Positions 1 to 64,000 of a DNA stretch of 64,000 nt are shown here, piece by piece. How positions within the stretch are numbered: the first letter of the stretch is position 1; each line of letters begins with the position of its first letter. The translations under genes were made by a program, and so were the position numbers. The DNA is taken from IMG/VR virus record IMGVR_UViG_3300034358_000008, positions 1 through 64,000 of that record; one strand, written 5' to 3'. The notes under the pieces were generated by a model, which did no database searches, had not been told where the DNA came from, and was given only the letters and a program-made list of their open reading frames with translations.

Positions 1-666
1 GATCAACTACAAGATGTAATGGATCAACTAGCTAATGGTCCAGACTCCCGCCGTATCATCGTTTGTGCATGGGACCCACGTCTGGTAGAAGATCAAGCAT
101 TACCGCCGTGCCACTGCTTCTTCCAGTTCTGGACACGTGAACTGAGCTTGGAAGATCGGATCAACGCACTGCAAGATCGCCATGATGCAGAAGACCTACT
201 GATCCCAAGTCGTGGCCAACCACCTGTTCGTACAGTCGAAGCCTTTAAGAGTCGGCTCTGTGTCTGGAATAATCCAGCTATCGTTACCGAAGAGTTCATG
301 CATAACCGTTTAGATCAGGCACAAGCTCCACGCCGCGGTCTGAGCTGCCATCTGTATCAGCGCTCGGTAGATACCTTCCTTGGTAAGCCGTTCAACATCA
401 CGTTCTATTCCCTGATGACTCATCAACTCGCTAACCAGTTCAACATGGCTGCGGAAGAGTTCATTTGGACTGGTGGCGATTGTCACATTTACAATAACCA
501 CCAAGAACAAACTGATCTTCAGTTGACTCGTGAACCGTATGATACTCCACGTATCCTGTTCCAGCCGACGTCGTATGGTAAAGATCAACGTGAGATCACA
601 CCTGATGACTTCGTTATCCTTGGGTATGAGTCCCATCCACACATTGCAGGTAAGGTAGCTGTATGA
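1..666 (+). CDS. thyA: Thymidylate synthase, C-terminal part (gene begins before the window)
   Basis: Catalytic PPCH, YQRSVD, LGKPFN and GGDCHIYNNH motifs; C-terminus ...HPHIAGKVAV; frame open from base 1. Confidence 0.95.
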   Translation, partial: DQLQDVMDQLANGPDSRRIIVCAWDPRLVEDQALPPCHCFFQFWTRELSLEDRINALQDRHDAEDLLIPSRGQPPVRTVEAFKSRLCVWNNPAIVTEEFMHNRLDQAQAPRRGLSCHLYQRSVDTFLGKPFNITFYSLMTHQLANQFNMAAEEFIWTGGDCHIYNNHQEQTDLQLTREPYDTPRILFQPTSYGKDQREITPDDFVILGYESHPHIAGKVAV

Positions 667-1148
667 CCCAACTCTATATCTTCGGTGAAGCGCATAACTC
701 ACCAGAGAACGTAGAGTACATTGCTAACCGTATCCGTGAGATCAAACCTAAGATCATCTTACACGAACTACTCTACAGTGACATTGCTATTACTGATAAG
801 GTGGTCCGTGAGCGTTTGGCACGTTGTGATGGGTCGGGTCCGTGTGATCCAACCCTCAACAAAGATATCTATGAATTGGGTCTAGAGATTAAAGCCCAGT
901 TGATTGGTATAGATACGGGAACACAAGCTAGTGATTTACGTACTCAGTTCTTGCACCGTGAACGTCATATGACCTCAATGATCGACCGGTATCGTAGCAA
1001 GTCTGGTCCAGTCGTTGTAGTTGTAGGCGATGCACATTTAAGAGAGAAGTTTAATCCTGTAATGGGTTACCCCTCTGAGATACAGCAACGTTTTGCAGGT
1101 ATAGCTGTAATTGAACGTGCTCCGGCACATTTACGAGAAGCTGAATAA
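663..1148 (+). CDS. Putative TraB/Tiki/ChaN-fold metal-dependent hydrolase
   Basis: GEAH near the N-terminus, LHELL, RERHM and VVVVVGDAHL match the superfamily pattern; ATGA overlap with thyA. Confidence 0.5.
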   Translation: MTQLYIFGEAHNSPENVEYIANRIREIKPKIILHELLYSDIAITDKVVRERLARCDGSGPCDPTLNKDIYELGLEIKAQLIGIDTGTQASDLRTQFLHRERHMTSMIDRYRSKSGPVVVVVGDAHLREKFNPVMGYPSEIQQRFAGIAVIERAPAHLREAE

Positions 1149-1381
1149 TGACACTTACCCGTCGTGAAATCATAGCTCAGAAAATTCATTACAAGGTTCC
1201 ACTGACTTTGGATGATCGGGTGTATTACCACGAGGTTAAAATTATGCCTCCGTTTGCATTGAACACTGAACCGTTCCTACAAACGGCTCAAGACGTCAAA
1301 GACTTCTTTCAGAAACGTGGTCGTACATACACTGATGAGAGTATCGCTGAATGGCTTGATGGTCAGAACGTACCTAAGTAA
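1148..1381 (+). CDS. Hypothetical protein
   Basis: 77-aa ORF coupled to the previous stop codon and followed by a terminator. Confidence 0.7.
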   Translation: MTLTRREIIAQKIHYKVPLTLDDRVYYHEVKIMPPFALNTEPFLQTAQDVKDFFQKRGRTYTDESIAEWLDGQNVPK

Positions 1382-1384
1382 CTT

Positions 1385-1408
1385 AAGGGTTCCTTCGGGG
1401 ACCCTTTT
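1385..1408 (+). terminator. Intrinsic terminator
   Basis: aagggtTCCTTCGGGGacccTTTT: hairpin with a cUUCGg loop and a U-tract. Confidence 0.85.
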
Positions 1409-1431
1409 CTATTTCGCTATTGGAGTTTACA

Positions 1432-2871
1432 ATGTCTGCTGTTAAATACCGTGCTGTTAAAGAAGACACCCGTGCATTGGTTCGAGTTGTTAAAGTTGAC
1501 TCGATCAAACCTATTAAGAAAGCTGACTTCGTTGAGTTGGCTATCATCGGTGGTTGGCAATGTGTAGTTAAGAAAGGTGAGTTCCAAGCAGGTAGTCTAG
1601 CTCTGTACGCAGAGATCGATGCCTTGTTGCCAGTGTCCAATCCGGTTTGGGCTTTCTTGGGTGAACGTAAAGAAGGTCAGAAGACTTTTGACGGTGTGCT
1701 CTACTCGCGTATCCGTACTGTGAAACTACGCGGTGAAGTATCGCAAGGCCTACTTACCCCACTCCCAGCAGAATGGGTAGGTAAGAAAGATATGGAAGGC
1801 GCCAACATGACTAACATCATGGGTGTCCGTAAGTTGGAAGAAGAGATCTTGAATACAGATGGTTTTGACGGTCGTCTGAATCGTGAAGGTCCGGTAAGCT
1901 GGTGGGAACGTCTGGTACGTATTGTAGCGGGTAAACCTGCTCCTTCGTTGTTCCGTCCATTCCCTTCGCAGATCTCCAAGTCTGAACAACAACGCGTGCA
2001 GAACATCGGTCACCATTACGCAGCAGCTGCTGAAGCTGATGAACTGTTTGAAGAAACCGTTAAGGCTGATGGTCAATCGATGACGGTCTATAGCTTCCAA
2101 GATATGGATGAAGCTGGACCAGTTAATCGTTATGGTGTTTGCTCGCGTAACTATGACATGGGTCTTGAAGATATCACCTTCACTTGGGAACAAGCCTTCC
2201 GTCGTTTCATTGCACAGAACATGCTTACCCTGAGTGGCGGGTCTTACGGTTTCTATCGCACAGCTCTGTACCTTAAGAGCCAAGTCGATCTAGGTGTAGT
2301 TAAACCACTCGATGCACTGAAAGAACTGTTCGGTAAACGTTACTACTGGTTCGTCCCGTTCATCAAGACATTGCGCGCTATGGATGACAACTGTGTTAAC
2401 TTTGCTCTGACTCGCGGTGTGTTGTCGGCTGTGGCCAAGTACAACGTTGCTAACAATGATGTCATCACGGTCCAAGGTGAGTTGTTCGGTCCAGGCATTC
2501 AAAAGAACTACGAACGCCCTGCTGACAAACGATTCGCAGTATATCAGGTTTACCGTAATGGTAAGCTGTGGGTTGCTCCAGCTGAAGCCCGTGAAATCGT
2601 CGCCGCTATGGGTCTGGAATACATCCATGTACTGTGTGCAGCAACCGTACTACCAAAGAGCCTTAAAGACGTGTTAGCTAGCGCCAAAGGTAAAGGTGTC
2701 TACGCTGAACGCGACCCAGAAACGAATGAGATTCCTGAAGTAAGACGCGAAGGTATCGTATTCAAATCCACTACTCGTGATTTCTCTTTCAAGGTAATCT
2801 CGAATGAATACCTGTTGTTGAAAGAGAAGGAAGCTGATGCTGAAGAGGCTACTGAAGTTGAGCCAAGTTGA
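1432..2871 (+). CDS. RNA ligase, DRB0094/Rnl5 family
   Basis: N-terminal GGWQCVVKKGEF...KLRGEVSQGLL domain; nucleotidyltransferase motifs KADGQS, VQGELFG, REGIVFK and FKVISNEYL; SD GGAG before ATG 1432. Confidence 0.88.
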   Translation: MSAVKYRAVKEDTRALVRVVKVDSIKPIKKADFVELAIIGGWQCVVKKGEFQAGSLALYAEIDALLPVSNPVWAFLGERKEGQKTFDGVLYSRIRTVKLRGEVSQGLLTPLPAEWVGKKDMEGANMTNIMGVRKLEEEILNTDGFDGRLNREGPVSWWERLVRIVAGKPAPSLFRPFPSQISKSEQQRVQNIGHHYAAAAEADELFEETVKADGQSMTVYSFQDMDEAGPVNRYGVCSRNYDMGLEDITFTWEQAFRRFIAQNMLTLSGGSYGFYRTALYLKSQVDLGVVKPLDALKELFGKRYYWFVPFIKTLRAMDDNCVNFALTRGVLSAVAKYNVANNDVITVQGELFGPGIQKNYERPADKRFAVYQVYRNGKLWVAPAEAREIVAAMGLEYIHVLCAATVLPKSLKDVLASAKGKGVYAERDPETNEIPEVRREGIVFKSTTRDFSFKVISNEYLLLKEKEADAEEATEVEPS

Positions 2872-3123
2872 TCCCGATAGTCACCCTAAGTTCTTCCGTA
2901 CTTCATGGGATGCGATCAATAAGGAATTACAATCGTTACTGAAGAAGCAGTTCGAATACGCTGATCCTAATACGGTCTTGATAAACCTGAAATTCGATCA
3001 GTACACTTCGAACATGCTTCACGCATTGAGCGATAAACCATTCGGCATTGGAGAGCAAATTGAGTCCATCAATGTGGATAAAGATTTCTCGTCAATCAAG
3101 GTTAAATTCAAAGGACCTGCTCC

Positions 3124-3435
3124 ATGGATAACCCGATAATCTGCATTACTGGACATGAGTCAATGCCCATTTTCATTAAAGAAGAAATATACACCCCACG
3201 AGTTATACTTGTGGGTGGTGATAGTGGCGTGTCACCCAGTCTAATGGAAACGCTCATGAAGGCAGAGATTACTGCACGGGATATCGATTACGACTGGATG
3301 GGTCCTGATCCAATACAGGATGACTTTATACCCGAATCAGATTGTAAGCTAGATCATGGCGAACGGACTAACTACAAACTCAAAGACCAACCATTCTACA
3401 TGCGCGGTCGTAATGGTAAGATGCGAGGTTACTGA
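3124..3435 (+). CDS. Hypothetical protein with C-terminal KLKDQPFY..GKMR.Y module (paralog 1)
   Basis: Last 27 aa are 21/27 identical to those of the 3919-4110 product. Confidence 0.75.
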   Translation: MDNPIICITGHESMPIFIKEEIYTPRVILVGGDSGVSPSLMETLMKAEITARDIDYDWMGPDPIQDDFIPESDCKLDHGERTNYKLKDQPFYMRGRNGKMRGY

Positions 3436-3932
3436 TGGCGCTGTTCCAGAAGGTTGAACATATTGAATACCCTGTTGTGGATGAGAATCTCACTACGTAC
3501 CTGACTGATGACGAAGCTGAGTATACTCTCAGAAGTGCTGCTTCCCTCATGGTGCAGAATAAGGTGTACGAGGCTATCCAACAAGCGGTAGACCAATACC
3601 GGAACGTAGAAGAAATCACGTATAAACAAATCGATGATCTCAAGTTCGGAAATGATTTCGTTTTCTGTGGTACGACGGAATCTATATTTCTGATGGGTGC
3701 TGGCTTAGAAGCTAATCAGATCTTCGCAAGCCGGCATTGTGGGATGGATGGTAAGATTATCGTCCTGTCACTGAAAGATCGTAGTAAGATATTGGAATAC
3801 AACATGGTTATTACTGACGCCATAGTTCCCGGTCAGATCGACCTCAATCTTAAGATGAAGTTCTTCCTTGAGTCCACTGCGGGTAAGGTTTACAAAATCG
3901 ATTATAAGGGGTTTGAAGATGAACATGTTTAA
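3435..3932 (+). CDS. Hypothetical protein
   Basis: 165-aa ORF, translationally coupled to its neighbours. Confidence 0.75.
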   Translation: MALFQKVEHIEYPVVDENLTTYLTDDEAEYTLRSAASLMVQNKVYEAIQQAVDQYRNVEEITYKQIDDLKFGNDFVFCGTTESIFLMGAGLEANQIFASRHCGMDGKIIVLSLKDRSKILEYNMVITDAIVPGQIDLNLKMKFFLESTAGKVYKIDYKGFEDEHV

Positions 3933-4110
3933 TTTCGGTATCCGGCATAAAAAATCAGGGGAAGAGAAACTCCGTGATCTTTGCGGTATTCACTGGGGTA
4001 GCGCTTATAAAGGTGAGATGAAGAATGATCACAACGAGCGTACGAACCGTAAGCTGAAAGATCAACCTTTCTACCACCGTGGTAGCAAGGGCAAAATGCG
4101 TAATTATTAA
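3919..4110 (+). CDS. Hypothetical protein with C-terminal KLKDQPFY..GKMR.Y module (paralog 2)
   Basis: Shares its C-terminus with 3124-3435; start at 3919 or 3925. Confidence 0.75.
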   Translation: MNMFNFGIRHKKSGEEKLRDLCGIHWGSAYKGEMKNDHNERTNRKLKDQPFYHRGSKGKMRNY

Positions 4111-4590
4111 GGGGGTTACAATGGGTGAGCCCCAAATAAACTTTGATCTAGAGCGAATGAAAACTTCGATTGAATCAGGAACTATTTCCTTACCTCGAGG
4201 CATGACACATCAGCAGCGCCGACAGTTCGTTCGTGACCACTTAAAGGACAACCTACCCAAAGGCCCGTCCCCTGAAGAAATCGTAAGAGGGTTAGTACAT
4301 GGCTAAGGCAGTACGACATAAAAGTGGTGTGTGGATGCAGGAGGGTACGACTGGTTGGGAAAAGCATCATCACCCACCAGTCCAGATGAAAGTACCGAAT
4401 GCTCCACAATCTCTCGACCAGTATATGGACGAACTTGATAAGAAGTGGCGTAAAGCTGAAGGGCGACTTCCCGTTAAGGATCTTGACGAACGTGGGTTAA
4501 TGCTTGAAGGTAGAATCCCATGGGACCCAGTGCGACTAAAAGAACTCACCACTCAATTGTATGAAACTCCCAACTAAAAAGGTATTGACT

Positions 4591-4692
4591 ATGAAAGATG
4601 AACATGGTGTAGGCGAAGGTATCGGTGCTGAAGAAGTCGGCTTCGGTGAAAGCATTGGTACTGGTGCAGGTGAAGAGTATGAAGGTCTCTAA
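4591..4692 (+). CDS. 33-aa Gly/Glu-rich micropeptide (not in the ORF track)
   Basis: AAGG SD, then MKDEHGVGEGIGAEEVGFGESIGTGAGEEYEGL*; codons match highly expressed phage genes (ggt, gaa). Confidence 0.65.
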   Translation: MKDEHGVGEGIGAEEVGFGESIGTGAGEEYEGL

Positions 4693-4784
4693 GTATGAAG
4701 AATACGAAGGCTTCTAGTCATGGAGATTATTTAATCATACGCTAGCCTCTCATTTCGAGGGGCGCGTCATGATAGGTAATCTGT

Positions 4785-5069
4785 ATGTCGTTCGACAAAG
4801 TAACTCGTCGTGTTAATCGTGTCCAAGCTAATCGCGTAATCCGTAATCAGACTGCTATCTGGTCTTTGTATAACGAACAACGTTGGTTGGAATCACAGAA
4901 GCCTCGTAGCTTCAGCAAAGGTAAGGCTATGAACTGTAGCTGCCGTATTTGCCGTGGTTGGGACAAAGATGGACGGCGCCACCGTTACAATTATCAGTTG
5001 GAGAAAGCCGGTATGCACAAATACGATGAGCGTCCTGATATCATCACTCAAGAAGAAGATTGGATCTAA
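4785..5069 (+). CDS. Small basic protein with a CSCRIC motif
   Basis: 94-aa ORF followed by terminator 5072-5093. Confidence 0.7.
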   Translation: MSFDKVTRRVNRVQANRVIRNQTAIWSLYNEQRWLESQKPRSFSKGKAMNCSCRICRGWDKDGRRHRYNYQLEKAGMHKYDERPDIITQEEDWI

Positions 5070-5115
5070 ATGAGTCCCTTCGGGGACTCTTTTATTTTGT
5101 CTAGAGGAAACTACA

Positions 5116-5538
5116 ATGCCACAACAGAAATATTCATGGAATACCCGCTGGTATCGTTTCAAGAATAAGTGGACTCACTTTTGGAATAACATTGGCTTCT
5201 GTGCGCTACTGATGTTCTTCTGGTTACTGCACGTCTTAATCTTAGGTTGGTTTCAGTATCTCTTCTATCCGAAGGCTTATGTTATCAAGGCTCGCTATAT
5301 CCTAGAAGACGTTGATAACGACCCACGTGAGCGTCCTAACCACGAATTCTGGTGGAACCGTCACAACTGTAATGCTGCAAAGAAAGCTGCTGCAATGAAT
5401 GAACCAGAGTCATATGTTCAATTCACCGAACGGGTTCACCCATTCTTTCTGGATAGTGAAATCTTCTACGTGCGTTCCAAAGGGTATAAGGCTCGTTGGA
5501 TTGATGACGATGAAAAAGTCTACCCACAATCCAAATGA
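5116..5538 (+). CDS. Hypothetical membrane protein
   Basis: Hydrophobic segment IGFCALLMFFWLLHVLILGWFQYLF; GAGG SD. Confidence 0.7.
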   Translation: MPQQKYSWNTRWYRFKNKWTHFWNNIGFCALLMFFWLLHVLILGWFQYLFYPKAYVIKARYILEDVDNDPRERPNHEFWWNRHNCNAAKKAAAMNEPESYVQFTERVHPFFLDSEIFYVRSKGYKARWIDDDEKVYPQSK

Positions 5539-5574
5539 TCTGCAATACCCATTCAATCGTAATAAGGTAATTCC

Positions 5575-6210
5575 ATGACTACCGATACTCCCGTTCAACG
5601 TATCAAGATTGGCCCAAACCAAGTGTTCCGTTTGGTACAGCTGTTGCCTAAAGATCTACAGGCTAAGTTTACCAAAGAAGCGTATACTGATGTAGTGCAT
5701 GACACTGCTGAGTTCGTACCTGAACCTGAACGTAAGTATGACCATCCACTGGGGCTGGAGTGGTTGACCAAACACAAGATTCCTAATACCGTAGAAGAGT
5801 TGGAAGAACAACGTCAATACGTTTTCCAAACCATGGTAAGTGGTTCTGACACCTACAACGTCGGTCAGTTCTTTGTGGTGTTCCCACGTATCGTTTACGC
5901 CAGTAACGATCTGAAGGATAACCTGTTGGTCGTAGAGGTAATGGATGAACTTGAGTTCCCTCCAATGCCTGATATGAAAGTGGCATACACTGACGAAATG
6001 CGTAAAGCTAACTGGCAAGACGAAGCTACTATCGCTCTGCGAGCTGCACTGCAATCGTACGTCGTCCAAGGCAAGATCAAGATTCATGATGCTGGCTTCC
6101 GTATGTACTCGAGTACGGACATGTATCAGTTCCAAGAACGTTACATTGATCCTGAAGCTGAAGTACTGAGTTTCAAGGATGCTGTTCGTCGTCATCGTCA
6201 GAGCAACTAA
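5575..6210 (+). CDS. Hypothetical protein
   Basis: 211-aa ORF, AAGG SD, followed by a hairpin. Confidence 0.75.
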   Translation: MTTDTPVQRIKIGPNQVFRLVQLLPKDLQAKFTKEAYTDVVHDTAEFVPEPERKYDHPLGLEWLTKHKIPNTVEELEEQRQYVFQTMVSGSDTYNVGQFFVVFPRIVYASNDLKDNLLVVEVMDELEFPPMPDMKVAYTDEMRKANWQDEATIALRAALQSYVVQGKIKIHDAGFRMYSSTDMYQFQERYIDPEAEVLSFKDAVRRHRQSN

Positions 6211-6356
6211 TAAAGGAGGGGCTTAGACCCCTCTGATTAATCGTGAGCTGAATATGAGAATCTTCACTAGCCTGATCATTGCAACTTTAATTACAGTCGG
6301 TTTCGGTATCGCTCTAAACCAAACCGTTATTACAAATCATCAATTGGAGCGAGCTA

Positions 6357-7960
6357 ATGAGTAGCCAACCAAAAATTCATACTGAACTCTTGCAACGCCA
6401 GTTGGGAGAGTTGTTTAAAGCCGTGAATGATCGCGGTATTCACCGTAGCAAGTTCAATGACTTCAAACCACTAGTCGTTAATGACGTAGAGGGTATTACT
6501 TATACCCATGACTTCGTAGACGCTAGCAAACAACGGTCACGAGCCACTATCCAAGTACTGGTAGGGCCTCGCCGTTTCCTGTTTAACCAGAACTACAACT
6601 TCGGTGTGATGCTCTCCCAAGAGACACTAATGATGTTGAAGGAAGACTCATTGGATCGCAATCCACATGTGTTGTTGGAATACCTCACTGACGAGACGGT
6701 TGACGAAGAACTACGTAAGACTACAATGATTGAATTCGAATACGCGATCAGCCTCGCAACTGAAAGCATTGCAACTAATCTCGCTAACTTGGGGTAACCA
6801 ATGGATCGCACTATCGAAAGATTGATGACTCAGGCTATCACTGGTGCACGTAATGCTACGTCGCTAGCTGATGACCTAGAAACAATGTTCGAAATGTGGA
6901 CAGGTTACATGATAGATCGATTGGGGGAGCAAGTCTTCCTCAGTCGTCTTCAGACCTTCGACGATCGAACCTTTAACTTGGATGGGTACCAACCCACCAT
7001 TATGCCGGTTGCCATGAACATGATTGATGGAATGACTTCAATTGGTCTAGACGTCATAAAGCCAAACCCTAACAGCTATGATCCAGAATCGGACGTAATG
7101 CTGTTGGAAGAAGCTAAGAATACGTTGTGGCTGCTGTTTACTGTGACTGAACAAGGGCATCCTTTTAAGGGGCTCCGTTATGTCTGCGGTTACCGTAACC
7201 AAGAGATCACCCTGACTATGGATGATCCAATGTTCTCGGCTACCTATAGCGAAGAAGAATGTCAGTTTGGATGCCGTGGTATCTACATTGATAAGAAAGA
7301 ACGTTTCCTCCGTAGCGTACGTAAGGATATCTTCGAATGAACGACCAAGAACTGATTGACCGTATCCGTAAGATCGCTTTGACTAAAGGTCATACGGCGA
7401 ACTGTCTCCCTAAACTGGGTACCATCCAAGCAGTGGCTAATATTGTTATTGGCGCTAGGGCTATCGATGCAATGGCTAACTTCGGTTATGCAGCTAACCC
7501 ATGGGATGCATCATTTGCAGTCGGTCAGATCATGGCCTTGTTCGATGATGCTCCTGCTTTGATCAGTGCGTCCATGCTGATCAAATGTGTTGAGAGTATG
7601 ACGACCACACCGCTCCAGTTCAACAACTGGATTACGATGTGCATGAAACTCGATAGCGCTATGTTACCGAAGATCATGCATAACTACTCTGAGGTGGTTA
7701 AGAAAGTCCATGGTAATGTTGGACCAGAGCTAGCCAATATCAACACGGTAATTAACATCTACGAACTCGTCCATGTATTGAACGCTTTCGAAGGCATTGG
7801 TCCAAACGAACAACCTGACCCTATCTACAATGGGGTTATCCGACGCCATAGCCAAGACCGTATGGGGTTACGTCCTAGTCATCCAGTTATGGAAAACATT
7901 CATCTTGAACTCTTGAACGAATTGCGTGATCGCAATGGAGGTGTAAAGCATGCTGCGTAG
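6357..7960 (+). other. Three consecutive hypothetical CDS (6357-6797, 6801-7340, 7337-7960)
   Basis: Tightly packed or overlapping ORFs of 146, 179 and 207 aa; no recognisable motif. Confidence 0.7.
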
Positions 7961-8291
7961 AATCTTTGCTGTCCTCGTAATCCTCGCCTTCGTAGGCTGT
8001 ACGCCTTCTTATGCAGAACCCGTAACACTTAACACATCCGCGTGTAAAGTTGTCTACAAAGCCTCACAGGCCGCCATAAAGGACTTCCGTGCAGGGAAGA
8101 CCCAGTTTGATGTGATGGGTAAGCTAAATAACCAACCGACTAGTTATTGGGACGGTAGTACGGGTGCAAAAGTCTACACTCAAGTCATCGTTATTGACTT
8201 GATGAAGAACGTACACAAAGGTTTTAAGGATGAACAGATCCTTAAGACGGTTAATGAGGCTTGTCTAGACAATATCAGTAAAGCACTTTAA
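7950..8291 (+). CDS. Putative exported protein with signal peptide and two mature-region Cys
   Basis: MLRRIFAVLVILAFVGCTPSYA signal-like N-terminus. Confidence 0.6.
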   Translation: MLRRIFAVLVILAFVGCTPSYAEPVTLNTSACKVVYKASQAAIKDFRAGKTQFDVMGKLNNQPTSYWDGSTGAKVYTQVIVIDLMKNVHKGFKDEQILKTVNEACLDNISKAL

Positions 8292-8309
8292 CACATTTTA
8301 TTTCACATT

Positions 8310-8317
8310 TATATTAC
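8310..8317 (+). promoter_or_regulatory. phiKZ-type early promoter motif TATATTAC
   Basis: Exact motif in an AT-rich intergenic gap upstream of 8333. Confidence 0.7.
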
Positions 8318-8332
8318 TCAGGTAGAATCCAA

Positions 8333-9257
8333 ATGAAAGAGAAAGCAGTTCTTCACGGTAACTGGATTTACGATCGTAATGATGGCTGGCATCTAGCAGT
8401 CTATCCAATCGTAACCATCATGCCTCGACCAGGTGAACCACCACTATACAGTTCTTTTGTATTGGTGCAGTCCGAAGTACTGAATACAATCGGTACTCCA
8501 ACTGATGCTATCGAACGGATGTTTAGTTCGACCGCTCCACCCGTATCCAACATGACACTGTATAACCTCGGGGTAGTGGAAGACGAGCATAGCTGTGAGG
8601 AACTGGATCTGTTCCTAGTTTGTCCTACAGCCGACATGTCCCATAGTCCAACGCATTCGTGTATTGTTCAGGAAGGTTACATGTACGTCGAAGATCTTGG
8701 CATCGATGATACGGATGAACAACTGGACTGGCAAATCTATCAGGCACTCCAACGTTTGGAAGCACCCCACATTCTAACCTGTAGCCCAAAGGTGTGACAT
8801 GCAAACTAACTATAAGTCGGTAATGTTCAAACGAATCGTTAACGTCAAGTGGTTAATAGAAGCGTTTAAGACTTTCCCTGCTGTACTCAAACGGAAACAA
8901 CGTAAGTACTTGCTGGACAAACCGTATTTCAAAATACCATTCGATCAACAGGGTCCAGCATTGTTGGCCAATGAAACTGGCTTATGGCAGGTACAAGTAA
9001 AGCATGGCGATACTGAGGAAATCACAGGTATGTGGTTTGTTGACGTTACCCATGACTACAGCATGCGCCCTGAGAACTGGTACGATGGTAAAATACGAAT
9101 CGTCCGAGTCAGTAAGGATAAGTTCATGTTACTGAACTTCCCACCGATCTACTATTCCAGTGAAGCACCCGCACAACTTTACCTCGTGATCAAATCGCAT
9201 ATCGAACACGAAGGCCGTAGTATTAACCTTAGACCAGAAGTGAATGGTGACTTATGA
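8333..9257 (+). other. Two hypothetical CDS (8333-8797, 8799-9257)
   Basis: Coupled ORFs downstream of the early promoter. Confidence 0.7.
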
Positions 9258-9607
9258 GTATTTATTTTGAAGGCAATGGTAATCCAAAAGCCGTTGGTAT
9301 TAGCGAAGCACGTGACCAATTCATCTATGCTCTCAAAGAGATGCGTGATGAAGCATTGAACGATCCATACCTCGATGCGTATGAGGACTCTGCTGCACGT
9401 GATACCGCTGTAGCCAATAAGATCATTGGTGGCGTGTTGGGCGTACTGGATGGTAACTCCACCCACTTCCCTGCAATGAACTTGCTCCCATACGTTTCCG
9501 AAGAGGACGTTACTGCTGCTAAAGAAGCCGGCGCTGATTACTTCGACAGCGGTAGTGGCGACATCGGTCAAGGTCTGCAAGAGTACTGGAATCTGGTGAA
9601 CTCTTAA
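9254..9607 (+). CDS. Small acidic protein, family member 1 of 8
   Basis: IIGGVLGVLD core and C-terminal LQEYWNLVNS. Confidence 0.75.
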   Translation: MSIYFEGNGNPKAVGISEARDQFIYALKEMRDEALNDPYLDAYEDSAARDTAVANKIIGGVLGVLDGNSTHFPAMNLLPYVSEEDVTAAKEAGADYFDSGSGDIGQGLQEYWNLVNS

Positions 9608-9861
9608 TGGCCAGTCTAGAACAAGACGTCTTGTTTACGATCTTCGGTGAACTAGATGACCTCCGCGATACATTGATAAAGGATAGCCCTAGACTTACGC
9701 CTACGCAACTAATCGAAGCTGCTATCATGCGTACAGCAGATGTCATTGAAGGATGCTTCGAGTTGAAGGCCATCGGGGTATGTGAATCCAATGGTGATCC
9801 ACATTGGTGTAAAGGTATCGCTGTGGAATGCAACCGTTATTGGTCTGAGGTAAGTACATGA
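9607..9861 (+). CDS. Small acidic protein, family member 2 of 8
   Basis: AAIMRTADVIE core and C-terminal RYWSEVST. Confidence 0.75.
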   Translation: MASLEQDVLFTIFGELDDLRDTLIKDSPRLTPTQLIEAAIMRTADVIEGCFELKAIGVCESNGDPHWCKGIAVECNRYWSEVST

Positions 9862-10422
9862 ATGTTCAATGGTCCATTGAAGGTACCAAGTTGCGGTTTG
9901 ATATATATTACCGCAAACAAAATGAAACCAGTGAAGGTACGAGTGGCTGTAGTACCAGCTGGTTCCAAGAGATAACAACCACGATTAAAGATGCGGCTGA
10001 AATTATCATCGCTAACGTTAAGGTCGATTGGAACTGGCGAGCAATGGAAGGTCTTAACGATTGGACCAAACTGGTAGAGGATGTATAAATGTTCAAACCG
10101 CATGAACGTTACACTGCTGTATTCCCAGTACTCGAGGCGAGTAATCTACCTGATGCTGGTACTATCGTAGAACTCACTTTTAAAGGTTGGTACGATAACC
10201 GATTGCTCTTCGTTGTTTGGCCTGCGGGTAAACCAATCCCAAAAGAGTTTGAAGGTCGTCAATTCCTCTATGTCAATCAAGAAGCCGGTACAGGTGTATT
10301 GACTTTGCGTACAGCTATTAATGGTACTGGCGAACCACCCTTCCAATCGTACGGTGTGTTGTCTATCGCCGGGACAAGTGAAGAGCTTGGTACATTGTTG
10401 ATTGAATTCCACAAGGTGTAAC

Positions 10423-10716
10423 ATGACAGATAACATAGTAGACAGTGTAAAAGGTAATGTAGCTTTCCTACTTGGTGGTATCCGCACTGGATTGCTATCG
10501 AATAGTAGTAGCATGACCCCTGAACAACTGGTGGACCAAGCTATCGCATCCACTCTGGATGTAGTAGAACAGCAGTTCGAACTACGTGATCCTACCCAAG
10601 AGCACTTGCCGGTAGTAACTGAACTCGCTAAGTGTTATTGGGATATGGTTAATGACGATGGGGAAGACCCTGTCGATCTTCGGAAGGCATTCAATGAAAA
10701 CAGCACGGGTACCTAG
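10423..10716 (+). CDS. Small acidic protein, family member 3 of 8
   Basis: QAIASTLDVVE core and LAKCYWDMVN. Confidence 0.75.
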   Translation: MTDNIVDSVKGNVAFLLGGIRTGLLSNSSSMTPEQLVDQAIASTLDVVEQQFELRDPTQEHLPVVTELAKCYWDMVNDDGEDPVDLRKAFNENSTGT

Positions 10717-11067
10717 TGGTCCAGAAATCGACGCATTGATTCATGTGTCTACTGAAGTTACTCTGGCTATGGAGTTATTGGAAGCACAAACCCGTGACTC
10801 TGTACTCCAGAGTATGAAAGATGGTGTCGAACATGGGATGGATAAGCTGATCCAAGCTTACACCGATCTAACACCACAACAAATGAAAGTTGTCAGAGCC
10901 TGTATTGGCGAAGGCGTGGACTATGCCTGTGGTTATATGGCAGCGCACATCCAATTACACGAAAGCATGTTGGGTCTATGTTCAGAGACAGCTCCGGGTC
11001 TAGTTGCCCATGCAGCTGTCCACACTTTCGGTAGCCATGTAAACACTCTTTGGGAAGAAGTAAATTC

Positions 11068-11595
11068 ATGACTTACAAGCTAGAATTGATTGAGCACACT
11101 AACACCGCTAAGCTGTCAAATTACATGCGTCTGTTCCACTACCTGAGCGTATACGAGGAGAACGGTAGCCTTCAACAAACGATTGAAGCTGAGTTGTTGA
11201 ACTTTGATCGTAAAGGTAAGTTTCAACATCAATTCAATCTGGTGTTAGCGCGTAATGACGCAGGTAGTATTGTAGGGTACGTCTTCTATTACCCGCGTGC
11301 GAAACGTGTTGAGTTCTATGTGTTACCCACTTGGCGTAATAAGGGTGTAGGTAATGAGTTGGTACTCGGTGTACGGACTTGGTCTAAATACTCTACCCTT
11401 TGTGGTTATCCGGGCTTCGGTTGCTGGAAAGAGTTCTTCGAAAAGAACTTCATCCTTAACATCGACAAGTACATGTCTATCAGTCGTGTCGACGTTGCTA
11501 AGTACGGTGGGGCAGTAGAAGCGTACAAAGCTGTAATGAAGGCTGAGAAACTTCGTCTATCCCGTGAACTACGTAAGGTACTGGATTTCATCTAA
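11068..11595 (+). CDS. GNAT-family N-acetyltransferase
   Basis: EFYVLPTWRNKGVGNEL acetyl-CoA-binding motif A; later EFFEKNF. Confidence 0.75.
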   Translation: MTYKLELIEHTNTAKLSNYMRLFHYLSVYEENGSLQQTIEAELLNFDRKGKFQHQFNLVLARNDAGSIVGYVFYYPRAKRVEFYVLPTWRNKGVGNELVLGVRTWSKYSTLCGYPGFGCWKEFFEKNFILNIDKYMSISRVDVAKYGGAVEAYKAVMKAEKLRLSRELRKVLDFI

Positions 11596-11840
11596 TGGAT
11601 ATTTTTACATTCTTCCTGTTGTTGTGCTGGACTGTAGCTGGCGTATGGTTGCTGATCGGTGAACTCCCACGATTCCAGAAACATCGGATCGAACAAATCT
11701 TCGGTGTAAAGAACCGCTGGGGTAAGATGTTCATTGGAGTCGCTCTGCTGGCCTTCTGTAGCTTTCAAGTGTACCTGTGGACCATTGACCCAATTTCGAC
11801 TTGGGAACTTACGTGGGCACCTCTGAAGCTTTCCTATTGA
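11595..11840 (+). CDS. Small membrane protein (2 TM)
   Basis: Two hydrophobic stretches. Confidence 0.65.
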   Translation: MDIFTFFLLLCWTVAGVWLLIGELPRFQKHRIEQIFGVKNRWGKMFIGVALLAFCSFQVYLWTIDPISTWELTWAPLKLSY

Positions 11841-11847
11841 GGTATTC

Positions 11848-13330
11848 ATGCAAACATTCCTTGAACAGGTTGCACTTGGCGCGTTGCTGCTGATTGAACA
11901 TGAAGCGTACGGCATTTACCTTAATCGTAGAGACTTAACTCCCGAACTAGACCCTGATGATGCTGCTCGTGCGGCAGTTCAAAGAGCTATTTTTAGAACC
12001 GTTGAAATGCTGGAACCAAACGAAAAATCTTCAGATGAAGATTGGTTATCACAACTTTACTGGCAAGAGGTAAGTACATGAATACCGATATGCAAATCCC
12101 TGAACAAGATGAAAAGCAAATTCTTGATCACGCTGTTGCAGCTACCACGATTTGTCAAATAGAAGACATATTCATTCACACGGTTCCTGCTAACATGGGC
12201 GATGCCCGTGAGATCGTGGAAAGTGTTCTGGTAATCGTACAAAATAACTTCTATCTGATCCCTAAGGTCATGGTTGAAGACGATAAGCCGGTCGAGCGTC
12301 CAGCTCCTAAAGAAGCAATTACTGAACCACTCTATGAGTTGTGGAATTCCGTTTCCAACTAACCAAACCCTTTTAATAGACAGGTGACATATGAGCGAAG
12401 TTGACAATTTTGTATCGGCAGTAAAAGAGAAACGTAACGAAGCAGTGGAGTATTTCCTATCCGAAGACTTCCATCAGGCTATGGCAAATGGTGTTGAAAG
12501 CCCAGACGTCGTGGTTAAGAAAGGTGTCGACCTATTGGTTGGTGCAGTTCTCGATGTAGTCGAAGAACGTTACGCCGATCTGGTTACCGGTAGTGCAAGT
12601 GATTCCGAAGGTGAAGAAGTCTCGGTTGAACTGAGTATCACCACTGGTCTGTCCACTCTGTACTTCGAAGAGGTAGCTTCTTAATGAGTACTCCTAAAGT
12701 TGATCTCCATCACGGTGAATGGGGTGAGATTAAAATGGGTAATGTAGATGGCTTCATCGAACGTGCGAAAGGTATGCGCGCGTGTGCCCTAGAACTGTTT
12801 GACCAGCGTGCCCTGAAGGCTGCTGCAACTGGTCAAACGATCCCATGGAGTACCTACGTAGCGGAAGCTGTAGATGCAGCTATCGCTGGTACTCTAGACA
12901 TCGTAAGCAATTGCGGTCTGGAAGCTATCACCGAGGTGGAATGCATTATTGGTGATGATGAACAACCAAAAGTAAATATCGCTTTCAGTGATCAACTGGG
13001 TAAAATGTATTTCGAAGCGGTGGGTTCCTAATGGAAGACACCTACGTACCAGAACCGACTATGGTTCAAGTCGTATTGGCTGAACTGAAGAAGATCCCTG
13101 ATAAGGTACTTGAGTTATCAGCTGGTAACTACACCCCAGAAGAACTCATGGTCCAAGCGATCGGTGAGGCTCTGGTGATCGTTGAACGTTTCATGGATAT
13201 CACTTATCAGGAATCCGATCTGCTTCCACCAGAAGGACACACGGGTCCTGAAGTCGCTTTGGTTAAGGTTGCCTATACCGAGAAAGCAGATAACCTTGCA
13301 CAACAATACTGGGATCATGTGAGTAACTAA
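11848..13330 (+). other. Five tandem small acidic paralogs, members 4-8 (11848-12081, 12078-12362, 12391-12684, 12684-13031, 13031-13330)
   Basis: Each ends in L-x(3)-[YL][WF]-x-x-V-x-[STN] and has a central amphipathic AI..TLD.VE-like helix. Confidence 0.75.
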
Positions 13331-13793
13331 AATGTCTACGGTTATCGGAACCAAAGAAATCTACAGTGGTGAGCAACGACCTACTGACAAACAACGTGTA
13401 CTGTATTACTTCGAACCATTTGAACAATGGTACGTTGGTGTATACCACGCGGAAGATGACGCTATCGTTGGGAAGGCTGGGTTCAGTACATGGCAACCCG
13501 AAGTAACTAAATGGATGGATGGAGAACAGTAAGATGCCTATTTACTTTCAGCTGTGGCCACGGTTTAATACTGTAAATCTGTGGAGATTATACCCGTGGC
13601 TAAATCCCGTCGTACTTGCTATTTCAAGAACCAAAAAGAATTCTTCGATAAAGACCGTCCTTTGAGTTGGGAAAACTCCAATAAAAAGAATAAGGTACTG
13701 TGCCATCGCATCGAAAGAGCGTGGGCTAGTCGTCGTCTGTATCAGGAACTCAATCAGCTTTAAATAAAGTGCCCTCCTTCACCGGAGGGCATT

Positions 13794-14485
13794 ATGAGGA
13801 ATTCAATGCTAACAGTAATATTCTTTGCAATCATGCAACTGAGCCTTATCGGGTTTTGTTTCATGAGCGCCATGCTAATGCTGGGTATTCTAGCATATGC
13901 GTTTGGTGCTGATCTGCCTGACTGGAAGGCTATGGTCAAATACTGGAAGTGGTGTGGTATCACTCTAGCGATATCGTGTATCGGTTTCTTTGTATGTAAG
14001 GGGTTAGTCCTATGAACTGGGGCGTTGTTGCAGGTGTAGCATTAATTCTTTACATCCTTTACGCTATCTTTGTCCCACCTAAGTGGTATCGGGATAAGCT
14101 TTACGAAGACGATGCACTTAAGGCTAAGCGTGAGGCCCGTAAGTACGTCAGGAACGTCGTTAAGGGCATGGTTATACATGCGGTCCAATTCGATCGTGGA
14201 CATACCTCTGGCATCCTTACAAAGCGTACCCCACAAGTATTCATCTTCCATGGAATCATCCGCGGTGACTTTTCAGAGACTCTTTATCTGAGAGTGGATC
14301 AAGACGGTAACGTATTCGAATACGAAACTGACATAGCAGCTAATGCAGCAATCCAACAGACAGACTTCGGTATTGTAGCTGTAACTGCATCCGATGGACA
14401 GATTCGTTTCCGTGACGTAGTTCCTACTGGTTCATCAGATCGGGACCTGTATAAGTTACGATTTAATTTCCTGACGAGTTCCTGA
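13794..14485 (+). other. Two membrane-associated hypothetical CDS (13794-14015, 14012-14485)
   Basis: Hydrophobic N-terminal segments; ATGA overlap. Confidence 0.6.
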
Positions 14486-14535
14486 TAGTATAGGTCTTGC
14501 AATACCGCTGACCATGTTAGAAGGAAATTTACGCC

Positions 14536-14874
14536 ATGGCTATTCCAAGTCTTGCCGATCTGAAAGTTGCTGTAAGCGCTTCCGAGATCGCACCTTTCGA
14601 AGCTGAAATTACCGCTTATCTCGAAACAGCTGCTACTCTGGCTTATCTCGAGAATACTGCTGGTACCGCCAAGATCGTTATCCGTACCTTCCCAGGTAAG
14701 GAACTGACTGCTCCAGGTATCGTTGCTCTCAAGGCGGCGATTACTGCTGGCGGTTGGACTAACGTTGTTGTCGAGAACCAGTACGGCCCTGCTGCTGAAG
14801 GTATTGGTATCTCTACCGGTCCTGCTGAGAAGATCGTATTCGTATCGTTCAAACCAGCTCCAGTTACACCGTAA
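14536..14874 (+). CDS. Ala-rich 112-aa protein, probably abundant or structural
   Basis: Strong codon bias (gct, ggt, gaa), AAGGA SD, own terminator at about 14884-14906. Confidence 0.6.
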   Translation: MAIPSLADLKVAVSASEIAPFEAEITAYLETAATLAYLENTAGTAKIVIRTFPGKELTAPGIVALKAAITAGGWTNVVVENQYGPAAEGIGISTGPAEKIVFVSFKPAPVTP

Positions 14875-14928
14875 TAAAAATAGGTCCTACCTTCGGGTAG
14901 GGCTTTATAACGTCTCAAGGAAAATTCA

Positions 14929-15899
14929 ATGCATAACCCTAAATTTGATATCTTTGTATGCTCCCGCAAAAATCCTAATCCATGTCTCAATCTCCCTAGC
15001 GAAGCGATTATGCTGAAGCTCTATCAACAGCTTCGTCGCCGGTTAGATAGCCAAGGCTTTGGCAATGTAGTTGTAAATACAATGCGTCATATTTCAGACA
15101 TCGAGTTGGAAGCGGGTGAACTAGAATTGCTTAGGGGTAATCGATTCTACCTATCTGAGCATTACCTGGCAAGGCACCTGGACTTTGGTCCACCAGACAA
15201 AGTGATTGGGCGTTACAGAGCACCATGGAACACCCGCCCTTCCATGGATGCCTACACGTACGCTGAACGTGGTAAGCGGCCAATGTTCCACGCGCAGGTA
15301 ATTGGTGGTACTCTTACTGGCAAGACTTATGTACTCAATGAGTTCAAGTTATTGTTGAACGAACTGGTTCCAGGTATTGAGATCATCGAGTGTGATAACG
15401 ATATCAAAATGTCTGACCACTGGGACGTGGCTTCTGACCCTGAGTACTACAAGGAATACGGTGACCGCATTAAAGCTAATGCTATTTGCTTTGGTATGGG
15501 CCCAACGTTTAATGTTGGTATCGATAACGAACTGTACCACAACACTAAAATCTAAGGATCATTATGACTTACGTAAGTCCCCGTGGCATTCCATTGTTGA
15601 CGCAACAGGTGTCTTCCTTTCCTATCGTAACTCTGGAAGACTACGTCAAGTGGTATGGCGCAGATATCCTCTGGCCGGATGGTCGAGTTGAGAATGTTAA
15701 TGTAGACTGGTACTGTGAGATCGTTCGTGAATATCCCAAGTATCCATTGATGGGTGACCATAACTACCATCCATTCTTGTTGGAGAAGATCGCTGAGCGT
15801 ATCGGTGGGCAAGTGTGCTGGAAGGCACGTGAAATGGCCACAGGCCGTTGGATTAATGAAATACGTGATGGCGAAGTAGAAAACGAATATCCTTTCTGA
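14929..15899 (+). other. Two hypothetical CDS (14929-15555, 15564-15899)
   Basis: ORFs with SD motifs, ending at a palindromic terminator. Confidence 0.65.
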
Positions 15900-15933
15900 C
15901 GACATATTGCCCCTCCGTTACGGAGGGGCTTTA

Positions 15934-16161
15934 TTATGCTTCTTTTTTGTATTTGGTTGTGATACTAGCCTTAGCATGATGTTTGGCGTCATGCTTCTTC
16001 TTGTCTTCTTCGGCTTTCTTCTTCTCTTTTTCTTTGGCTTGCTTGTCGGCTTCGACGAACTCTTTAGCTACGTCTTGTGGAATACCGACTTTCTTAGCAA
16101 ACTCTTGATCGTGAGCGGCTGCTCTCATTGTTCTTGCTTGCTTAGGTGACTTTGTAGGCAT
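15934..16161 (-). CDS. Small basic phage protein (MPTKSPKQARTMRAAAHD..FAKKVGIPQ.VAKEF)
   Basis: Lone minus-strand ORF with GAGG SD; Lys-rich tail; N-terminus resembles a widespread small phage protein family (from memory). Confidence 0.7.
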   Translation of the reverse strand: MPTKSPKQARTMRAAAHDQEFAKKVGIPQDVAKEFVEADKQAKEKEKKKAEEDKKKHDAKHHAKASITTKYKKEA

Positions 16162-16603
16162 GGCGATTACCTCGATTATTAGAAGGGGTTTTAACGCTAT
16201 ATCATACCCTTGTAATTAAATCTTAACTGGAGTAATGTATGAACACACTCGATATCTTTTTGGAGATGCCCTGGAAGTTCTATGCGTTGATGGGGACCGT
16301 GATAGTACTGGTAATCTGGGCTATCTGGTTTTCCAGCAAACGACCCACCGATTTCAACCATCTGTTCTACGATCACTGGATGAAACGGATCAACGATGAC
16401 TTTCGGGGTGTCCGTCGTCGTTATAAGCGTGCAGACCGAGCCGAAGCATATAAGGCTACGTACTATCGAATCTACCATGACCTCGCTGAAGTAACGGGTG
16501 GACCAGAGTACTTTGCTCTCCTCCCCACTGCGCAGCGAAGCGTATGGATTCATCTATTCACTCGTACCCGTGATGTACTCTATTTCAGTTGAGGTAAAGA
16601 AAG

Positions 16604-16750
16604 ATGGAAGATCATGGTGAAAGTGGTATACAGATGCGAGATGTGGTGGTAGGATTCGTCCTAACCACAGTCGCTTTCATGGGATTGACGGTCTGGCTTT
16701 TCAGCGGCAACAAAGAAAAGCCTAAATCTGAAGAACCTCCAGAAGGATAA
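16604..16750 (+). CDS. 48-aa single-TM protein (not in the ORF track)
   Basis: GAGG SD; MEDHGESGIQMRDVVVGFVLTTVAFMGLTVWLFSGNK... Confidence 0.6.
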   Translation: MEDHGESGIQMRDVVVGFVLTTVAFMGLTVWLFSGNKEKPKSEEPPEG

Positions 16751-16768
16751 TAGAAACGCTTTAAACGC

Positions 16769-16776
16769 TATATTAC
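16769..16776 (+). promoter_or_regulatory. Early promoter motif TATATTAC
   Basis: tagaaacgctttaaacgcTATATTAC upstream of 16810. Confidence 0.75.
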
Positions 16777-16809
16777 TCTTATGGATTAACTAACTTAAAG
16801 GAATTTACG

Positions 16810-18070
16810 ATGAGCTTTATTCGCGATATGATGAACATCTTCGGCTACGGTGAAGGTAATCAAACTGCAACATCCGTCGAGATGGAAATTACCGCGACGA
16901 TCGGAGAACTGCTGGACACAATGAAAGCAGAAGACGTTCCTTATCTGGATCGTATCTCCATGCTGAACAAGCATCTGGAAAACGAGATCATTCGCTTCAA
17001 CGCGATTGAAGACATCTCTGAAACAGAACGCTGGAAAGCGATCGCTGGTCTACGTGAATACGTCGGCAAACTCAACCGCCACTTCCGTGAATTACAGCTG
17101 TTGTCTAGCCGTAAATAATAGAAGTCATTTAAACGCTATATTACAAAGGTGATACTCTAACCGGTGTCACCTACTCAAATTTATCTAAAGGAAAGAATCA
17201 TGCAAACTCTGCCTACCGCTGCAACTTGGATCGCTCAAGCTAAACTGGCTACCGCCACCAAGATCGAAGAACTGATCGCTGCTCAAACCCCTTCCTACGA
17301 AGCGGATGAAGAGATGCGTGGTTTCTTCGACCAACTGTACATCGACCTGTACAAAATGGAAGGCTGCGATCGCATTCGCGCTGAAGTCATCCCGGCTATC
17401 CAGAAACTGGATACTGAAATCTGCAAGATCACCCTGCACTAATCAAACCTAATCTCAATACCGAAGGAATCGAAATCATGGCTAAGTGGACTTTTGAAGA
17501 TTATGCAAATGGCGCCATGGCAATCGTTGGTATTGCTATGATGGCTCATTCGATACTCGAAGCAAAGAAAGTGGCTGATCGTGAAGACGATAGTCGTAAA
17601 GCAAAACGTTGGGTCGCTGAAGCTACTGCTCGTCTGGAGAACATGGTTCACCACATGCAGAAACAACGTGCTTCGAAAGAATGCTACGTTGAAGCTCTGG
17701 GTGCTGCAAAGAACATACTGGCTTTTGAAGTACGTGAAACCCTGACACCGAAGAACTTCCACATGTTGGATGCACAAAAAGAGATTTTCCAAACTGTGGA
17801 CCAACTGATCGCAAAAGCTAACTAAGGAGTAGTAACGTGGTAAATGCACAGCACGTAGTAAACGTAATGATCCTGACCCCCGATGTTGTTCGTATGAACG
17901 CTCGTCGCGAGCAAATCATGCAAGACGCCATCACCTCCCCACTCGGTAAAACCTGTAATGCGTTCGGTAACCCGAATGCAGACGGGTTTACCAGTGTGGA
18001 GTTGTGGGGTGGCGATGAGATTCAGCGACAGACCTTTAAACAGGTTCTGATCAATGATCTTTATCGCTAA
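16810..18070 (+). other. Early small-gene cluster (16810-17118, 17200-17442, 17478-17825, 17837-18070)
   Basis: Helical small ORFs, each with an AAGGA SD, behind two early promoters; terminator at 18086-18107. Confidence 0.75.
17137..17144 (+). promoter_or_regulatory. Early promoter motif TATATTAC
   Basis: tttaaacgcTATATTACaaaggtgata, nearly identical to the copy at 54601. Confidence 0.75.
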
Positions 18071-18144
18071 AGGATCGGAAACCATGTGGGAGTCTTCGGA
18101 CTCCCGCTACTCAAATTTCTTTTTTGCTTAAATGGAGTATTTGC

Positions 18145-20872
18145 ATGGAAATTCAATTTGTTAAGAAGGGCGCTAATCACCTCATCCAGATGTCTGGTGG
18201 TTGGGTAACTGACAAAGTGTGTGACTATGTCCGCACTGCGTTGCAGGCTACCTGTTGGAACATTACCCCGGTGTATTCGATTGGTCCTCAGGAAGATAAT
18301 GGTAACCTGGTATCCATCGTTATTCCGATGGGTCGTGATAATGATGTACAGGAGTTCTGCGACTACCTGAACATTATCCTCCGTGACATTATCCCGACAG
18401 CGTTCACTGAGATTAACGCGAGTCCTTACCGGGTACCCGAATATGATGACCGTGGTGGCTTAGATCTGTTGTACATGATCGCCAAAGAAACGGGTTGTCC
18501 AGTAGACTTCACTGAGTGGATGAAACCGGTTATATTCAAGCCCATCTCGAACGTTCAATACGAAGGCGTAATAGCGCTACTTCGTGAGTTCAAGATGTCC
18601 TTCCACAACTACGTAACTAAGGAAGTCTTTAAATGTAGTTGTTAGATTCTCTACGGTTCAGACGTAGCCTATTGGGTTATGTAGACGACCCTGTCTGCTT
18701 TGACAGGGCTCTGAAATTCAACGGTGACTTTACTGTCACCACTTTAACTAAAATAAACTGGAGTAAAACAATGGAACAGGCTACTAACACCGACAACCTT
18801 TACGGTACCCCTAATGATTACCTGCGCTGGCTCGCTTTTTTGCAACATGGTCCGCTGGTAACCTCTTTCCCAGCCGATAACTACACCAAGGTTCCAATGG
18901 CGTGGCACGATGCAGTGTATGGCATCGAATCGAACATTGAATGTATCCCTCACCTGTTACAGTGGGGTGAAGACAAGGTCGAACATAAGGGTAAAGTGTT
19001 GGACTGGATTGTCAAGAAGACTTTGGTCCCTTACCTGTCGAACATGAATGACGATGAGTTGGCGATGGTTGATCCAATGCTGACCTTCATCTACGCTTTC
19101 GGCAAAGTTCTCCGTATTCAAAGTTATGCAGCTAGCGTAGAGCTGTGTATTGAGATCAATGGTGTGCAGCGTACTCTACTCATCAACGTAATGAATATGA
19201 TGGAGTACTCGGGCGGGACTAACAGTGATCTTGATGATTACTATGTCCGCACCACTTTGAACTAACGGGGACTCTGGTCCCCAAAGAGGGACTATGAGTG
19301 AGCTACATCTAAAGCGTACTGAGTGCGGTCAATGGATTACTAATTGGATGGGTCGTGATCATCATGTAACCCTAGGTACGGTTGATCAACTCAACTACGT
19401 GTCTCTGGGATTCATTGGTAGTGGCCCAGTCAATATCGAGATTACCCCTAAGGGCGAGATCTTGAAGATAGCCGATAACCGCACCGGCGAACATTTAACT
19501 GAATTGCGTATCCCTAACAATCATTTCCTTAAACGGGATGTTAATGTGGGGAAACCATTCTCGGAGTAAATATGGAATACTTTAGTGCGATCAAACTAAT
19601 CCTGTATTGGATCGGTAGTTGGAAGCTGGGCTCGTGGATAGCTTCCTTGCAGATCGATCGCCGCCCATGGATTACATTGAAGAAATTCGATTCGACTGGT
19701 GTTCGAGAATTCGATGATGATCTCGAACTACGGTTCCGGCGTGGCAAGCATGTTCGGTACCTCATCGTTGATACCTTAACTGGTAACGGTAAGCTGTCCG
19801 CTGATAAAAAGAAAGCAGCTACCGCACGAGCACTGGGTAAATCGGTTTACGTATTCAACTTCGATCGCTATAAAAACTTCATACAGTTCAAAAGCTGTAA
19901 TGCGAGTATGCCGGATCGTAACTATAACTTTCTGACTGATACCTTTGAAGGACCAGTTAACCAAGCGAAGGACGTCTATGTTCAATACTTCCAAACCAAA
20001 TAGCTTACCCAAGCCTGGGCCTTGCTATAACCTCAACATTCTGCATCCTTGGTTCCAACGGAACGAAGTGAATGTCATGCTCGCTAACCAAGAGTTCGAG
20101 AAGTCCGTCCATATCGTAACTGATGGGCGAACGTTCGACTTCCGTGAAGCGTATGGTACTAAAGACGAATGGCAGTACATCTACATTCGCGAACTCAGCT
20201 ACGTGGCTGAAGACGGTAGCATTCAGATCGTCAAGGTTAAACCTCGTAATCCACACCCGATCGAGAAAGGTTACGGTAACACGTACACAGGTTACGTCAC
20301 TAAGATCAATGGTAAACGTTGGGGGATCAACATCCATCTTAACTGGCAGACTGGTCGTACGCATTTGTTGGCCGATGACGGGTCACCGATTGTTGGGGCA
20401 TTGTTTCAGTTCATCGAATAATAAACGGCCTCCCCGAAGGGAGGCTTTATGTCGACTAATAATTACTACAACGGAATTCAGATTTACATCATGTCTGTGC
20501 AAGCAAAAGAAACTATAATGGCCATTAACAGTATCCTAGACCAATCTTGGAGAAAGAAGCCAACAATTACTGGACAGGGGAAATAACATGTGCTTCTTCA
20601 AGAGCTTTGGACAATTGGTAGACGGTATCTCGAAGAGTGATGTAGCGCGTGGTATGCTGTTACAAGCAACTAACGATATTTTCGTACACCGCACAGATCG
20701 TGAGAAAGGCTACACCGAAGTAAAGTTTGCAAACGAAGGCGATGACCTGACTGTACTCTGTGAAGACCTAGAGAACCCAGGTGGGGGCTTCCGAGTAATG
20801 AACCTTGACAACCATGATCAGATCGAAACTGTACAACTCACTGACATGGATACTGTATTCGGAGTGGATTGA
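18145..20872 (+). other. Run of hypothetical CDS (18145-18645, 18771-19265, 19294-19569, 19572-20003, one ending at 20421, 20588-20872)
   Basis: Co-oriented ORFs with SD motifs; 19572-20003 has a weak VRR-Nuc-like G.LS..KK....LG..V.VF segment. Confidence 0.6.
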
Positions 20873-21052
20873 TGAAAAAGGGTAAGGCTTTACAAACCAT
20901 CACTAATACCGTGTTGGATATAACGATTACACTGGCTACTGTTGGGGAGGAGTTGTATATCCTAGAAGACCTTGGTAATGCATACGAAGTTGCAACGGTT
21001 AACGAACCTATGAATACTTTCTATGCATCGAAGAATCAGGTGGAGGTAAGCA

Positions 21053-21658
21053 GTGACAGCGTACACTAAAAGCGACATTGTAAAACCAAGCCATGTATTA
21101 AAAGAAGAGATCATCGAAACCCTGTTGGATATCAATGACAAACTCGATCGACAAGAGTTTATCGTTAAGCCTTTATACGGGCAGGCTAGTGACGGAATTC
21201 CTTATGGTTTCTACACCATCGGGTTTTCTCGTTTCAACCTACCTGAGATCTACGTATCGGGTATCGCTGTAAACGACTTCAACTTCAATTTGCTCTATCC
21301 GCACATCAAAGGAATGCAACAGTTTCTTACCATGAACGGTTATGGCAATAAGTCGTCCTCTGAGGTTGCTATGGCAATGAATCGAGCGTACGCCACCACA
21401 GAGATAGGTCCGTTCTTCCAAGTCCGCCCTATCGACTCTGAGCGGTTGCTGTATGGACAGGCTCAAGTGTTGCGTTACTGGCTTGATGAACAGAATCATC
21501 GTGAGCATGCAAAAGCAGTTCAAATCGTTTGGCGTAATCCGAGCGATATGGAGTTCCCGATCGAGTCCTCTAAAAATCAATTACTACTGGACTATGTTCC
21601 TTTCGGTGTACCGGTTCCTAAATCTATTACTACGGGGGTAGTAAATGCAGCAGCGTAA
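21053..21658 (+). CDS. DUF4262-like protein
   Basis: FYTIGFSRFNLPEIYVSGI and VQIVW...FP resemble the DUF4262 motifs (from memory). Confidence 0.5.
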   Translation: MTAYTKSDIVKPSHVLKEEIIETLLDINDKLDRQEFIVKPLYGQASDGIPYGFYTIGFSRFNLPEIYVSGIAVNDFNFNLLYPHIKGMQQFLTMNGYGNKSSSEVAMAMNRAYATTEIGPFFQVRPIDSERLLYGQAQVLRYWLDEQNHREHAKAVQIVWRNPSDMEFPIESSKNQLLLDYVPFGVPVPKSITTGVVNAAA

Positions 21659-24600
21659 CTTCTTCACTGGGGAAAAGTGTTTTGCCAACGTTGACATCGC
21701 CGGTTCCAAAGGCGATGTGTTTGCTTCAGAAGGCGGTCACCTTCAGATCATGGCTTATGATCCGGGTAAAGCTGATACACCGCACAGCATTCGTGCTATC
21801 GGTGATGGCATTACTCCAGTCAGTAACATCGCCCGTGTATGGGTGAGTGAAGCCCAGCTCCGTAAAGATCCAAGTCAGATCGGTGTTCGTCTACCGGACG
21901 TTAACCCTTAATGGCAGTAAAGGATATCGACCCACTACGCCCAGCGTGGATGAGTTGGACCTTGTTTCGGGATCACCATTACGCAGTGTATGACAAAGAA
22001 GGCAATCGTTGCTTAACGCTAGTGACCCTAGTGGATTCCAAGCGATCTTTCTGGATTAAGGATACTTTTATCGACCATGGCCATCGCATTGTCTATGTGG
22101 ACGATGTTGAACAGGCAAGGTTGAATCTGGGGTTGTATGCCCTAGACAGTAAAGACCTTAGTGACACACTGCGATATGAAGGATACCGGGATAGCCAGTA
22201 TGGCGTGTCTGTTGTAGATGCATCCGGTAATAGACTGTACACATTCGACCTATTTATCTTCTGAGGTGACCTATGTCTAAAGTTCTGCTCGTAAATCAAC
22301 TCACTGGTGCTGCCCACGCTATCGATACCGAGGGTAAGCCTGCAACAGTAGCTGATGGTGTGCTTTCGTATTTCGAAGCCACCACTGCGATGAACCGTTT
22401 GGCTGAAGGTTATGTACAGATCCCTTGGGGTCATTACGCAATGCGTTTGGATGTGGTTACTCATATCGAATGCAGCGAATCGTTGGAGATCAATGGAATC
22501 ATTGTGTTGGATTCTGAGGGTAATCCAAAGACGTTGAATATCTACTCGGAAGAAGACACCCGTCACCAAGAAGAATTCGGTGATCGCTTTGGTGTACTGC
22601 TTGCTAAGATCAACGTTGAGAATGACATCGTTTCGTGGGCAAGCAATCCATTGTTGGCAGATGCTTATACGTTCAGTCTTAAGGCTGCACCTAAAGTAGA
22701 AACTCGAACCGCGATGGAGAAAATGTTGTATCTGTTCAAGCGTCAAGAAAGCTCTACCTTGGAGCCAAGTGAAGCCTTGATCATCGTACACGTTAAAGAC
22801 TGAGCCCTTCGGGGCTCCATTATTCGCTAGGAGCAAATATGTATTCAGCTTGGGCTATGGCTTTTGTATGGTTGACTATGTTCACGTGCGTTACGGGTGG
22901 TCAGGTAATACTGTGGGGGTTCCGCAGTATGTTGCCTTGCAGTGAGCGCGAACGTGAAATCCGCCTAAACCTGCTCCGTGGGACTACATTAGGGCTGGTC
23001 ATTTTTCTTTTGGGTGAAGCCGCTATGATCTTAGCGCACATCCAAGGAGTAATCTCTCTGGAAGGTGTACTATGAAAGACTTTACGCTACATGACGTATA
23101 CAAAGCACTGTACCCTGATACGCCGGATACCTGGTCTGTCGGTATTCGCATGGCATGGGCTGATCGACCTGACTATTACAGCGAACTTTCTTTCGATGGT
23201 TACACGTCATCAGATAATGCCATTGCCGCGGCAGATGTATTCAGTTCGCTAGGTGAGGACATTACATACGTGTTCCACGAGAAGGGTCAACAGATCGAAT
23301 ACAATGGTCAGAAGGTCGATGTAAGTATCAAACGTGTTCCGGGGGTACAAAATGGCGGCGTACGTTATTGAGTTATGTTTAGGTACTCTCAACGAGAAGT
23401 TCTTGTTGACGGAATCTGAGAAAGGTTTCGGTACAACTACTAAACTGCGTAGTGCACAACAATACCGCACTCGTGATATGGCTACCTCTGTCCAAGAACA
23501 GTTGATGGCTGCTTTCCCTAAGACAATGCTTGGGTTGATTCGTAAAGATACAACTCACACGGCACCAGTTAATATCTCAGTTAAGTCGGTTAAAGACCAA
23601 ACGAGTAGCCGCAGCAAACTTTACACATTTATCAATCAGGAGTAATACATGTACGTTGAATTCTACAACCTGTCTCAGGATAAGGCCTACTACGCCACAG
23701 GTAGTCTCGATGATCTCGTCGCTATGGTTGGCTCAACTGCCACCATTGAACACATGGTTGATTGTGGTGTCGATGAAGATTTGGTTATCTGGCGTATCGG
23801 CGGGTTGATGAACCAGGTGGCTGATCTTGATCCAGGTGATTCATTTCAAGTTCGTCTATTCACCATGGAACCAGATAGCCCCATTCTGACAAAGCGTATC
23901 CAAACCCGTGCTGTTTATTGGCCTAAGTGGATGGCGGCACATAAAGCCTTCGTTTTCGATAAGGTGGTAATCTAATATGACTTTAGACCGGCTGTGTATT
24001 GTCGTTAACTACGAGCGGATGCAACTGGAACTCAAAGTTTTAGTGAAAGAGTTCATCCTGAATTTCTTTTTAGATAACGATATCCGACACTTTAAGTTGG
24101 ATAAAAGTATCACCGGTAAGAACGAAATTATCGTCATCCCGAGTTTCAGCGATGGTAATCGGTTCTTGCAGTACGTGCATGATCGTAAGTTGGGTTTCCC
24201 TCGTGAAACGACCGCGTTGAATGAGACGGGTTGGATGGGACCCCCTACTTGCCACAGTGTCACCAGTTACAATGACGTCGATGGCTTGCACACTTACGTA
24301 TGCAAAGGCGATGATCTGAGTGGACTGTGTGGTCACATGGTTAAAGGGGTAACCTACCATGGGGCTTGGCTACATGATGAACCGAAGGCACGTTATCTCG
24401 GTAATCCAGCGAGACTGTGGTTCGTAGGTGACAGCACTAACGTTTATGACTGTGTTCGTCAATTGCGTTACGACCTGCGACGAGACCGTAAGGTTTCCGA
24501 TACTCCTTTGACCCTGGAGACCTGTCTGGTACCGACTATCGCTCGTTTAGGTAAACGTACTAAGTTGTGCATCATGACTCATCGTGGTGACTTCTTCACT

Positions 24601-27600
24601 ATTACCTCGAAGGGCATTATTACCGTTGGGGAATATAGTGATGAAGAGGCCACTTTGAAGGCCGCTGTGTTTGAATGGCGTAAGTTTAAACATGGTTTCA
24701 CTGAAGCTGATATTGTCGGTATTCGGCATGAACTCGATCCGCTCGAAACGGCATTCCGTCATGCAGCCCACGAGGCTATTATCGATCGTAATAAACGAGG
24801 ATGGATCTAATGTCGAGATGTGCGGTTTACTTTGTTAAGAACGATTGCCCTGCGCCTTATCTGGTTGCGATTCATGGGGCTATCGCGGAAGTCAATAAAA
24901 GTCATCACGGTAAGAAGAAAGTTGATGTGTTGCGTTACGTAGAGCTTAACACTCGTGACTCACATGGGCTTTACGAAGCGGTGATTATTGCTTCCAGTTA
25001 TGTAACGCTCAACGAGTTCGATAAAGCTGCGAAAGCACGTAACTGTGCCGAAGCTCTGGAATACAAACATCCTGATTACCCAGGTGAACGTTTCCATTTC
25101 GAAATCAAGGGTGATGGCCGTGCAGATATCTGGGTAGCTCCAGAAGATGCATGCGTCCACCTAACTGGTGAAGATGTCTGTCAGCGTCGTTGGAATATCC
25201 GGGGTTATTCTCCAGCTGGCATGTTCATCAAAGAAGTCGTGTTCGTCGGCCCTAACGTTGCTGTACGCAATGCACTGCGTCGTTATAAACATGCCGCTCG
25301 AGAAGTTCGTGAATCGTGGCGTTATAAGCTTGACGGTAAAAACACCGGTGGTATGACAGAACAACAGTGGGGTAAGATTTCAGATGCACTGGGCTGTTGG
25401 GGTGCAATGTACCTGTTTACATCTGAAGGTACTGTGATCAAGGTCACCCGTAAAGAGATGAACTGGGTTCGTCCAACCACTCCAGAAGGGCGTCAGTTCT
25501 ACACCCGCATGGTGCATAACGGTTATATCCAAATACCGTTACCTACAGTGCTCCGTGAGTACGATCGGAGTTCCTGCGCCCGGCGCACTCTGTTTGAAGA
25601 CTCAGTGGTAACCATGGCATTGACCCATGATGCTGAAGCTACCCGTCATTAACATAAATGCCTCTCCTTAGGGAGGGGCGATATGTCGTTAGGAGTACAA
25701 GGTGAACTGGGAAAAACTAAGAGAAGAGATAGAACAGTTCGGTATTAAGAATACCCGTGTAGTAGCTGTGATGCCTCTTCATCCACCAGCACGTTTGATG
25801 ACTGTGGTAACCGATGGTATCGAACCATGTCGGGATATGTATCTGGAAAGATCCGATCATCCTAAATCGAAATATTACGGAAGGAGCAAGAAATGAGTCG
25901 TGAGATGAATGGTCAAAAAGTTGAGAACGGTATCTACCAGTCCCGTAGTACCTTCGGTCCTAACCACTTCGCTGAAGCGCGTAATGTTTACATCGAAAAT
26001 GGTTCAGTGCAATTGGTAGCTGATGAGAAGCATACGTTGTTTGCTTACGATTGGTTCTTTGCAGTTAACACGTTGGGTGAACGGATCAGTGATATGCCCG
26101 AGGGTGTAAGCATTCGTAGTATCCCAATCCCTGAACCGATGAGCGCCGCTCAACTGGTATTCAATCATCATCAAAAACTCAATGCACGCTTCAACGAGGT
26201 AACCCAATGAGCTTCTATCTTGAGGTAAGTGATCGTAAACTGAAGTTCGGTGGTCTGAAATCGATTAGTGCTGATTGGGGTTATATTTCTCAATCCGCTG
26301 GTCGTACCTTTAAAGAACCTGATGGTAACATCTGCTCCCCTATCGGGATGTGGGTAATTGGTTCAGCCATGAAGACCAATTACGTACTGACCAAGCTTCG
26401 TCTGTGCAACAACTGGACTGAAGACGAGTTGTTGATGTTGGCAGGTGAGAATGACGTTATGATCGGTGTAGCCACAGATAAACGTTTCTACCTCTATCGT
26501 AACTCAGCTCGTATGTTTTACGACTACGACGAGGGTAGCTACCGCTGGCTCAAAGGTTGTTCTGAAAGCCAATTCGAAGGTGCAGTCTCCGGTCGCAATG
26601 TCCCACAGTACTGGACTACCGACGAAACCAATTACTTCTAGGAGTTGATATGCAACCTACACTAGTTGGATTGTTCTGGGTGATCACTATCGTCACCTGG
26701 ATAGGTTGGTTAGCATTGTGCTTTAAAAGCCACGCACCGGCACGTCGTGAAGTATTGACTGTAGCGCTCATCTTGCTACTTATCTCCACTTGGTCTACAT
26801 TGATCACGCACCACACTTAAGGATTTCAGATGTCTTTCATTCTTCATGTCAAACCGAATGGTGTCAGCTACGGTTATCGCGCGAACGACAACATCACGTT
26901 CGTACAAGAAATCGCTAGACCTGATCTGGCCACGTTCCGTCACCACAACTATCTTTACGAATCTGGCCGTCGGGATAAAGTACAAGCTTACTTCGCTATC
27001 GGTAACTTTGACGCCGTTCATGCCGTCGAAGATAAGCTGATGCAAAATACATGCTTGACGCTCGACAAAATTCGTACCTTCATCGGTAAGTCTAACATTA
27101 CCGTGGTTGTGATCGCCGATGGCCGTGTGTGCATGATTAATAAGAATGCGACCATGAGTCAAATCATTCCTAACACTACTCTCACCTTTACGTTCGGTGA
27201 TGTCGACACGAGTTGTAGAGAGTTCGCTGATGCAGAGTTCACGAAATTGGATTATATCCAACACACCGTCGATTTCTGGCCTGAAGCTCCATTTAACTAA
27301 TACTGGCCGAACTGATATAATGGGGACCAACTGTCCCCTAGTCCAATTAATTTATCTGAGGAAAAGTAATGTCCAATAAGTCTAACAATGTTGCCGTACG
27401 TATTGCTTACATGCAAACTGGTAACAACCGTAAAGCATTCGACCAAGAGCTTGCTCTCCTGGCCGACATCAACGGTGTATTGGAGCATCACAAAGAACTG
27501 ACTGATCACAAAGATCACGTTAAGCCAAACATCACTCACACTGATGAAGGTGCATATGGATGCACAATTACCCTGAACTTCCCTATCCGTCATAATGGGG

Positions 27601-28358
27601 TTAAGCAGTATCAGTATTCGCGCCTCCACTTCGTTCTGCAAGAACTGGGTCGAGTACTGAAAGAACACGAAGGTAACTTCACACGACTGGAATCCTATCT
27701 GGATAACAACGGCATGGTTGAACCATGGGCGTTGGTAGTTGGACCTGCTCAAGTGTTGTTGCGTGAAGGTGCTGCACAGTGGAACGCCACCGGTATCGAC
27801 ATTCCAGGTTACGACTCTAAATTCAATGCCCCTCTGAATGGCTTGACCGTAATGGGTGAGCCGACTGCGGTAGACCGCTTCCGTCGTATGTGGCAGTACT
27901 ACTCCCGTTCCCACGCTGCACGTATCGCTAAAGAGCGCGAAGGTATGATTGCAGCGGGTGCACAAACCGGTGCTAAGATGAACATCGCGCACATGATGCG
28001 TGAACATCCAAGCATCCAATGGCAACACCTGTTGATCTGGGTTCATACTCAAACCGAAGCTGGTGGTCAGTGGTTCGTTACCAATCTGGACGAACAAGAC
28101 CAATGGGTTCTGGCAGGTGTTCGCTATGTGAACATCAACATGAAGAACATGATGGAAGAGCAACTGCCTTTCACCAAGTCCATGTGGAGTATGGAATCCA
28201 ATGACATGCGTTTCTTCAAACGTATGGAGTACGCTACTTTCGAAACCAGTGAAGAAACCGTCTATGATGGTACTGCTCCAATCACGATCACTGATCCAGT
28301 AGACGTGGTCGCTGAAGCAACTACGCTGGAGTTCCGTAAAGCAGAAGTTGTAGAGTAA
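21645..28358 (+). other. Long run of about 15 co-oriented hypothetical CDS, including 23977-24810, 24801-25652 and 27369-28358, plus an unlisted 56-aa 2-TM ORF at 26650-26820
   Basis: Dense + strand ORFs with SD motifs and overlaps; no recognisable family. Confidence 0.65.
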
Positions 28359-28446
28359 ATAAACCTAAATGGGATGGCCTTCGGGTCATCTCAATTTATT
28401 TCACATCTACATTACAGTAGTGTATCTCAAGCATTAGGAGTAGGAC

Positions 28447-30268
28447 ATGAGTCGTACGAAAGACGAAGTTACATTGTGGATTCGCCGTGGTACACCTAAA
28501 TCGCCGGAGATGGCTATTGCCGGGTTGTGGTTGCAGTATCGCATTAAAGAAATCGTTGCACATTATCGTATTCTGCTGGAAGATAATCTTGGCCTCGAAC
28601 TTACCCAAGATTACCCGGCTAAGATTATCCAGAAAATCGTTTATGCCGAATGCGGTGTGGTCGATGAAGCTGGTCCTATGAAGTATTGCATCTCGGGTAA
28701 GTGTAAGGACCTCGGCTCTGAGAAGATGTGGAAAGCCATGATGTCCGATATCGGTGAGATGTTATCGATTGCGGAATCCTTTATGGAGGGTGCTTCGATG
28801 TCTACCAAGTACTCCACCAAGATTCGTCCTGAGTGGTTTACTTACGATAATGAACGTGGTCTACTGGCTAACTGTTCTAAGCCGTTGACGATCCATCCGG
28901 TGGGTAAGTCTTGCCGACTGAGTAACTCCGATGCACCTAAAATGACAATGCCTGTTTTCGGGGCTGAGTCAGTGTACTTCGATGTACGTGTGAAAAATGT
29001 TTGGGCGGTTGGTGAAGCCTGTTCGGCTGGTAAGTTGGCATCCGCTGCGCGCAAAGAGTTCAAAGAAACTCACACCTATCAGAATAACGACAACATCTTC
29101 AGTTCACTTGCATCTAAGATGGATCGGAATTCTGTTCTGGTTGTACAGTGCGAACCAGTGGTGGAGGGTGATTTGGAATGGATTACTATTCATCCTAAAC
29201 CATGGCAGTTTACGGAATCTGATATCGGTCCACAAATACGTCATTACGCTGAACGTATGGAGAAGTGGTTGGATTCAGAAGATCCATTCGAACATCTGCT
29301 GTCTGAGCGTAACCACCTCGATCCAATCGAACTGGTAAAACTCGTACGTGATGCTTATCCATCGGTCGGTTATTATACCAACCATTACGTAACCGAGGTA
29401 CTGCATCGTGGCTAAACGTGATCGTGGACATGATCGTATTAAAGTAACGATCAACTGGGAAGAACCCAGTGACTCGATAGTGGGGAAGCTTGCTCAAGAA
29501 GCAATCCTGACTCGTATCTCGGAGGCATTGCCAAACAAGAACGTAGCTGGACTTCAGAGCGATATCCGTAAGGATGTTACACTTACGACACTTGAATCGG
29601 GTGCTAAGCGCCATAAACACGTTTACCGCTTCAAGTACAAGCGTCCGTATCTAAATACGCGTCAGTGTGACATGTGGCATATCTGGTCATTCTGCATCCA
29701 ACTCAAGAAGCTTGAAGGCTACCTTGACGGGGAACTTGGTCTTAAGGTAGAAATCGATGCACAGGCAAGTCGTCTACCGTGGGTATTCGATAATGGTGAC
29801 CGTGTTCGTAAACCTGACGAACTTCGTCTGGCCGTTCGTCCTGGGAGTATGGTGTATAAGGTAGAAGACGTAGCGCCTATACGTGTTGCACGGTCATGCG
29901 CGAGTTTCGCTAAGTTGTTAGGATTACTACCTGATGCCGATCGCTTCGGTACAGACTTCATGATCGTTGGTGAACCCCGCGCGGCGTGGAAGGTCTATCG
30001 CTACTACCAACAACTGTTGCGTGGTGGTAAACTTGATCCCCAACATCAAGAAAGTAGGGTGTTACGCACAGCTCTTCCCGATCTGGTCTGTGTTCTGTAT
30101 CGGAACCGCCAACATGATAATAAGTGGCGATTGGTAGAACCGGATGGCCCTAAGATGCATGGTCAATACCAAGCACACATCCTGACAGGTGATCTACCGG
30201 ACAACTGGGTTCACGGCATACCTGACTTCGGTCTACGCTATGAACTCTTGAACGTTAACCAAGAATAA
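28447..30268 (+). other. Two hypothetical CDS (28447-29415, 29408-30268)
   Basis: 322 and 286 aa, downstream of a TACATTAC early-promoter variant at 28408. Confidence 0.7.
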
Positions 30269-30300
30269 TAATCGACTCAACTTTATCTAGAGGCCTAGGA

Positions 30301-30978
30301 ATGTACGCTATTCGCCCAGTCACAAAAACACGTTATACCGAAGCACGTCGTATCTGCCGTAAGTACATGGCAGAAGTAACACAACAGAAATCTGTACCGG
30401 GGAAGAACAAGGGTGGCTTCTTTGCCATCCTGATGTGTGACACTGGGGAAGTATGGTTGGGTGAAACACGGGATTATAGAAATATCCTCGCTACCTACCG
30501 CTATGTTACCAACAGTGCAGAATGTGTTAGAGCAGCCATCGCGCGTGGATCTAAGCTGGAACTCTATTTCCTGACCCGTCCTGATGTATTCAGTGCACAG
30601 CTGTTAGAAGACGAATTGTTCGCTGCTGATCTACTGGCTTTCCGTAAGGCGCATAATCTTACTGGGCCGGGCAATCTGTATGTGATCCGTCATGACCTCA
30701 CGATGGATTACTTCATTGTCTCTGATCGTCAAGGGTTGGCAACATCCACACTGTTGTCTAACTTCTATGGTCGGCTGTTGAATCAGTCCAGCTCAACCCG
30801 TAATATCGCATTGAATGAGTTCATCACTAATCAGGCGAATGACATCATCAAACAAGTTGGCTTCAGCATCAATCATCTTGACAAGTTCGACAGTCGAGAA
30901 GATGAATGGTTGAAGCGTCAAGTCTATATTGACGATTCTAAGTTCGGGCAAAACCTGAACTGGAAATCAGTCGAATAA
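30301..30978 (+). CDS. Protein with two degenerate GIY-YIG-like segments
   Basis: GFFAILMCDTGEVWLGET and GNLYVIRHDLTMDYFIVS. Confidence 0.35.
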   Translation: MYAIRPVTKTRYTEARRICRKYMAEVTQQKSVPGKNKGGFFAILMCDTGEVWLGETRDYRNILATYRYVTNSAECVRAAIARGSKLELYFLTRPDVFSAQLLEDELFAADLLAFRKAHNLTGPGNLYVIRHDLTMDYFIVSDRQGLATSTLLSNFYGRLLNQSSSTRNIALNEFITNQANDIIKQVGFSINHLDKFDSREDEWLKRQVYIDDSKFGQNLNWKSVE

Positions 30979-31004
30979 CTCAATCTATTTAAAGGCCTAC
31001 CACA

Positions 31005-32309
31005 ATGTCCACGCAAATCGTAACCTGTCCTAACATGACTCTCGTAATCAAGCGACTGACTGATTACACTGTCATGCACCTCTCTGGTCTCTCCAACATC
31101 CCACACCTCTGCGTTAAGGTTCGTCACAACAACGGCTTTGTGTGGTTTGGCATCAACGTAATCGGTGTTACCGACACAAGTGCATGGTCGAAGAAGACAG
31201 AAGAAACTGTCTACAGCCAGTTCATGGAAGCAATGCGACAGATCATCGACATCGTTACTCTGGAATCGGATGTACCATTGTTGATGCGTTCTTTGCAGGA
31301 TATCACTACTGGTCGTAAGCGTCCTGTGATGTTCGGTGGTAACACCAACGAGTTCGTTCAGATCTGTTCCACTAACAATGTGCAGATCGAAGTGTATCGT
31401 CATGAAGTTCGTCACGAGGCCACCACTTACGGTGGCTTCTTCGCTACGGCCCGTGCTGGCGGTAAGACATATCCAGTAATGGTCTACCATCGTGGGATCA
31501 TCCTGTACAACTACATCACTAAAGAAGCAGTTTGCGAAATGCTTCGTAATGAACTGACTGCTTTGTTCCCAGATACCTTTGGGACTGATCTCGTTATCAA
31601 GTTCAGTGATATCGAGTCTGTTCCACGCAACCGTAGCAAACGGAGCTAACCATGAACTCTCAGATCCTTATTGTAGATCTTGTCCGTAACTGGCATACGG
31701 TCGGAAACAACTCAAGGTTCGCTAGTAAGGATCTTGAGCATTTCACGTTGTCTTTGGTAAGTCAACCGGTTGAATACGATGGCACAGAAGACTTCTCTGT
31801 TATCGTGTTGTGGGGTGATGTTGAAACGAAGCCTAAAGCCGAAGGTGAGCGGAATCCAGTTCATGACCTAATCCATGAAGTGGTGAAGAAGTTCGCTATC
31901 GGTGTAGGGTGTCGTACCAGTCAAGTCAATCATGATAACCGGACTACCAAGGTCAAGCTTAAAGCTGAAGAAGCAAAGAACGTTGTTGAATTTGAATGGC
32001 TGGAGATCAACCTTGCAGATCACAAAAGACTCGAGTGAATTAAGTAGGACCAAGAAGTTAGCGCGCCGTTACGCAAACATGTTGGTGATCTGGGTAACGC
32101 TCACGTATATGCTCGTGATCGCGGTCGGCGTACCGATTAGCATTATCCCAGACATAAAGACATTACTCATTGTCCCTCGTGTGGAAGATCACACTTTGTT
32201 GAAATGGTTAATGTCGGCTTACCTTGCGACAGCATTCTGTCTGGAATGGTTCCTGTATGGAGTCATTCAACGTGCTCGTGCGCGGATCAAGTTGTACGAA
32301 GTAGATTAA
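31005..32309 (+). other. Hypothetical CDS (31005-31649, 31652-32038, and a 2-TM protein ending at 32309)
   Basis: Coupled ORFs. Confidence 0.65.
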
Positions 32310-32334
32310 AGGAATACTGTTGTGGTAATAATAT

Positions 32335-32795
32335 AGGAGTGAATGCTCCTCCCGTGATCATCATGCCTTTCATTGGCAACACCCCCTGATCGCGGGCTTC
32401 CTATTCAGAACCATTGCTACGGCAGTGGATCTAAAAGTTTAGGAGTTCTCAAGGGTCATCTCCCTATCCATGGTCCCCGTCGCCTTAGCTACAGGATAGG
32501 GCCTTGATCGAACTCCGCCTAAGCATAGCTGAACTTTCGGTATACGCGAAGCATTTCCCTCTCCGGGTTTTGTCTTGTGAAGAACATAGTGGCCATTAAC
32601 CAGTGGTCGAACCGAAGCATTGTCCCTTGACTGGTTCTCATCCTGACAATGAAGTTATCAACAACATAACACTAACTGGTTAGGTTATTAGAAGATAGCG
32701 ACTGACGATTGCGATACCTCTGAATAAGCTGGGGGTTACGCTGGCCAGCACGCAAGAGTTAGATTACAGCCCAAGCCCCCTGCCATCTGGCGGGG
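32335..32795 (+). ncRNA. Candidate large structured ncRNA (about 460 nt) of unknown family
   Basis: About 510-nt gap with no credible ORF; many helices, a pseudoknot and a terminal terminator (see findings). Confidence 0.7.
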
Positions 32796-32821
32796 GCTTT
32801 ATTTCGTCTTAAGGAGATACT

Positions 32822-33265
32822 GTGAAAAAGATCGATAACACAACATTCCTGATTGAAAGACAGGGCGAACTGGAACAGGTCGTCATTGACTATTTCAAGG
32901 GTGAAGCCGACGCCGGACTTATTCGTGGTCACGTCGCCGGAATCCCAAGTTGGTATTCTGTTTATTACTTAGAGGTGCCGACCGAGTATCCATTCGTTGC
33001 ATTACTAAATGATGACGATGAGCGTTGTAACATCGAATTCCAATATGTCAAACCTAGTGACTTCATCTGTATTGATGATGGTTCGCAACGTCTGTTCGAA
33101 TTCCAACTACGTCGGTCAATGACCTCAAGTCCTTATCGCGTGGTCGAGTCAACTTATCAAATACCCGCAAAAGATATCTTCGAGGCTCATCTCAAACTTG
33201 GTCAGACCATGCACCGAAGCGAAGAGTATGAACTGGAGGTCGTTTCCTATCAACAAGTTCGCTAA
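32822..33265 (+). CDS. Hypothetical protein (paralog of 33479-33976)
   Basis: FLIE..GEL...P..YP......D.E.......V..SDF shared between the two. Confidence 0.7.
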   Translation: MKKIDNTTFLIERQGELEQVVIDYFKGEADAGLIRGHVAGIPSWYSVYYLEVPTEYPFVALLNDDDERCNIEFQYVKPSDFICIDDGSQRLFEFQLRRSMTSSPYRVVESTYQIPAKDIFEAHLKLGQTMHRSEEYELEVVSYQQVR

Positions 33266-33478
33266 GGAGTAAGTATGACATTGCAAGATGAACTAGAAAA
33301 GCTTTACCGTACCGTGAGGAATCCACTCTTCCAAAATTACCGGCGGCATCCGGTACAGTTACGTTTGGTGGGTGTTGCCAGATTCAACATGTCCCAAAGT
33401 GAAGGTCAGGTAGGCAATGGTTTTATCACCACTGTAGACCGCTTGACTTACCGCCACTATATCGACTAAGGAGGTACT

Positions 33479-33976
33479 GTGAAAGAATTAGCGCGTAATG
33501 ATGACATAGGTTCATCTGATGCTTATCGCTTTCTTATTGAATCGGAAGGCGAGTTACAAGAAGCGATCGGTAGTGTTATCGTAAAAGATAACCTTAGTCT
33601 TCGGGCAAGTGTCCGGGGCGCAGTAGACGTACCGGGGACGTATCCGTACATTGTTTGCATCTACGGTGATGAAGAATACGATTTCGTTTCACTGGCATTC
33701 GTAACAGTCTCTGATTTCTTTGATGGTCCGAATTACTGCCAACAAATCCGTGATCAGTTGATCAATGCTGAAACCATGAAATGTCAAATGGAACGCATCA
33801 ATGATGCAATCCAAGCCAAAGAGTCTGAAGTTGAGTTCCGTGATCTCGATGATGAGCCTAATCCAGATAATCAGTACTGTCTTAATAACGCACAAGCTGA
33901 ATGGTTTCGTCTGAGTGGCTTTAAAGTTAACTGGGAAAAATATCCACGCACGTGGAAGGTCTCTGGTTGGTTCTAA
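33479..33976 (+). CDS. Hypothetical protein (paralog of 32822-33265)
   Basis: Same motif set. Confidence 0.7.
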   Translation: MKELARNDDIGSSDAYRFLIESEGELQEAIGSVIVKDNLSLRASVRGAVDVPGTYPYIVCIYGDEEYDFVSLAFVTVSDFFDGPNYCQQIRDQLINAETMKCQMERINDAIQAKESEVEFRDLDDEPNPDNQYCLNNAQAEWFRLSGFKVNWEKYPRTWKVSGWF

Positions 33977-34143
33977 GCTTTAATAAGGAGTAAAACGATG
34001 TTGGGGTTCGATGATCCAATGACCCGTGCAAAACGGGCACGCAGTAAGCGTCAACAGCAAGCTTTCTTTAATCTGACCATCGGGCTAGTACTCGGTGGGT
34101 CTATGTCGTTTCTAGTGATGGAACTAATCAAAGGAGTTTCTGT

Positions 34144-34629
34144 ATGAGCGGGTTCTGGGGATACGGCAGTGAAGGACATGAAGCGTTTCACGAAAACGCA
34201 TTCAATGAATTATTAGAGACTGTGCATGGGGATGCCAGTCACATCGATCCATTAGTGATGCCTGTTATTACACATGCCTTCGCTTACTACGGTGCAGTGA
34301 GTGTGTGGAGTTGTGAGGGTCATCCAGAGCGTGGTGACAACAAAGGTTACATCACCTGGATCTTTAAGGACGCTGTGAAGCACATGGCCTTTCTGGCGAT
34401 GATGAACCAAGCTCAAACTTGGATGCACAACATCGATCAGAAGGCACACCTGATGTTCGAGTTGGAAGCTAATCCACTGCATCACTCTACAACTGAATAC
34501 GATACCATGGCAATGCCTTCGTTAACACTGCGTACCATGTCGTTCCGTAATAACCGCATTAAAGCACGCTGGTGGGATGAGCTGTTGGAATGCATTACCA
34601 AAATTACTCAAATGACAAAAGGACTTTGA
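34144..34629 (+). CDS. TYW3/Taw3-like fold protein
   Basis: IDPLVMPVI....GAVSVWSCEGH resembles the Taw3 pattern IDE.I.P.L..IN....Y.TTSSCSGR. Confidence 0.45.
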   Translation: MSGFWGYGSEGHEAFHENAFNELLETVHGDASHIDPLVMPVITHAFAYYGAVSVWSCEGHPERGDNKGYITWIFKDAVKHMAFLAMMNQAQTWMHNIDQKAHLMFELEANPLHHSTTEYDTMAMPSLTLRTMSFRNNRIKARWWDELLECITKITQMTKGL

Positions 34630-34630
34630 A

Positions 34631-35140
34631 ATGTCACTACCTACCCTGCCGACCGTAACACTAAACTGCAAGAAAATCGACCACGAAAAACTCTACGATC
34701 ACTTCGAAAAGAAACAAGACGAAGGCCGGTGGGATAAATACAATACGGATATGTTGACATTCGTTAACTATCTGTGGAATCGTCAACTGGGTTCCGTTGT
34801 GGCTATGTCGCACAGCGGTATTGGAGAAGACGTTTCCAATGGCTTCATTCAGTTCATCTGCGACCATCCGGTAATGATGAATGATCTGATCTCAGAGTTG
34901 TCTACTGTACGTGATATTACATCACGCGCATCTCAGCCAACCATCGAGATCCGTTCCAAGTCATTGCCACGGGACATTGATATTCCGGGTATCCACTCGC
35001 ACATCACTGTGATGTTCCGTACACCTCGGTTCCGTTCTCGTAACGAAGCCAGTGCATGGTGGTCAACGCTCGCTGGTAAAGTGACCCAATCCTATGAAAC
35101 TAATATAGGAGACGGTCATGTTGAGAGCCGTGTTGCTTAA
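34631..35140 (+). CDS. Degenerate paralog of 34144-34629
   Basis: GSVVAMSHSG..G(F/Y)I and RT..FR.....A.WW..L shared. Confidence 0.5.
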   Translation: MSLPTLPTVTLNCKKIDHEKLYDHFEKKQDEGRWDKYNTDMLTFVNYLWNRQLGSVVAMSHSGIGEDVSNGFIQFICDHPVMMNDLISELSTVRDITSRASQPTIEIRSKSLPRDIDIPGIHSHITVMFRTPRFRSRNEASAWWSTLAGKVTQSYETNIGDGHVESRVA

Positions 35141-35537
35141 AGGTAATCCAAGGTTCGTCAAGACTGACCTAGCCTTAGAATACTACAACGATATCACCCA
35201 GTTCGTTGAAGAACTCGGTGTAAGCGTTACAGACGATCCAGAAGCTTTGGATAGTGCAGACATCATCATTGCCCATGGCAAAGCTGTAACTCGTCTAGGT
35301 GACACTGGCGTGGTTCCAGTTGTTCGTCTGGGACATCCTGATGGCGTATGTCATCCTAAAGATTACGACTGGCAATGTAATGGACAAAAGGGTATACCGC
35401 CTGATGAACATTTGATCCTGACTGCTGACCAGAAATTGGCGATGCAAGAAAAGATCGAGTTTCTCAAACGGGCAACAACCCCAGCGGTAGCTGTAGAGTC
35501 ACGTCAGGCCTCCTCACGGCGCCCTGGAGTGCGTTAA
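35118..35537 (+). CDS. Possible virion protein
   Basis: C-terminal AVES fits a phiKZ head-protease S/A/G-x-E site. Confidence 0.4.
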   Translation: MLRAVLLKGNPRFVKTDLALEYYNDITQFVEELGVSVTDDPEALDSADIIIAHGKAVTRLGDTGVVPVVRLGHPDGVCHPKDYDWQCNGQKGIPPDEHLILTADQKLAMQEKIEFLKRATTPAVAVESRQASSRRPGVR

Positions 35538-35539
35538 GG

Positions 35540-35881
35540 ATGTCACTGGTAAACGTCATGCAGTTCTGCAAAACGATCTCTCAGGAGTCTCATGGGAGCT
35601 ATACGGTAGATGAGCTAATAGAGTACGCTAAAGGTAAACCTGTAACTTCGGTTGATCTTGAAGAACTCCGTTGGCAGTATCCACATGATCGTATCAGCAA
35701 GAAGCGTCTTGACCGAATAGTCATAGACGGTTTCCCTATCATCGTTATGCGAGATGCTGATGGTACACTTAAGACACTCGATGGGTTCCATCGCGCTTAC
35801 AAGGCTATAAAGGAAGGTCGTAAGACTATCCAAGCTGTACTGATTACAGAAGCTGATCTAAGAAAGCTACGATCACGCTAA
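35540..35881 (+). CDS. ParB/Srx-like N-terminal domain protein
   Basis: PIIV......TLDGFHRAYKA signature. Confidence 0.75.
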   Translation: MSLVNVMQFCKTISQESHGSYTVDELIEYAKGKPVTSVDLEELRWQYPHDRISKKRLDRIVIDGFPIIVMRDADGTLKTLDGFHRAYKAIKEGRKTIQAVLITEADLRKLRSR

Positions 35882-35931
35882 CACGTCATAAAGCCCCTAC
35901 CTTCGGGTAGGGGTATTATGCTGTTTCTTTT

Positions 35932-36309
35932 TTATTTCATTGTACGCTGAGTACGGAGCAGTTCGCGTGCACGAACCCACATCTTCTGGAACAGGTCTTT
36001 ACGTTGACGGATGACCTGATTGCCGCCACGGACAATATCAGTTGTTTCAATTTCAGGGTTATTCCGTGCTTCGTCCATCAAGTCATGCATGTGCTTTAGT
36101 GTAATGACTTGGTTCTCTTCGGTTAGCTGCGGATACAATCGATCGTATTCATCTGCGTAATCGAAGTCACGCGTAATACGGTAACCTACTGTACCGATGT
36201 CGATACGAAAGAAGCCACGGTAAGCATGGAAGCCTCCACCGATACGCCACATTTCATCACCGGGTTTGTTTACAAGCTTCTCTATTTTGAACTGAGGTAG
36301 TTTCATGTT
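35932..36309 (-). CDS. Hypothetical protein
   Basis: Probable start MKLPQFK behind an AGGTG SD. Confidence 0.6.
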   Translation of the reverse strand, partial: NMKLPQFKIEKLVNKPGDEMWRIGGGFHAYRGFFRIDIGTVGYRITRDFDYADEYDRLYPQLTEENQVITLKHMHDLMDEARNNPEIETTDIVRGGNQVIRQRKDLFQKMWVRARELLRTQRTMK

Positions 36310-36313
36310 ACAC

Positions 36314-37198
36314 CTATTTGAGGAAAGTCCCACAGGAAGCCTGTACATCTGTACCGACACGCGGGATTAGTTTGACACGGCCTTCAGGCAAGCGTCGTTT
36401 GATATAGCGGTAAAGGTAATCGATCTGACCGAATACAGGTTCACGTGACAGGTGTCCCTCTGGTGGATTGTAGCGAACGATATTCCAGTTAACGTCTAGT
36501 TGATAACCATCGATCTCATCTAGAATACACTTGACGTCATGGAGTGTGTCATTCTCGTGTTCAATGAAAGCGTAATGGATCTTTGGAACTTTACCGGTGT
36601 GGAGCTGCCATTCTTTAAGTGCACTAAACGCATTACGTGGGTATTGGGCTTTAGGTAACCAACGCCGACGGAATCGTTCGTTAAGCGAATATACAGAGTA
36701 GTACAACTCAGGGTAAACCGTTGGATCTTGGAATACGTTTACTAGACCCCTGTTACCGAACTCCTCAGGGAAGATAGTCGAGATCAGGAATTTAGCTTCC
36801 AATCCGTATGCAGCTGCACGTTCTTTCAACCCACGCAGAATCAAGTCAGCATTAGCTAAGAAGATCCTGTTGGCCAATGGTTCGCCACGCGCCATGAAAT
36901 TAAAGTGAACACGTTCAGCCGGATGTTTGGTAGCATAGTATGCCAATACTTCGTCCGCCTGCTGGAAATATTCCTCCACAGTGACGTCACGCAGATCAGT
37001 CTGTCCAGTGGCCGTCAACCAGCACATCCTACAAGCTTGCTTACAGCCCGTCTGAGAGCTTAAGTAAACAATGAAGTACTCGTCTGTCCTTCTTACATAA
37101 CGTGCCTCCAATCGTCCCCTGTGATCTTCAAAGACATGTTCGAAGTTAACGGATTGGTCTAATTGCGAATGGTGTTCTTTAAAGATCAGCTGGGTCAT
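36314..37198 (-). CDS. RlmN/Cfr-like radical SAM protein lacking the N-terminal domain
   Basis: SSQTGCKQACRMC (CxxxCxxC), FMARGEPLAN (cf. MGMGEP), ENDT, RYNP and C-terminal ASCG (cf. AACG). Confidence 0.85.
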   Translation of the reverse strand: MTQLIFKEHHSQLDQSVNFEHVFEDHRGRLEARYVRRTDEYFIVYLSSQTGCKQACRMCWLTATGQTDLRDVTVEEYFQQADEVLAYYATKHPAERVHFNFMARGEPLANRIFLANADLILRGLKERAAAYGLEAKFLISTIFPEEFGNRGLVNVFQDPTVYPELYYSVYSLNERFRRRWLPKAQYPRNAFSALKEWQLHTGKVPKIHYAFIEHENDTLHDVKCILDEIDGYQLDVNWNIVRYNPPEGHLSREPVFGQIDYLYRYIKRRLPEGRVKLIPRVGTDVQASCGTFLK

Positions 37199-37208
37199 GG
37201 TAGGTCCT

Positions 37209-37853
37209 TTAGTATTTATAAGGTGCTTGGGTTGAAAGCTCTTCTAGAGTTTGGTAAGTAGCCAACCAATCGGTAGGCCAGCCTTGAGCGAGTTCGTATA
37301 ACCGATCTAACAGAGCTTCCCAATCGTAACTTCGACCAGGGAGATATTCTACGAATAGCTGTGCCATACCGCCTGTCCGTAAAGTTACTTCCTTACTGAT
37401 CTCATCCATTCGTTCCCAATGAGCGTTAAGGTCTTTACTCTTCCAAGCAACGAATACATCGAAGTCATTGTAACTACATTCGTAGAAGTCTTGCGACAGG
37501 TCACCAATCAAACAACCGATGTCATAACGGGCTTTCTCTTTAATAGCCTCGTCAGTACGGAGAGATGGTACTTCTATCTTAATCTTGAATTTACCAATGT
37601 TGTACAACGTGATGATAACATTGACGTGACGTTCGCCTTTGGTGTTAACCCACAGGGAATAAACGACGTCGTGTGCATTGAGCATCTTATCCAGTTCACG
37701 TCGGACTATGTTTCGGAACGGTACTTGGTTAAGGTACTGGTGACGCTTAGCTATTAAAGATAGTTCTTTAGAGAAAGTTGTAACCCATTCATCAACGCTT
37801 GGATTGAAGCGACTCTTAACATGAACATGCGCGATAAAATCATGTAGGTACAT
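37209..37853 (-). CDS. Hypothetical protein
   Basis: 214-aa ORF with GAGG SD, upstream of the radical SAM gene. Confidence 0.7.
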   Translation of the reverse strand: MYLHDFIAHVHVKSRFNPSVDEWVTTFSKELSLIAKRHQYLNQVPFRNIVRRELDKMLNAHDVVYSLWVNTKGERHVNVIITLYNIGKFKIKIEVPSLRTDEAIKEKARYDIGCLIGDLSQDFYECSYNDFDVFVAWKSKDLNAHWERMDEISKEVTLRTGGMAQLFVEYLPGRSYDWEALLDRLYELAQGWPTDWLATYQTLEELSTQAPYKY

Positions 37854-37921
37854 AGGAACCTCGGATAGTAGTGGTCTACACTATCTACCATACAAGTATT
37901 TATTGGAACCTATTATAGCCC

Positions 37922-37929
37922 TATATTAC
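37922..37929 (+). promoter_or_regulatory. Early promoter motif TATATTAC
   Basis: Exact motif in a divergent gap. Confidence 0.7.
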
Positions 37930-37961
37930 TCTTGTGAATATCAACCCAAAAGGACTTTGAC

Positions 37962-38486
37962 ATGTCTAAAAGTAATTCGAAAGTAAACTGTGTGTTCTAT
38001 GGTTTCATCGGTGTGTTGTTAGCATTTGCTGCTGTCTGTCTCGTTATGGCTATTGCTGGCGTTCTAACTCGCCCAGTGTATGCCTCTGAAATGAAAACTG
38101 AACAGTATGAGGTGCTCTATAAGCTTCCCAAAGAGGAAGTCAAGATCACCAAAGAAGTATGTGACACTGTGACTCAATCGGCTGCCTGGATTAAAGGCAT
38201 GATCAATAAAGGTTACGATGATGATGCGATTAGTGAGAAACTGTCTGAAGCAGCTCTGGCTAATCTGGGTGATCGTAACGGTTGGATTGCCTACTACATG
38301 CTGGTTGATCCAAAGGCTTTGGCTAACATGCGTGAATGGCCTACAGAAGCCTCTTACCAGTGGATGCAACAGAAGTACCCTACCATGAATGGTGGTGAGT
38401 ACTATCAGGTATACGCCGGTGGTAAATGCGATCAATTGATCGGTAAGATTGTGAAGGTGCATCAGGTAAAGAAGCTTGATGATTAA
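37962..38486 (+). CDS. Putative exported or membrane-anchored protein
   Basis: N-terminal hydrophobic segment; two Cys in the mature region. Confidence 0.65.
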   Translation: MSKSNSKVNCVFYGFIGVLLAFAAVCLVMAIAGVLTRPVYASEMKTEQYEVLYKLPKEEVKITKEVCDTVTQSAAWIKGMINKGYDDDAISEKLSEAALANLGDRNGWIAYYMLVDPKALANMREWPTEASYQWMQQKYPTMNGGEYYQVYAGGKCDQLIGKIVKVHQVKKLDD

Positions 38487-38538
38487 CGTCATATTGCCCT
38501 CACCTTCGGGTGGGGGCAATATGTTCTATTTTTTTTGC

Positions 38539-38934
38539 TTAGCTCAGCGAGCCAATCAATTTATCCCCTAGGAATAACTGTAACATGTAACCGTTCCAAG
38601 TCCTGACAGATGGTTTCCAGTATGATCGGTGATTAGAACCACCCATTGCGTCACTTGCACTATGTACTCGCCATTTACCCATCAATGTGTCTTCAAGCAT
38701 TACCCGCATTTGTTCACGGGTACGCGTGCAATCTCCCAGAAGGTTTTCACGAGTATATACTTCGGCTTCCATTAGGTACAGGTTAATGAGATCTTGCGGT
38801 GGTTGCATAACCTGGTCAGCTATGGATAGACTCCGAGCCGTTACCTTTTGCACATTCTTCAGTGCGCTCTCAGCAGCTTTACGTTCACCGTGCATACGAG
38901 CAATGTTGTTCTTAAGTGTTTCTAGTTTACGCAT
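38539..38934 (-). CDS. Hypothetical coiled-coil protein (true start probably 38934)
   Basis: GAGGA SD before MRKLETLK; the longer listed ORF runs through a terminator. Confidence 0.65.
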   Translation of the reverse strand: MRKLETLKNNIARMHGERKAAESALKNVQKVTARSLSIADQVMQPPQDLINLYLMEAEVYTRENLLGDCTRTREQMRVMLEDTLMGKWRVHSASDAMGGSNHRSYWKPSVRTWNGYMLQLFLGDKLIGSLS

Positions 38935-38960
38935 TGTATTTTCCTCTAAGACGGAATAGA

Positions 38961-39246
38961 ACCCTACCCGAAGGTAGGGTCTAAGGACGAGTTTACTGTT
39001 TCGCTTCAGCCCATGATACCTTGGGGAAGGGTGCTCTAATATCATCGAGTAGATGGACCTAGTGCCTGAGTCGTCAGGTGTTCAGTCTATTCGGGGTACG
39101 GGCCTTCGACTTTCCTGATACTCTCTTATTCCGACTTGTCAGAGAGCGTCACGGGACATTATTTAATCTCAACTACCTACAGTCTGTGGCCCTAGTCTGA
39201 GGGGATTGGGGGCAAGTAGTTGGAAGAGCAGGACTGTTAGTCTTAC
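38961..39246 (-). ncRNA. Candidate structured ncRNA (about 270-285 nt including the terminator)
   Basis: Starts at the ATAGTATGTA motif, has several stems, and ends at a cUUCGg terminator (38961-38980). Confidence 0.65.
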
Positions 39247-39249
39247 ATA

Positions 39250-41160
39250 CTATCGTGACCAGAGTATTTCTTTCCACTCGTCCGGTAGTTTGTTCATCAG
39301 GTCCTCTACAGTTTGACTCTGGATAAACTGTTTCTGGAGTTGATGATACCTCCAACCCTGAACGGTTTCATATCGAATATCATCGGCGTTATTAGAAGCG
39401 ATATAACCCTTGATCACGTGTAAATCATCACGTGTTTCTTTGTCCCATATCGGTACTATAATTACCGTACCCTTGTACTCTTGATAGAAAGCTAGATCTT
39501 TCAGCAAGTAAACTTTCACCTTACAGTCCGTGTGATAATCTACTACCGAATTGTAGTGCTTAATGAGTTCCAATGCCGCGGGGAACAGCATAGCTAATTC
39601 CTTGGACTGCCTTTGTTCAAGTTCCCATTGCATTACAGTTGTAACAGTTTCGTCAGACAACTCAAGTTTGACTGGGTACGATTGACCACATGAGCAATAA
39701 GTGTAAATAAGCTTATTACCTGTTACCCAGATATCGCCCGATTGTTGGGCATGTAACTGGAGACTACCGTCCGCATCTTCAACGAAGTATTCCTTTTCGG
39801 GATTAAATGCAATTACAGGTGACGCTGGATTAGCGTGGATATAACGTGAAAGAATGCTTTGATCTAATACCATGATGTTTGCCTATGTGAAGTTGTCGTA
39901 GTGTGTCTCACCCGACTTCATTAGATTATCAATGTGAGTACTATTTATCCAAAGACCGCTCTAGCAGCCGCTTCGCTTGATTGCAGTTCACCGCAGTAGT
40001 TACTATACCTGCCAGTAGCAGGATCAAAGCGGAGTTGATCTGTTTTCTTAGGACCGATTGTGATTACCAGTTTCTCGCAGGCTTCGCGGAAACTGAGTGC
40101 TGTTTCTCGACCTATTAGACTAGGTGGTTCATGGTTACCATTATCACGCCAACCAACGGACCAGATCTCAAACTCCCGTGGACGAAGGATATGGTCACGG
40201 CACTCTTTAAGGACGGACATGATCTGATCAAAGTCTTCATAGCCTAAAGCTGTAGCATCACGAACAAATGCACGTTGTGAATGGCCATCAGTCACTAGTT
40301 CGTCCAGAGCTTCTGACTTCTCAATCAAGACGCCTTTGTTATAAAGGATAGCGAGGTCGTTCCACTTCATCCATTCACCCTGTGGGTCCTCTGTGAGCTT
40401 CCCAGTGGGTGGTGGAGCATGTCGGTCAACGATGATACCGATTGGTTTAGATGTATAACGTTTAATAAGAGTTAGGGCTGACATTAGTCTACCTGTATGC
40501 TGATGTAGATCTTGGTTGATCCGGCGTAGATGATATCGTCATTGGTGTACTGTCCAGCCGATACTGGTTTAGATCCAATCACTACGTGATAGTTATCATT
40601 CTTGAAGTTCTTTATAAATCGACAAACCTTGTGTCGTATGTATACGCGACATTTAGTCGATAGCCTAGGGAATTCCTTAGCTATGATCCGATCCATTGTA
40701 CGGTGGTAATCTTGCATGGTCACCTCACAACGTGCACCGCTTGGCTAAAATTTCAGGGGTCATCTTTTGAGCTTCATGTTCGCGAGCGGCACGTTCATTG
40801 AATAGTCGACTACGTTCAGCATGTTGGGCTAAACGTTCTTCTCGGGTAGGGGCAATACGTTGAAGGATCTTTTCCAATAGGTTTTCTGAAAGCATGGTAA
40901 CCTCAATGGCACATGTTAGAACCGACTGTATGGCATTCGCACATACAGATCTTTCTTTTGGCTGTACCGACTTCAACATGATGGTAGATAGGGTATCGTT
41001 GTTCCCGACTATAGATCCACTTACCTAGTTCAGAAGTAGTATCTTCTACAGCAACCAACTTAGCGGACTCGCCATAGTTCTGCTGAAGAAATGTTTCCTT
41101 TACCGTACCATCAGTATTGATGTATTTCTGGTAAGTGTTATCACAGCATGGCTGGCACAT
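39250..41160 (-). other. Minus-strand hypothetical CDS (39250-39873, 39945-40484, 40484-40723, 40725-40895, 40903-41160)
   Basis: Coupled ORFs with GAGG SD motifs. Confidence 0.65.
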
Positions 41161-41223
41161 GGATTAATCCTCAATTAGTTAACTATAGGTCTAGACTAGT
41201 GGGTAATCTTTGAGACGGCATAA

Positions 41224-41554
41224 AGCCAGCCCGAAGGCTAGCTCGTACCAATCGACTACTTTTTGTAAGGCGCGGTCTTATTAGCGCTCCCTTGTACATG
41301 AGACCATCATCGCTTCAGTAGATGGAGGGATCTCAAGTAAACAGTTCGGTTGCGCGACGCAACCTATTTCTAACAGCAGCCGGTCCTCCCGGTCATGGGG
41401 TTTGAACCCTTCCGTGTTAGCTGTATTGTACAATGTTCTCTCCGGTGGCTACGGGTCTTTTCCCTCATTCCTGAGGTCTAGGGTCTTCTCACGCTTACGA
41501 GGCGCTGTCACTATCGCAATCCACATGAACATTGTATTCCCGTGCACGGGAATT
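41224..41554 (-). ncRNA. Candidate structured ncRNA (about 310 nt) downstream of tRNA-Trp
   Basis: Several perfect stems, a T-loop-like arm, and a terminator at 41224-41243. Confidence 0.6.
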
Positions 41555-41630
41555 TGGCACGCACCCCAAGAGTCGAACTCGGAACCAACTGCTTTGGAGG
41601 CAGCTGCTCTGCCAGTTGAGCTAGGCACGT
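41555..41630 (-). tRNA. trnW: tRNA-Trp (CCA)
   Basis: 76-nt cloverleaf; anticodon loop CTCCAAA; T-loop TTCGACT; encoded CCA. Confidence 0.93.
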
Positions 41631-41641
41631 ATTAATTCTTT

Positions 41642-41651
41642 TACATACTAT
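41642..41651 (-). promoter_or_regulatory. ATAGTATGTA late-type (TATG) promoter motif
   Basis: Lies 11 nt upstream of tRNA-Trp; same 10-mer at 39244, 42878 and 51187. Confidence 0.65.
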
Positions 41652-41959
41652 TACTTAGCGAGTAAACTTTTCACGTAAGCTTCCCATTCAAACACTGTAA
41701 AGATAGTCCTGAGTAGGTCACACGTTGATACACCATTTACATAGTTGATATGTAAAGTCTTTAACGAGTGAGCTGGTGTGATGTATGTTAAATTGGAATC
41801 GTATATATCATGCTTCACCAACAACCCATTGCATACATTACCTCCTTCGCTACAGAGGTATGTGATATGATGCCGTCTCTCAACGCCGGTCTCTTCGCAA
41901 TCTGCAACTGCATGATTTGATATTGTAATCATGTCTCTTTTACAACATGGACACTTCAT
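41651..41959 (-). CDS. Small Cys-rich putative zinc-binding protein
   Basis: MKCPCCK...C...C....C pattern. Confidence 0.6.
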   Translation of the reverse strand: MKCPCCKRDMITISNHAVADCEETGVERRHHITYLCSEGGNVCNGLLVKHDIYDSNLTYITPAHSLKTLHINYVNGVSTCDLLRTIFTVFEWEAYVKSLLAK

Positions 41960-41971
41960 AGTAGGTAACCT

Positions 41972-42142
41972 TTAGATAGTACATCTGCGGTTAAGCATTT
42001 CTTCCGTAGGACGTTGCTGCTTAGCCATCAGTGACAGTTGACGAGTCATCAATACCGTACGCATACGGGAACGCCTTAGCCGTGTGGCTTCATCAGGACC
42101 CATAGCCAACCTAGCTTTTTCATACAGTGCTTCTACTGACAT
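41972..42142 (-). CDS. 56-aa basic protein, paralog of 40725-40895
   Basis: Same length; shared L.EK, P, RL and T.E.L..RCT motif. Confidence 0.65.
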   Translation of the reverse strand: MSVEALYEKARLAMGPDEATRLRRSRMRTVLMTRQLSLMAKQQRPTEEMLNRRCTI

Positions 42143-42199
42143 TTGAATAACCTTTAGGGAAAGACGGAATAAGAGAACCCCGAAGGGCTCTCTTAGAAT

Positions 42200-42275
42200 T
42201 GGCTCCATGACCTGGACTCGAACCAGGGACCACACCGTTAACAGCGGTGGGCTCTACCAACTGAGCTATCATGGA
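42200..42275 (-). tRNA. trnN: tRNA-Asn (GTT)
   Basis: 76-nt cloverleaf TCCATGA...TCATGGA-G-CCA; anticodon loop CTGTTAA. Confidence 0.95.
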
Positions 42276-42359
42276 ATGTAACTGGGTGATTCTCCTAACG
42301 CCGTAACGTTAAGTTAAGACAGCATTTACTCAGGCGCAGCCGCTGCAAGAATCATGTAA

Positions 42360-42524
42360 CTATGCTTGCTGTTCACGTTTGTCAAGTATGTACTCGGCAT
42401 CGTTCACAGCTTCTTTTAGAACTTGTTTATCTAGCTTCAGATTTTTCCAGCTAAGTCGAGAGCAACACTGACAGTCAGCTGGTCCGAAGTTATCCAATGG
42501 ACGTGGTTTGATTTTTACTTTCAT
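42360..42524 (-). CDS. 54-aa protein with a CxCC motif, inside the tRNA operon
   Basis: GAGGTG SD before MKVKIK. Confidence 0.6.
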   Translation of the reverse strand: MKVKIKPRPLDNFGPADCQCCSRLSWKNLKLDKQVLKEAVNDAEYILDKREQQA

Positions 42525-42717
42525 CAGACACCTCTTTGAATAGGTAGAATGTAATGTCACTTTAACCAGCGTAAGCTAATAGCCCTGTTAGATAGGCGGG
42601 CCGTCCGAATCAAGGGAGTTGAACCCAAGTTCTACATTACATTCATACAACTGGCGACGGGCACTGTTTAGACTCAGTGCACGGTCAAGCACGCTTGGGA
42701 GGCGACCGTCATTAAAA

Positions 42718-42802
42718 TGGTGGAGAGACAAGGATTCGAACCTTGGAAGAATTAACGCCGGATTTACAGTCCGGTCCCTTTGAGCCGCTCGGGAATCTCT
42801 CC
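42718..42802 (-). tRNA. trnY: tRNA-Tyr (GTA)
   Basis: 85-nt class II cloverleaf; anticodon loop CTGTAAA; GGTTCGAATCC; encoded CCA. Confidence 0.95.
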
Positions 42803-42877
42803 AGTAATAAGCGGGCACTTTCGATCACACTTAAGCAACCTAGTTATGCCCTAAATCTGGCGGACTTTGTATAGTCC

Positions 42878-42887
42878 TACATACTAT
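42878..42887 (-). promoter_or_regulatory. ATAGTATGTA late-type promoter motif of the tRNA-Tyr operon
   Basis: Same 10-mer; about 78-nt leader to tRNA-Tyr. Confidence 0.65.
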
Positions 42888-42920
42888 TGCAACAATTGTA
42901 TTCTTTTACAACGACTTACA

Positions 42921-44030
42921 TCACTTGTCCCAAAGATCACCAAGTTTCACTTGACTGGTTCGTTTAGTGGCACCAGTGTAGTAATTGCTACCATAAGGAT
43001 CGGCAGCTACACACGGTACGTAAGGAATACCCTTCTCTTCACAGATACGTTTGTATTCTTCAGTTGAACGGATCGCCGCTTTGAGTAGTTCGCTAGCCTG
43101 TTGTTGATTCCGTCTCCGTACTTCGGGTGACTGGCTATCAATAGCTGCACGAATTTTCTTTAGATCAAATACTGGGATCATGGATTAACCTACGAAGAAG
43201 AGACGGGTGTTGGTACGGCCAAGTTTAGCCATCAAGCGGTAAAGCTTGTTCAGATTGATCTCACCTGAAAGGATATAACGCATTGCTCCGAAGATAACCA
43301 GCTTATTAAAGTTCTGCTGGAAGCCTGGAATCTTGATCAGTTCTTCTGCAAGGAACTTACCTTCAATCATCCATTTAGTTTCAGCCAAGTCGCCCTCAGC
43401 ATAAACTTCATCGGACTCGTATATCGAATCGGTTTGATAGGCATTGATGAAATTCAACACGGCTTTGCCGTTAGTTGGCCAGCGCTTACAAATGCCCTCG
43501 TCGATAACTTCTTTGGTTCGACCAGCCAAGTTCAACAACTGTTCAAACGCTGATTGCTCTTTACCGACAGCGTATTCTTCCGAGTAGCCTGTCGCATCGA
43601 GATAGACTGTGTCACGAAAATGCTTGTAGCACCAACGACGAATCTGTGGGGTGTGTCCACGGGTTAGGTCACCACCAATAAAGGACGCACCGTCTCTGAA
43701 TTGAGTAAAGCCCACTTCGGTCTTATAGGTGCATGAATCCACGATGCGAGCAGAGTCTTCAATGAAATGATCAGCCATTAGTTTAGCGATCGCTTCCGGG
43801 TGAACAAGTCTAGGATCTTCACCTTCGCTGTCTTCATGGTCAGTTTTACAATCGCTATTTGGTTCTGGAACAAAGAAGTGGTACAGTGCGTCAAGAGCGT
43901 GGTAGGTGAATTGACGTTCACGTTTTGAATCCGATGGGGTTTCGAATTCAGCTGCATCCCCTTCAATCAGGTGTCTTGGGCGATAATGTATATTTTGGTC
44001 TTCTGGACCAATCGTTTTCATGTTAGTCAT
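42921..44030 (-). other. Two hypothetical CDS (42921-43181, 43185-44030)
   Basis: 86 and 281 aa; gctatattaac early-like motif upstream at about 44068-44078. Confidence 0.7.
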
Positions 44031-44151
44031 TTTCTGTATCCTATTCCCCGAGGGGATCTGGTATCAGTTAATATAGCGGGATTGCTACGTACGATACTTC
44101 CACCCAGTAGACTTTAACGACATAAAGCCTCCCCGAAGGGAGGCACTATGA

Positions 44152-46392
44152 TTAGGAGTCTTTAACAGACTTCTCGATCAGCTGGAATACAGCCATGATG
44201 TACGGCTGTAGTTGATGAAACTCAACCCCTACACGATGCATGTTGTACACATGTTCCATAGCCTTCTGATACAACTCTGTAAACTTAGGATCTTTAACTT
44301 GATCATACAACTCCCCATAGTTGGACTTACCTACATATTTCCAGTCCATCCAAGCGTGGGTGTTAATGAAGGTAGAGTTCCACCGCTTAACGAAAGTTAG
44401 GTCTGCCCCTAGTACATTGAACAACTCATAGAGCTTCTTAGCTTCCTCCACAATCTGTTCGGGAGTTAGCGTGTTCACTTCACCAGATTCAACTTTAACC
44501 TTAGGTACTTCTACCTTAGGTTCCTTTAACTGACGAGTAGCCTTCATGATCGTGATGGCTTTCTCAACGTTAGCTGAGTTGTCCAACGATTTACGTTGGA
44601 TCATGTTCATGACTGCTTCCATGTTGTTAAACGCTTGTTCTGCAACTTTGTGATGCTCAACCCGATTAGCTTGACAAGCCTTAATAAACTCAGGCACTAC
44701 TTTATCGTACTCTGCGATTAGGTTAGCGCCTTGTATGGATACTTTCTTGACATCAGACTGGCCATGCGTTTTAACCCAGTTGATGTCAGTGTACTTTTTT
44801 ACTTCATGTACCAGGTTGTGTAAGAAACCTTTGCCTACCGTGTCATAGATTTCGGTATCCTTACCTTTCGTAAAAAACTTCTTGATCGCACCCAACAGAT
44901 CTTCAGTGGATGGGACCAGTTCTGATTCTCCGAAGGTTTCAATAGCTACGCTCTCTATTGGAGTAATAGCTTCGAGACCAACGGTCATAAACTGACGAGC
45001 AACTGGATCGAGGCCATCTATGCCAGCCTGCTCAATCTGAGATCTGTACGTGGTAAGGGTTTTATCATTCATATTGGTTCTTCCAGAGAAATAGTTTTCT
45101 TTAGCTATCAGCATATCGCCTTTGATGGATCTATCCATCCAGACAGCCGCAGCTATGATCATGTCAAAGTATTCTTCACGGGCTTTGTTATACTCTGCAT
45201 TATTTAAGAGTATTTTCCATGGGATAACGTTAGACGATTGAAAAAGCTTCATCCATTTTTCGTTATTATGGAACGCACTTGGTACGTTATAACCCTTAAA
45301 AGATTTCCATTTGATGTTAACACCGTCCCTTAGATAAAACTCCTTGAGCACCTTCAATTGGTGAAAGAGTTCTTTCCCACCTGCTTTAACTTCAGCTTCA
45401 CTAAGAGCGTTGATCTCTTTTACCGTACCACCACCGTACTTAGCTGTATTTAGAAATACAGGTTTTGTCAGCTTAGCCAGATTTTCAGAGAAAGTAGCTA
45501 ATGCCTCATCCGTTGGACCAGCTTTGAATACAGTTTGCATTATAGGCGTTACTTCCGCCAGATATGCATCTACTGTGTTAACCCAGTTAGCGAAGTCTTT
45601 AAGATACGCGCCACCTTGCCCCAGCAATCTCAATATGTCCGGGTTACCCGGTGGTAGCATCTCGATAATGTCAGTCCCATTAATAGGGCCTTTGAGATAT
45701 GTCTGCTTGGCCAACCAACTAGGTGATGCAAGGCTATCTCTTACCTGAGCAAACGCGTATGCGTTGTTATTAAGATTACTTTTACGGAACCCGTGGTCGT
45801 TACCTTTGTTGGAGAAACCGAATGCTTTACGCATCGTATCCATTAATGATTCATTACTAATTTGAGCGACCATGGTATTCCGGTATGCCTCTAATAGTTC
45901 AATTCGTTTAACGGCATGGCGAGAGTAATGTTCCATCCCCGGTTTGATAAAGATCTCACCTTTGACATTCCGGCCAGCGTAATTAGTTTTCTGTACGCGC
46001 ATGATGTAAGAGTTCAATCCTTTACCATCATTGGCATAGCGTTTCATTTCATCAAGCTGTTCACGTGTAGTAGACTTGATCGTGTAGAGGTAACGGGAAC
46101 CTGTAGTGAACTTCACTAGAATCCAGTCGTCTCCAAGATCGTAACTATCCACACCTGAGTTACCGCCAGTGTTAGCATAACTGTGGGCCTGTCTGTGGTC
46201 GTCTAAGAGCTGTGTAATAGAAGCCGGGGGAACGCCCGTTTCTTCTACGATCGCTTCGTCAACGTCACCCCAGTAGCCCTTAACTGTATCTACGGCTTCA
46301 TCCCAGTACTGCTTTACTACATCGACTGCATCCTCATTGGAAACAGTCATCCGATCTTTAATACGACGGATTAAAAGGTCTAGAGAGTTCAT
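44152..46392 (-). CDS. phiKZ-type internal head (virion) protein, modular, with a KTSC-like domain
   Basis: Multiple S/A/G-x-E sites (SNE x2, GLE, AIE, STE), each followed by a related domain; NSGVDSYDLG..ILVKF..GSRYLY segment. Confidence 0.65.
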   Translation of the reverse strand: MNSLDLLIRRIKDRMTVSNEDAVDVVKQYWDEAVDTVKGYWGDVDEAIVEETGVPPASITQLLDDHRQAHSYANTGGNSGVDSYDLGDDWILVKFTTGSRYLYTIKSTTREQLDEMKRYANDGKGLNSYIMRVQKTNYAGRNVKGEIFIKPGMEHYSRHAVKRIELLEAYRNTMVAQISNESLMDTMRKAFGFSNKGNDHGFRKSNLNNNAYAFAQVRDSLASPSWLAKQTYLKGPINGTDIIEMLPPGNPDILRLLGQGGAYLKDFANWVNTVDAYLAEVTPIMQTVFKAGPTDEALATFSENLAKLTKPVFLNTAKYGGGTVKEINALSEAEVKAGGKELFHQLKVLKEFYLRDGVNIKWKSFKGYNVPSAFHNNEKWMKLFQSSNVIPWKILLNNAEYNKAREEYFDMIIAAAVWMDRSIKGDMLIAKENYFSGRTNMNDKTLTTYRSQIEQAGIDGLDPVARQFMTVGLEAITPIESVAIETFGESELVPSTEDLLGAIKKFFTKGKDTEIYDTVGKGFLHNLVHEVKKYTDINWVKTHGQSDVKKVSIQGANLIAEYDKVVPEFIKACQANRVEHHKVAEQAFNNMEAVMNMIQRKSLDNSANVEKAITIMKATRQLKEPKVEVPKVKVESGEVNTLTPEQIVEEAKKLYELFNVLGADLTFVKRWNSTFINTHAWMDWKYVGKSNYGELYDQVKDPKFTELYQKAMEHVYNMHRVGVEFHQLQPYIMAVFQLIEKSVKDS

Positions 46393-46477
46393 ACTAACCT
46401 CGAATGATTAATCATAAGATAGTCTTGTAGGTAAAGCACCAATTCTATGACATTGCGTGCTACTATGAGAACAAACT

Positions 46478-47719
46478 ATGATCGAACAATTACTGATTAT
46501 TTCAGGTTTTGAGTCTGATGTCAATGACGACCATGATTTACCCTTCCCGACAGGGACACCTTTTAAAGGGGTAGTGCGAGCTAAAAACTTCATTACAGGT
46601 GATGCACTAGCTGATGAAATAGGATTGGTTCAAGGCATCTCTATTAACAGCAACGCGGGGTGGTTACACTTCGTGGAAGAAAATGGTTACAACATCTACC
46701 TGGCTAAGAAACCACTACGTTTTAATCTAGGTTGGCCGAGTATAAATAACGCCCAGTTAGATAAAGAAATCGTTTTGGATGGTAAGACATTCAACGTTGA
46801 ATTTATAACGGGTATGAGACGAGACGGTCTACCAGCTTTGAAGGGTAACGCTGGCGGCGCTTGGAACAGATACATCTATAACGTGTATGGTGGTGAGCGT
46901 GCAGATGAGCTACCTAATACCCGATTGAACTGGGGCTCGTACACTGAGGCTATGTTGGGTATTCCTCTTGACTCAGCTGGTGCTACACCGTTAGCCTCAT
47001 TCTGTTGGGTTAAGGAACTTGATAGTACTGGTGGTCATGCGACACGCGGTGTAAGTTATAGTGACGCTAATGTTCCTAACGTAATGGGTGTATGGTACGG
47101 TGGGCAAGATGATATAGCCATCCACTATGCGTGGAGACCCATGCTTGTAGAGAAAGGTACATTCCCTCCTGTTCCAGTAACCCCATTTAAGGGCGAAGTT
47201 GCACAAGCTGATTTCATTACTTTTAGTGATCTGGCTACAGCGGTTGGTGTTACCGAGGGTACACCACTCAACACTGACGCCCCATGGCTGAAGATTGAAC
47301 TGGGTGAGACTACCTATTACTGGCCTAAGGCCTCTATCCGGGGTAGCGTTCTACGTGAAACACTTAATACCCTGAATCTCGTAACAGGTGACACCACGGT
47401 TATTATTGGTGGACTTACGTATAAAGTACGTTTGATCAAAGGTCGGGATGCAGCACAATCTGACGTCATCGGTGAGGAATGGTTAGAATGGCTAACCCAT
47501 TTAACCAACGGTGATTGGGCGGAATACTCAACCGCACAACTGGTAACTGGTACTGGTGGTACAGGTAATGGTGAGCTAGTGCTGACTCAAGAACTTGCAG
47601 CTAACGGTTTCTGGGCAGCTAACGGTTACCCTACGTTACTGGGTTCTGGCTGGTATCAATCGACTGGCGCAACTCATGATGGCTATGGTTGGAGACCTGT
47701 TCTCGAGCTAGTGCCGTAA
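46478..47719 (+). CDS. Virion structural protein, two-domain paralog 1 of 3
   Basis: PFKGVV..NFITG, GWLHF.E.NG...Y.AKKPLR; both halves end in WRP. Confidence 0.75.
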   Translation: MIEQLLIISGFESDVNDDHDLPFPTGTPFKGVVRAKNFITGDALADEIGLVQGISINSNAGWLHFVEENGYNIYLAKKPLRFNLGWPSINNAQLDKEIVLDGKTFNVEFITGMRRDGLPALKGNAGGAWNRYIYNVYGGERADELPNTRLNWGSYTEAMLGIPLDSAGATPLASFCWVKELDSTGGHATRGVSYSDANVPNVMGVWYGGQDDIAIHYAWRPMLVEKGTFPPVPVTPFKGEVAQADFITFSDLATAVGVTEGTPLNTDAPWLKIELGETTYYWPKASIRGSVLRETLNTLNLVTGDTTVIIGGLTYKVRLIKGRDAAQSDVIGEEWLEWLTHLTNGDWAEYSTAQLVTGTGGTGNGELVLTQELAANGFWAANGYPTLLGSGWYQSTGATHDGYGWRPVLELVP

Positions 47720-47815
47720 CATTATAAAGCCCCTCCCGTTAAAGGAGGGGTCTTATGCCGGTCAAGCATTATCTTAATTGTATGATTACTACTATTACGC
47801 TTGGGGAATCCTATT

Positions 47816-49054
47816 ATGTTTGAACAACTCCTGGTGGCTGCTCCTAAAGCCCCCATAACGGACGACAGCGATTTGCCCTTTCCGGCTGGGACGCCATTTA
47901 AAGGAGTAGTGCACGCTAGTAATTTTATTAACGGCGCTCAGCTGGCTACTCAGATTGGATTGGTGAATGGAGTTCCCATCAATAGCGATGCAGGCTGGTT
48001 GCACTTTATAGAAGACAATGGATACAACGTCTACATCGCTAAGAAACCTTTACGTGCTGGAGTCACTTGGCAACAAATTGACACGGCGCAAACCGGTAAA
48101 GAAATCATCATTGGCGGTAAGACATTCTTGGTTACCTTTATCACCGGGTTGAAAACTGCTGGTATGCCTGCGGTTATCGGAAACTCTGGTGGGCAATGGA
48201 ACCGATATATTTACAACGTTTACGGTGGGGAATTTGCTTCAGCTCTACCAGCGGACCGCTTGAACTGGGGTTCTTATACCGAGAAGATGTTGGGGATACC
48301 ATTGCTCACTGAGGGTATTAGTGTCATGGCTTCTTTTAACTATGTTAAAGAAACTAGTTCTAGTGCTTCAGGGGCGCACATCACCCGTGGTATGACCTAC
48401 CCAACAGCGGCAGGTAAACCAAACGTACTCGGTGTGTGGTACGGTGCTCCAAGTAACGGTGAGATGAACTATGGTTGGCGCCCTCTGCTATATGAGAAAG
48501 GCACTACTCCACCAGTACCAATAACACCGTTTAAAGGTGAAGTTGCGCAAGCTGATTTAATTACGTTGGCTGCACTGAGAACTGCAACTGGTTATGCTGG
48601 TGGTACATCTCTGAATCCGACTGCTCCATGGATGATGATTGTAGAGAATGGTAAAACATTCTATTTCCCTAAAGCACCATTGTTGATGACGATGAGTCGT
48701 GAACAACTTAACGCAGCTGGTCTGGTAGATGGTAGTAAAGTAATTACCATTGCCGGTAAGCAGTATAAAGTTCGTTTGATGACTGGTCGAGATACTGCGG
48801 TGAACAGTACATCAGGTGGCGAATGGTTACGATGGATGACCAATCTGACTGATGGTACATGGGCAACATACCCAACAGCTGATCTTGGTGGACCATACCC
48901 AATGAACGGTGGCATGACACACGTCTGGGATAGACATGGTGATAACAACTGGGCACTAAGTGGTTATCCAGGTTTCCTTGGCGCTTGGTATCAAATCCTA
49001 GGATCAGCAGCCGATCCAGCTTATGGGTGGCGCCCAGTATTAGAATTGATTTAG
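47816..49054 (+). CDS. Virion structural protein, two-domain paralog 2 of 3
   Basis: Same motifs. Confidence 0.75.
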   Translation: MFEQLLVAAPKAPITDDSDLPFPAGTPFKGVVHASNFINGAQLATQIGLVNGVPINSDAGWLHFIEDNGYNVYIAKKPLRAGVTWQQIDTAQTGKEIIIGGKTFLVTFITGLKTAGMPAVIGNSGGQWNRYIYNVYGGEFASALPADRLNWGSYTEKMLGIPLLTEGISVMASFNYVKETSSSASGAHITRGMTYPTAAGKPNVLGVWYGAPSNGEMNYGWRPLLYEKGTTPPVPITPFKGEVAQADLITLAALRTATGYAGGTSLNPTAPWMMIVENGKTFYFPKAPLLMTMSREQLNAAGLVDGSKVITIAGKQYKVRLMTGRDTAVNSTSGGEWLRWMTNLTDGTWATYPTADLGGPYPMNGGMTHVWDRHGDNNWALSGYPGFLGAWYQILGSAADPAYGWRPVLELI

Positions 49055-49063
49055 GGGAATATC

Positions 49064-50275
49064 ATGTTTGAAATGATGCTAACTACGGCATTTAAGCTAG
49101 GGTTACCAGATAACTCAGATTTACCGTTCCCATCGGGTACTCCTTTCCAAGGTGTAGTGAGTGCAAGTAACTTTATTACAGGTACCGCTTTAGCGTCAGC
49201 AATAAGTTTAACCCAAGGTACTGGGATGAATAGCGACGCGGGCTGGTTGCACTTTATAGAAGACAATGGATTAGAACTGTACATTGCGAAGAAACCACTA
49301 CGTTACAATGTCACGTGGGAAGAAATTAACGTTCGTCAGAAAGCCACTGAAGTTACTATCGGTGGTGAGGTTTACGTGGTTAAATTCTTAACCGGTATGA
49401 CTGCTCCTAATCTGATGGCTGCCCCTGCTAACCGGGGTGGCCAATGGAATAGATACATCTATAACGTGTATGGTGGACCATATAAATCGTCACTACCTGC
49501 TGGTACATTGAACTGGGGACCTTATTCCGAAAGTATGCTCGGTATTTACACGGCTGGGCAATCTCAAGAAAATGGTGGGTTATGTCTAATGGCAGAGCCC
49601 GTAACTCAAGGTGGTCATGCGACACGAGGGGTCTCATGGACTGATTCCAGCGATCCTAACATCATGGGGTTATGGTACATCACCCCTAATACCCCACGTA
49701 CGTGGTATGGTTGGCGCCCGGTATTGTTCAAGAAATCGACCTTACCACCAACACCTTATAAAGGTCTGGTAGCTGGTGCTAGTCTGATTACTCCGTCGGC
49801 TTTATCTACCTTGGCGGGTTACACTAGTGGTACGCTTATGGATGATGCTACCCCATGGATGCACTTCATTGAAGACAACGGTAAGGAAGTTTACGTTGCG
49901 CAGAGGTCATTTCGTGATAAGTGTACTAGAGCTAGTTTGAACACTGCCGGGATTGGTAATACGGCTAATGGTAAAACTCTCACGATTGGAGGCAAACAGT
50001 ATAAGTGTCGTTTGTTGACAGAGGCTGAGTGGAACCGTTACATGTACGGTGTGTATGGTGATACGTACACAACGGTAAACACGTTGGAATGGGCATCCTT
50101 TAATGATGCTCAGTTGGGTGTTTGTGCAGGCGGTGTAATCGCTGGTGGTCTTAGTCATACCTTCGATGGTACTACCCGTGGATTCACATCCATTGCTGGG
50201 GCTTGGCAAACCAACGACGGTTCACCCGGTACGTCAGGTTATGCATGGCGTCCAATTCTGGAACTCATTCCGTAA
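49064..50275 (+). CDS. Virion structural protein, two-domain paralog 3 of 3
   Basis: Same motifs. Confidence 0.75.
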   Translation: MFEMMLTTAFKLGLPDNSDLPFPSGTPFQGVVSASNFITGTALASAISLTQGTGMNSDAGWLHFIEDNGLELYIAKKPLRYNVTWEEINVRQKATEVTIGGEVYVVKFLTGMTAPNLMAAPANRGGQWNRYIYNVYGGPYKSSLPAGTLNWGPYSESMLGIYTAGQSQENGGLCLMAEPVTQGGHATRGVSWTDSSDPNIMGLWYITPNTPRTWYGWRPVLFKKSTLPPTPYKGLVAGASLITPSALSTLAGYTSGTLMDDATPWMHFIEDNGKEVYVAQRSFRDKCTRASLNTAGIGNTANGKTLTIGGKQYKCRLLTEAEWNRYMYGVYGDTYTTVNTLEWASFNDAQLGVCAGGVIAGGLSHTFDGTTRGFTSIAGAWQTNDGSPGTSGYAWRPILELIP

Positions 50276-50316
50276 CGTCATAAAGCCCCTCCTTTACGGA
50301 GGGGTCTTATTTCGTC

Positions 50317-51058
50317 TTACATCGAGATAGGGATAGACCAGCTCGATGGAGGTTCAATCGTTTCACGGGTGAAGTTACATGTAATCAGAGTACGGTCGTT
50401 ACACTTGACTGAGATTGACGTGATACCCATACCTTGGTCTTTGATACCGTACACATGCTTAACGTCTGGGTGGCTGTTGTGGAGGTTTACCAGTAGTTGT
50501 TGCCATGTAATACCAGCGTCACCCAATAACAAACGGATGCTATCTACGATCTTTTCATTGCGAGTCATTTTTGTAATCCTTCTATTGTAAATGTGTGACG
50601 TACTTGAATTTCATTGTTAGTACCTTTGAATATCCATGTAAACTCAGTCTCACTCGGTGTAAGCTTTCGCTTAACCACTATGATCCGAGCAACACCGGTG
50701 CACTTAGCTTTCACTACCGGTAAGATATCTGCCAAGCAGTCGTCGTAGATGCCTTGTTGTAAGGCTAATCGATCTTCTTCTATAACTAGCATACGGTACG
50801 GTCCGAATGCCACTGACAGTATGCTTGCAGTACCGCGCGTTCACCGTTATGTCCTTTGAACAACCATGTGAGTAGTTCACCAAACTGCGGTAGTCCAGCT
50901 GCGTCTTCACCGATAAAGGTTTTATTACGATGTACCATGGTCAAGGTCTTAACACCTGAACATTCTTGTAGGATGTCCCGATTAACATCTGGATATGAAT
51001 TTGTTGCATGTTCGTATCCCCAGATTTGTAGCAGTCTGTCTTCTGTTATGATTTTCAT
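50317..51058 (-). other. Three small hypothetical CDS (50317-50568, 50565-50813, 50786-51058)
   Basis: Overlapping minus-strand ORFs. Confidence 0.6.
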
Positions 51059-51085
51059 TTTGTACGCCTTTTTAGTTAAAAGCAA

Positions 51086-51189
51086 AATAAAGTCCTCCCC
51101 GAAGGGAGGAGCTTTACCAACCCACAAACCAACACTAAAGGAGAACCATCATGCAATCCACAATGGAGTAACGTTATCGCTTCCGTTAC
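51086..51189 (-). ncRNA. Candidate ~105-nt sRNA with an anti-SD segment
   Basis: ATAGTATGTA motif at 51187-51196, 5' hairpin, UUCUCCUUUA, and a cUUCGg terminator with U-tract. Confidence 0.6.
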
Positions 51190-51210
51190 ATACTATTACA
51201 ACAAAGTATG

Positions 51211-52374
51211 TTAATCTAGGAAGTCGACTTCGAATTCTGCTTGTTCATTGGAGGTGTCCAAAGCGTTAACCATGTACTGGTTGTTATCCACTTCTTGAGG
51301 ACTGGTTTGGTTTGCAGCAAGATCGAGATATTCGGTCATGTAAGGGAGTGGGTTCTTCTCAGGCCATTCCAGTTCAAAACCAGTAACTTCCAAGAACTCA
51401 GCGTAGTGAGCTTCAGTCAGTTGACCTTTATGGCCAGTGAAGATACCAGCAGCATTACCATTGAACAGGACCCATTGGATCATCTTCTTCAGTGTCACAC
51501 CCGGCAGTTCACGACCTTCAGAGAACAGGTACATCAACCAACGAACTTCCGACATCAGAACTTCCCAATACAACTTGGTGCATTCTTCTTTGGTTTGTTC
51601 GTATGCAAGACGTCCACGTTCCGTTTTAAGCAGGGCTTTGATTACTTCCTGACCGAACTGTGCATGGATCTCGAACTCGTCGATAGCGATCTTCTGGACA
51701 CCCATAACGATAGGTTGGAAGCGACCCATCTTACCGAAGGCGAAGGTCACAGCAAACGAAGCCATGAACTGAACACGTTCTAGGTAGTACAGAGCCATGA
51801 AGAACTTGAAGATCTTGTTGTACAAGTCTTGATCGTTCGGGATAGTACCACAAGCGTAAGCATGGGAAGCATCATGTGCCTCACCCATTACTTTAGCTAC
51901 TGTCACCAGACGCTCTTGGGCTTCTTGTACTTTCAGAATCTCATCCAGAATAACCTGTGGATTCTTAAACGAGTTACGCACGATCTCTGAGTAGGTCAGA
52001 GCGTGCAGGTTCTCGTTGGAGTTGATCAGTACGTAGCCTGCCCACACACGGGAGTCAGTCATTACTGGACCAAGGATGTTTACGATAGCACGGGATGCAG
52101 TAGCGTCAGCTTCCCATTGCCATGCCAGAGTCTTGATCATCATCTCGTAAGAAGTACGGTCACACGTTTCAAACTCGTGGAGACAGTCAGCATACGGGAA
52201 TTCATTCTCATCCCAATCCATCATCTTCAAACGTTTGTACAGGTTGAAGAGGATCGGGTGATGGTTGTTGATAGAATCGAACAGGCCCGGCTCCTGACCC
52301 AGAATGATCTCGTTGGAATCGTAGTCGGACTTGTTAGCGTTAAAGATTTTAATCGGGAGATCTACGTTGGACAT
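51211..52374 (-). CDS. nrdB: Ribonucleotide reductase class Ia beta subunit
   Basis: Diiron and radical residues: EAD, ENLHALTY, LERVQF and DEFEIH. Confidence 0.93.
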   Translation of the reverse strand: MSNVDLPIKIFNANKSDYDSNEIILGQEPGLFDSINNHHPILFNLYKRLKMMDWDENEFPYADCLHEFETCDRTSYEMMIKTLAWQWEADATASRAIVNILGPVMTDSRVWAGYVLINSNENLHALTYSEIVRNSFKNPQVILDEILKVQEAQERLVTVAKVMGEAHDASHAYACGTIPNDQDLYNKIFKFFMALYYLERVQFMASFAVTFAFGKMGRFQPIVMGVQKIAIDEFEIHAQFGQEVIKALLKTERGRLAYEQTKEECTKLYWEVLMSEVRWLMYLFSEGRELPGVTLKKMIQWVLFNGNAAGIFTGHKGQLTEAHYAEFLEVTGFELEWPEKNPLPYMTEYLDLAANQTSPQEVDNNQYMVNALDTSNEQAEFEVDFLD

Positions 52375-52454
52375 GATGGACCTTTAAGTGAGTTGTGTTG
52401 TCTACAATAAATACGTCAACGAAGTAATCTTTGTATTAGAACCTATTTAAAGAG

Positions 52455-52462
52455 TATATTAC
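52455..52462 (+). promoter_or_regulatory. Early promoter motif TATATTAC
   Basis: Exact motif, divergent from nrdB. Confidence 0.7.
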
Positions 52463-52497
52463 TGTTGGGAGATACTTACCTTAAAGGAGTTTTGAAA

Positions 52498-54054
52498 ATG
52501 AGTTTTCGTAAGGGTAGTGGTGCGATCATATTCTTAAGTATGGATCGCATGCTGGACAACTGCTTCTTCAGTCGTCCGGTACGTTCGTTCTATTACACCC
52601 ATGTGATGTTGTCGAACATCAAAAATGATTCTAAGGTACAAGACGCAGAGAAGCGTCTGCGCCGTAACTCGACTATCCAACAAATGACTGTACGTGGTCA
52701 CATGGTTGATCGCGATGGTTACTTCAAGTGGGTGAAGAAGACTTCCCCAATGGACTACGCCTTTAAACCAACCCAAGAACAACGTCAGTCATTTGAAGCA
52801 ATCGGCCTACCATTAGTGAGTTTTACATGAAGAAAATACACCCTGCGAAAGTAACCCGCAAGTCGTTCCATAATCAACGTAGCCATGAAGCTGCTCTTTA
52901 TGCCGTTGAGATCATTAACCACATGATCCATCGGGCGAGTCAAGGTGACATCATTTTCGAATACGAGAATCTGGTTAAACCTAACTTCGAAGCGGAGTTC
53001 TTCGGCAACGGGACGTTCGCTGGTCTGTTTCTGCGTGACGGTGAGAACTGTCGTGTCCAGATCATCGGCGATGAAACCGATCCTGACAGTGGTTTGATCT
53101 ACTGTACCAAACGCAATATCCGCGAATACTTCAAACTGTGGCGTGTGGCTAAAATCGTCAACGTCAACAAAGTAACTGATCTTACCAAATAAAGGAGTAA
53201 CCCCATGAACAATACTTGCCAAGTGTCTAAGATGATGGATATTCATCGTGACGTAGTTCCAGTTCATCCATCGACCCTTTCTATGGCTGGACACATTGAA
53301 AACATCCAGCAGACGCTTAAAGGCGTTACCTGCGAAGTGATCAATGATGAAGACATCATCCCTGATGATACCCCAGTTAAAGCAGAGATCGTCATCGATC
53401 CTCTTGATCTGGGTGCACATCGCCAACACATCCTCGATCTGTTGCAACGTCGTTCTGCGATGTTGAGAAGCACTCAACAGTTCGTGTGGTTCACCTTCCG
53501 TAAAGAAGCCGATGGTGGTGTGTACTTAAGCTGGCCTGTTGCTGGTTATCAGCATCTGCCTTCACGCATCATTGCTCGGGATTCTCGCGTTGTCCAGGCT
53601 AGTCGTCGACTTAGCAACCGGGTGCACATCAAAGCCGTTACTGTGATCGGGGCTATCCGTACCTTCGATAGCTACTTCCCATGGATCAAAGCCAAGTACG
53701 AGGTTTAAGATGTCGATGTGTCCTAAAGCTGATCAGATGGAAAACGGTCTTAAGGCTATTATCAATGAACTCATGGGTTTAGTCTGGGTAGATGCTGGTG
53801 TTAATATACCGGCAATGAAGATCTGGGAAGAGGATAAAGAAATCGAAGTTATCCCAATCGATCGTGCAGCGGGGAACTACCAGATTGACATGCGCGTCGG
53901 TCAGAAACACCTCAGTTTCGGATGGGATACTATCCGTGATATATCTGGTACCTGTGGGGTATATAAGTACGACTGGGGTGACTGTAATGTCAGCGAGTTG
54001 GCTATTGCAGCCGGCTTGGTCCTGACGTACTATGGTCACGCAATGGCTGAGTAA
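52498..54054 (+). other. Four hypothetical CDS (52498-52830, 52827-53192, 53205-53708, 53710-54054)
   Basis: Coupled ORFs inserted between nrdB and nrdA. Confidence 0.7.
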
Positions 54055-54116
54055 CATTAGAAACTGTTTTATCGCTACATCACTATTTTGAATTAACTCC
54101 AGTAAAGGAAAGCTTC

Positions 54117-55613
54117 ATGTCCGTACAACGTATTAATGAAATCAACATGGCTGCTGGTACTCTCGTCGGTAAGACCATGCAAGCATTGATGGGTACCGAT
54201 AAAGAACGTGTGTTCTTGCGTGCAGCTATGGCCCGTGGTGTCGATGTCACTGAACGATTGTTGAAGCTGGTAACCGATGGTATCACTTTTGATACCTGGG
54301 CTGAATACTTCATGAGTGTTAACAGTGGTATCGGTAGTGATGGTGAGTGGGATGCAGCTGATCTCGAAGAGCTGAAAAAGCTCAATGATGAACTAGCTAC
54401 CATTGACCTGCACGAGTACTACGAAACTATCGTCACGCCTTACCTCAATGTCGAACGGTTGAGCTTCGATCTCTCGGAGATGAAAGAGTACCGTGACGTG
54501 ATGGAATCCATCTGGAAAGAAGAAGATGTAGAAGAAGGTGTTGCACCTTCGGAAGAAGTGGCGTAGACTACGCTTGCAACATTAGAAACGCTTTAAAGGC
54601 TATATTACAAAGGTGATAATCAATCATGAATATCACCATCAATGTTACCTACAGGAGTTACAACATGTTTGAATTCTTCGCTCAGCCAGTTAAGACCCTT
54701 GCTGAAGTTCGTAACTACAACGATCTCAATTCGTTCGTTCTTATGCGCGGTTTGCAGTTGGGTCTGAACGCCATTGAAAGCAATGATCTGGTTTACATGG
54801 AAGCGGCTCGGGCTGACATCGTGGCCATTCGTGATGCTTTTATCGAGATCATGAATGCACGTTACGATTACCTGACTTGGTACAGCTTCATTCTGTACCT
54901 GAACCGCAAGTCCAAAATCATGGCATTGGATGCATCCGGCGATCTGCTGGCTGCACTTGACATGTTCACCACGTTCGACGCTCAACAGTACTACGCTGAG
55001 TATGTCAAACCTCTGTTCGGTACCATGACTGAAGGTCAGATCATGGCTCACTACGCTACTCAATTGGCTAACGTCGATAAAACTATCGAAGACATGCGAG
55101 TAGCACTCGGTCGTTGATTTAACCGTAATAAGGTGGTATTCTCTCTGAGTACCACCCCTCAACTATATCTACAGGAGTTCCACCATGTCCCATGCATTCA
55201 CCGAAGTGAACATTAAAGCTGCTGCCATTGGCGAAGCTCTGTTGCAAAAGGCTATCATCGATGGTGACATCGAAACCCTCAAAGCCTTCCGTCAATGTGC
55301 AGCTGACCTGTACGAAAACCTCATTCAGGTGGTTGATACCAAACCTGATTTCGCCACTTGGCATGCTCTGTTCCTCAAACTGAACAAAGAAACAACGATG
55401 AACCAACTCGATACCACTGGCGAGTTCACTCGTCTGGTTAACCTGTTGGATGACATCGATGCTGGCGCGCACTATCGGACTGAAGTAGTTCCGCTGTTCG
55501 CCATGGGTAAAGCCCCGTTCGAAGCTGAACGTGATATGTGCCTCGGTAACCTGGATGAGCTGATCGCCATCGTTATTCGTCGCAGTGCTGAAGATAAAGC
55601 TTCTGACGTATAA
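54117..55613 (+). other. Three paralogous helical proteins (54117-54566, 54626-55117, 55185-55613)
   Basis: Shared TW-x(7)-N and D-x(3-4)-Y-x(3)-V-x-P motifs. Confidence 0.7.
54601..54608 (+). promoter_or_regulatory. Early promoter motif TATATTAC
   Basis: tagaaacgctttaaaggcTATATTACaaaggtgata. Confidence 0.75.
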
Positions 55614-55622
55614 CTGAAACGG

Positions 55623-55656
55623 CATAAAGCCCCTACCTTCGGGTAGGGGTCTTATG
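55623..55656. repeat. Palindromic bidirectional terminator element, near-identical to 35887-35920
   Basis: cataaagcccctaccttcgggtaggggt(c/a)ttatg; 1 mismatch in 34 nt between the copies. Confidence 0.85.
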
Positions 55657-55671
55657 TTATTTCTTTTTTGT

Positions 55672-57978
55672 TTACATCTTGCAAGCACCACTACCGCAGT
55701 CAGCATTATCTTCCGCAGAGATATTACCGTGCGCAGATTCCATAGCTTCCAACGAGAGGTTAGCTGTGGTTTCAGTATTGTAGTAGTAACGGGATTTCAT
55801 ACCCATCTTAACCATGTAGAAATACTCTTTGAGCAGTTCGTTGATATCGATCTGTTCACGGCCTACGATACGACGGAACAAGTCAGCCGAGATTGCTTGG
55901 TCAGTAAACTTCTGGAAGATCGCGTAGCAGTCGATCATGTCCTTGGTAGGGATATCCCAAGCGAACTGATACTTGATAGTCGGATCATCACCAAACGGAG
56001 CAGCCCAGTACAGGTGATTGTTCTGATCATTCTTCGATAGAGTCAGACGACGGATCGGATAGATGCCGTTAGCACCGCCCAGAGCTTTCGAACTGGATTC
56101 ACCCGGCATGTATGCAGCCAACACAGAGTGACCAATACCGCCATTCGCGATGATCTGAGCACGCAGCTCTTCCCACTTGAACAGGTTAGAGAACTCAGTA
56201 CCGTCAGACTTGATGGTATCCACCGATTTACGGTAGGTGTCGATTGGCAACCAACCTTCAGGCCACTTGGTCTTATGCATCCATGGAGCCAGACCACGTT
56301 CTTTCGAGATCTGCAAGGAAGCTTCGATCAAGCAGTACATGTGACGTTCGGCAATGAAGTGCATCTCATCTTTACCGGCGTCAGAGGTGTACGTCAGACC
56401 GTTCTGTGCCATATGGGTAGCAAGACCCATGATACCAACACCAGCGCTCATACGCTGCTTAGCGGTGAACTCCAAGTGCGGGAACACATAGGACGAGTTC
56501 AGGATGCAGTAGTCGATCATCTTCAGAGCGTAGTAGCAAACCTTCTTATAGGTTGCCAGATCTGGGATGTTCTCAACCGACACAGCAGCAAGCGAACAAG
56601 TAGCGATTTCACCACGGCCATGATCTTCACTGGAGAACAGGTCAGGCATTTCATAGTACGGAGCGGTAGGCTCAGCAATTTCCATGCACAGGTTAGAACT
56701 ATGGATCGGATCAAGGAACGGGGTATGACGATTGATCTCGTCAATCTGTGCCACGTAAGCTACACCGGTCTCCTGAGCTTCTTTCAACAGAGTCTTCAGT
56801 ACGTCACGAGCCGATGCATAATGCTTGACAAACGTAGGATCTGCTTCATACTTAGCGTACAGGGTTTCAAAGAGTTCGATGTCTTTACCGTAGAAAGCTT
56901 CATGTAGATCTGGAGCAGTGTACGGGTTGAATGCAAAGATCTGATCTTGCCCAGTTTTAGCAGCTGCTTTCTTAGCGAAGAAGCGGTTAGCCAGCATGGC
57001 GAAGTGCATGTCACGGTTACGACGGTCTTCGGTCGAACGTGGGTTACGCAGAGCTTGGATCATGTCAGCTTCTTGGTCGAATGCTTCAAAGAAGCAAGTA
57101 ACCGCACCACCACGACCAGCTTGGATGTTTGCTACAATGGATTTACCCATCGCATCGTAATACTTCTTCTTGCCATGGTGCAGGAACAGACCGTTACGTA
57201 CAGCATCACCCACAGAGCGGGTCATGATGTTAACGCCAATGCCCGCAGACATTTGGGTCATCTTGTCGCCGATGAAGTTACCAATAGCCAGCGAAGTACC
57301 GTTATCGCCAGAAGCGAACAAGCAGCAGCTAGCAAAGCCCCGATGTACAGTACCAAGGTTAATGTAGTTAGGGGTAGGTGCTGAAAGCATCTTGTGTGCA
57401 AAGAGTTCGTAGTAGTCACGAACCACTTGGATACGCGTCGCCTTAGGTTCATTCTCGGCAAGCGCCATAGCCATGCGCATATAAGTAAATTGAGGTGACT
57501 CATATTCTTTACCTGTAACTCGGTTACCCAGTGCGTACTTCTTACGGATCTGGTGCAGAGCGAAGTGAGGTTGATCAAAGTCCAGGTCATGGTTGATGAA
57601 CTTCTGGATCTTCATGTAATCTTGGGTAGTGTACTTCAACTTGATCATCAGTTGATCTTGTTGCAGTCGGGTATGTAGTGCTTTAACGGTCGGGATGCCG
57701 TCAGAACCGTACAGGTGTTTATGAATCCATGCAGCGTACAGTTTACCAGCCAGCATGTAGTGAGACCATGTACGACCAGCGAGTGTACGTTCGATCAAAG
57801 ACATCTGGAATTCTTGCGAAGATGTTTTCTTAGGTGAGGCCCCCGCTACCTCCATTACGATGGAAGTCCAATCCACCTTATCCTTAAGTTTCTCAGCGCC
57901 CCACTCCATCCAGCGGTTAGGCTTAGAGGCATTGAAGGCTTCTTCGGTTCCATCCAGTTTAATAATGGTTTCGATCAT
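55672..57978 (-). CDS. nrdA: Ribonucleotide reductase class Ia alpha subunit
   Basis: ATP cone, ASCCL, SNLCMEI, ATCSL, RYYY and C-terminal CGSGAC. Confidence 0.95.
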   Translation of the reverse strand: MIETIIKLDGTEEAFNASKPNRWMEWGAEKLKDKVDWTSIVMEVAGASPKKTSSQEFQMSLIERTLAGRTWSHYMLAGKLYAAWIHKHLYGSDGIPTVKALHTRLQQDQLMIKLKYTTQDYMKIQKFINHDLDFDQPHFALHQIRKKYALGNRVTGKEYESPQFTYMRMAMALAENEPKATRIQVVRDYYELFAHKMLSAPTPNYINLGTVHRGFASCCLFASGDNGTSLAIGNFIGDKMTQMSAGIGVNIMTRSVGDAVRNGLFLHHGKKKYYDAMGKSIVANIQAGRGGAVTCFFEAFDQEADMIQALRNPRSTEDRRNRDMHFAMLANRFFAKKAAAKTGQDQIFAFNPYTAPDLHEAFYGKDIELFETLYAKYEADPTFVKHYASARDVLKTLLKEAQETGVAYVAQIDEINRHTPFLDPIHSSNLCMEIAEPTAPYYEMPDLFSSEDHGRGEIATCSLAAVSVENIPDLATYKKVCYYALKMIDYCILNSSYVFPHLEFTAKQRMSAGVGIMGLATHMAQNGLTYTSDAGKDEMHFIAERHMYCLIEASLQISKERGLAPWMHKTKWPEGWLPIDTYRKSVDTIKSDGTEFSNLFKWEELRAQIIANGGIGHSVLAAYMPGESSSKALGGANGIYPIRRLTLSKNDQNNHLYWAAPFGDDPTIKYQFAWDIPTKDMIDCYAIFQKFTDQAISADLFRRIVGREQIDINELLKEYFYMVKMGMKSRYYYNTETTANLSLEAMESAHGNISAEDNADCGSGACKM

Positions 57979-58080
57979 TTCTTACTTCCAGTTCGAGTGT
58001 GTTGGTTTTGATTGAAATAGATTCTAACATAGTCTTTGAACGACGAGTATATTTTAGAATCCTTTCCTCTTGCATAAGGT

Positions 58081-58110
58081 TTGACAGAATTTATTTGAGG
58101 TTTATATTAC
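58081..58110 (+). promoter_or_regulatory. TTGACA-16 nt-TATATT(AC): sigma70-like -35 joined to the phage early motif
   Basis: ttgacagaatttatttgaggttTATATTAC. Confidence 0.55.
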
Positions 58111-58147
58111 AGTGGTGTACTTCCCTAACTATGGCTTTGGAGTTATT

Positions 58148-58714
58148 ATGCATAACAAACGTCCTGTACTGAATGCCGGTGCTTTGTTTGATATCCCTAC
58201 CGGTAAGTTTATCGATGGTCTTCGTAGTGAGATCGACGTGGATATGTTGACCGGAGGTAAGGTTACTCAATTGCCAGTGTGGACAGGTAATTACAACCGT
58301 AATACTGGTTTATCCATGATGGCTTTTAACATCATCAACGAACGTCTGCGTAATACCCCACCTAGTACACCAGAGCGTTATGAACTCGCAATCAAGCTCT
58401 TCAATCTGATGGGTTATGGCGTTAAGCAGAAAGACCCTACTAAAGAACCTGAAGTATTCTGGACTGACTTCGATGGTGATGGTAAGGATACAGCTGAGAT
58501 GATTCGTAATGTCCTGCATAAGGACTATGCGGTAGAGATAGCTGAACGAGCTAGGAGTGCAGAGGCAATCACTGAATCCATGAAACGATTGGTTACTGAT
58601 ACGATCCAGTCTAAGTTGGTAGAGCGTGTCACTGAACAAGTCTTTGGTGAAGGTACTTTCATCGTAGCTGATAGCTACTCTCCACTGCGTGAACAGAATA
58701 CCCAGCTGTCCTAA
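58148..58714 (+). CDS. Hypothetical protein with an N-terminal RPVLNAGALFDIPTG motif
   Basis: Motif recalls the N-terminus of phiKZ-like UvsX/RecA; no Walker A follows. Confidence 0.55.
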   Translation: MHNKRPVLNAGALFDIPTGKFIDGLRSEIDVDMLTGGKVTQLPVWTGNYNRNTGLSMMAFNIINERLRNTPPSTPERYELAIKLFNLMGYGVKQKDPTKEPEVFWTDFDGDGKDTAEMIRNVLHKDYAVEIAERARSAEAITESMKRLVTDTIQSKLVERVTEQVFGEGTFIVADSYSPLREQNTQLS

Positions 58715-58746
58715 GATTATGTATTACTATTTTGGAGTATCGCTAG

Positions 58747-59109
58747 GTGGCTCTTTATTCCGCTTTACTTCCAGTAATGGAAGCTAACCAATGGTTCCGT
58801 AATGGAGACCATCCAGAAGACCGTACAATCAACCGTATCAACACTGGACGTATAATCCAGAGACATGACCTCTACAGACCTCATGTAGATCAAAACTCAC
58901 TATGTCCAACCTGTAGTAAGCCTATGGGTGAGCATGGTAAACTGAATCCACAAATACATCTCTGGATCGAGAACGAAGATACAGAGGTATGTCCAGGTGA
59001 TTACATTATCACCTATCGTGACAAGAATGGACGCGTACGCGGGTATACTGTGTATAAGCGTCAACTCTTCGAATTCTTTTATGGACCGTACAAGGAACCC
59101 ACTGAATGA
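58747..59109 (+). CDS. Conserved phage protein (EANQWF.NGDHP, CxxC, PGDYII)
   Basis: GTG start after a weak GGAG-like SD; motif pattern. Confidence 0.6.
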   Translation: MALYSALLPVMEANQWFRNGDHPEDRTINRINTGRIIQRHDLYRPHVDQNSLCPTCSKPMGEHGKLNPQIHLWIENEDTEVCPGDYIITYRDKNGRVRGYTVYKRQLFEFFYGPYKEPTE

Positions 59110-59663
59110 CTTACATCGCTAAACCCGTAGTAGCTGATTCCGCTATCCTGAACCACGTTGCTCGTGACCTCTTGGTCCCTACTGATGACCCGATGGTGAT
59201 CAACCTACGTCGTTCGTTAAAAGTGGTCACTGAAGATGGTGTTATCCATGACCTCACCTTTGAACAGGTCGATGGTCTGGTTAATATTCTGGACCTGAGT
59301 CGTGAAACTCCTCTCATCACTCCACTGCAATATCTCGTTACTGCTTATAACCTCGAAGACCTCGTACAAATGGGTCGTGATGGTTGGGCTGTTACCGAGT
59401 ACAGCATTCAAGTGCTCCACCTAGCCCGTACAGTACGTCTAGACGGCGTTCTACACAAAGAGGGTAGCGTGGATAAGGAGTTCACCTTTGCGCTTGGTGA
59501 GTTCGATTTCGTTCAACAGTTCAGTCTGAGTCGAGTTATCTCTGCACAGCGTGAAGAACTCAAAGTCGTAGCAGGTACTTTCGATATGTCGTATACCTTT
59601 GCTTACGATCCGCAGGGTTTCACTCTGCAACCACATGAAGAGGCAACACCTAATGAAGCTTAG
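59106..59663 (+). CDS. Hypothetical (possibly virion) protein
   Basis: 185-aa ORF coupled to its neighbours. Confidence 0.65.
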   Translation: MTYIAKPVVADSAILNHVARDLLVPTDDPMVINLRRSLKVVTEDGVIHDLTFEQVDGLVNILDLSRETPLITPLQYLVTAYNLEDLVQMGRDGWAVTEYSIQVLHLARTVRLDGVLHKEGSVDKEFTFALGEFDFVQQFSLSRVISAQREELKVVAGTFDMSYTFAYDPQGFTLQPHEEATPNEA

Positions 59664-60207
59664 TATGATTGTAGCTCGGTCTATGGATAACGTCATTGGC
59701 ATTAACAATGACATTCCATGGAAGTGCCCAGCTGATATGCGAAACTTCAAAGATCTCACGACCGGTAAAGCGGTTGTAATGGGACGCAAGACATGGGACT
59801 CACTTCCTAAGAAGCCTCTCCCTAATCGAATGAACATCGTCGTCACCAGTGACCCTAAAAATGTAACTGAATACCATGACAATGTTTTTGTTGTTACGGA
59901 TATATCTACTGCGGTAGCACTTGCGCGGATGAGTGGTTTAGTCGAAGAGTTGGTCTTCATTGGTGGTAAGGCTATCTACGAGGAAGCAGTTAAGATCGTA
60001 GATGAGGTTTACCTCACCGAGATGGAATGGAACACTCTGAGTGATAACACTACTGGGCCAGACGATACGAAGGTTTACTTCGATCATCACTTTGATTACT
60101 CGCCTTCAAATCCTGATCAGGCGTGGACTCTGGTTGAGAGTTACCCAGTACTTGAAAGTCATACTGGGAACACATTGTTTGAATTCTACCACCTTAAGCG
60201 GAAATGA
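59653..60207 (+). CDS. folA: Dihydrofolate reductase
   Basis: MIVARSMDNVIGINNDIPW, DMRNFK, VVMGRKTWDS, KPLPNRMNIVVT and IGGKAIY. Confidence 0.95.
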   Translation: MKLSMIVARSMDNVIGINNDIPWKCPADMRNFKDLTTGKAVVMGRKTWDSLPKKPLPNRMNIVVTSDPKNVTEYHDNVFVVTDISTAVALARMSGLVEELVFIGGKAIYEEAVKIVDEVYLTEMEWNTLSDNTTGPDDTKVYFDHHFDYSPSNPDQAWTLVESYPVLESHTGNTLFEFYHLKRK

Positions 60208-60257
60208 TATGTAGGGAGCTTAGACTCCCTCGTATCTAACCAAATAAGGAAAGCAGC

Positions 60258-60716
60258 ATGTCTTCATTCACGCGGTTCTCAGGCGAACTTCATACCCACT
60301 ATGCAGAAGAAGCCTCTAAGATTCTAGGTGGTAAGTATAAGTGGATTGACCCAGGTTTTGAATATTATCTCAGTGACGATAATCAAGACGAACGGGTTGT
60401 CATTGAACGTGGTTATCTTTCGGACGGAGCTAGTGTACCTAAGCTACTGCAATGGTTAATTCCAGTCTGGGGTAAGTATGGTCAGTGTGCCGTAGTCCAT
60501 GATAAACTCTGTGAGACTTGGACCACTAACAAACGCAAGTTGAATCGTCAACAAGTTGATGAGATCTTCTTTGCCTCTATGAAAGTGGCCAAGGTTAATA
60601 TCTTCCGTCGTAAGGCTATTGAGTTCGGTGTTACTGTGTACCGTATTGTTAAAAGGCCTTCTGGTCCATCACCAGCTGCGATCAAAGATCTGTTGACCCG
60701 AGACTACGTCCTTTAA
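60258..60716 (+). CDS. DUF1353-family protein
   Basis: GYLSDGASVPK and AVVHDKL motifs. Confidence 0.75.
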   Translation: MSSFTRFSGELHTHYAEEASKILGGKYKWIDPGFEYYLSDDNQDERVVIERGYLSDGASVPKLLQWLIPVWGKYGQCAVVHDKLCETWTTNKRKLNRQQVDEIFFASMKVAKVNIFRRKAIEFGVTVYRIVKRPSGPSPAAIKDLLTRDYVL

Positions 60717-60764
60717 CGTCATATCGCCCCTACCACACGGTAGGGGCTTTATGCTGTTTCTTTT

Positions 60765-62960
60765 TTACATCATCACACGGTTACCACGGAAGCGTTCACC
60801 TTGTGCTTTCACAACATCACCGAAACGATGCGAACGTACTTTACGAATACGGTCATCATGTACCTGCTTAATCATGGCATCAATACCAACACCACCTGCA
60901 TCAGATACATCGATCCATCTCGAGATTGCACGGATACGCATTTCGAGTTTAGTGATAACCATTTTATTGGCTTCACCTTTAAGCTTCTCGACCAACATAT
61001 CAAACTCTTCTTTATACTTCTTAGACTGAGAGTCACGGTAGACTTCAACATTAGTCAATTCAACATCACGAGTCTTAGCTCGAGAGAAGATCGTCTTAGA
61101 GTTGATACCATAGAAGTCCAAGTTCTCACCACGGATACATGTCCAGTGAGCCAGCAACATCGATACACACAAGTCATCGTGCGCGTCGTTGGAGTGGTCA
61201 ATACGACCGTTCTTAATAGTGAGACCGAGCATCTCTGTGATAAGCTGTTTGTCATTCATGGTACGACCACCCAGATCCACGGAACTACCCAAGGAATCTT
61301 TGTAGAGAGCATTACGAGAGTAACGACCACTACCAGCAGTGTTGAACCCGAAGTGACGTTTGAATCGATCGTAGAACTGAGGAGTACGTTGAGTAACCGG
61401 AGTAGACCGGATGACTTCATATTCCGTTTCCATGATGATGTGCTCATCGACTACACGGTTGAAGATACGACGGAATGGATCGATACCTTTAGAGTGCAAT
61501 ACCAGAATCACGATGTCGATCAAACTGATACCGGTAGACTTACGTTCAGGTACCCATGTAACACCCGGATACTTGATCAGGATGTCAGCGATGTAGTTAG
61601 CAAGCGTTGCCACGTTGGTTTCATTGTAACGACCAGCGAACAACACATCGTGCGTTTCTGTATCGATACCCACAATACCGGTGGCATCGTTATCTTCACC
61701 CAAGAGTTCACTAGGGTCACAACCCATTACCACACGACAGTTAGCCATACGGGAGGCGATTTCATGCTCTGGGATGTACCATCGCATCATGTAACCGTCA
61801 GAGTTCTGTTCCATGTACAGAGGTTCACGTTGTGCTTCTTTAAGGATCTTCTTGTGTTCGAGTGTCAGAGGAGAACCTTCACCACCCACAGTCCAGATGT
61901 TAAAGAAGTCTCGGTCAGCAATCTCACCGAAGGAACTAGATTCCCGCAACGTACGATACAGCCATAGATCGTCACGACCTAATTGACGGTGGTTGAATGC
62001 ACCATAGATCAAAGGTGTCTTACCTGTAGTACCTTTCTCTACGATCAGTTCTACCGATGCTTGGTTAGGTAGGTCAAAGTAAGCCTCGGACCAGATAGCC
62101 CCACCTGTCATGAACGTGTGTGCATACTTACCATCACGGGTAGTAATGTCACCAGCAGTTGTAGTGAAGATGTTACCGAAGAACTGTTTAGCTTTACGGG
62201 CGTTATCACGTGCAGCAGATCCAGCAGCTAGTGCTACCGGAAGCGATGTTTCAATACGACTGATGTATGCAAATTCGTCGAACTGCATAATAGGTACGGT
62301 CAGACCACGACCGAGTTTATCCGCAGCGATCTTATCGTTACGTGCAACAGACGTCTTGTAACGGTTACCCAAACGTACACAGGTCATCATCTCGGAGTTG
62401 TCCGCATCGTTACGGTCAACCATGTCAATGTAATCAGGTAAGAGGTCTCTCATCTCCTTGAGTCGCTCAATGTTGGCGTCCCGGAGTTTGGAGTCTTTAG
62501 TGATCAAGTTGATGGTAGTCTTAAAGCCCCAGATAAACATCAGGCCAACCATCAGTACGTCCGTTGATACAGACTTACCTGTCTGACGTGGTTGCAGTAG
62601 TCCGAAGTTAATGTGGTTAAAGAAACTCCAGTACAGTGCGATGTTACCACGGTTAGCCAAGAAGATAGAAGGGACCGAACCTACTTGGGGAATACGGGAA
62701 ACCTCACGGAAGTAATACCATGGGTTCCATTTACATTCGAAAGCAATCTTAGCTTTCGTAGTGATGTCTAAGCGTTCATCATAAGGATCGACACCTGACA
62801 ACTCAGGTTGCATCAAAGCCAAATGAAACTTCCAATTCTTAACTTTGAGTTCGTCACGATACAAGTGTGCAAGTTTTAGGAAGGTTGTATTTTTGGTATT
62901 AAAGTCTGCCCGAGCGGTATGGAACCGATCCCAGTCAGAAGCAAAAAGCAGCATATCCAT
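60765..62960 (-). CDS. terL: Terminase large subunit (phiKZ gp25-like)
   Basis: Walker A PRQTGKS, Walker B MQFDEFAY, motif III TTTAG, nuclease GCDPS and HDD. Confidence 0.92.
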   Translation of the reverse strand: MDMLLFASDWDRFHTARADFNTKNTTFLKLAHLYRDELKVKNWKFHLALMQPELSGVDPYDERLDITTKAKIAFECKWNPWYYFREVSRIPQVGSVPSIFLANRGNIALYWSFFNHINFGLLQPRQTGKSVSTDVLMVGLMFIWGFKTTINLITKDSKLRDANIERLKEMRDLLPDYIDMVDRNDADNSEMMTCVRLGNRYKTSVARNDKIAADKLGRGLTVPIMQFDEFAYISRIETSLPVALAAGSAARDNARKAKQFFGNIFTTTAGDITTRDGKYAHTFMTGGAIWSEAYFDLPNQASVELIVEKGTTGKTPLIYGAFNHRQLGRDDLWLYRTLRESSSFGEIADRDFFNIWTVGGEGSPLTLEHKKILKEAQREPLYMEQNSDGYMMRWYIPEHEIASRMANCRVVMGCDPSELLGEDNDATGIVGIDTETHDVLFAGRYNETNVATLANYIADILIKYPGVTWVPERKSTGISLIDIVILVLHSKGIDPFRRIFNRVVDEHIIMETEYEVIRSTPVTQRTPQFYDRFKRHFGFNTAGSGRYSRNALYKDSLGSSVDLGGRTMNDKQLITEMLGLTIKNGRIDHSNDAHDDLCVSMLLAHWTCIRGENLDFYGINSKTIFSRAKTRDVELTNVEVYRDSQSKKYKEEFDMLVEKLKGEANKMVITKLEMRIRAISRWIDVSDAGGVGIDAMIKQVHDDRIRKVRSHRFGDVVKAQGERFRGNRVMM

Positions 62961-63025
62961 TGAAAATTACCTATGGTTATTGAAGTATAGTCTCATAGTG
63001 TTAGCAATAGAAGCCATTATAAGCC

Positions 63026-63033
63026 TATATTAC
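63026..63033 (+). promoter_or_regulatory. Early promoter motif TATATTAC
   Basis: Exact motif, divergent from terL. Confidence 0.7.
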
Positions 63034-63070
63034 TTACGTGAATCAATACCTAAAATCGATAGGAAATCGC

Positions 63071-63478
63071 ATGAAAGTTTATCGTTTTGTTAATCCGCAA
63101 GGTAATGGGATTTATCAAGATGACTTCTTTACCCAAATAGGTTTGACCTATATCGGTGAAGACATCCCGTTCTATCAACCTCCTTTATACGAGGACGTTC
63201 GTGGCTTCAAATGGCACGACCTCAACAAATACTGTTGTGCCTTTGAATCACCGTATCAGATTGTGTCCTGGTTCCGGGATATCAATCCACTTGATATTTT
63301 TATCGAGGGTGGTCAGCTATATGAATTTGATGTAGATATCGATACCGTTTTGCGTGGTCGGTGTCAATGCATTTTCATGAAGGCTAACTTCAATGAAAAA
63401 CGATTAGTTTCGGTAGATGAGTTTATTGACTTAATCGACCAAGTCAGTCAGAAAATGGATTCACTCATTAGTTGGTAA
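63071..63478 (+). CDS. Hypothetical protein, possible ADP-ribosyltransferase fold
   Basis: YRF...G.G.Y, CAFES..Q...WF and LYEFDV spacing. Confidence 0.35.
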   Translation: MKVYRFVNPQGNGIYQDDFFTQIGLTYIGEDIPFYQPPLYEDVRGFKWHDLNKYCCAFESPYQIVSWFRDINPLDIFIEGGQLYEFDVDIDTVLRGRCQCIFMKANFNEKRLVSVDEFIDLIDQVSQKMDSLISW

Positions 63479-63502
63479 CTCAAATTTAGTAGGAGGCCTG
63501 TT

Positions 63503-64000
63503 GTGGCTTTGAGTAATATTGCACCAGCGTTGGAAACAAAAGCTAAATGGGACGAACGTCTTAGCTGTTTGCATTTGGTTGGGCCTGGAGGTCAGCGTCG
63601 GAAACACATCGACGATCATGCGTGGTGTATCTTGACGGAAGAAACCGCTAAACGAATTGGTCGCTACCTGCAACAGTTCAATAGCGTTATTGAAGTATTC
63701 GCAGGAACAGGTTATATTGCTTCTCATCTCCGTGAGCATTCCGGGTTGGGGCGTAAGTATCGGGCGTATGATCCATGTCGCTCTCATTGGAGGCGTACCG
63801 AACGACCTAACTACGGGTTTACACGTAAAGGTTGCTTTAACGTCAACCTGAAGAAAGCTGATTGCATCGTAATGACTTGGCCTAACTACAACGATAATCT
63901 CGGTTACCGAGTAGCTCGTAAAATGGTGTCAGGCCAACGGATGATTTATCAGGGTGAGGGTACTGGCGGGTGCACTGGATGTGACAAGTTCCATGAATAC
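63503..64000 (+). CDS. SAM-dependent methyltransferase-like protein, 3' partial (not in the ORF track)
   Basis: AGGAGG SD + GTG; frame open to the window end; VIEVFAGTGY (motif I), MTWPNY and IYQGEGTGGCTG. Confidence 0.75.
   Translation, partial: MALSNIAPALETKAKWDERLSCLHLVGPGGQRRKHIDDHAWCILTEETAKRIGRYLQQFNSVIEVFAGTGYIASHLREHSGLGRKYRAYDPCRSHWRRTERPNYGFTRKGCFNVNLKKADCIVMTWPNYNDNLGYRVARKMVSGQRMIYQGEGTGGCTGCDKFHEY

What the first reader, a model, noticed from the sequence alone, without database searches (positions are those of the whole stretch)
51086..51196. Candidate late sRNA with an anti-Shine-Dalgarno seed and an in-window target
The predicted transcript (51189 to about 51086) has a 5' hairpin GUAACG/CGUUAC, then CAUGAUGGUUCUCCUUUA, a U/G-rich tract and a terminator. 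The seed is complementary to an SD-plus-start region. It pairs about 16 nt, with small bulges, to TAAAGGAGTAACCCCATG (53190-53207), the RBS of early gene 53205-53708. A late sRNA that shuts off early or host translation is plausible. The + strand reads as SD plus the minigene MQSTME*, an alternative explanation.
Basis: partly seen in the sequence, partly recalled or inferred. Interest (0 to 1): 0.68.

Follow-up and report, generated by a model that had tools for sequence, protein, structure and literature searches.

The report
Conserved jumbo-phage small RNA after nrdB
A structured small RNA gene of about 105 nt lies just after the ribonucleotide-reductase gene of this Pseudomonas jumbo phage.

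Summary
The window is the first 64 kb of a 324,912-bp phiKZ-like Pseudomonas jumbo phage, close to 201phi2-1 and Viktualia. It is more than chance.

- **Conservation:** the unit is single-copy and syntenic in at least eight related phages or contigs, and it is more conserved than nrdB synonymous sites.
- **Structure:** an 18-nt unpaired core (51144-51127) is invariant. The 5' hairpin and the terminator keep their pairing through compensatory changes.
- **Promoter:** the hairpin starts at the G of a TATG start motif. The promoter type recurs before this phage's tRNA genes, so it looks middle-class rather than purely late.
- **Known relative:** a diverged copy in a 309-kb phiPA3-like phage links the family to the 141-nt phiKZ RNA upstream of PHIKZ302, which has been detected by northern blot.
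- **Plus-strand minigene:** rejected.
53190-53207 ranks 56 of 1,493, and its pairing is mostly generic Shine-Dalgarno plus AUG.
- **Other targets:** no conserved phage target emerged, and no Pseudomonas species genome holds the exact 18-mer.

Verdict: a real, conserved small RNA gene whose target is unknown. Expression in this phage could not be tested.

The parts
51190..51222 (-). Promoter region. An A-rich stretch and ATACT (51209-51205) are followed 8 nt later by ATAGTATG (51196-51189). It begins about 3 nt after the nrdB stop codon (51213-51211).
   Evidence: ATAGTATGTA occurs 5 times in the 325-kb genome, about 0.6 expected, always on the minus strand. Two copies lie directly before tRNA-Trp and tRNA-Tyr, with the same (A/T)TAC(T/A)-N8-9 spacing. 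TATGTA is invariant in all homologues. In phiKZ the late motif is TATG with G as +1, and the middle motif is A-rich plus TACT.
51168..51189 (-). 5' hairpin starting at +1: GUAACG, a 10-nt loop, CGUUAC.
   Evidence: It is kept in 8 of 8 homologues, and 3 of its 6 pairs change on both sides (AU to GC, CG to UA, GC to UA). The same TATG-G plus hairpin start is seen at a published phiKZ small RNA 5' end.
51146..51166 (-). Second hairpin: CCAUUGUG, GAUUG, CAUGAUGG. Its 3' arm is the CAUG that reads as ATG on the plus strand.
   Evidence: MFE fold. The base CCAU.../...AUGG or GUGG recurs in the MFE folds of L006 and L010, and by my reading in L007 and L014; the MFE fold of L014 differs. It is not clear in the 201phi2-1 subgroup, so support is only moderate.
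51127..51144 (-). Invariant 18-nt core UCUCCUUUAGUGUUGGUU, made of the anti-Shine-Dalgarno-like UCUCCUUUA followed by GUGUUGGUU.
   Evidence: It is identical in 8 distinct homologues whose nrdB synonymous sites are only 60-76% identical. The anti-SD half has a predicted unpaired probability of 0.56-0.86. It occurs once in the genome.
51083..51115 (-). Intrinsic terminator: extended stem around UCCUCCC-UUCG-GGGAGGA, then CUUUAUUUUG. The predicted 3' end is near 51083-51086.
   Evidence: It is called on the minus strand only. Two stem pairs change on both sides across homologues.
51211..52374 (-). nrdB (ribonucleotide reductase small subunit), the gene directly upstream. The RNA may also be made as its 3' UTR.
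   Evidence: Pfam PF00268 E 3.5e-19 and phrog_86 E 6e-82. The TATG lies 21-32 nt after the nrdB stop in six genomes.
50789..51058 (-). First of three small genes of unknown function that follow the terminator. The start codon lies 25 nt after the scripted end of the element, which sits within the terminator tail.
   Evidence: ORF list. No Pfam or PHROG match. It is not homologous to the genes that follow the RNA in phiKZ or in L065. Its start region pairs only weakly with the core, -8.1 kcal/mol.
53190..53207 (+). I do not consider it part of the system.
   Evidence: Rank 56 of 1,493 with the 23-nt core. TAAAGGAG is a recurrent ribosome-binding-site word in this phage.

Best explanation
This is a small non-coding RNA gene of the phage.

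How it is made: a phage RNA polymerase promoter of the TATG type starts transcription at G 51189, right after the nrdB stop codon. The promoter combines a TACT box with ATAGTATG, the same class that precedes this phage's tRNA genes. Transcription ends at the intrinsic terminator near 51085, giving an RNA of about 105 nt. Read-through from nrdB could deliver the same sequence as a 3' UTR.

Its shape: a 5' hairpin at +1, a second weaker hairpin, an exposed invariant 18-nt stretch, and the terminator hairpin.

How it most likely works (inferred, not shown): the exposed UCUCCUUUA(GUG...) stretch base-pairs in trans with the Shine-Dalgarno region of one or more mRNAs, most probably host mRNAs, and blocks ribosome loading.

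What is shown here: the anatomy, conservation, covariation, single-copy synteny and the apparent relationship to a phiKZ RNA seen on northern blots.

What is inferred: the start site, the promoter class, trans action and the kind of target.
For: 1. Homologues exist in 201phi2-1, Viktualia, a 320,858-bp close relative and five further contigs. Each of the five records searched whole (three full-length genomes, two fragments) has one strong copy, on the nrdB strand.
2. Covariation: 94.9% of cells are paired, 5 pairs change on both sides, 0 of 500 shuffles reach the score, and slid controls give 39-53% paired.
3. Selection: element identity is 0.68-1.00 against 0.60-0.76 at nrdB synonymous sites. 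201phi2-1 and L063 are 108/108 identical in the element while their nrdB third positions are 75% identical. The 18-mer is invariant.
4. Promoter: ATAGTATGTA occurs 5 times against about 0.6 expected, and two copies lie before tRNAs. Viktualia uses AATACTATGTA both before its tRNAs and before its copy of the element.
5. A published phiKZ small RNA (270595-270485, minus strand) starts within 1 nt of a TATG G followed by a hairpin.
6. A covariance model finds a full-length homologue in a 309,208-bp phiPA3-like genome (36.5 bits, E 7e-6, the top hit of that genome). That copy aligns with the phiKZ PHIKZ303/302 spacer. There, the distance from TATG-G to the terminator is 141-144 nt, matching the published 141-nt RNA seen on northern blots.
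7. It is not a dedicated leader. The downstream genes are unrelated in three lineages. In 201phi2-1 no annotated gene follows; the next annotated gene converges.
8. The anti-SD half is predicted to be mostly unpaired. A UCCUU-type motif recurs in the diverged homologues.
Against: - The table of 201phi2-1 small RNAs is not held.
- No target was found. Nothing stands out in the phage's own genome. The best ortholog-consistent candidate is within permutation expectation, p = 0.28.
- The exact 18-mer is in no Pseudomonas species genome.
- The published reading of the phiKZ relative is a 5'-UTR fragment made by premature termination. In most genomes a gene follows the terminator by 24-67 nt.
- The 3' tail UUUAUUUU is the generic tail of this phage's terminators, so it says nothing about Hfq.
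- phiKZ itself scores only 19 bits with the model, so that link rests on the intermediate sequence.
Confidence: 0.55

Rival explanations
1. It is a cis-acting leader or attenuator. The promoter serves the three small downstream genes, and the terminator aborts most transcripts conditionally. The short RNA is then a by-product, or both a by-product and a regulator.
For: This is how the phiKZ relative and 28 similar phage RNAs were interpreted: a terminator in the 5' UTR, two transcript lengths and a dominant short form. In the window and in five homologues a same-strand gene starts 24-67 nt after the terminator. The 201phi2-1 study also describes many start-then-stop units.
Against: - The downstream genes are unrelated between lineages, and none is annotated downstream in 201phi2-1, although its element is identical to that of L063.
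- No conserved alternative (antiterminator) fold was seen.
- The core pairs only weakly with the downstream start regions, -7 to -13 kcal/mol against a genome mean near -12.7.
Confidence: 0.27
2. It is only the 3' untranslated region and terminator of nrdB, with no promoter and no function of its own.
For: It starts 21 nt after the nrdB stop and ends at the first terminator after nrdB.
Against: - An inert spacer would not be more conserved than synonymous sites, would not hold an invariant 18-mer, and would not keep a hairpin by compensatory change.
- In Viktualia and in the phiPA3-like and phiKZ genomes other genes lie between nrdB and the element.
- The TATG motif is invariant.
Confidence: 0.08
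3. The functional strand is the plus strand: a strong ribosome-binding site and a translated minigene (MQSTME) or leader peptide.
For: TAAAGGAGA plus a start codon at 4-9 nt is present in all Serwervirus-type copies.
Against: - The peptides are 6, 9, 10, 10, 18, 20 and 76 aa long, with different frames and sequences.
- The phiPA3-like copy has no AUG.
- The ATG is the complement of the 3' arm of hairpin 2.
- The terminator tail is on the minus strand only.
- Plus-strand virion-gene transcription meets a terminator at 50285-50305, before this site.
- In 201phi2-1 a second hairpin carrying the phage-typical tail stands between gp456 and the site.
Confidence: 0.03

Closest known systems
phiKZ 141-nt intergenic small RNA upstream of PHIKZ302 (TU237, ended by terminator T131; Putzeys et al. 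2024, PMC10914365)
   Same: - It lies on the same strand as nrdB, a few kb downstream.
- It starts at TATG-G followed by GUAG and a 5' hairpin.
- It ends at a CCUCCCUUCGGGGAGG terminator with a CUUUAU tail, and it carries pyrimidine-rich UCCUU/CUUCC motifs.
- It aligns with the phiPA3-like homologue that the covariance model links to the window's element.
   Different: - phiKZ lacks the 18-nt core. Its pyrimidine motifs sit in hairpin loops, and it is longer (141 against about 105 nt).
- The direct model score is weak: 19 bits, E 0.0045 in 12 kb.
- Two genes separate it from nrdB.
- Its function is unknown, and it was described as a 5'-UTR product.
phiKZ small RNA 3'UTR_PHIKZ298 / 5'UTR_PHIKZ297 (270595-270485, minus strand)
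   Same: It has the same build: TATG-G start, 5' hairpin at +1, terminator, about 110 nt, and a position next to tRNA genes on the minus strand.
   Different: No sequence similarity to the window's element. It shows the architecture only.
3'-UTR small RNAs with their own promoter (MicL and DapZ of enterobacteria; from my own knowledge)
   Same: The RNA gene is nested at the 3' end of a protein gene and shares that gene's terminator. A short conserved single-stranded seed lies upstream of the terminator.
   Different: Those RNAs are host-encoded, Hfq-dependent and have proven targets. Here the promoter lies just after the stop codon, and neither Hfq dependence nor a target is known.
Pyrimidine-rich (UCCC-motif) small RNAs such as RsaE/RoxS of Firmicutes, and the prophage small RNA DicF (from my own knowledge)
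   Same: They work in the way proposed here: exposed C/U-rich motifs pair with Shine-Dalgarno regions and block initiation.
   Different: There is no homology. This is an analogy of mechanism and was not tested here.
201phi2-1 small RNAs found by ONT-cappable-seq (Poppeliers et al. 2024, PMC11512511)
   Same: The study covers the same genus and reports 11 small RNAs, 3 of them intergenic. The homologue at 308,610-308,719 (minus strand) may be one of them.
   Different: The paper's text names only sRNA005, upstream of gp277. The table with coordinates is not held, so identity with a reported RNA could not be checked.

Membership tests
phiKZ TU237-type jumbo-phage small RNA | TATG start with a 5' hairpin at +1 | tested here: met
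   TATGTA is invariant and the hairpin covaries. phiKZ and the phiPA3-like copy begin TATGTAGAA plus a hairpin.
phiKZ TU237-type jumbo-phage small RNA | Sequence or structure homology to the phiKZ RNA | tested here: inconclusive
   The model built from Serwervirus-type copies gives 36.5 bits (E 7e-6) in the phiPA3-like genome but only 19.1 bits in phiKZ. phiKZ and the phiPA3-like copy align over shared blocks. The link is therefore transitive.
phiKZ TU237-type jumbo-phage small RNA | Position downstream of nrdB on the same strand | tested here: met
   The distance from nrdB is 21-32 nt in six genomes, 332 nt in Viktualia, about 1.2 kb in L065 and about 2.4 kb in phiKZ.
phiKZ TU237-type jumbo-phage small RNA | A discrete abundant short transcript during infection | not testable with these tools
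Evidence is published only for phiKZ.
Trans-acting base-pairing small RNA (Hfq type) | Conserved accessible seed | tested here: met
   The 18 nt are invariant and the anti-SD half is 0.56-0.86 unpaired.
Trans-acting base-pairing small RNA (Hfq type) | A conserved complementary target | tested here: not met
   No target is conserved in the phage genomes (p = 0.28; one search is at chance). No Pseudomonas genome holds the exact 18-mer. Shorter host matches could not be scanned.
Trans-acting base-pairing small RNA (Hfq type) | Binding to Hfq or another chaperone | not testable with these tools
   The tail UUUAUUUU is the generic tail of this phage's terminators.
5'-UTR attenuator or riboswitch | A conserved regulated gene downstream and mutually exclusive folds | tested here: not met
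   The downstream genes are unrelated, and none is annotated in 201phi2-1. RNAalifold shows no alternative helix.
Any Rfam family | Score at or above the family's gathering threshold | tested here: not met
   The best match is rnk_pseudo at 24.3 bits against a threshold of 55, and it is mostly the terminator.
Small ORF, leader peptide or type I toxin on the plus strand | Conserved reading frame and peptide | tested here: not met
   Lengths range from 6 to 76 aa, frames shift, and L065 has no AUG.

The most novel reading that the evidence does not exclude
The family may span several genera of nucleus-forming jumbo phages (Serwervirus-type, phiPA3-type, a third lineage seen in L070/L080, and phiKZ). 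Its only shared single-stranded feature is a UCCUU-type anti-Shine-Dalgarno motif.

It might therefore not be a gene-specific regulator. It could be a general binder of ribosome-binding sites, or a mimic of the 16S rRNA 3' tail. Exported from the phage nucleus, it would tilt cytoplasmic translation, for example against host mRNAs or a class of phage mRNAs with strong AAGGAG sites.
Probability: 0.12. Interest if true: 0.8.

Novelty: new member of a known kind. Interest (0 to 1): 0.5.

Why it matters
Small RNAs of virulent phages are known almost only as transcript peaks, and none from a phiKZ-like phage has a known function. This element is a well-defined comparative case.

- It has eight or more homologues with an invariant 18-nt seed.
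- It shows clear covariation.
- It has a likely relative that was seen on northern blots.

That is the kind of input comparative target prediction and antisense knock-down need. It also suggests that the phiKZ RNA upstream of PHIKZ302 is a conserved, movable gene rather than a leader of that particular gene. It ties a promoter variant (TACT box plus ATAGTATG) to non-coding RNA genes, namely tRNAs and small RNAs, in this phage. For annotation, it flags a probably spurious 39-aa protein call in Viktualia.

Tried and rejected
The pairing is real but ordinary: rank 56 of 1,493, and 252 of 1,493 with the longer region.
2. **Shut-off of early genes.** Start regions next to TATATTAC early promoters are more complementary than controls in this phage (p = 0.002). 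They are not in 201phi2-1 (p = 0.99) or Viktualia (p = 0.23).
3. **Any target in the phage.**
   - The whole-genome duplex scan has a continuous tail and nothing stands out.
   - 10-mer matches are at the shuffled-target level.
   - The ortholog-combined ranks are no better than permutations.
   - The best leads are the ribosome-binding sites of a phiKZ gp28-like vertex protein and of a tail protein. Neither is significant.
4. **Autoregulation of nrdB.** Pairing to the nrdB start region is -20 kcal/mol here but only -10 and -13 in the relatives.
5. **Cis sequestration of the downstream gene's ribosome-binding site.** The pairing is weak everywhere.
6. **Exact 18-mer in bacterial genomes.** There are 11 hits, none in Pseudomonas, about the chance number.
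7. **Metagenome scan.** It gave 37 exact hits, of which only two are homologues. One of the 35 unrelated hits came from a gut metagenome. I took no contig for human and followed up none of the 35.
8. **Genome-wide scan of Pseudomonas for shorter matches.** This was not possible. No relatives are drawn for a virus record, no taxon name is accepted, and no Pseudomonas is among the control genomes.
9. **Rfam.** No family matched.
11. **Supplementary tables.** Neither transcriptome paper's tables are held.

Full report
**Where the window lies**

The window is the first 64 kb of a single 324,912-bp virus record. Its DNA matches Pseudomonas phages 201phi2-1 and Viktualia at about 80% identity over the ribonucleotide-reductase small-subunit gene. 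It is therefore a phiKZ-like jumbo phage close to the genus Serwervirus.

The finding lies in a 152-bp spacer on the minus strand. On one side is nrdB (51211-52374; Pfam PF00268, phrog_86). On the other is the first of three small genes of unknown function, starting at 51058. Plus-strand virion genes end at a terminator at 50285-50305. Plus-strand early-type genes begin beyond 52455.

**The observation**

- TATG with its G at 51189.
- A hairpin GUAACG / CGUUAC at 51189-51168.
- The stretch CAUGAUGGUUCUCCUUUA.
- A U/G-rich tract.
- A terminator called only on the minus strand (stem 51110-51093, tail CUUUAUUUUG).

The RNA folds better than shuffles, z = -2.7. The plus strand does read as a Shine-Dalgarno sequence plus MQSTME. 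The pairing to 53190-53207 exists at -16.4 kcal/mol.

**Is it more than chance?**

Yes.
- **Homologues.** A distant BLAST and an exact search for the 18-mer TCTCCTTTAGTGTTGGTT found homologues in 201phi2-1, Viktualia, a 320,858-bp close relative and five further viral or metagenomic contigs. The other exact hits are unrelated sequences, in about the number expected by chance.
- **Copy number.** A covariance model built from eight distinct sequences finds one strong copy per record. The element is also single-copy in the window's genome.
- **Position.** In six genomes the TATG lies 21-32 nt after the nrdB stop. In Viktualia one small gene intervenes.
- **Conservation.** The element is more conserved than nrdB synonymous sites in every pair. 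201phi2-1 and its relative L063 are identical over 108 nt although their nrdB third positions are only 75% identical.
- **Invariant core.** The 18-nt core (51144-51127) is invariant.
- **Covariation.** The 5' hairpin and the terminator keep pairing through changes on both sides. 94.9% of cells are paired and five pairs carry double changes. None of 500 shuffles reaches the covariation score. Slid controls drop to 39-53% paired.

**Which strand?**

The evidence points to the minus strand.
- The U-rich terminator tail is on the minus strand only.
- The plus-strand ORFs are 6, 9, 10, 10, 18, 20 and 76 codons long, with no common frame or sequence.
- The homologue in the 309,208-bp genome has no AUG after its Shine-Dalgarno-like complement. 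From its length I take that genome for phiPA3.
- The conserved CAUG is the 3' arm of a second hairpin whose 5' arm is the conserved UCCAU.
- In 201phi2-1 the element lies between convergent genes. No annotated same-strand gene follows it, and a further hairpin stands between gp456 and the element.

**Start site and promoter class**

- In phiKZ the non-virion RNA polymerase starts at the G of TATG.
- The phiKZ middle promoters add an A-rich stretch and a TAC(T/C) box roughly 22-24 nt upstream.
- In this genome ATAGTATGTA occurs five times, about 0.6 expected, always on the minus strand.
- Four of the five copies have an (A/T)TAC(T/A) box 8-9 nt upstream. Two of them lie directly before tRNA-Trp and tRNA-Tyr.
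- Viktualia uses AATACTATGTA before two tRNAs and before its copy of the element.
- In 201phi2-1 a tRNA gene is reported to be driven by a middle promoter.
- A published phiKZ small RNA (270595-270485, minus strand) begins within 1 nt of a TATG G that is followed by a hairpin.

So the start at 51189 is well supported by analogy. The class looks like middle-with-TATG rather than purely late. The 201phi2-1 subgroup has its TTTACC box closer to the TATG, which I cannot explain.

**Relation to known RNAs**

- The model finds a full-length, diverged copy in the phiPA3-like genome, about 1.2 kb downstream of nrdB: 36.5 bits, E 7e-6, the best hit of that whole genome.
- That copy has the TATGTAG start, a 5' hairpin followed by UCC, the core UUCUCCUUGUUGUGUUG, a similar terminator and two extra hairpins.
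- Its extra hairpins and its start align with the spacer between PHIKZ303 and PHIKZ302 of phiKZ.
- Putzeys et al. describe there a small intergenic transcript of 141 nt, ended by terminator T131 and confirmed by northern blot.
- From the TATG G to the terminator tail I count 141-144 nt.
- A third lineage (L080, L070) has the same build with a conserved GAUCCUUCUGU.

The window's element thus appears to be the Serwervirus-type member of a small RNA family. One member of that family has been detected experimentally. The phiKZ link is transitive, because the direct model score is only 19 bits. No Rfam family fits.

The 201phi2-1 transcriptome paper reports 11 small RNAs, three of them intergenic, but its table is not held. 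I could not tell whether this one is among them.

**What does it do?**

The core is predicted to be largely unpaired. It begins with UCUCCUUUA, the complement of UAAAGGAGA. The simplest mechanism is base pairing with ribosome-binding sites. I tested every candidate I could reach.

| Candidate target | Result | Calls |
|---|---|---|
TAAAGGAG is a recurrent ribosome-binding-site word here (24 copies, about 9 of them real start regions) | 58, 59 |
| Early-gene start regions | Enriched for complementarity in this phage (p = 0.002), not in 201phi2-1 or Viktualia | 92 |
| Whole-genome duplex scan | Nothing stands out | 37 |
| 10-mer matches | At the level of shuffled targets | 54 |
| Ranks combined over 353 ortholog triplets | No better than permutation (p = 0.28) | 84 |
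| Best leads: a phiKZ gp28-like vertex protein and a tail protein | Not significant | 84-87 |
| nrdB's own start region | Pairing not conserved | 55 |
| Start regions of the genes that follow the element | Weak pairing | 95 |
| Exact 18-mer in 185,579 species genomes | 11 hits, none in Pseudomonas | 32 |

A scan of host genomes for shorter matches was not possible with the tools. The target is therefore unknown. If there is a specific one, it is more likely to be in the host.

**Cis or trans?**

The published reading of the phiKZ RNA is a 5'-UTR product of premature termination. In most genomes a gene does follow the terminator. However, those genes are unrelated between the window, phiKZ and the phiPA3-like genome. 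None is annotated downstream in 201phi2-1, where the element is nonetheless perfectly kept. No alternative fold is conserved.

I therefore favour an autonomous RNA gene that acts in trans. I keep about a quarter of the probability on a cis role. Both roles could hold together.

**Limits**

- No transcript data could be obtained for this phage.
- The start site, the promoter class and the mechanism are all inferences.
- I encountered nothing that I took for human sequence.

Noticed in passing
window 38955-39244, minus strand: A second candidate non-coding RNA of about 290 nt. It has the same promoter type (ATACT, 9 nt, ATAGTATG with G at 39244), a 5' hairpin, no ORF, and a terminator near 38960-38990 just before the next gene's start at 38934. 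Part of it is nearly identical to the leader upstream of tRNA-Leu in Viktualia, but this genome has no tRNA-Leu there. No Rfam match.
   Followed up: partly
window 41642-41652 and 42878-42888, minus strand: The same ATAGTATGTA promoter motif lies directly before tRNA-Trp (41555-41630) and about 75 nt before tRNA-Tyr (42718-42802). The tRNA-Tyr leader also starts with a hairpin at +1. tRNA-Asn (42200-42275) has no such motif of its own.
   Followed up: partly
window 52455-52500 and 53190-53207; genome-wide: Plus-strand genes behind TATATTAC early-type promoters often use the ribosome-binding site (C/T)TAAAGGA(G/A)TTT. Of the 21 TATATTAC sites in the genome, 19 are on the plus strand.
   Followed up: partly
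window 47740 and 50296; also 227773, 246647 and 287880 of the genome: Several of this phage's terminator hairpins have the form CCCTCCCG-TAAA-GGAGGGG. They therefore contain TAAAGGAG and inflate counts of that word. They are also formally complementary to the small RNA core.
   Followed up: no
L002 2496-2615 (Viktualia PV037725.1 83528-83647, minus strand): An annotated 39-aa hypothetical protein (CDS0172) lies on top of the Viktualia copy of the small RNA. It is probably a spurious gene call.
   Followed up: no
L120 (genome 74508-75449, minus strand), outside the window: The start region of the phiKZ gp28-like vertex-protein gene (PF25614) pairs with the small RNA in all three phages at -20 to -21 kcal/mol. 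The bases flanking the seed differ in step with the target spacer (GGAGAUUC here, GGAGAGAC or GGAGAGGC in the relatives). By permutation this is not significant.
   Followed up: partly
L001 2565-2795 (201phi2-1 308677-308907, plus strand): In 201phi2-1 the plus-strand frame behind the Shine-Dalgarno-like complement stays open for 76 codons, antisense to the end of nrdB. It is not annotated and not conserved.
   Followed up: no
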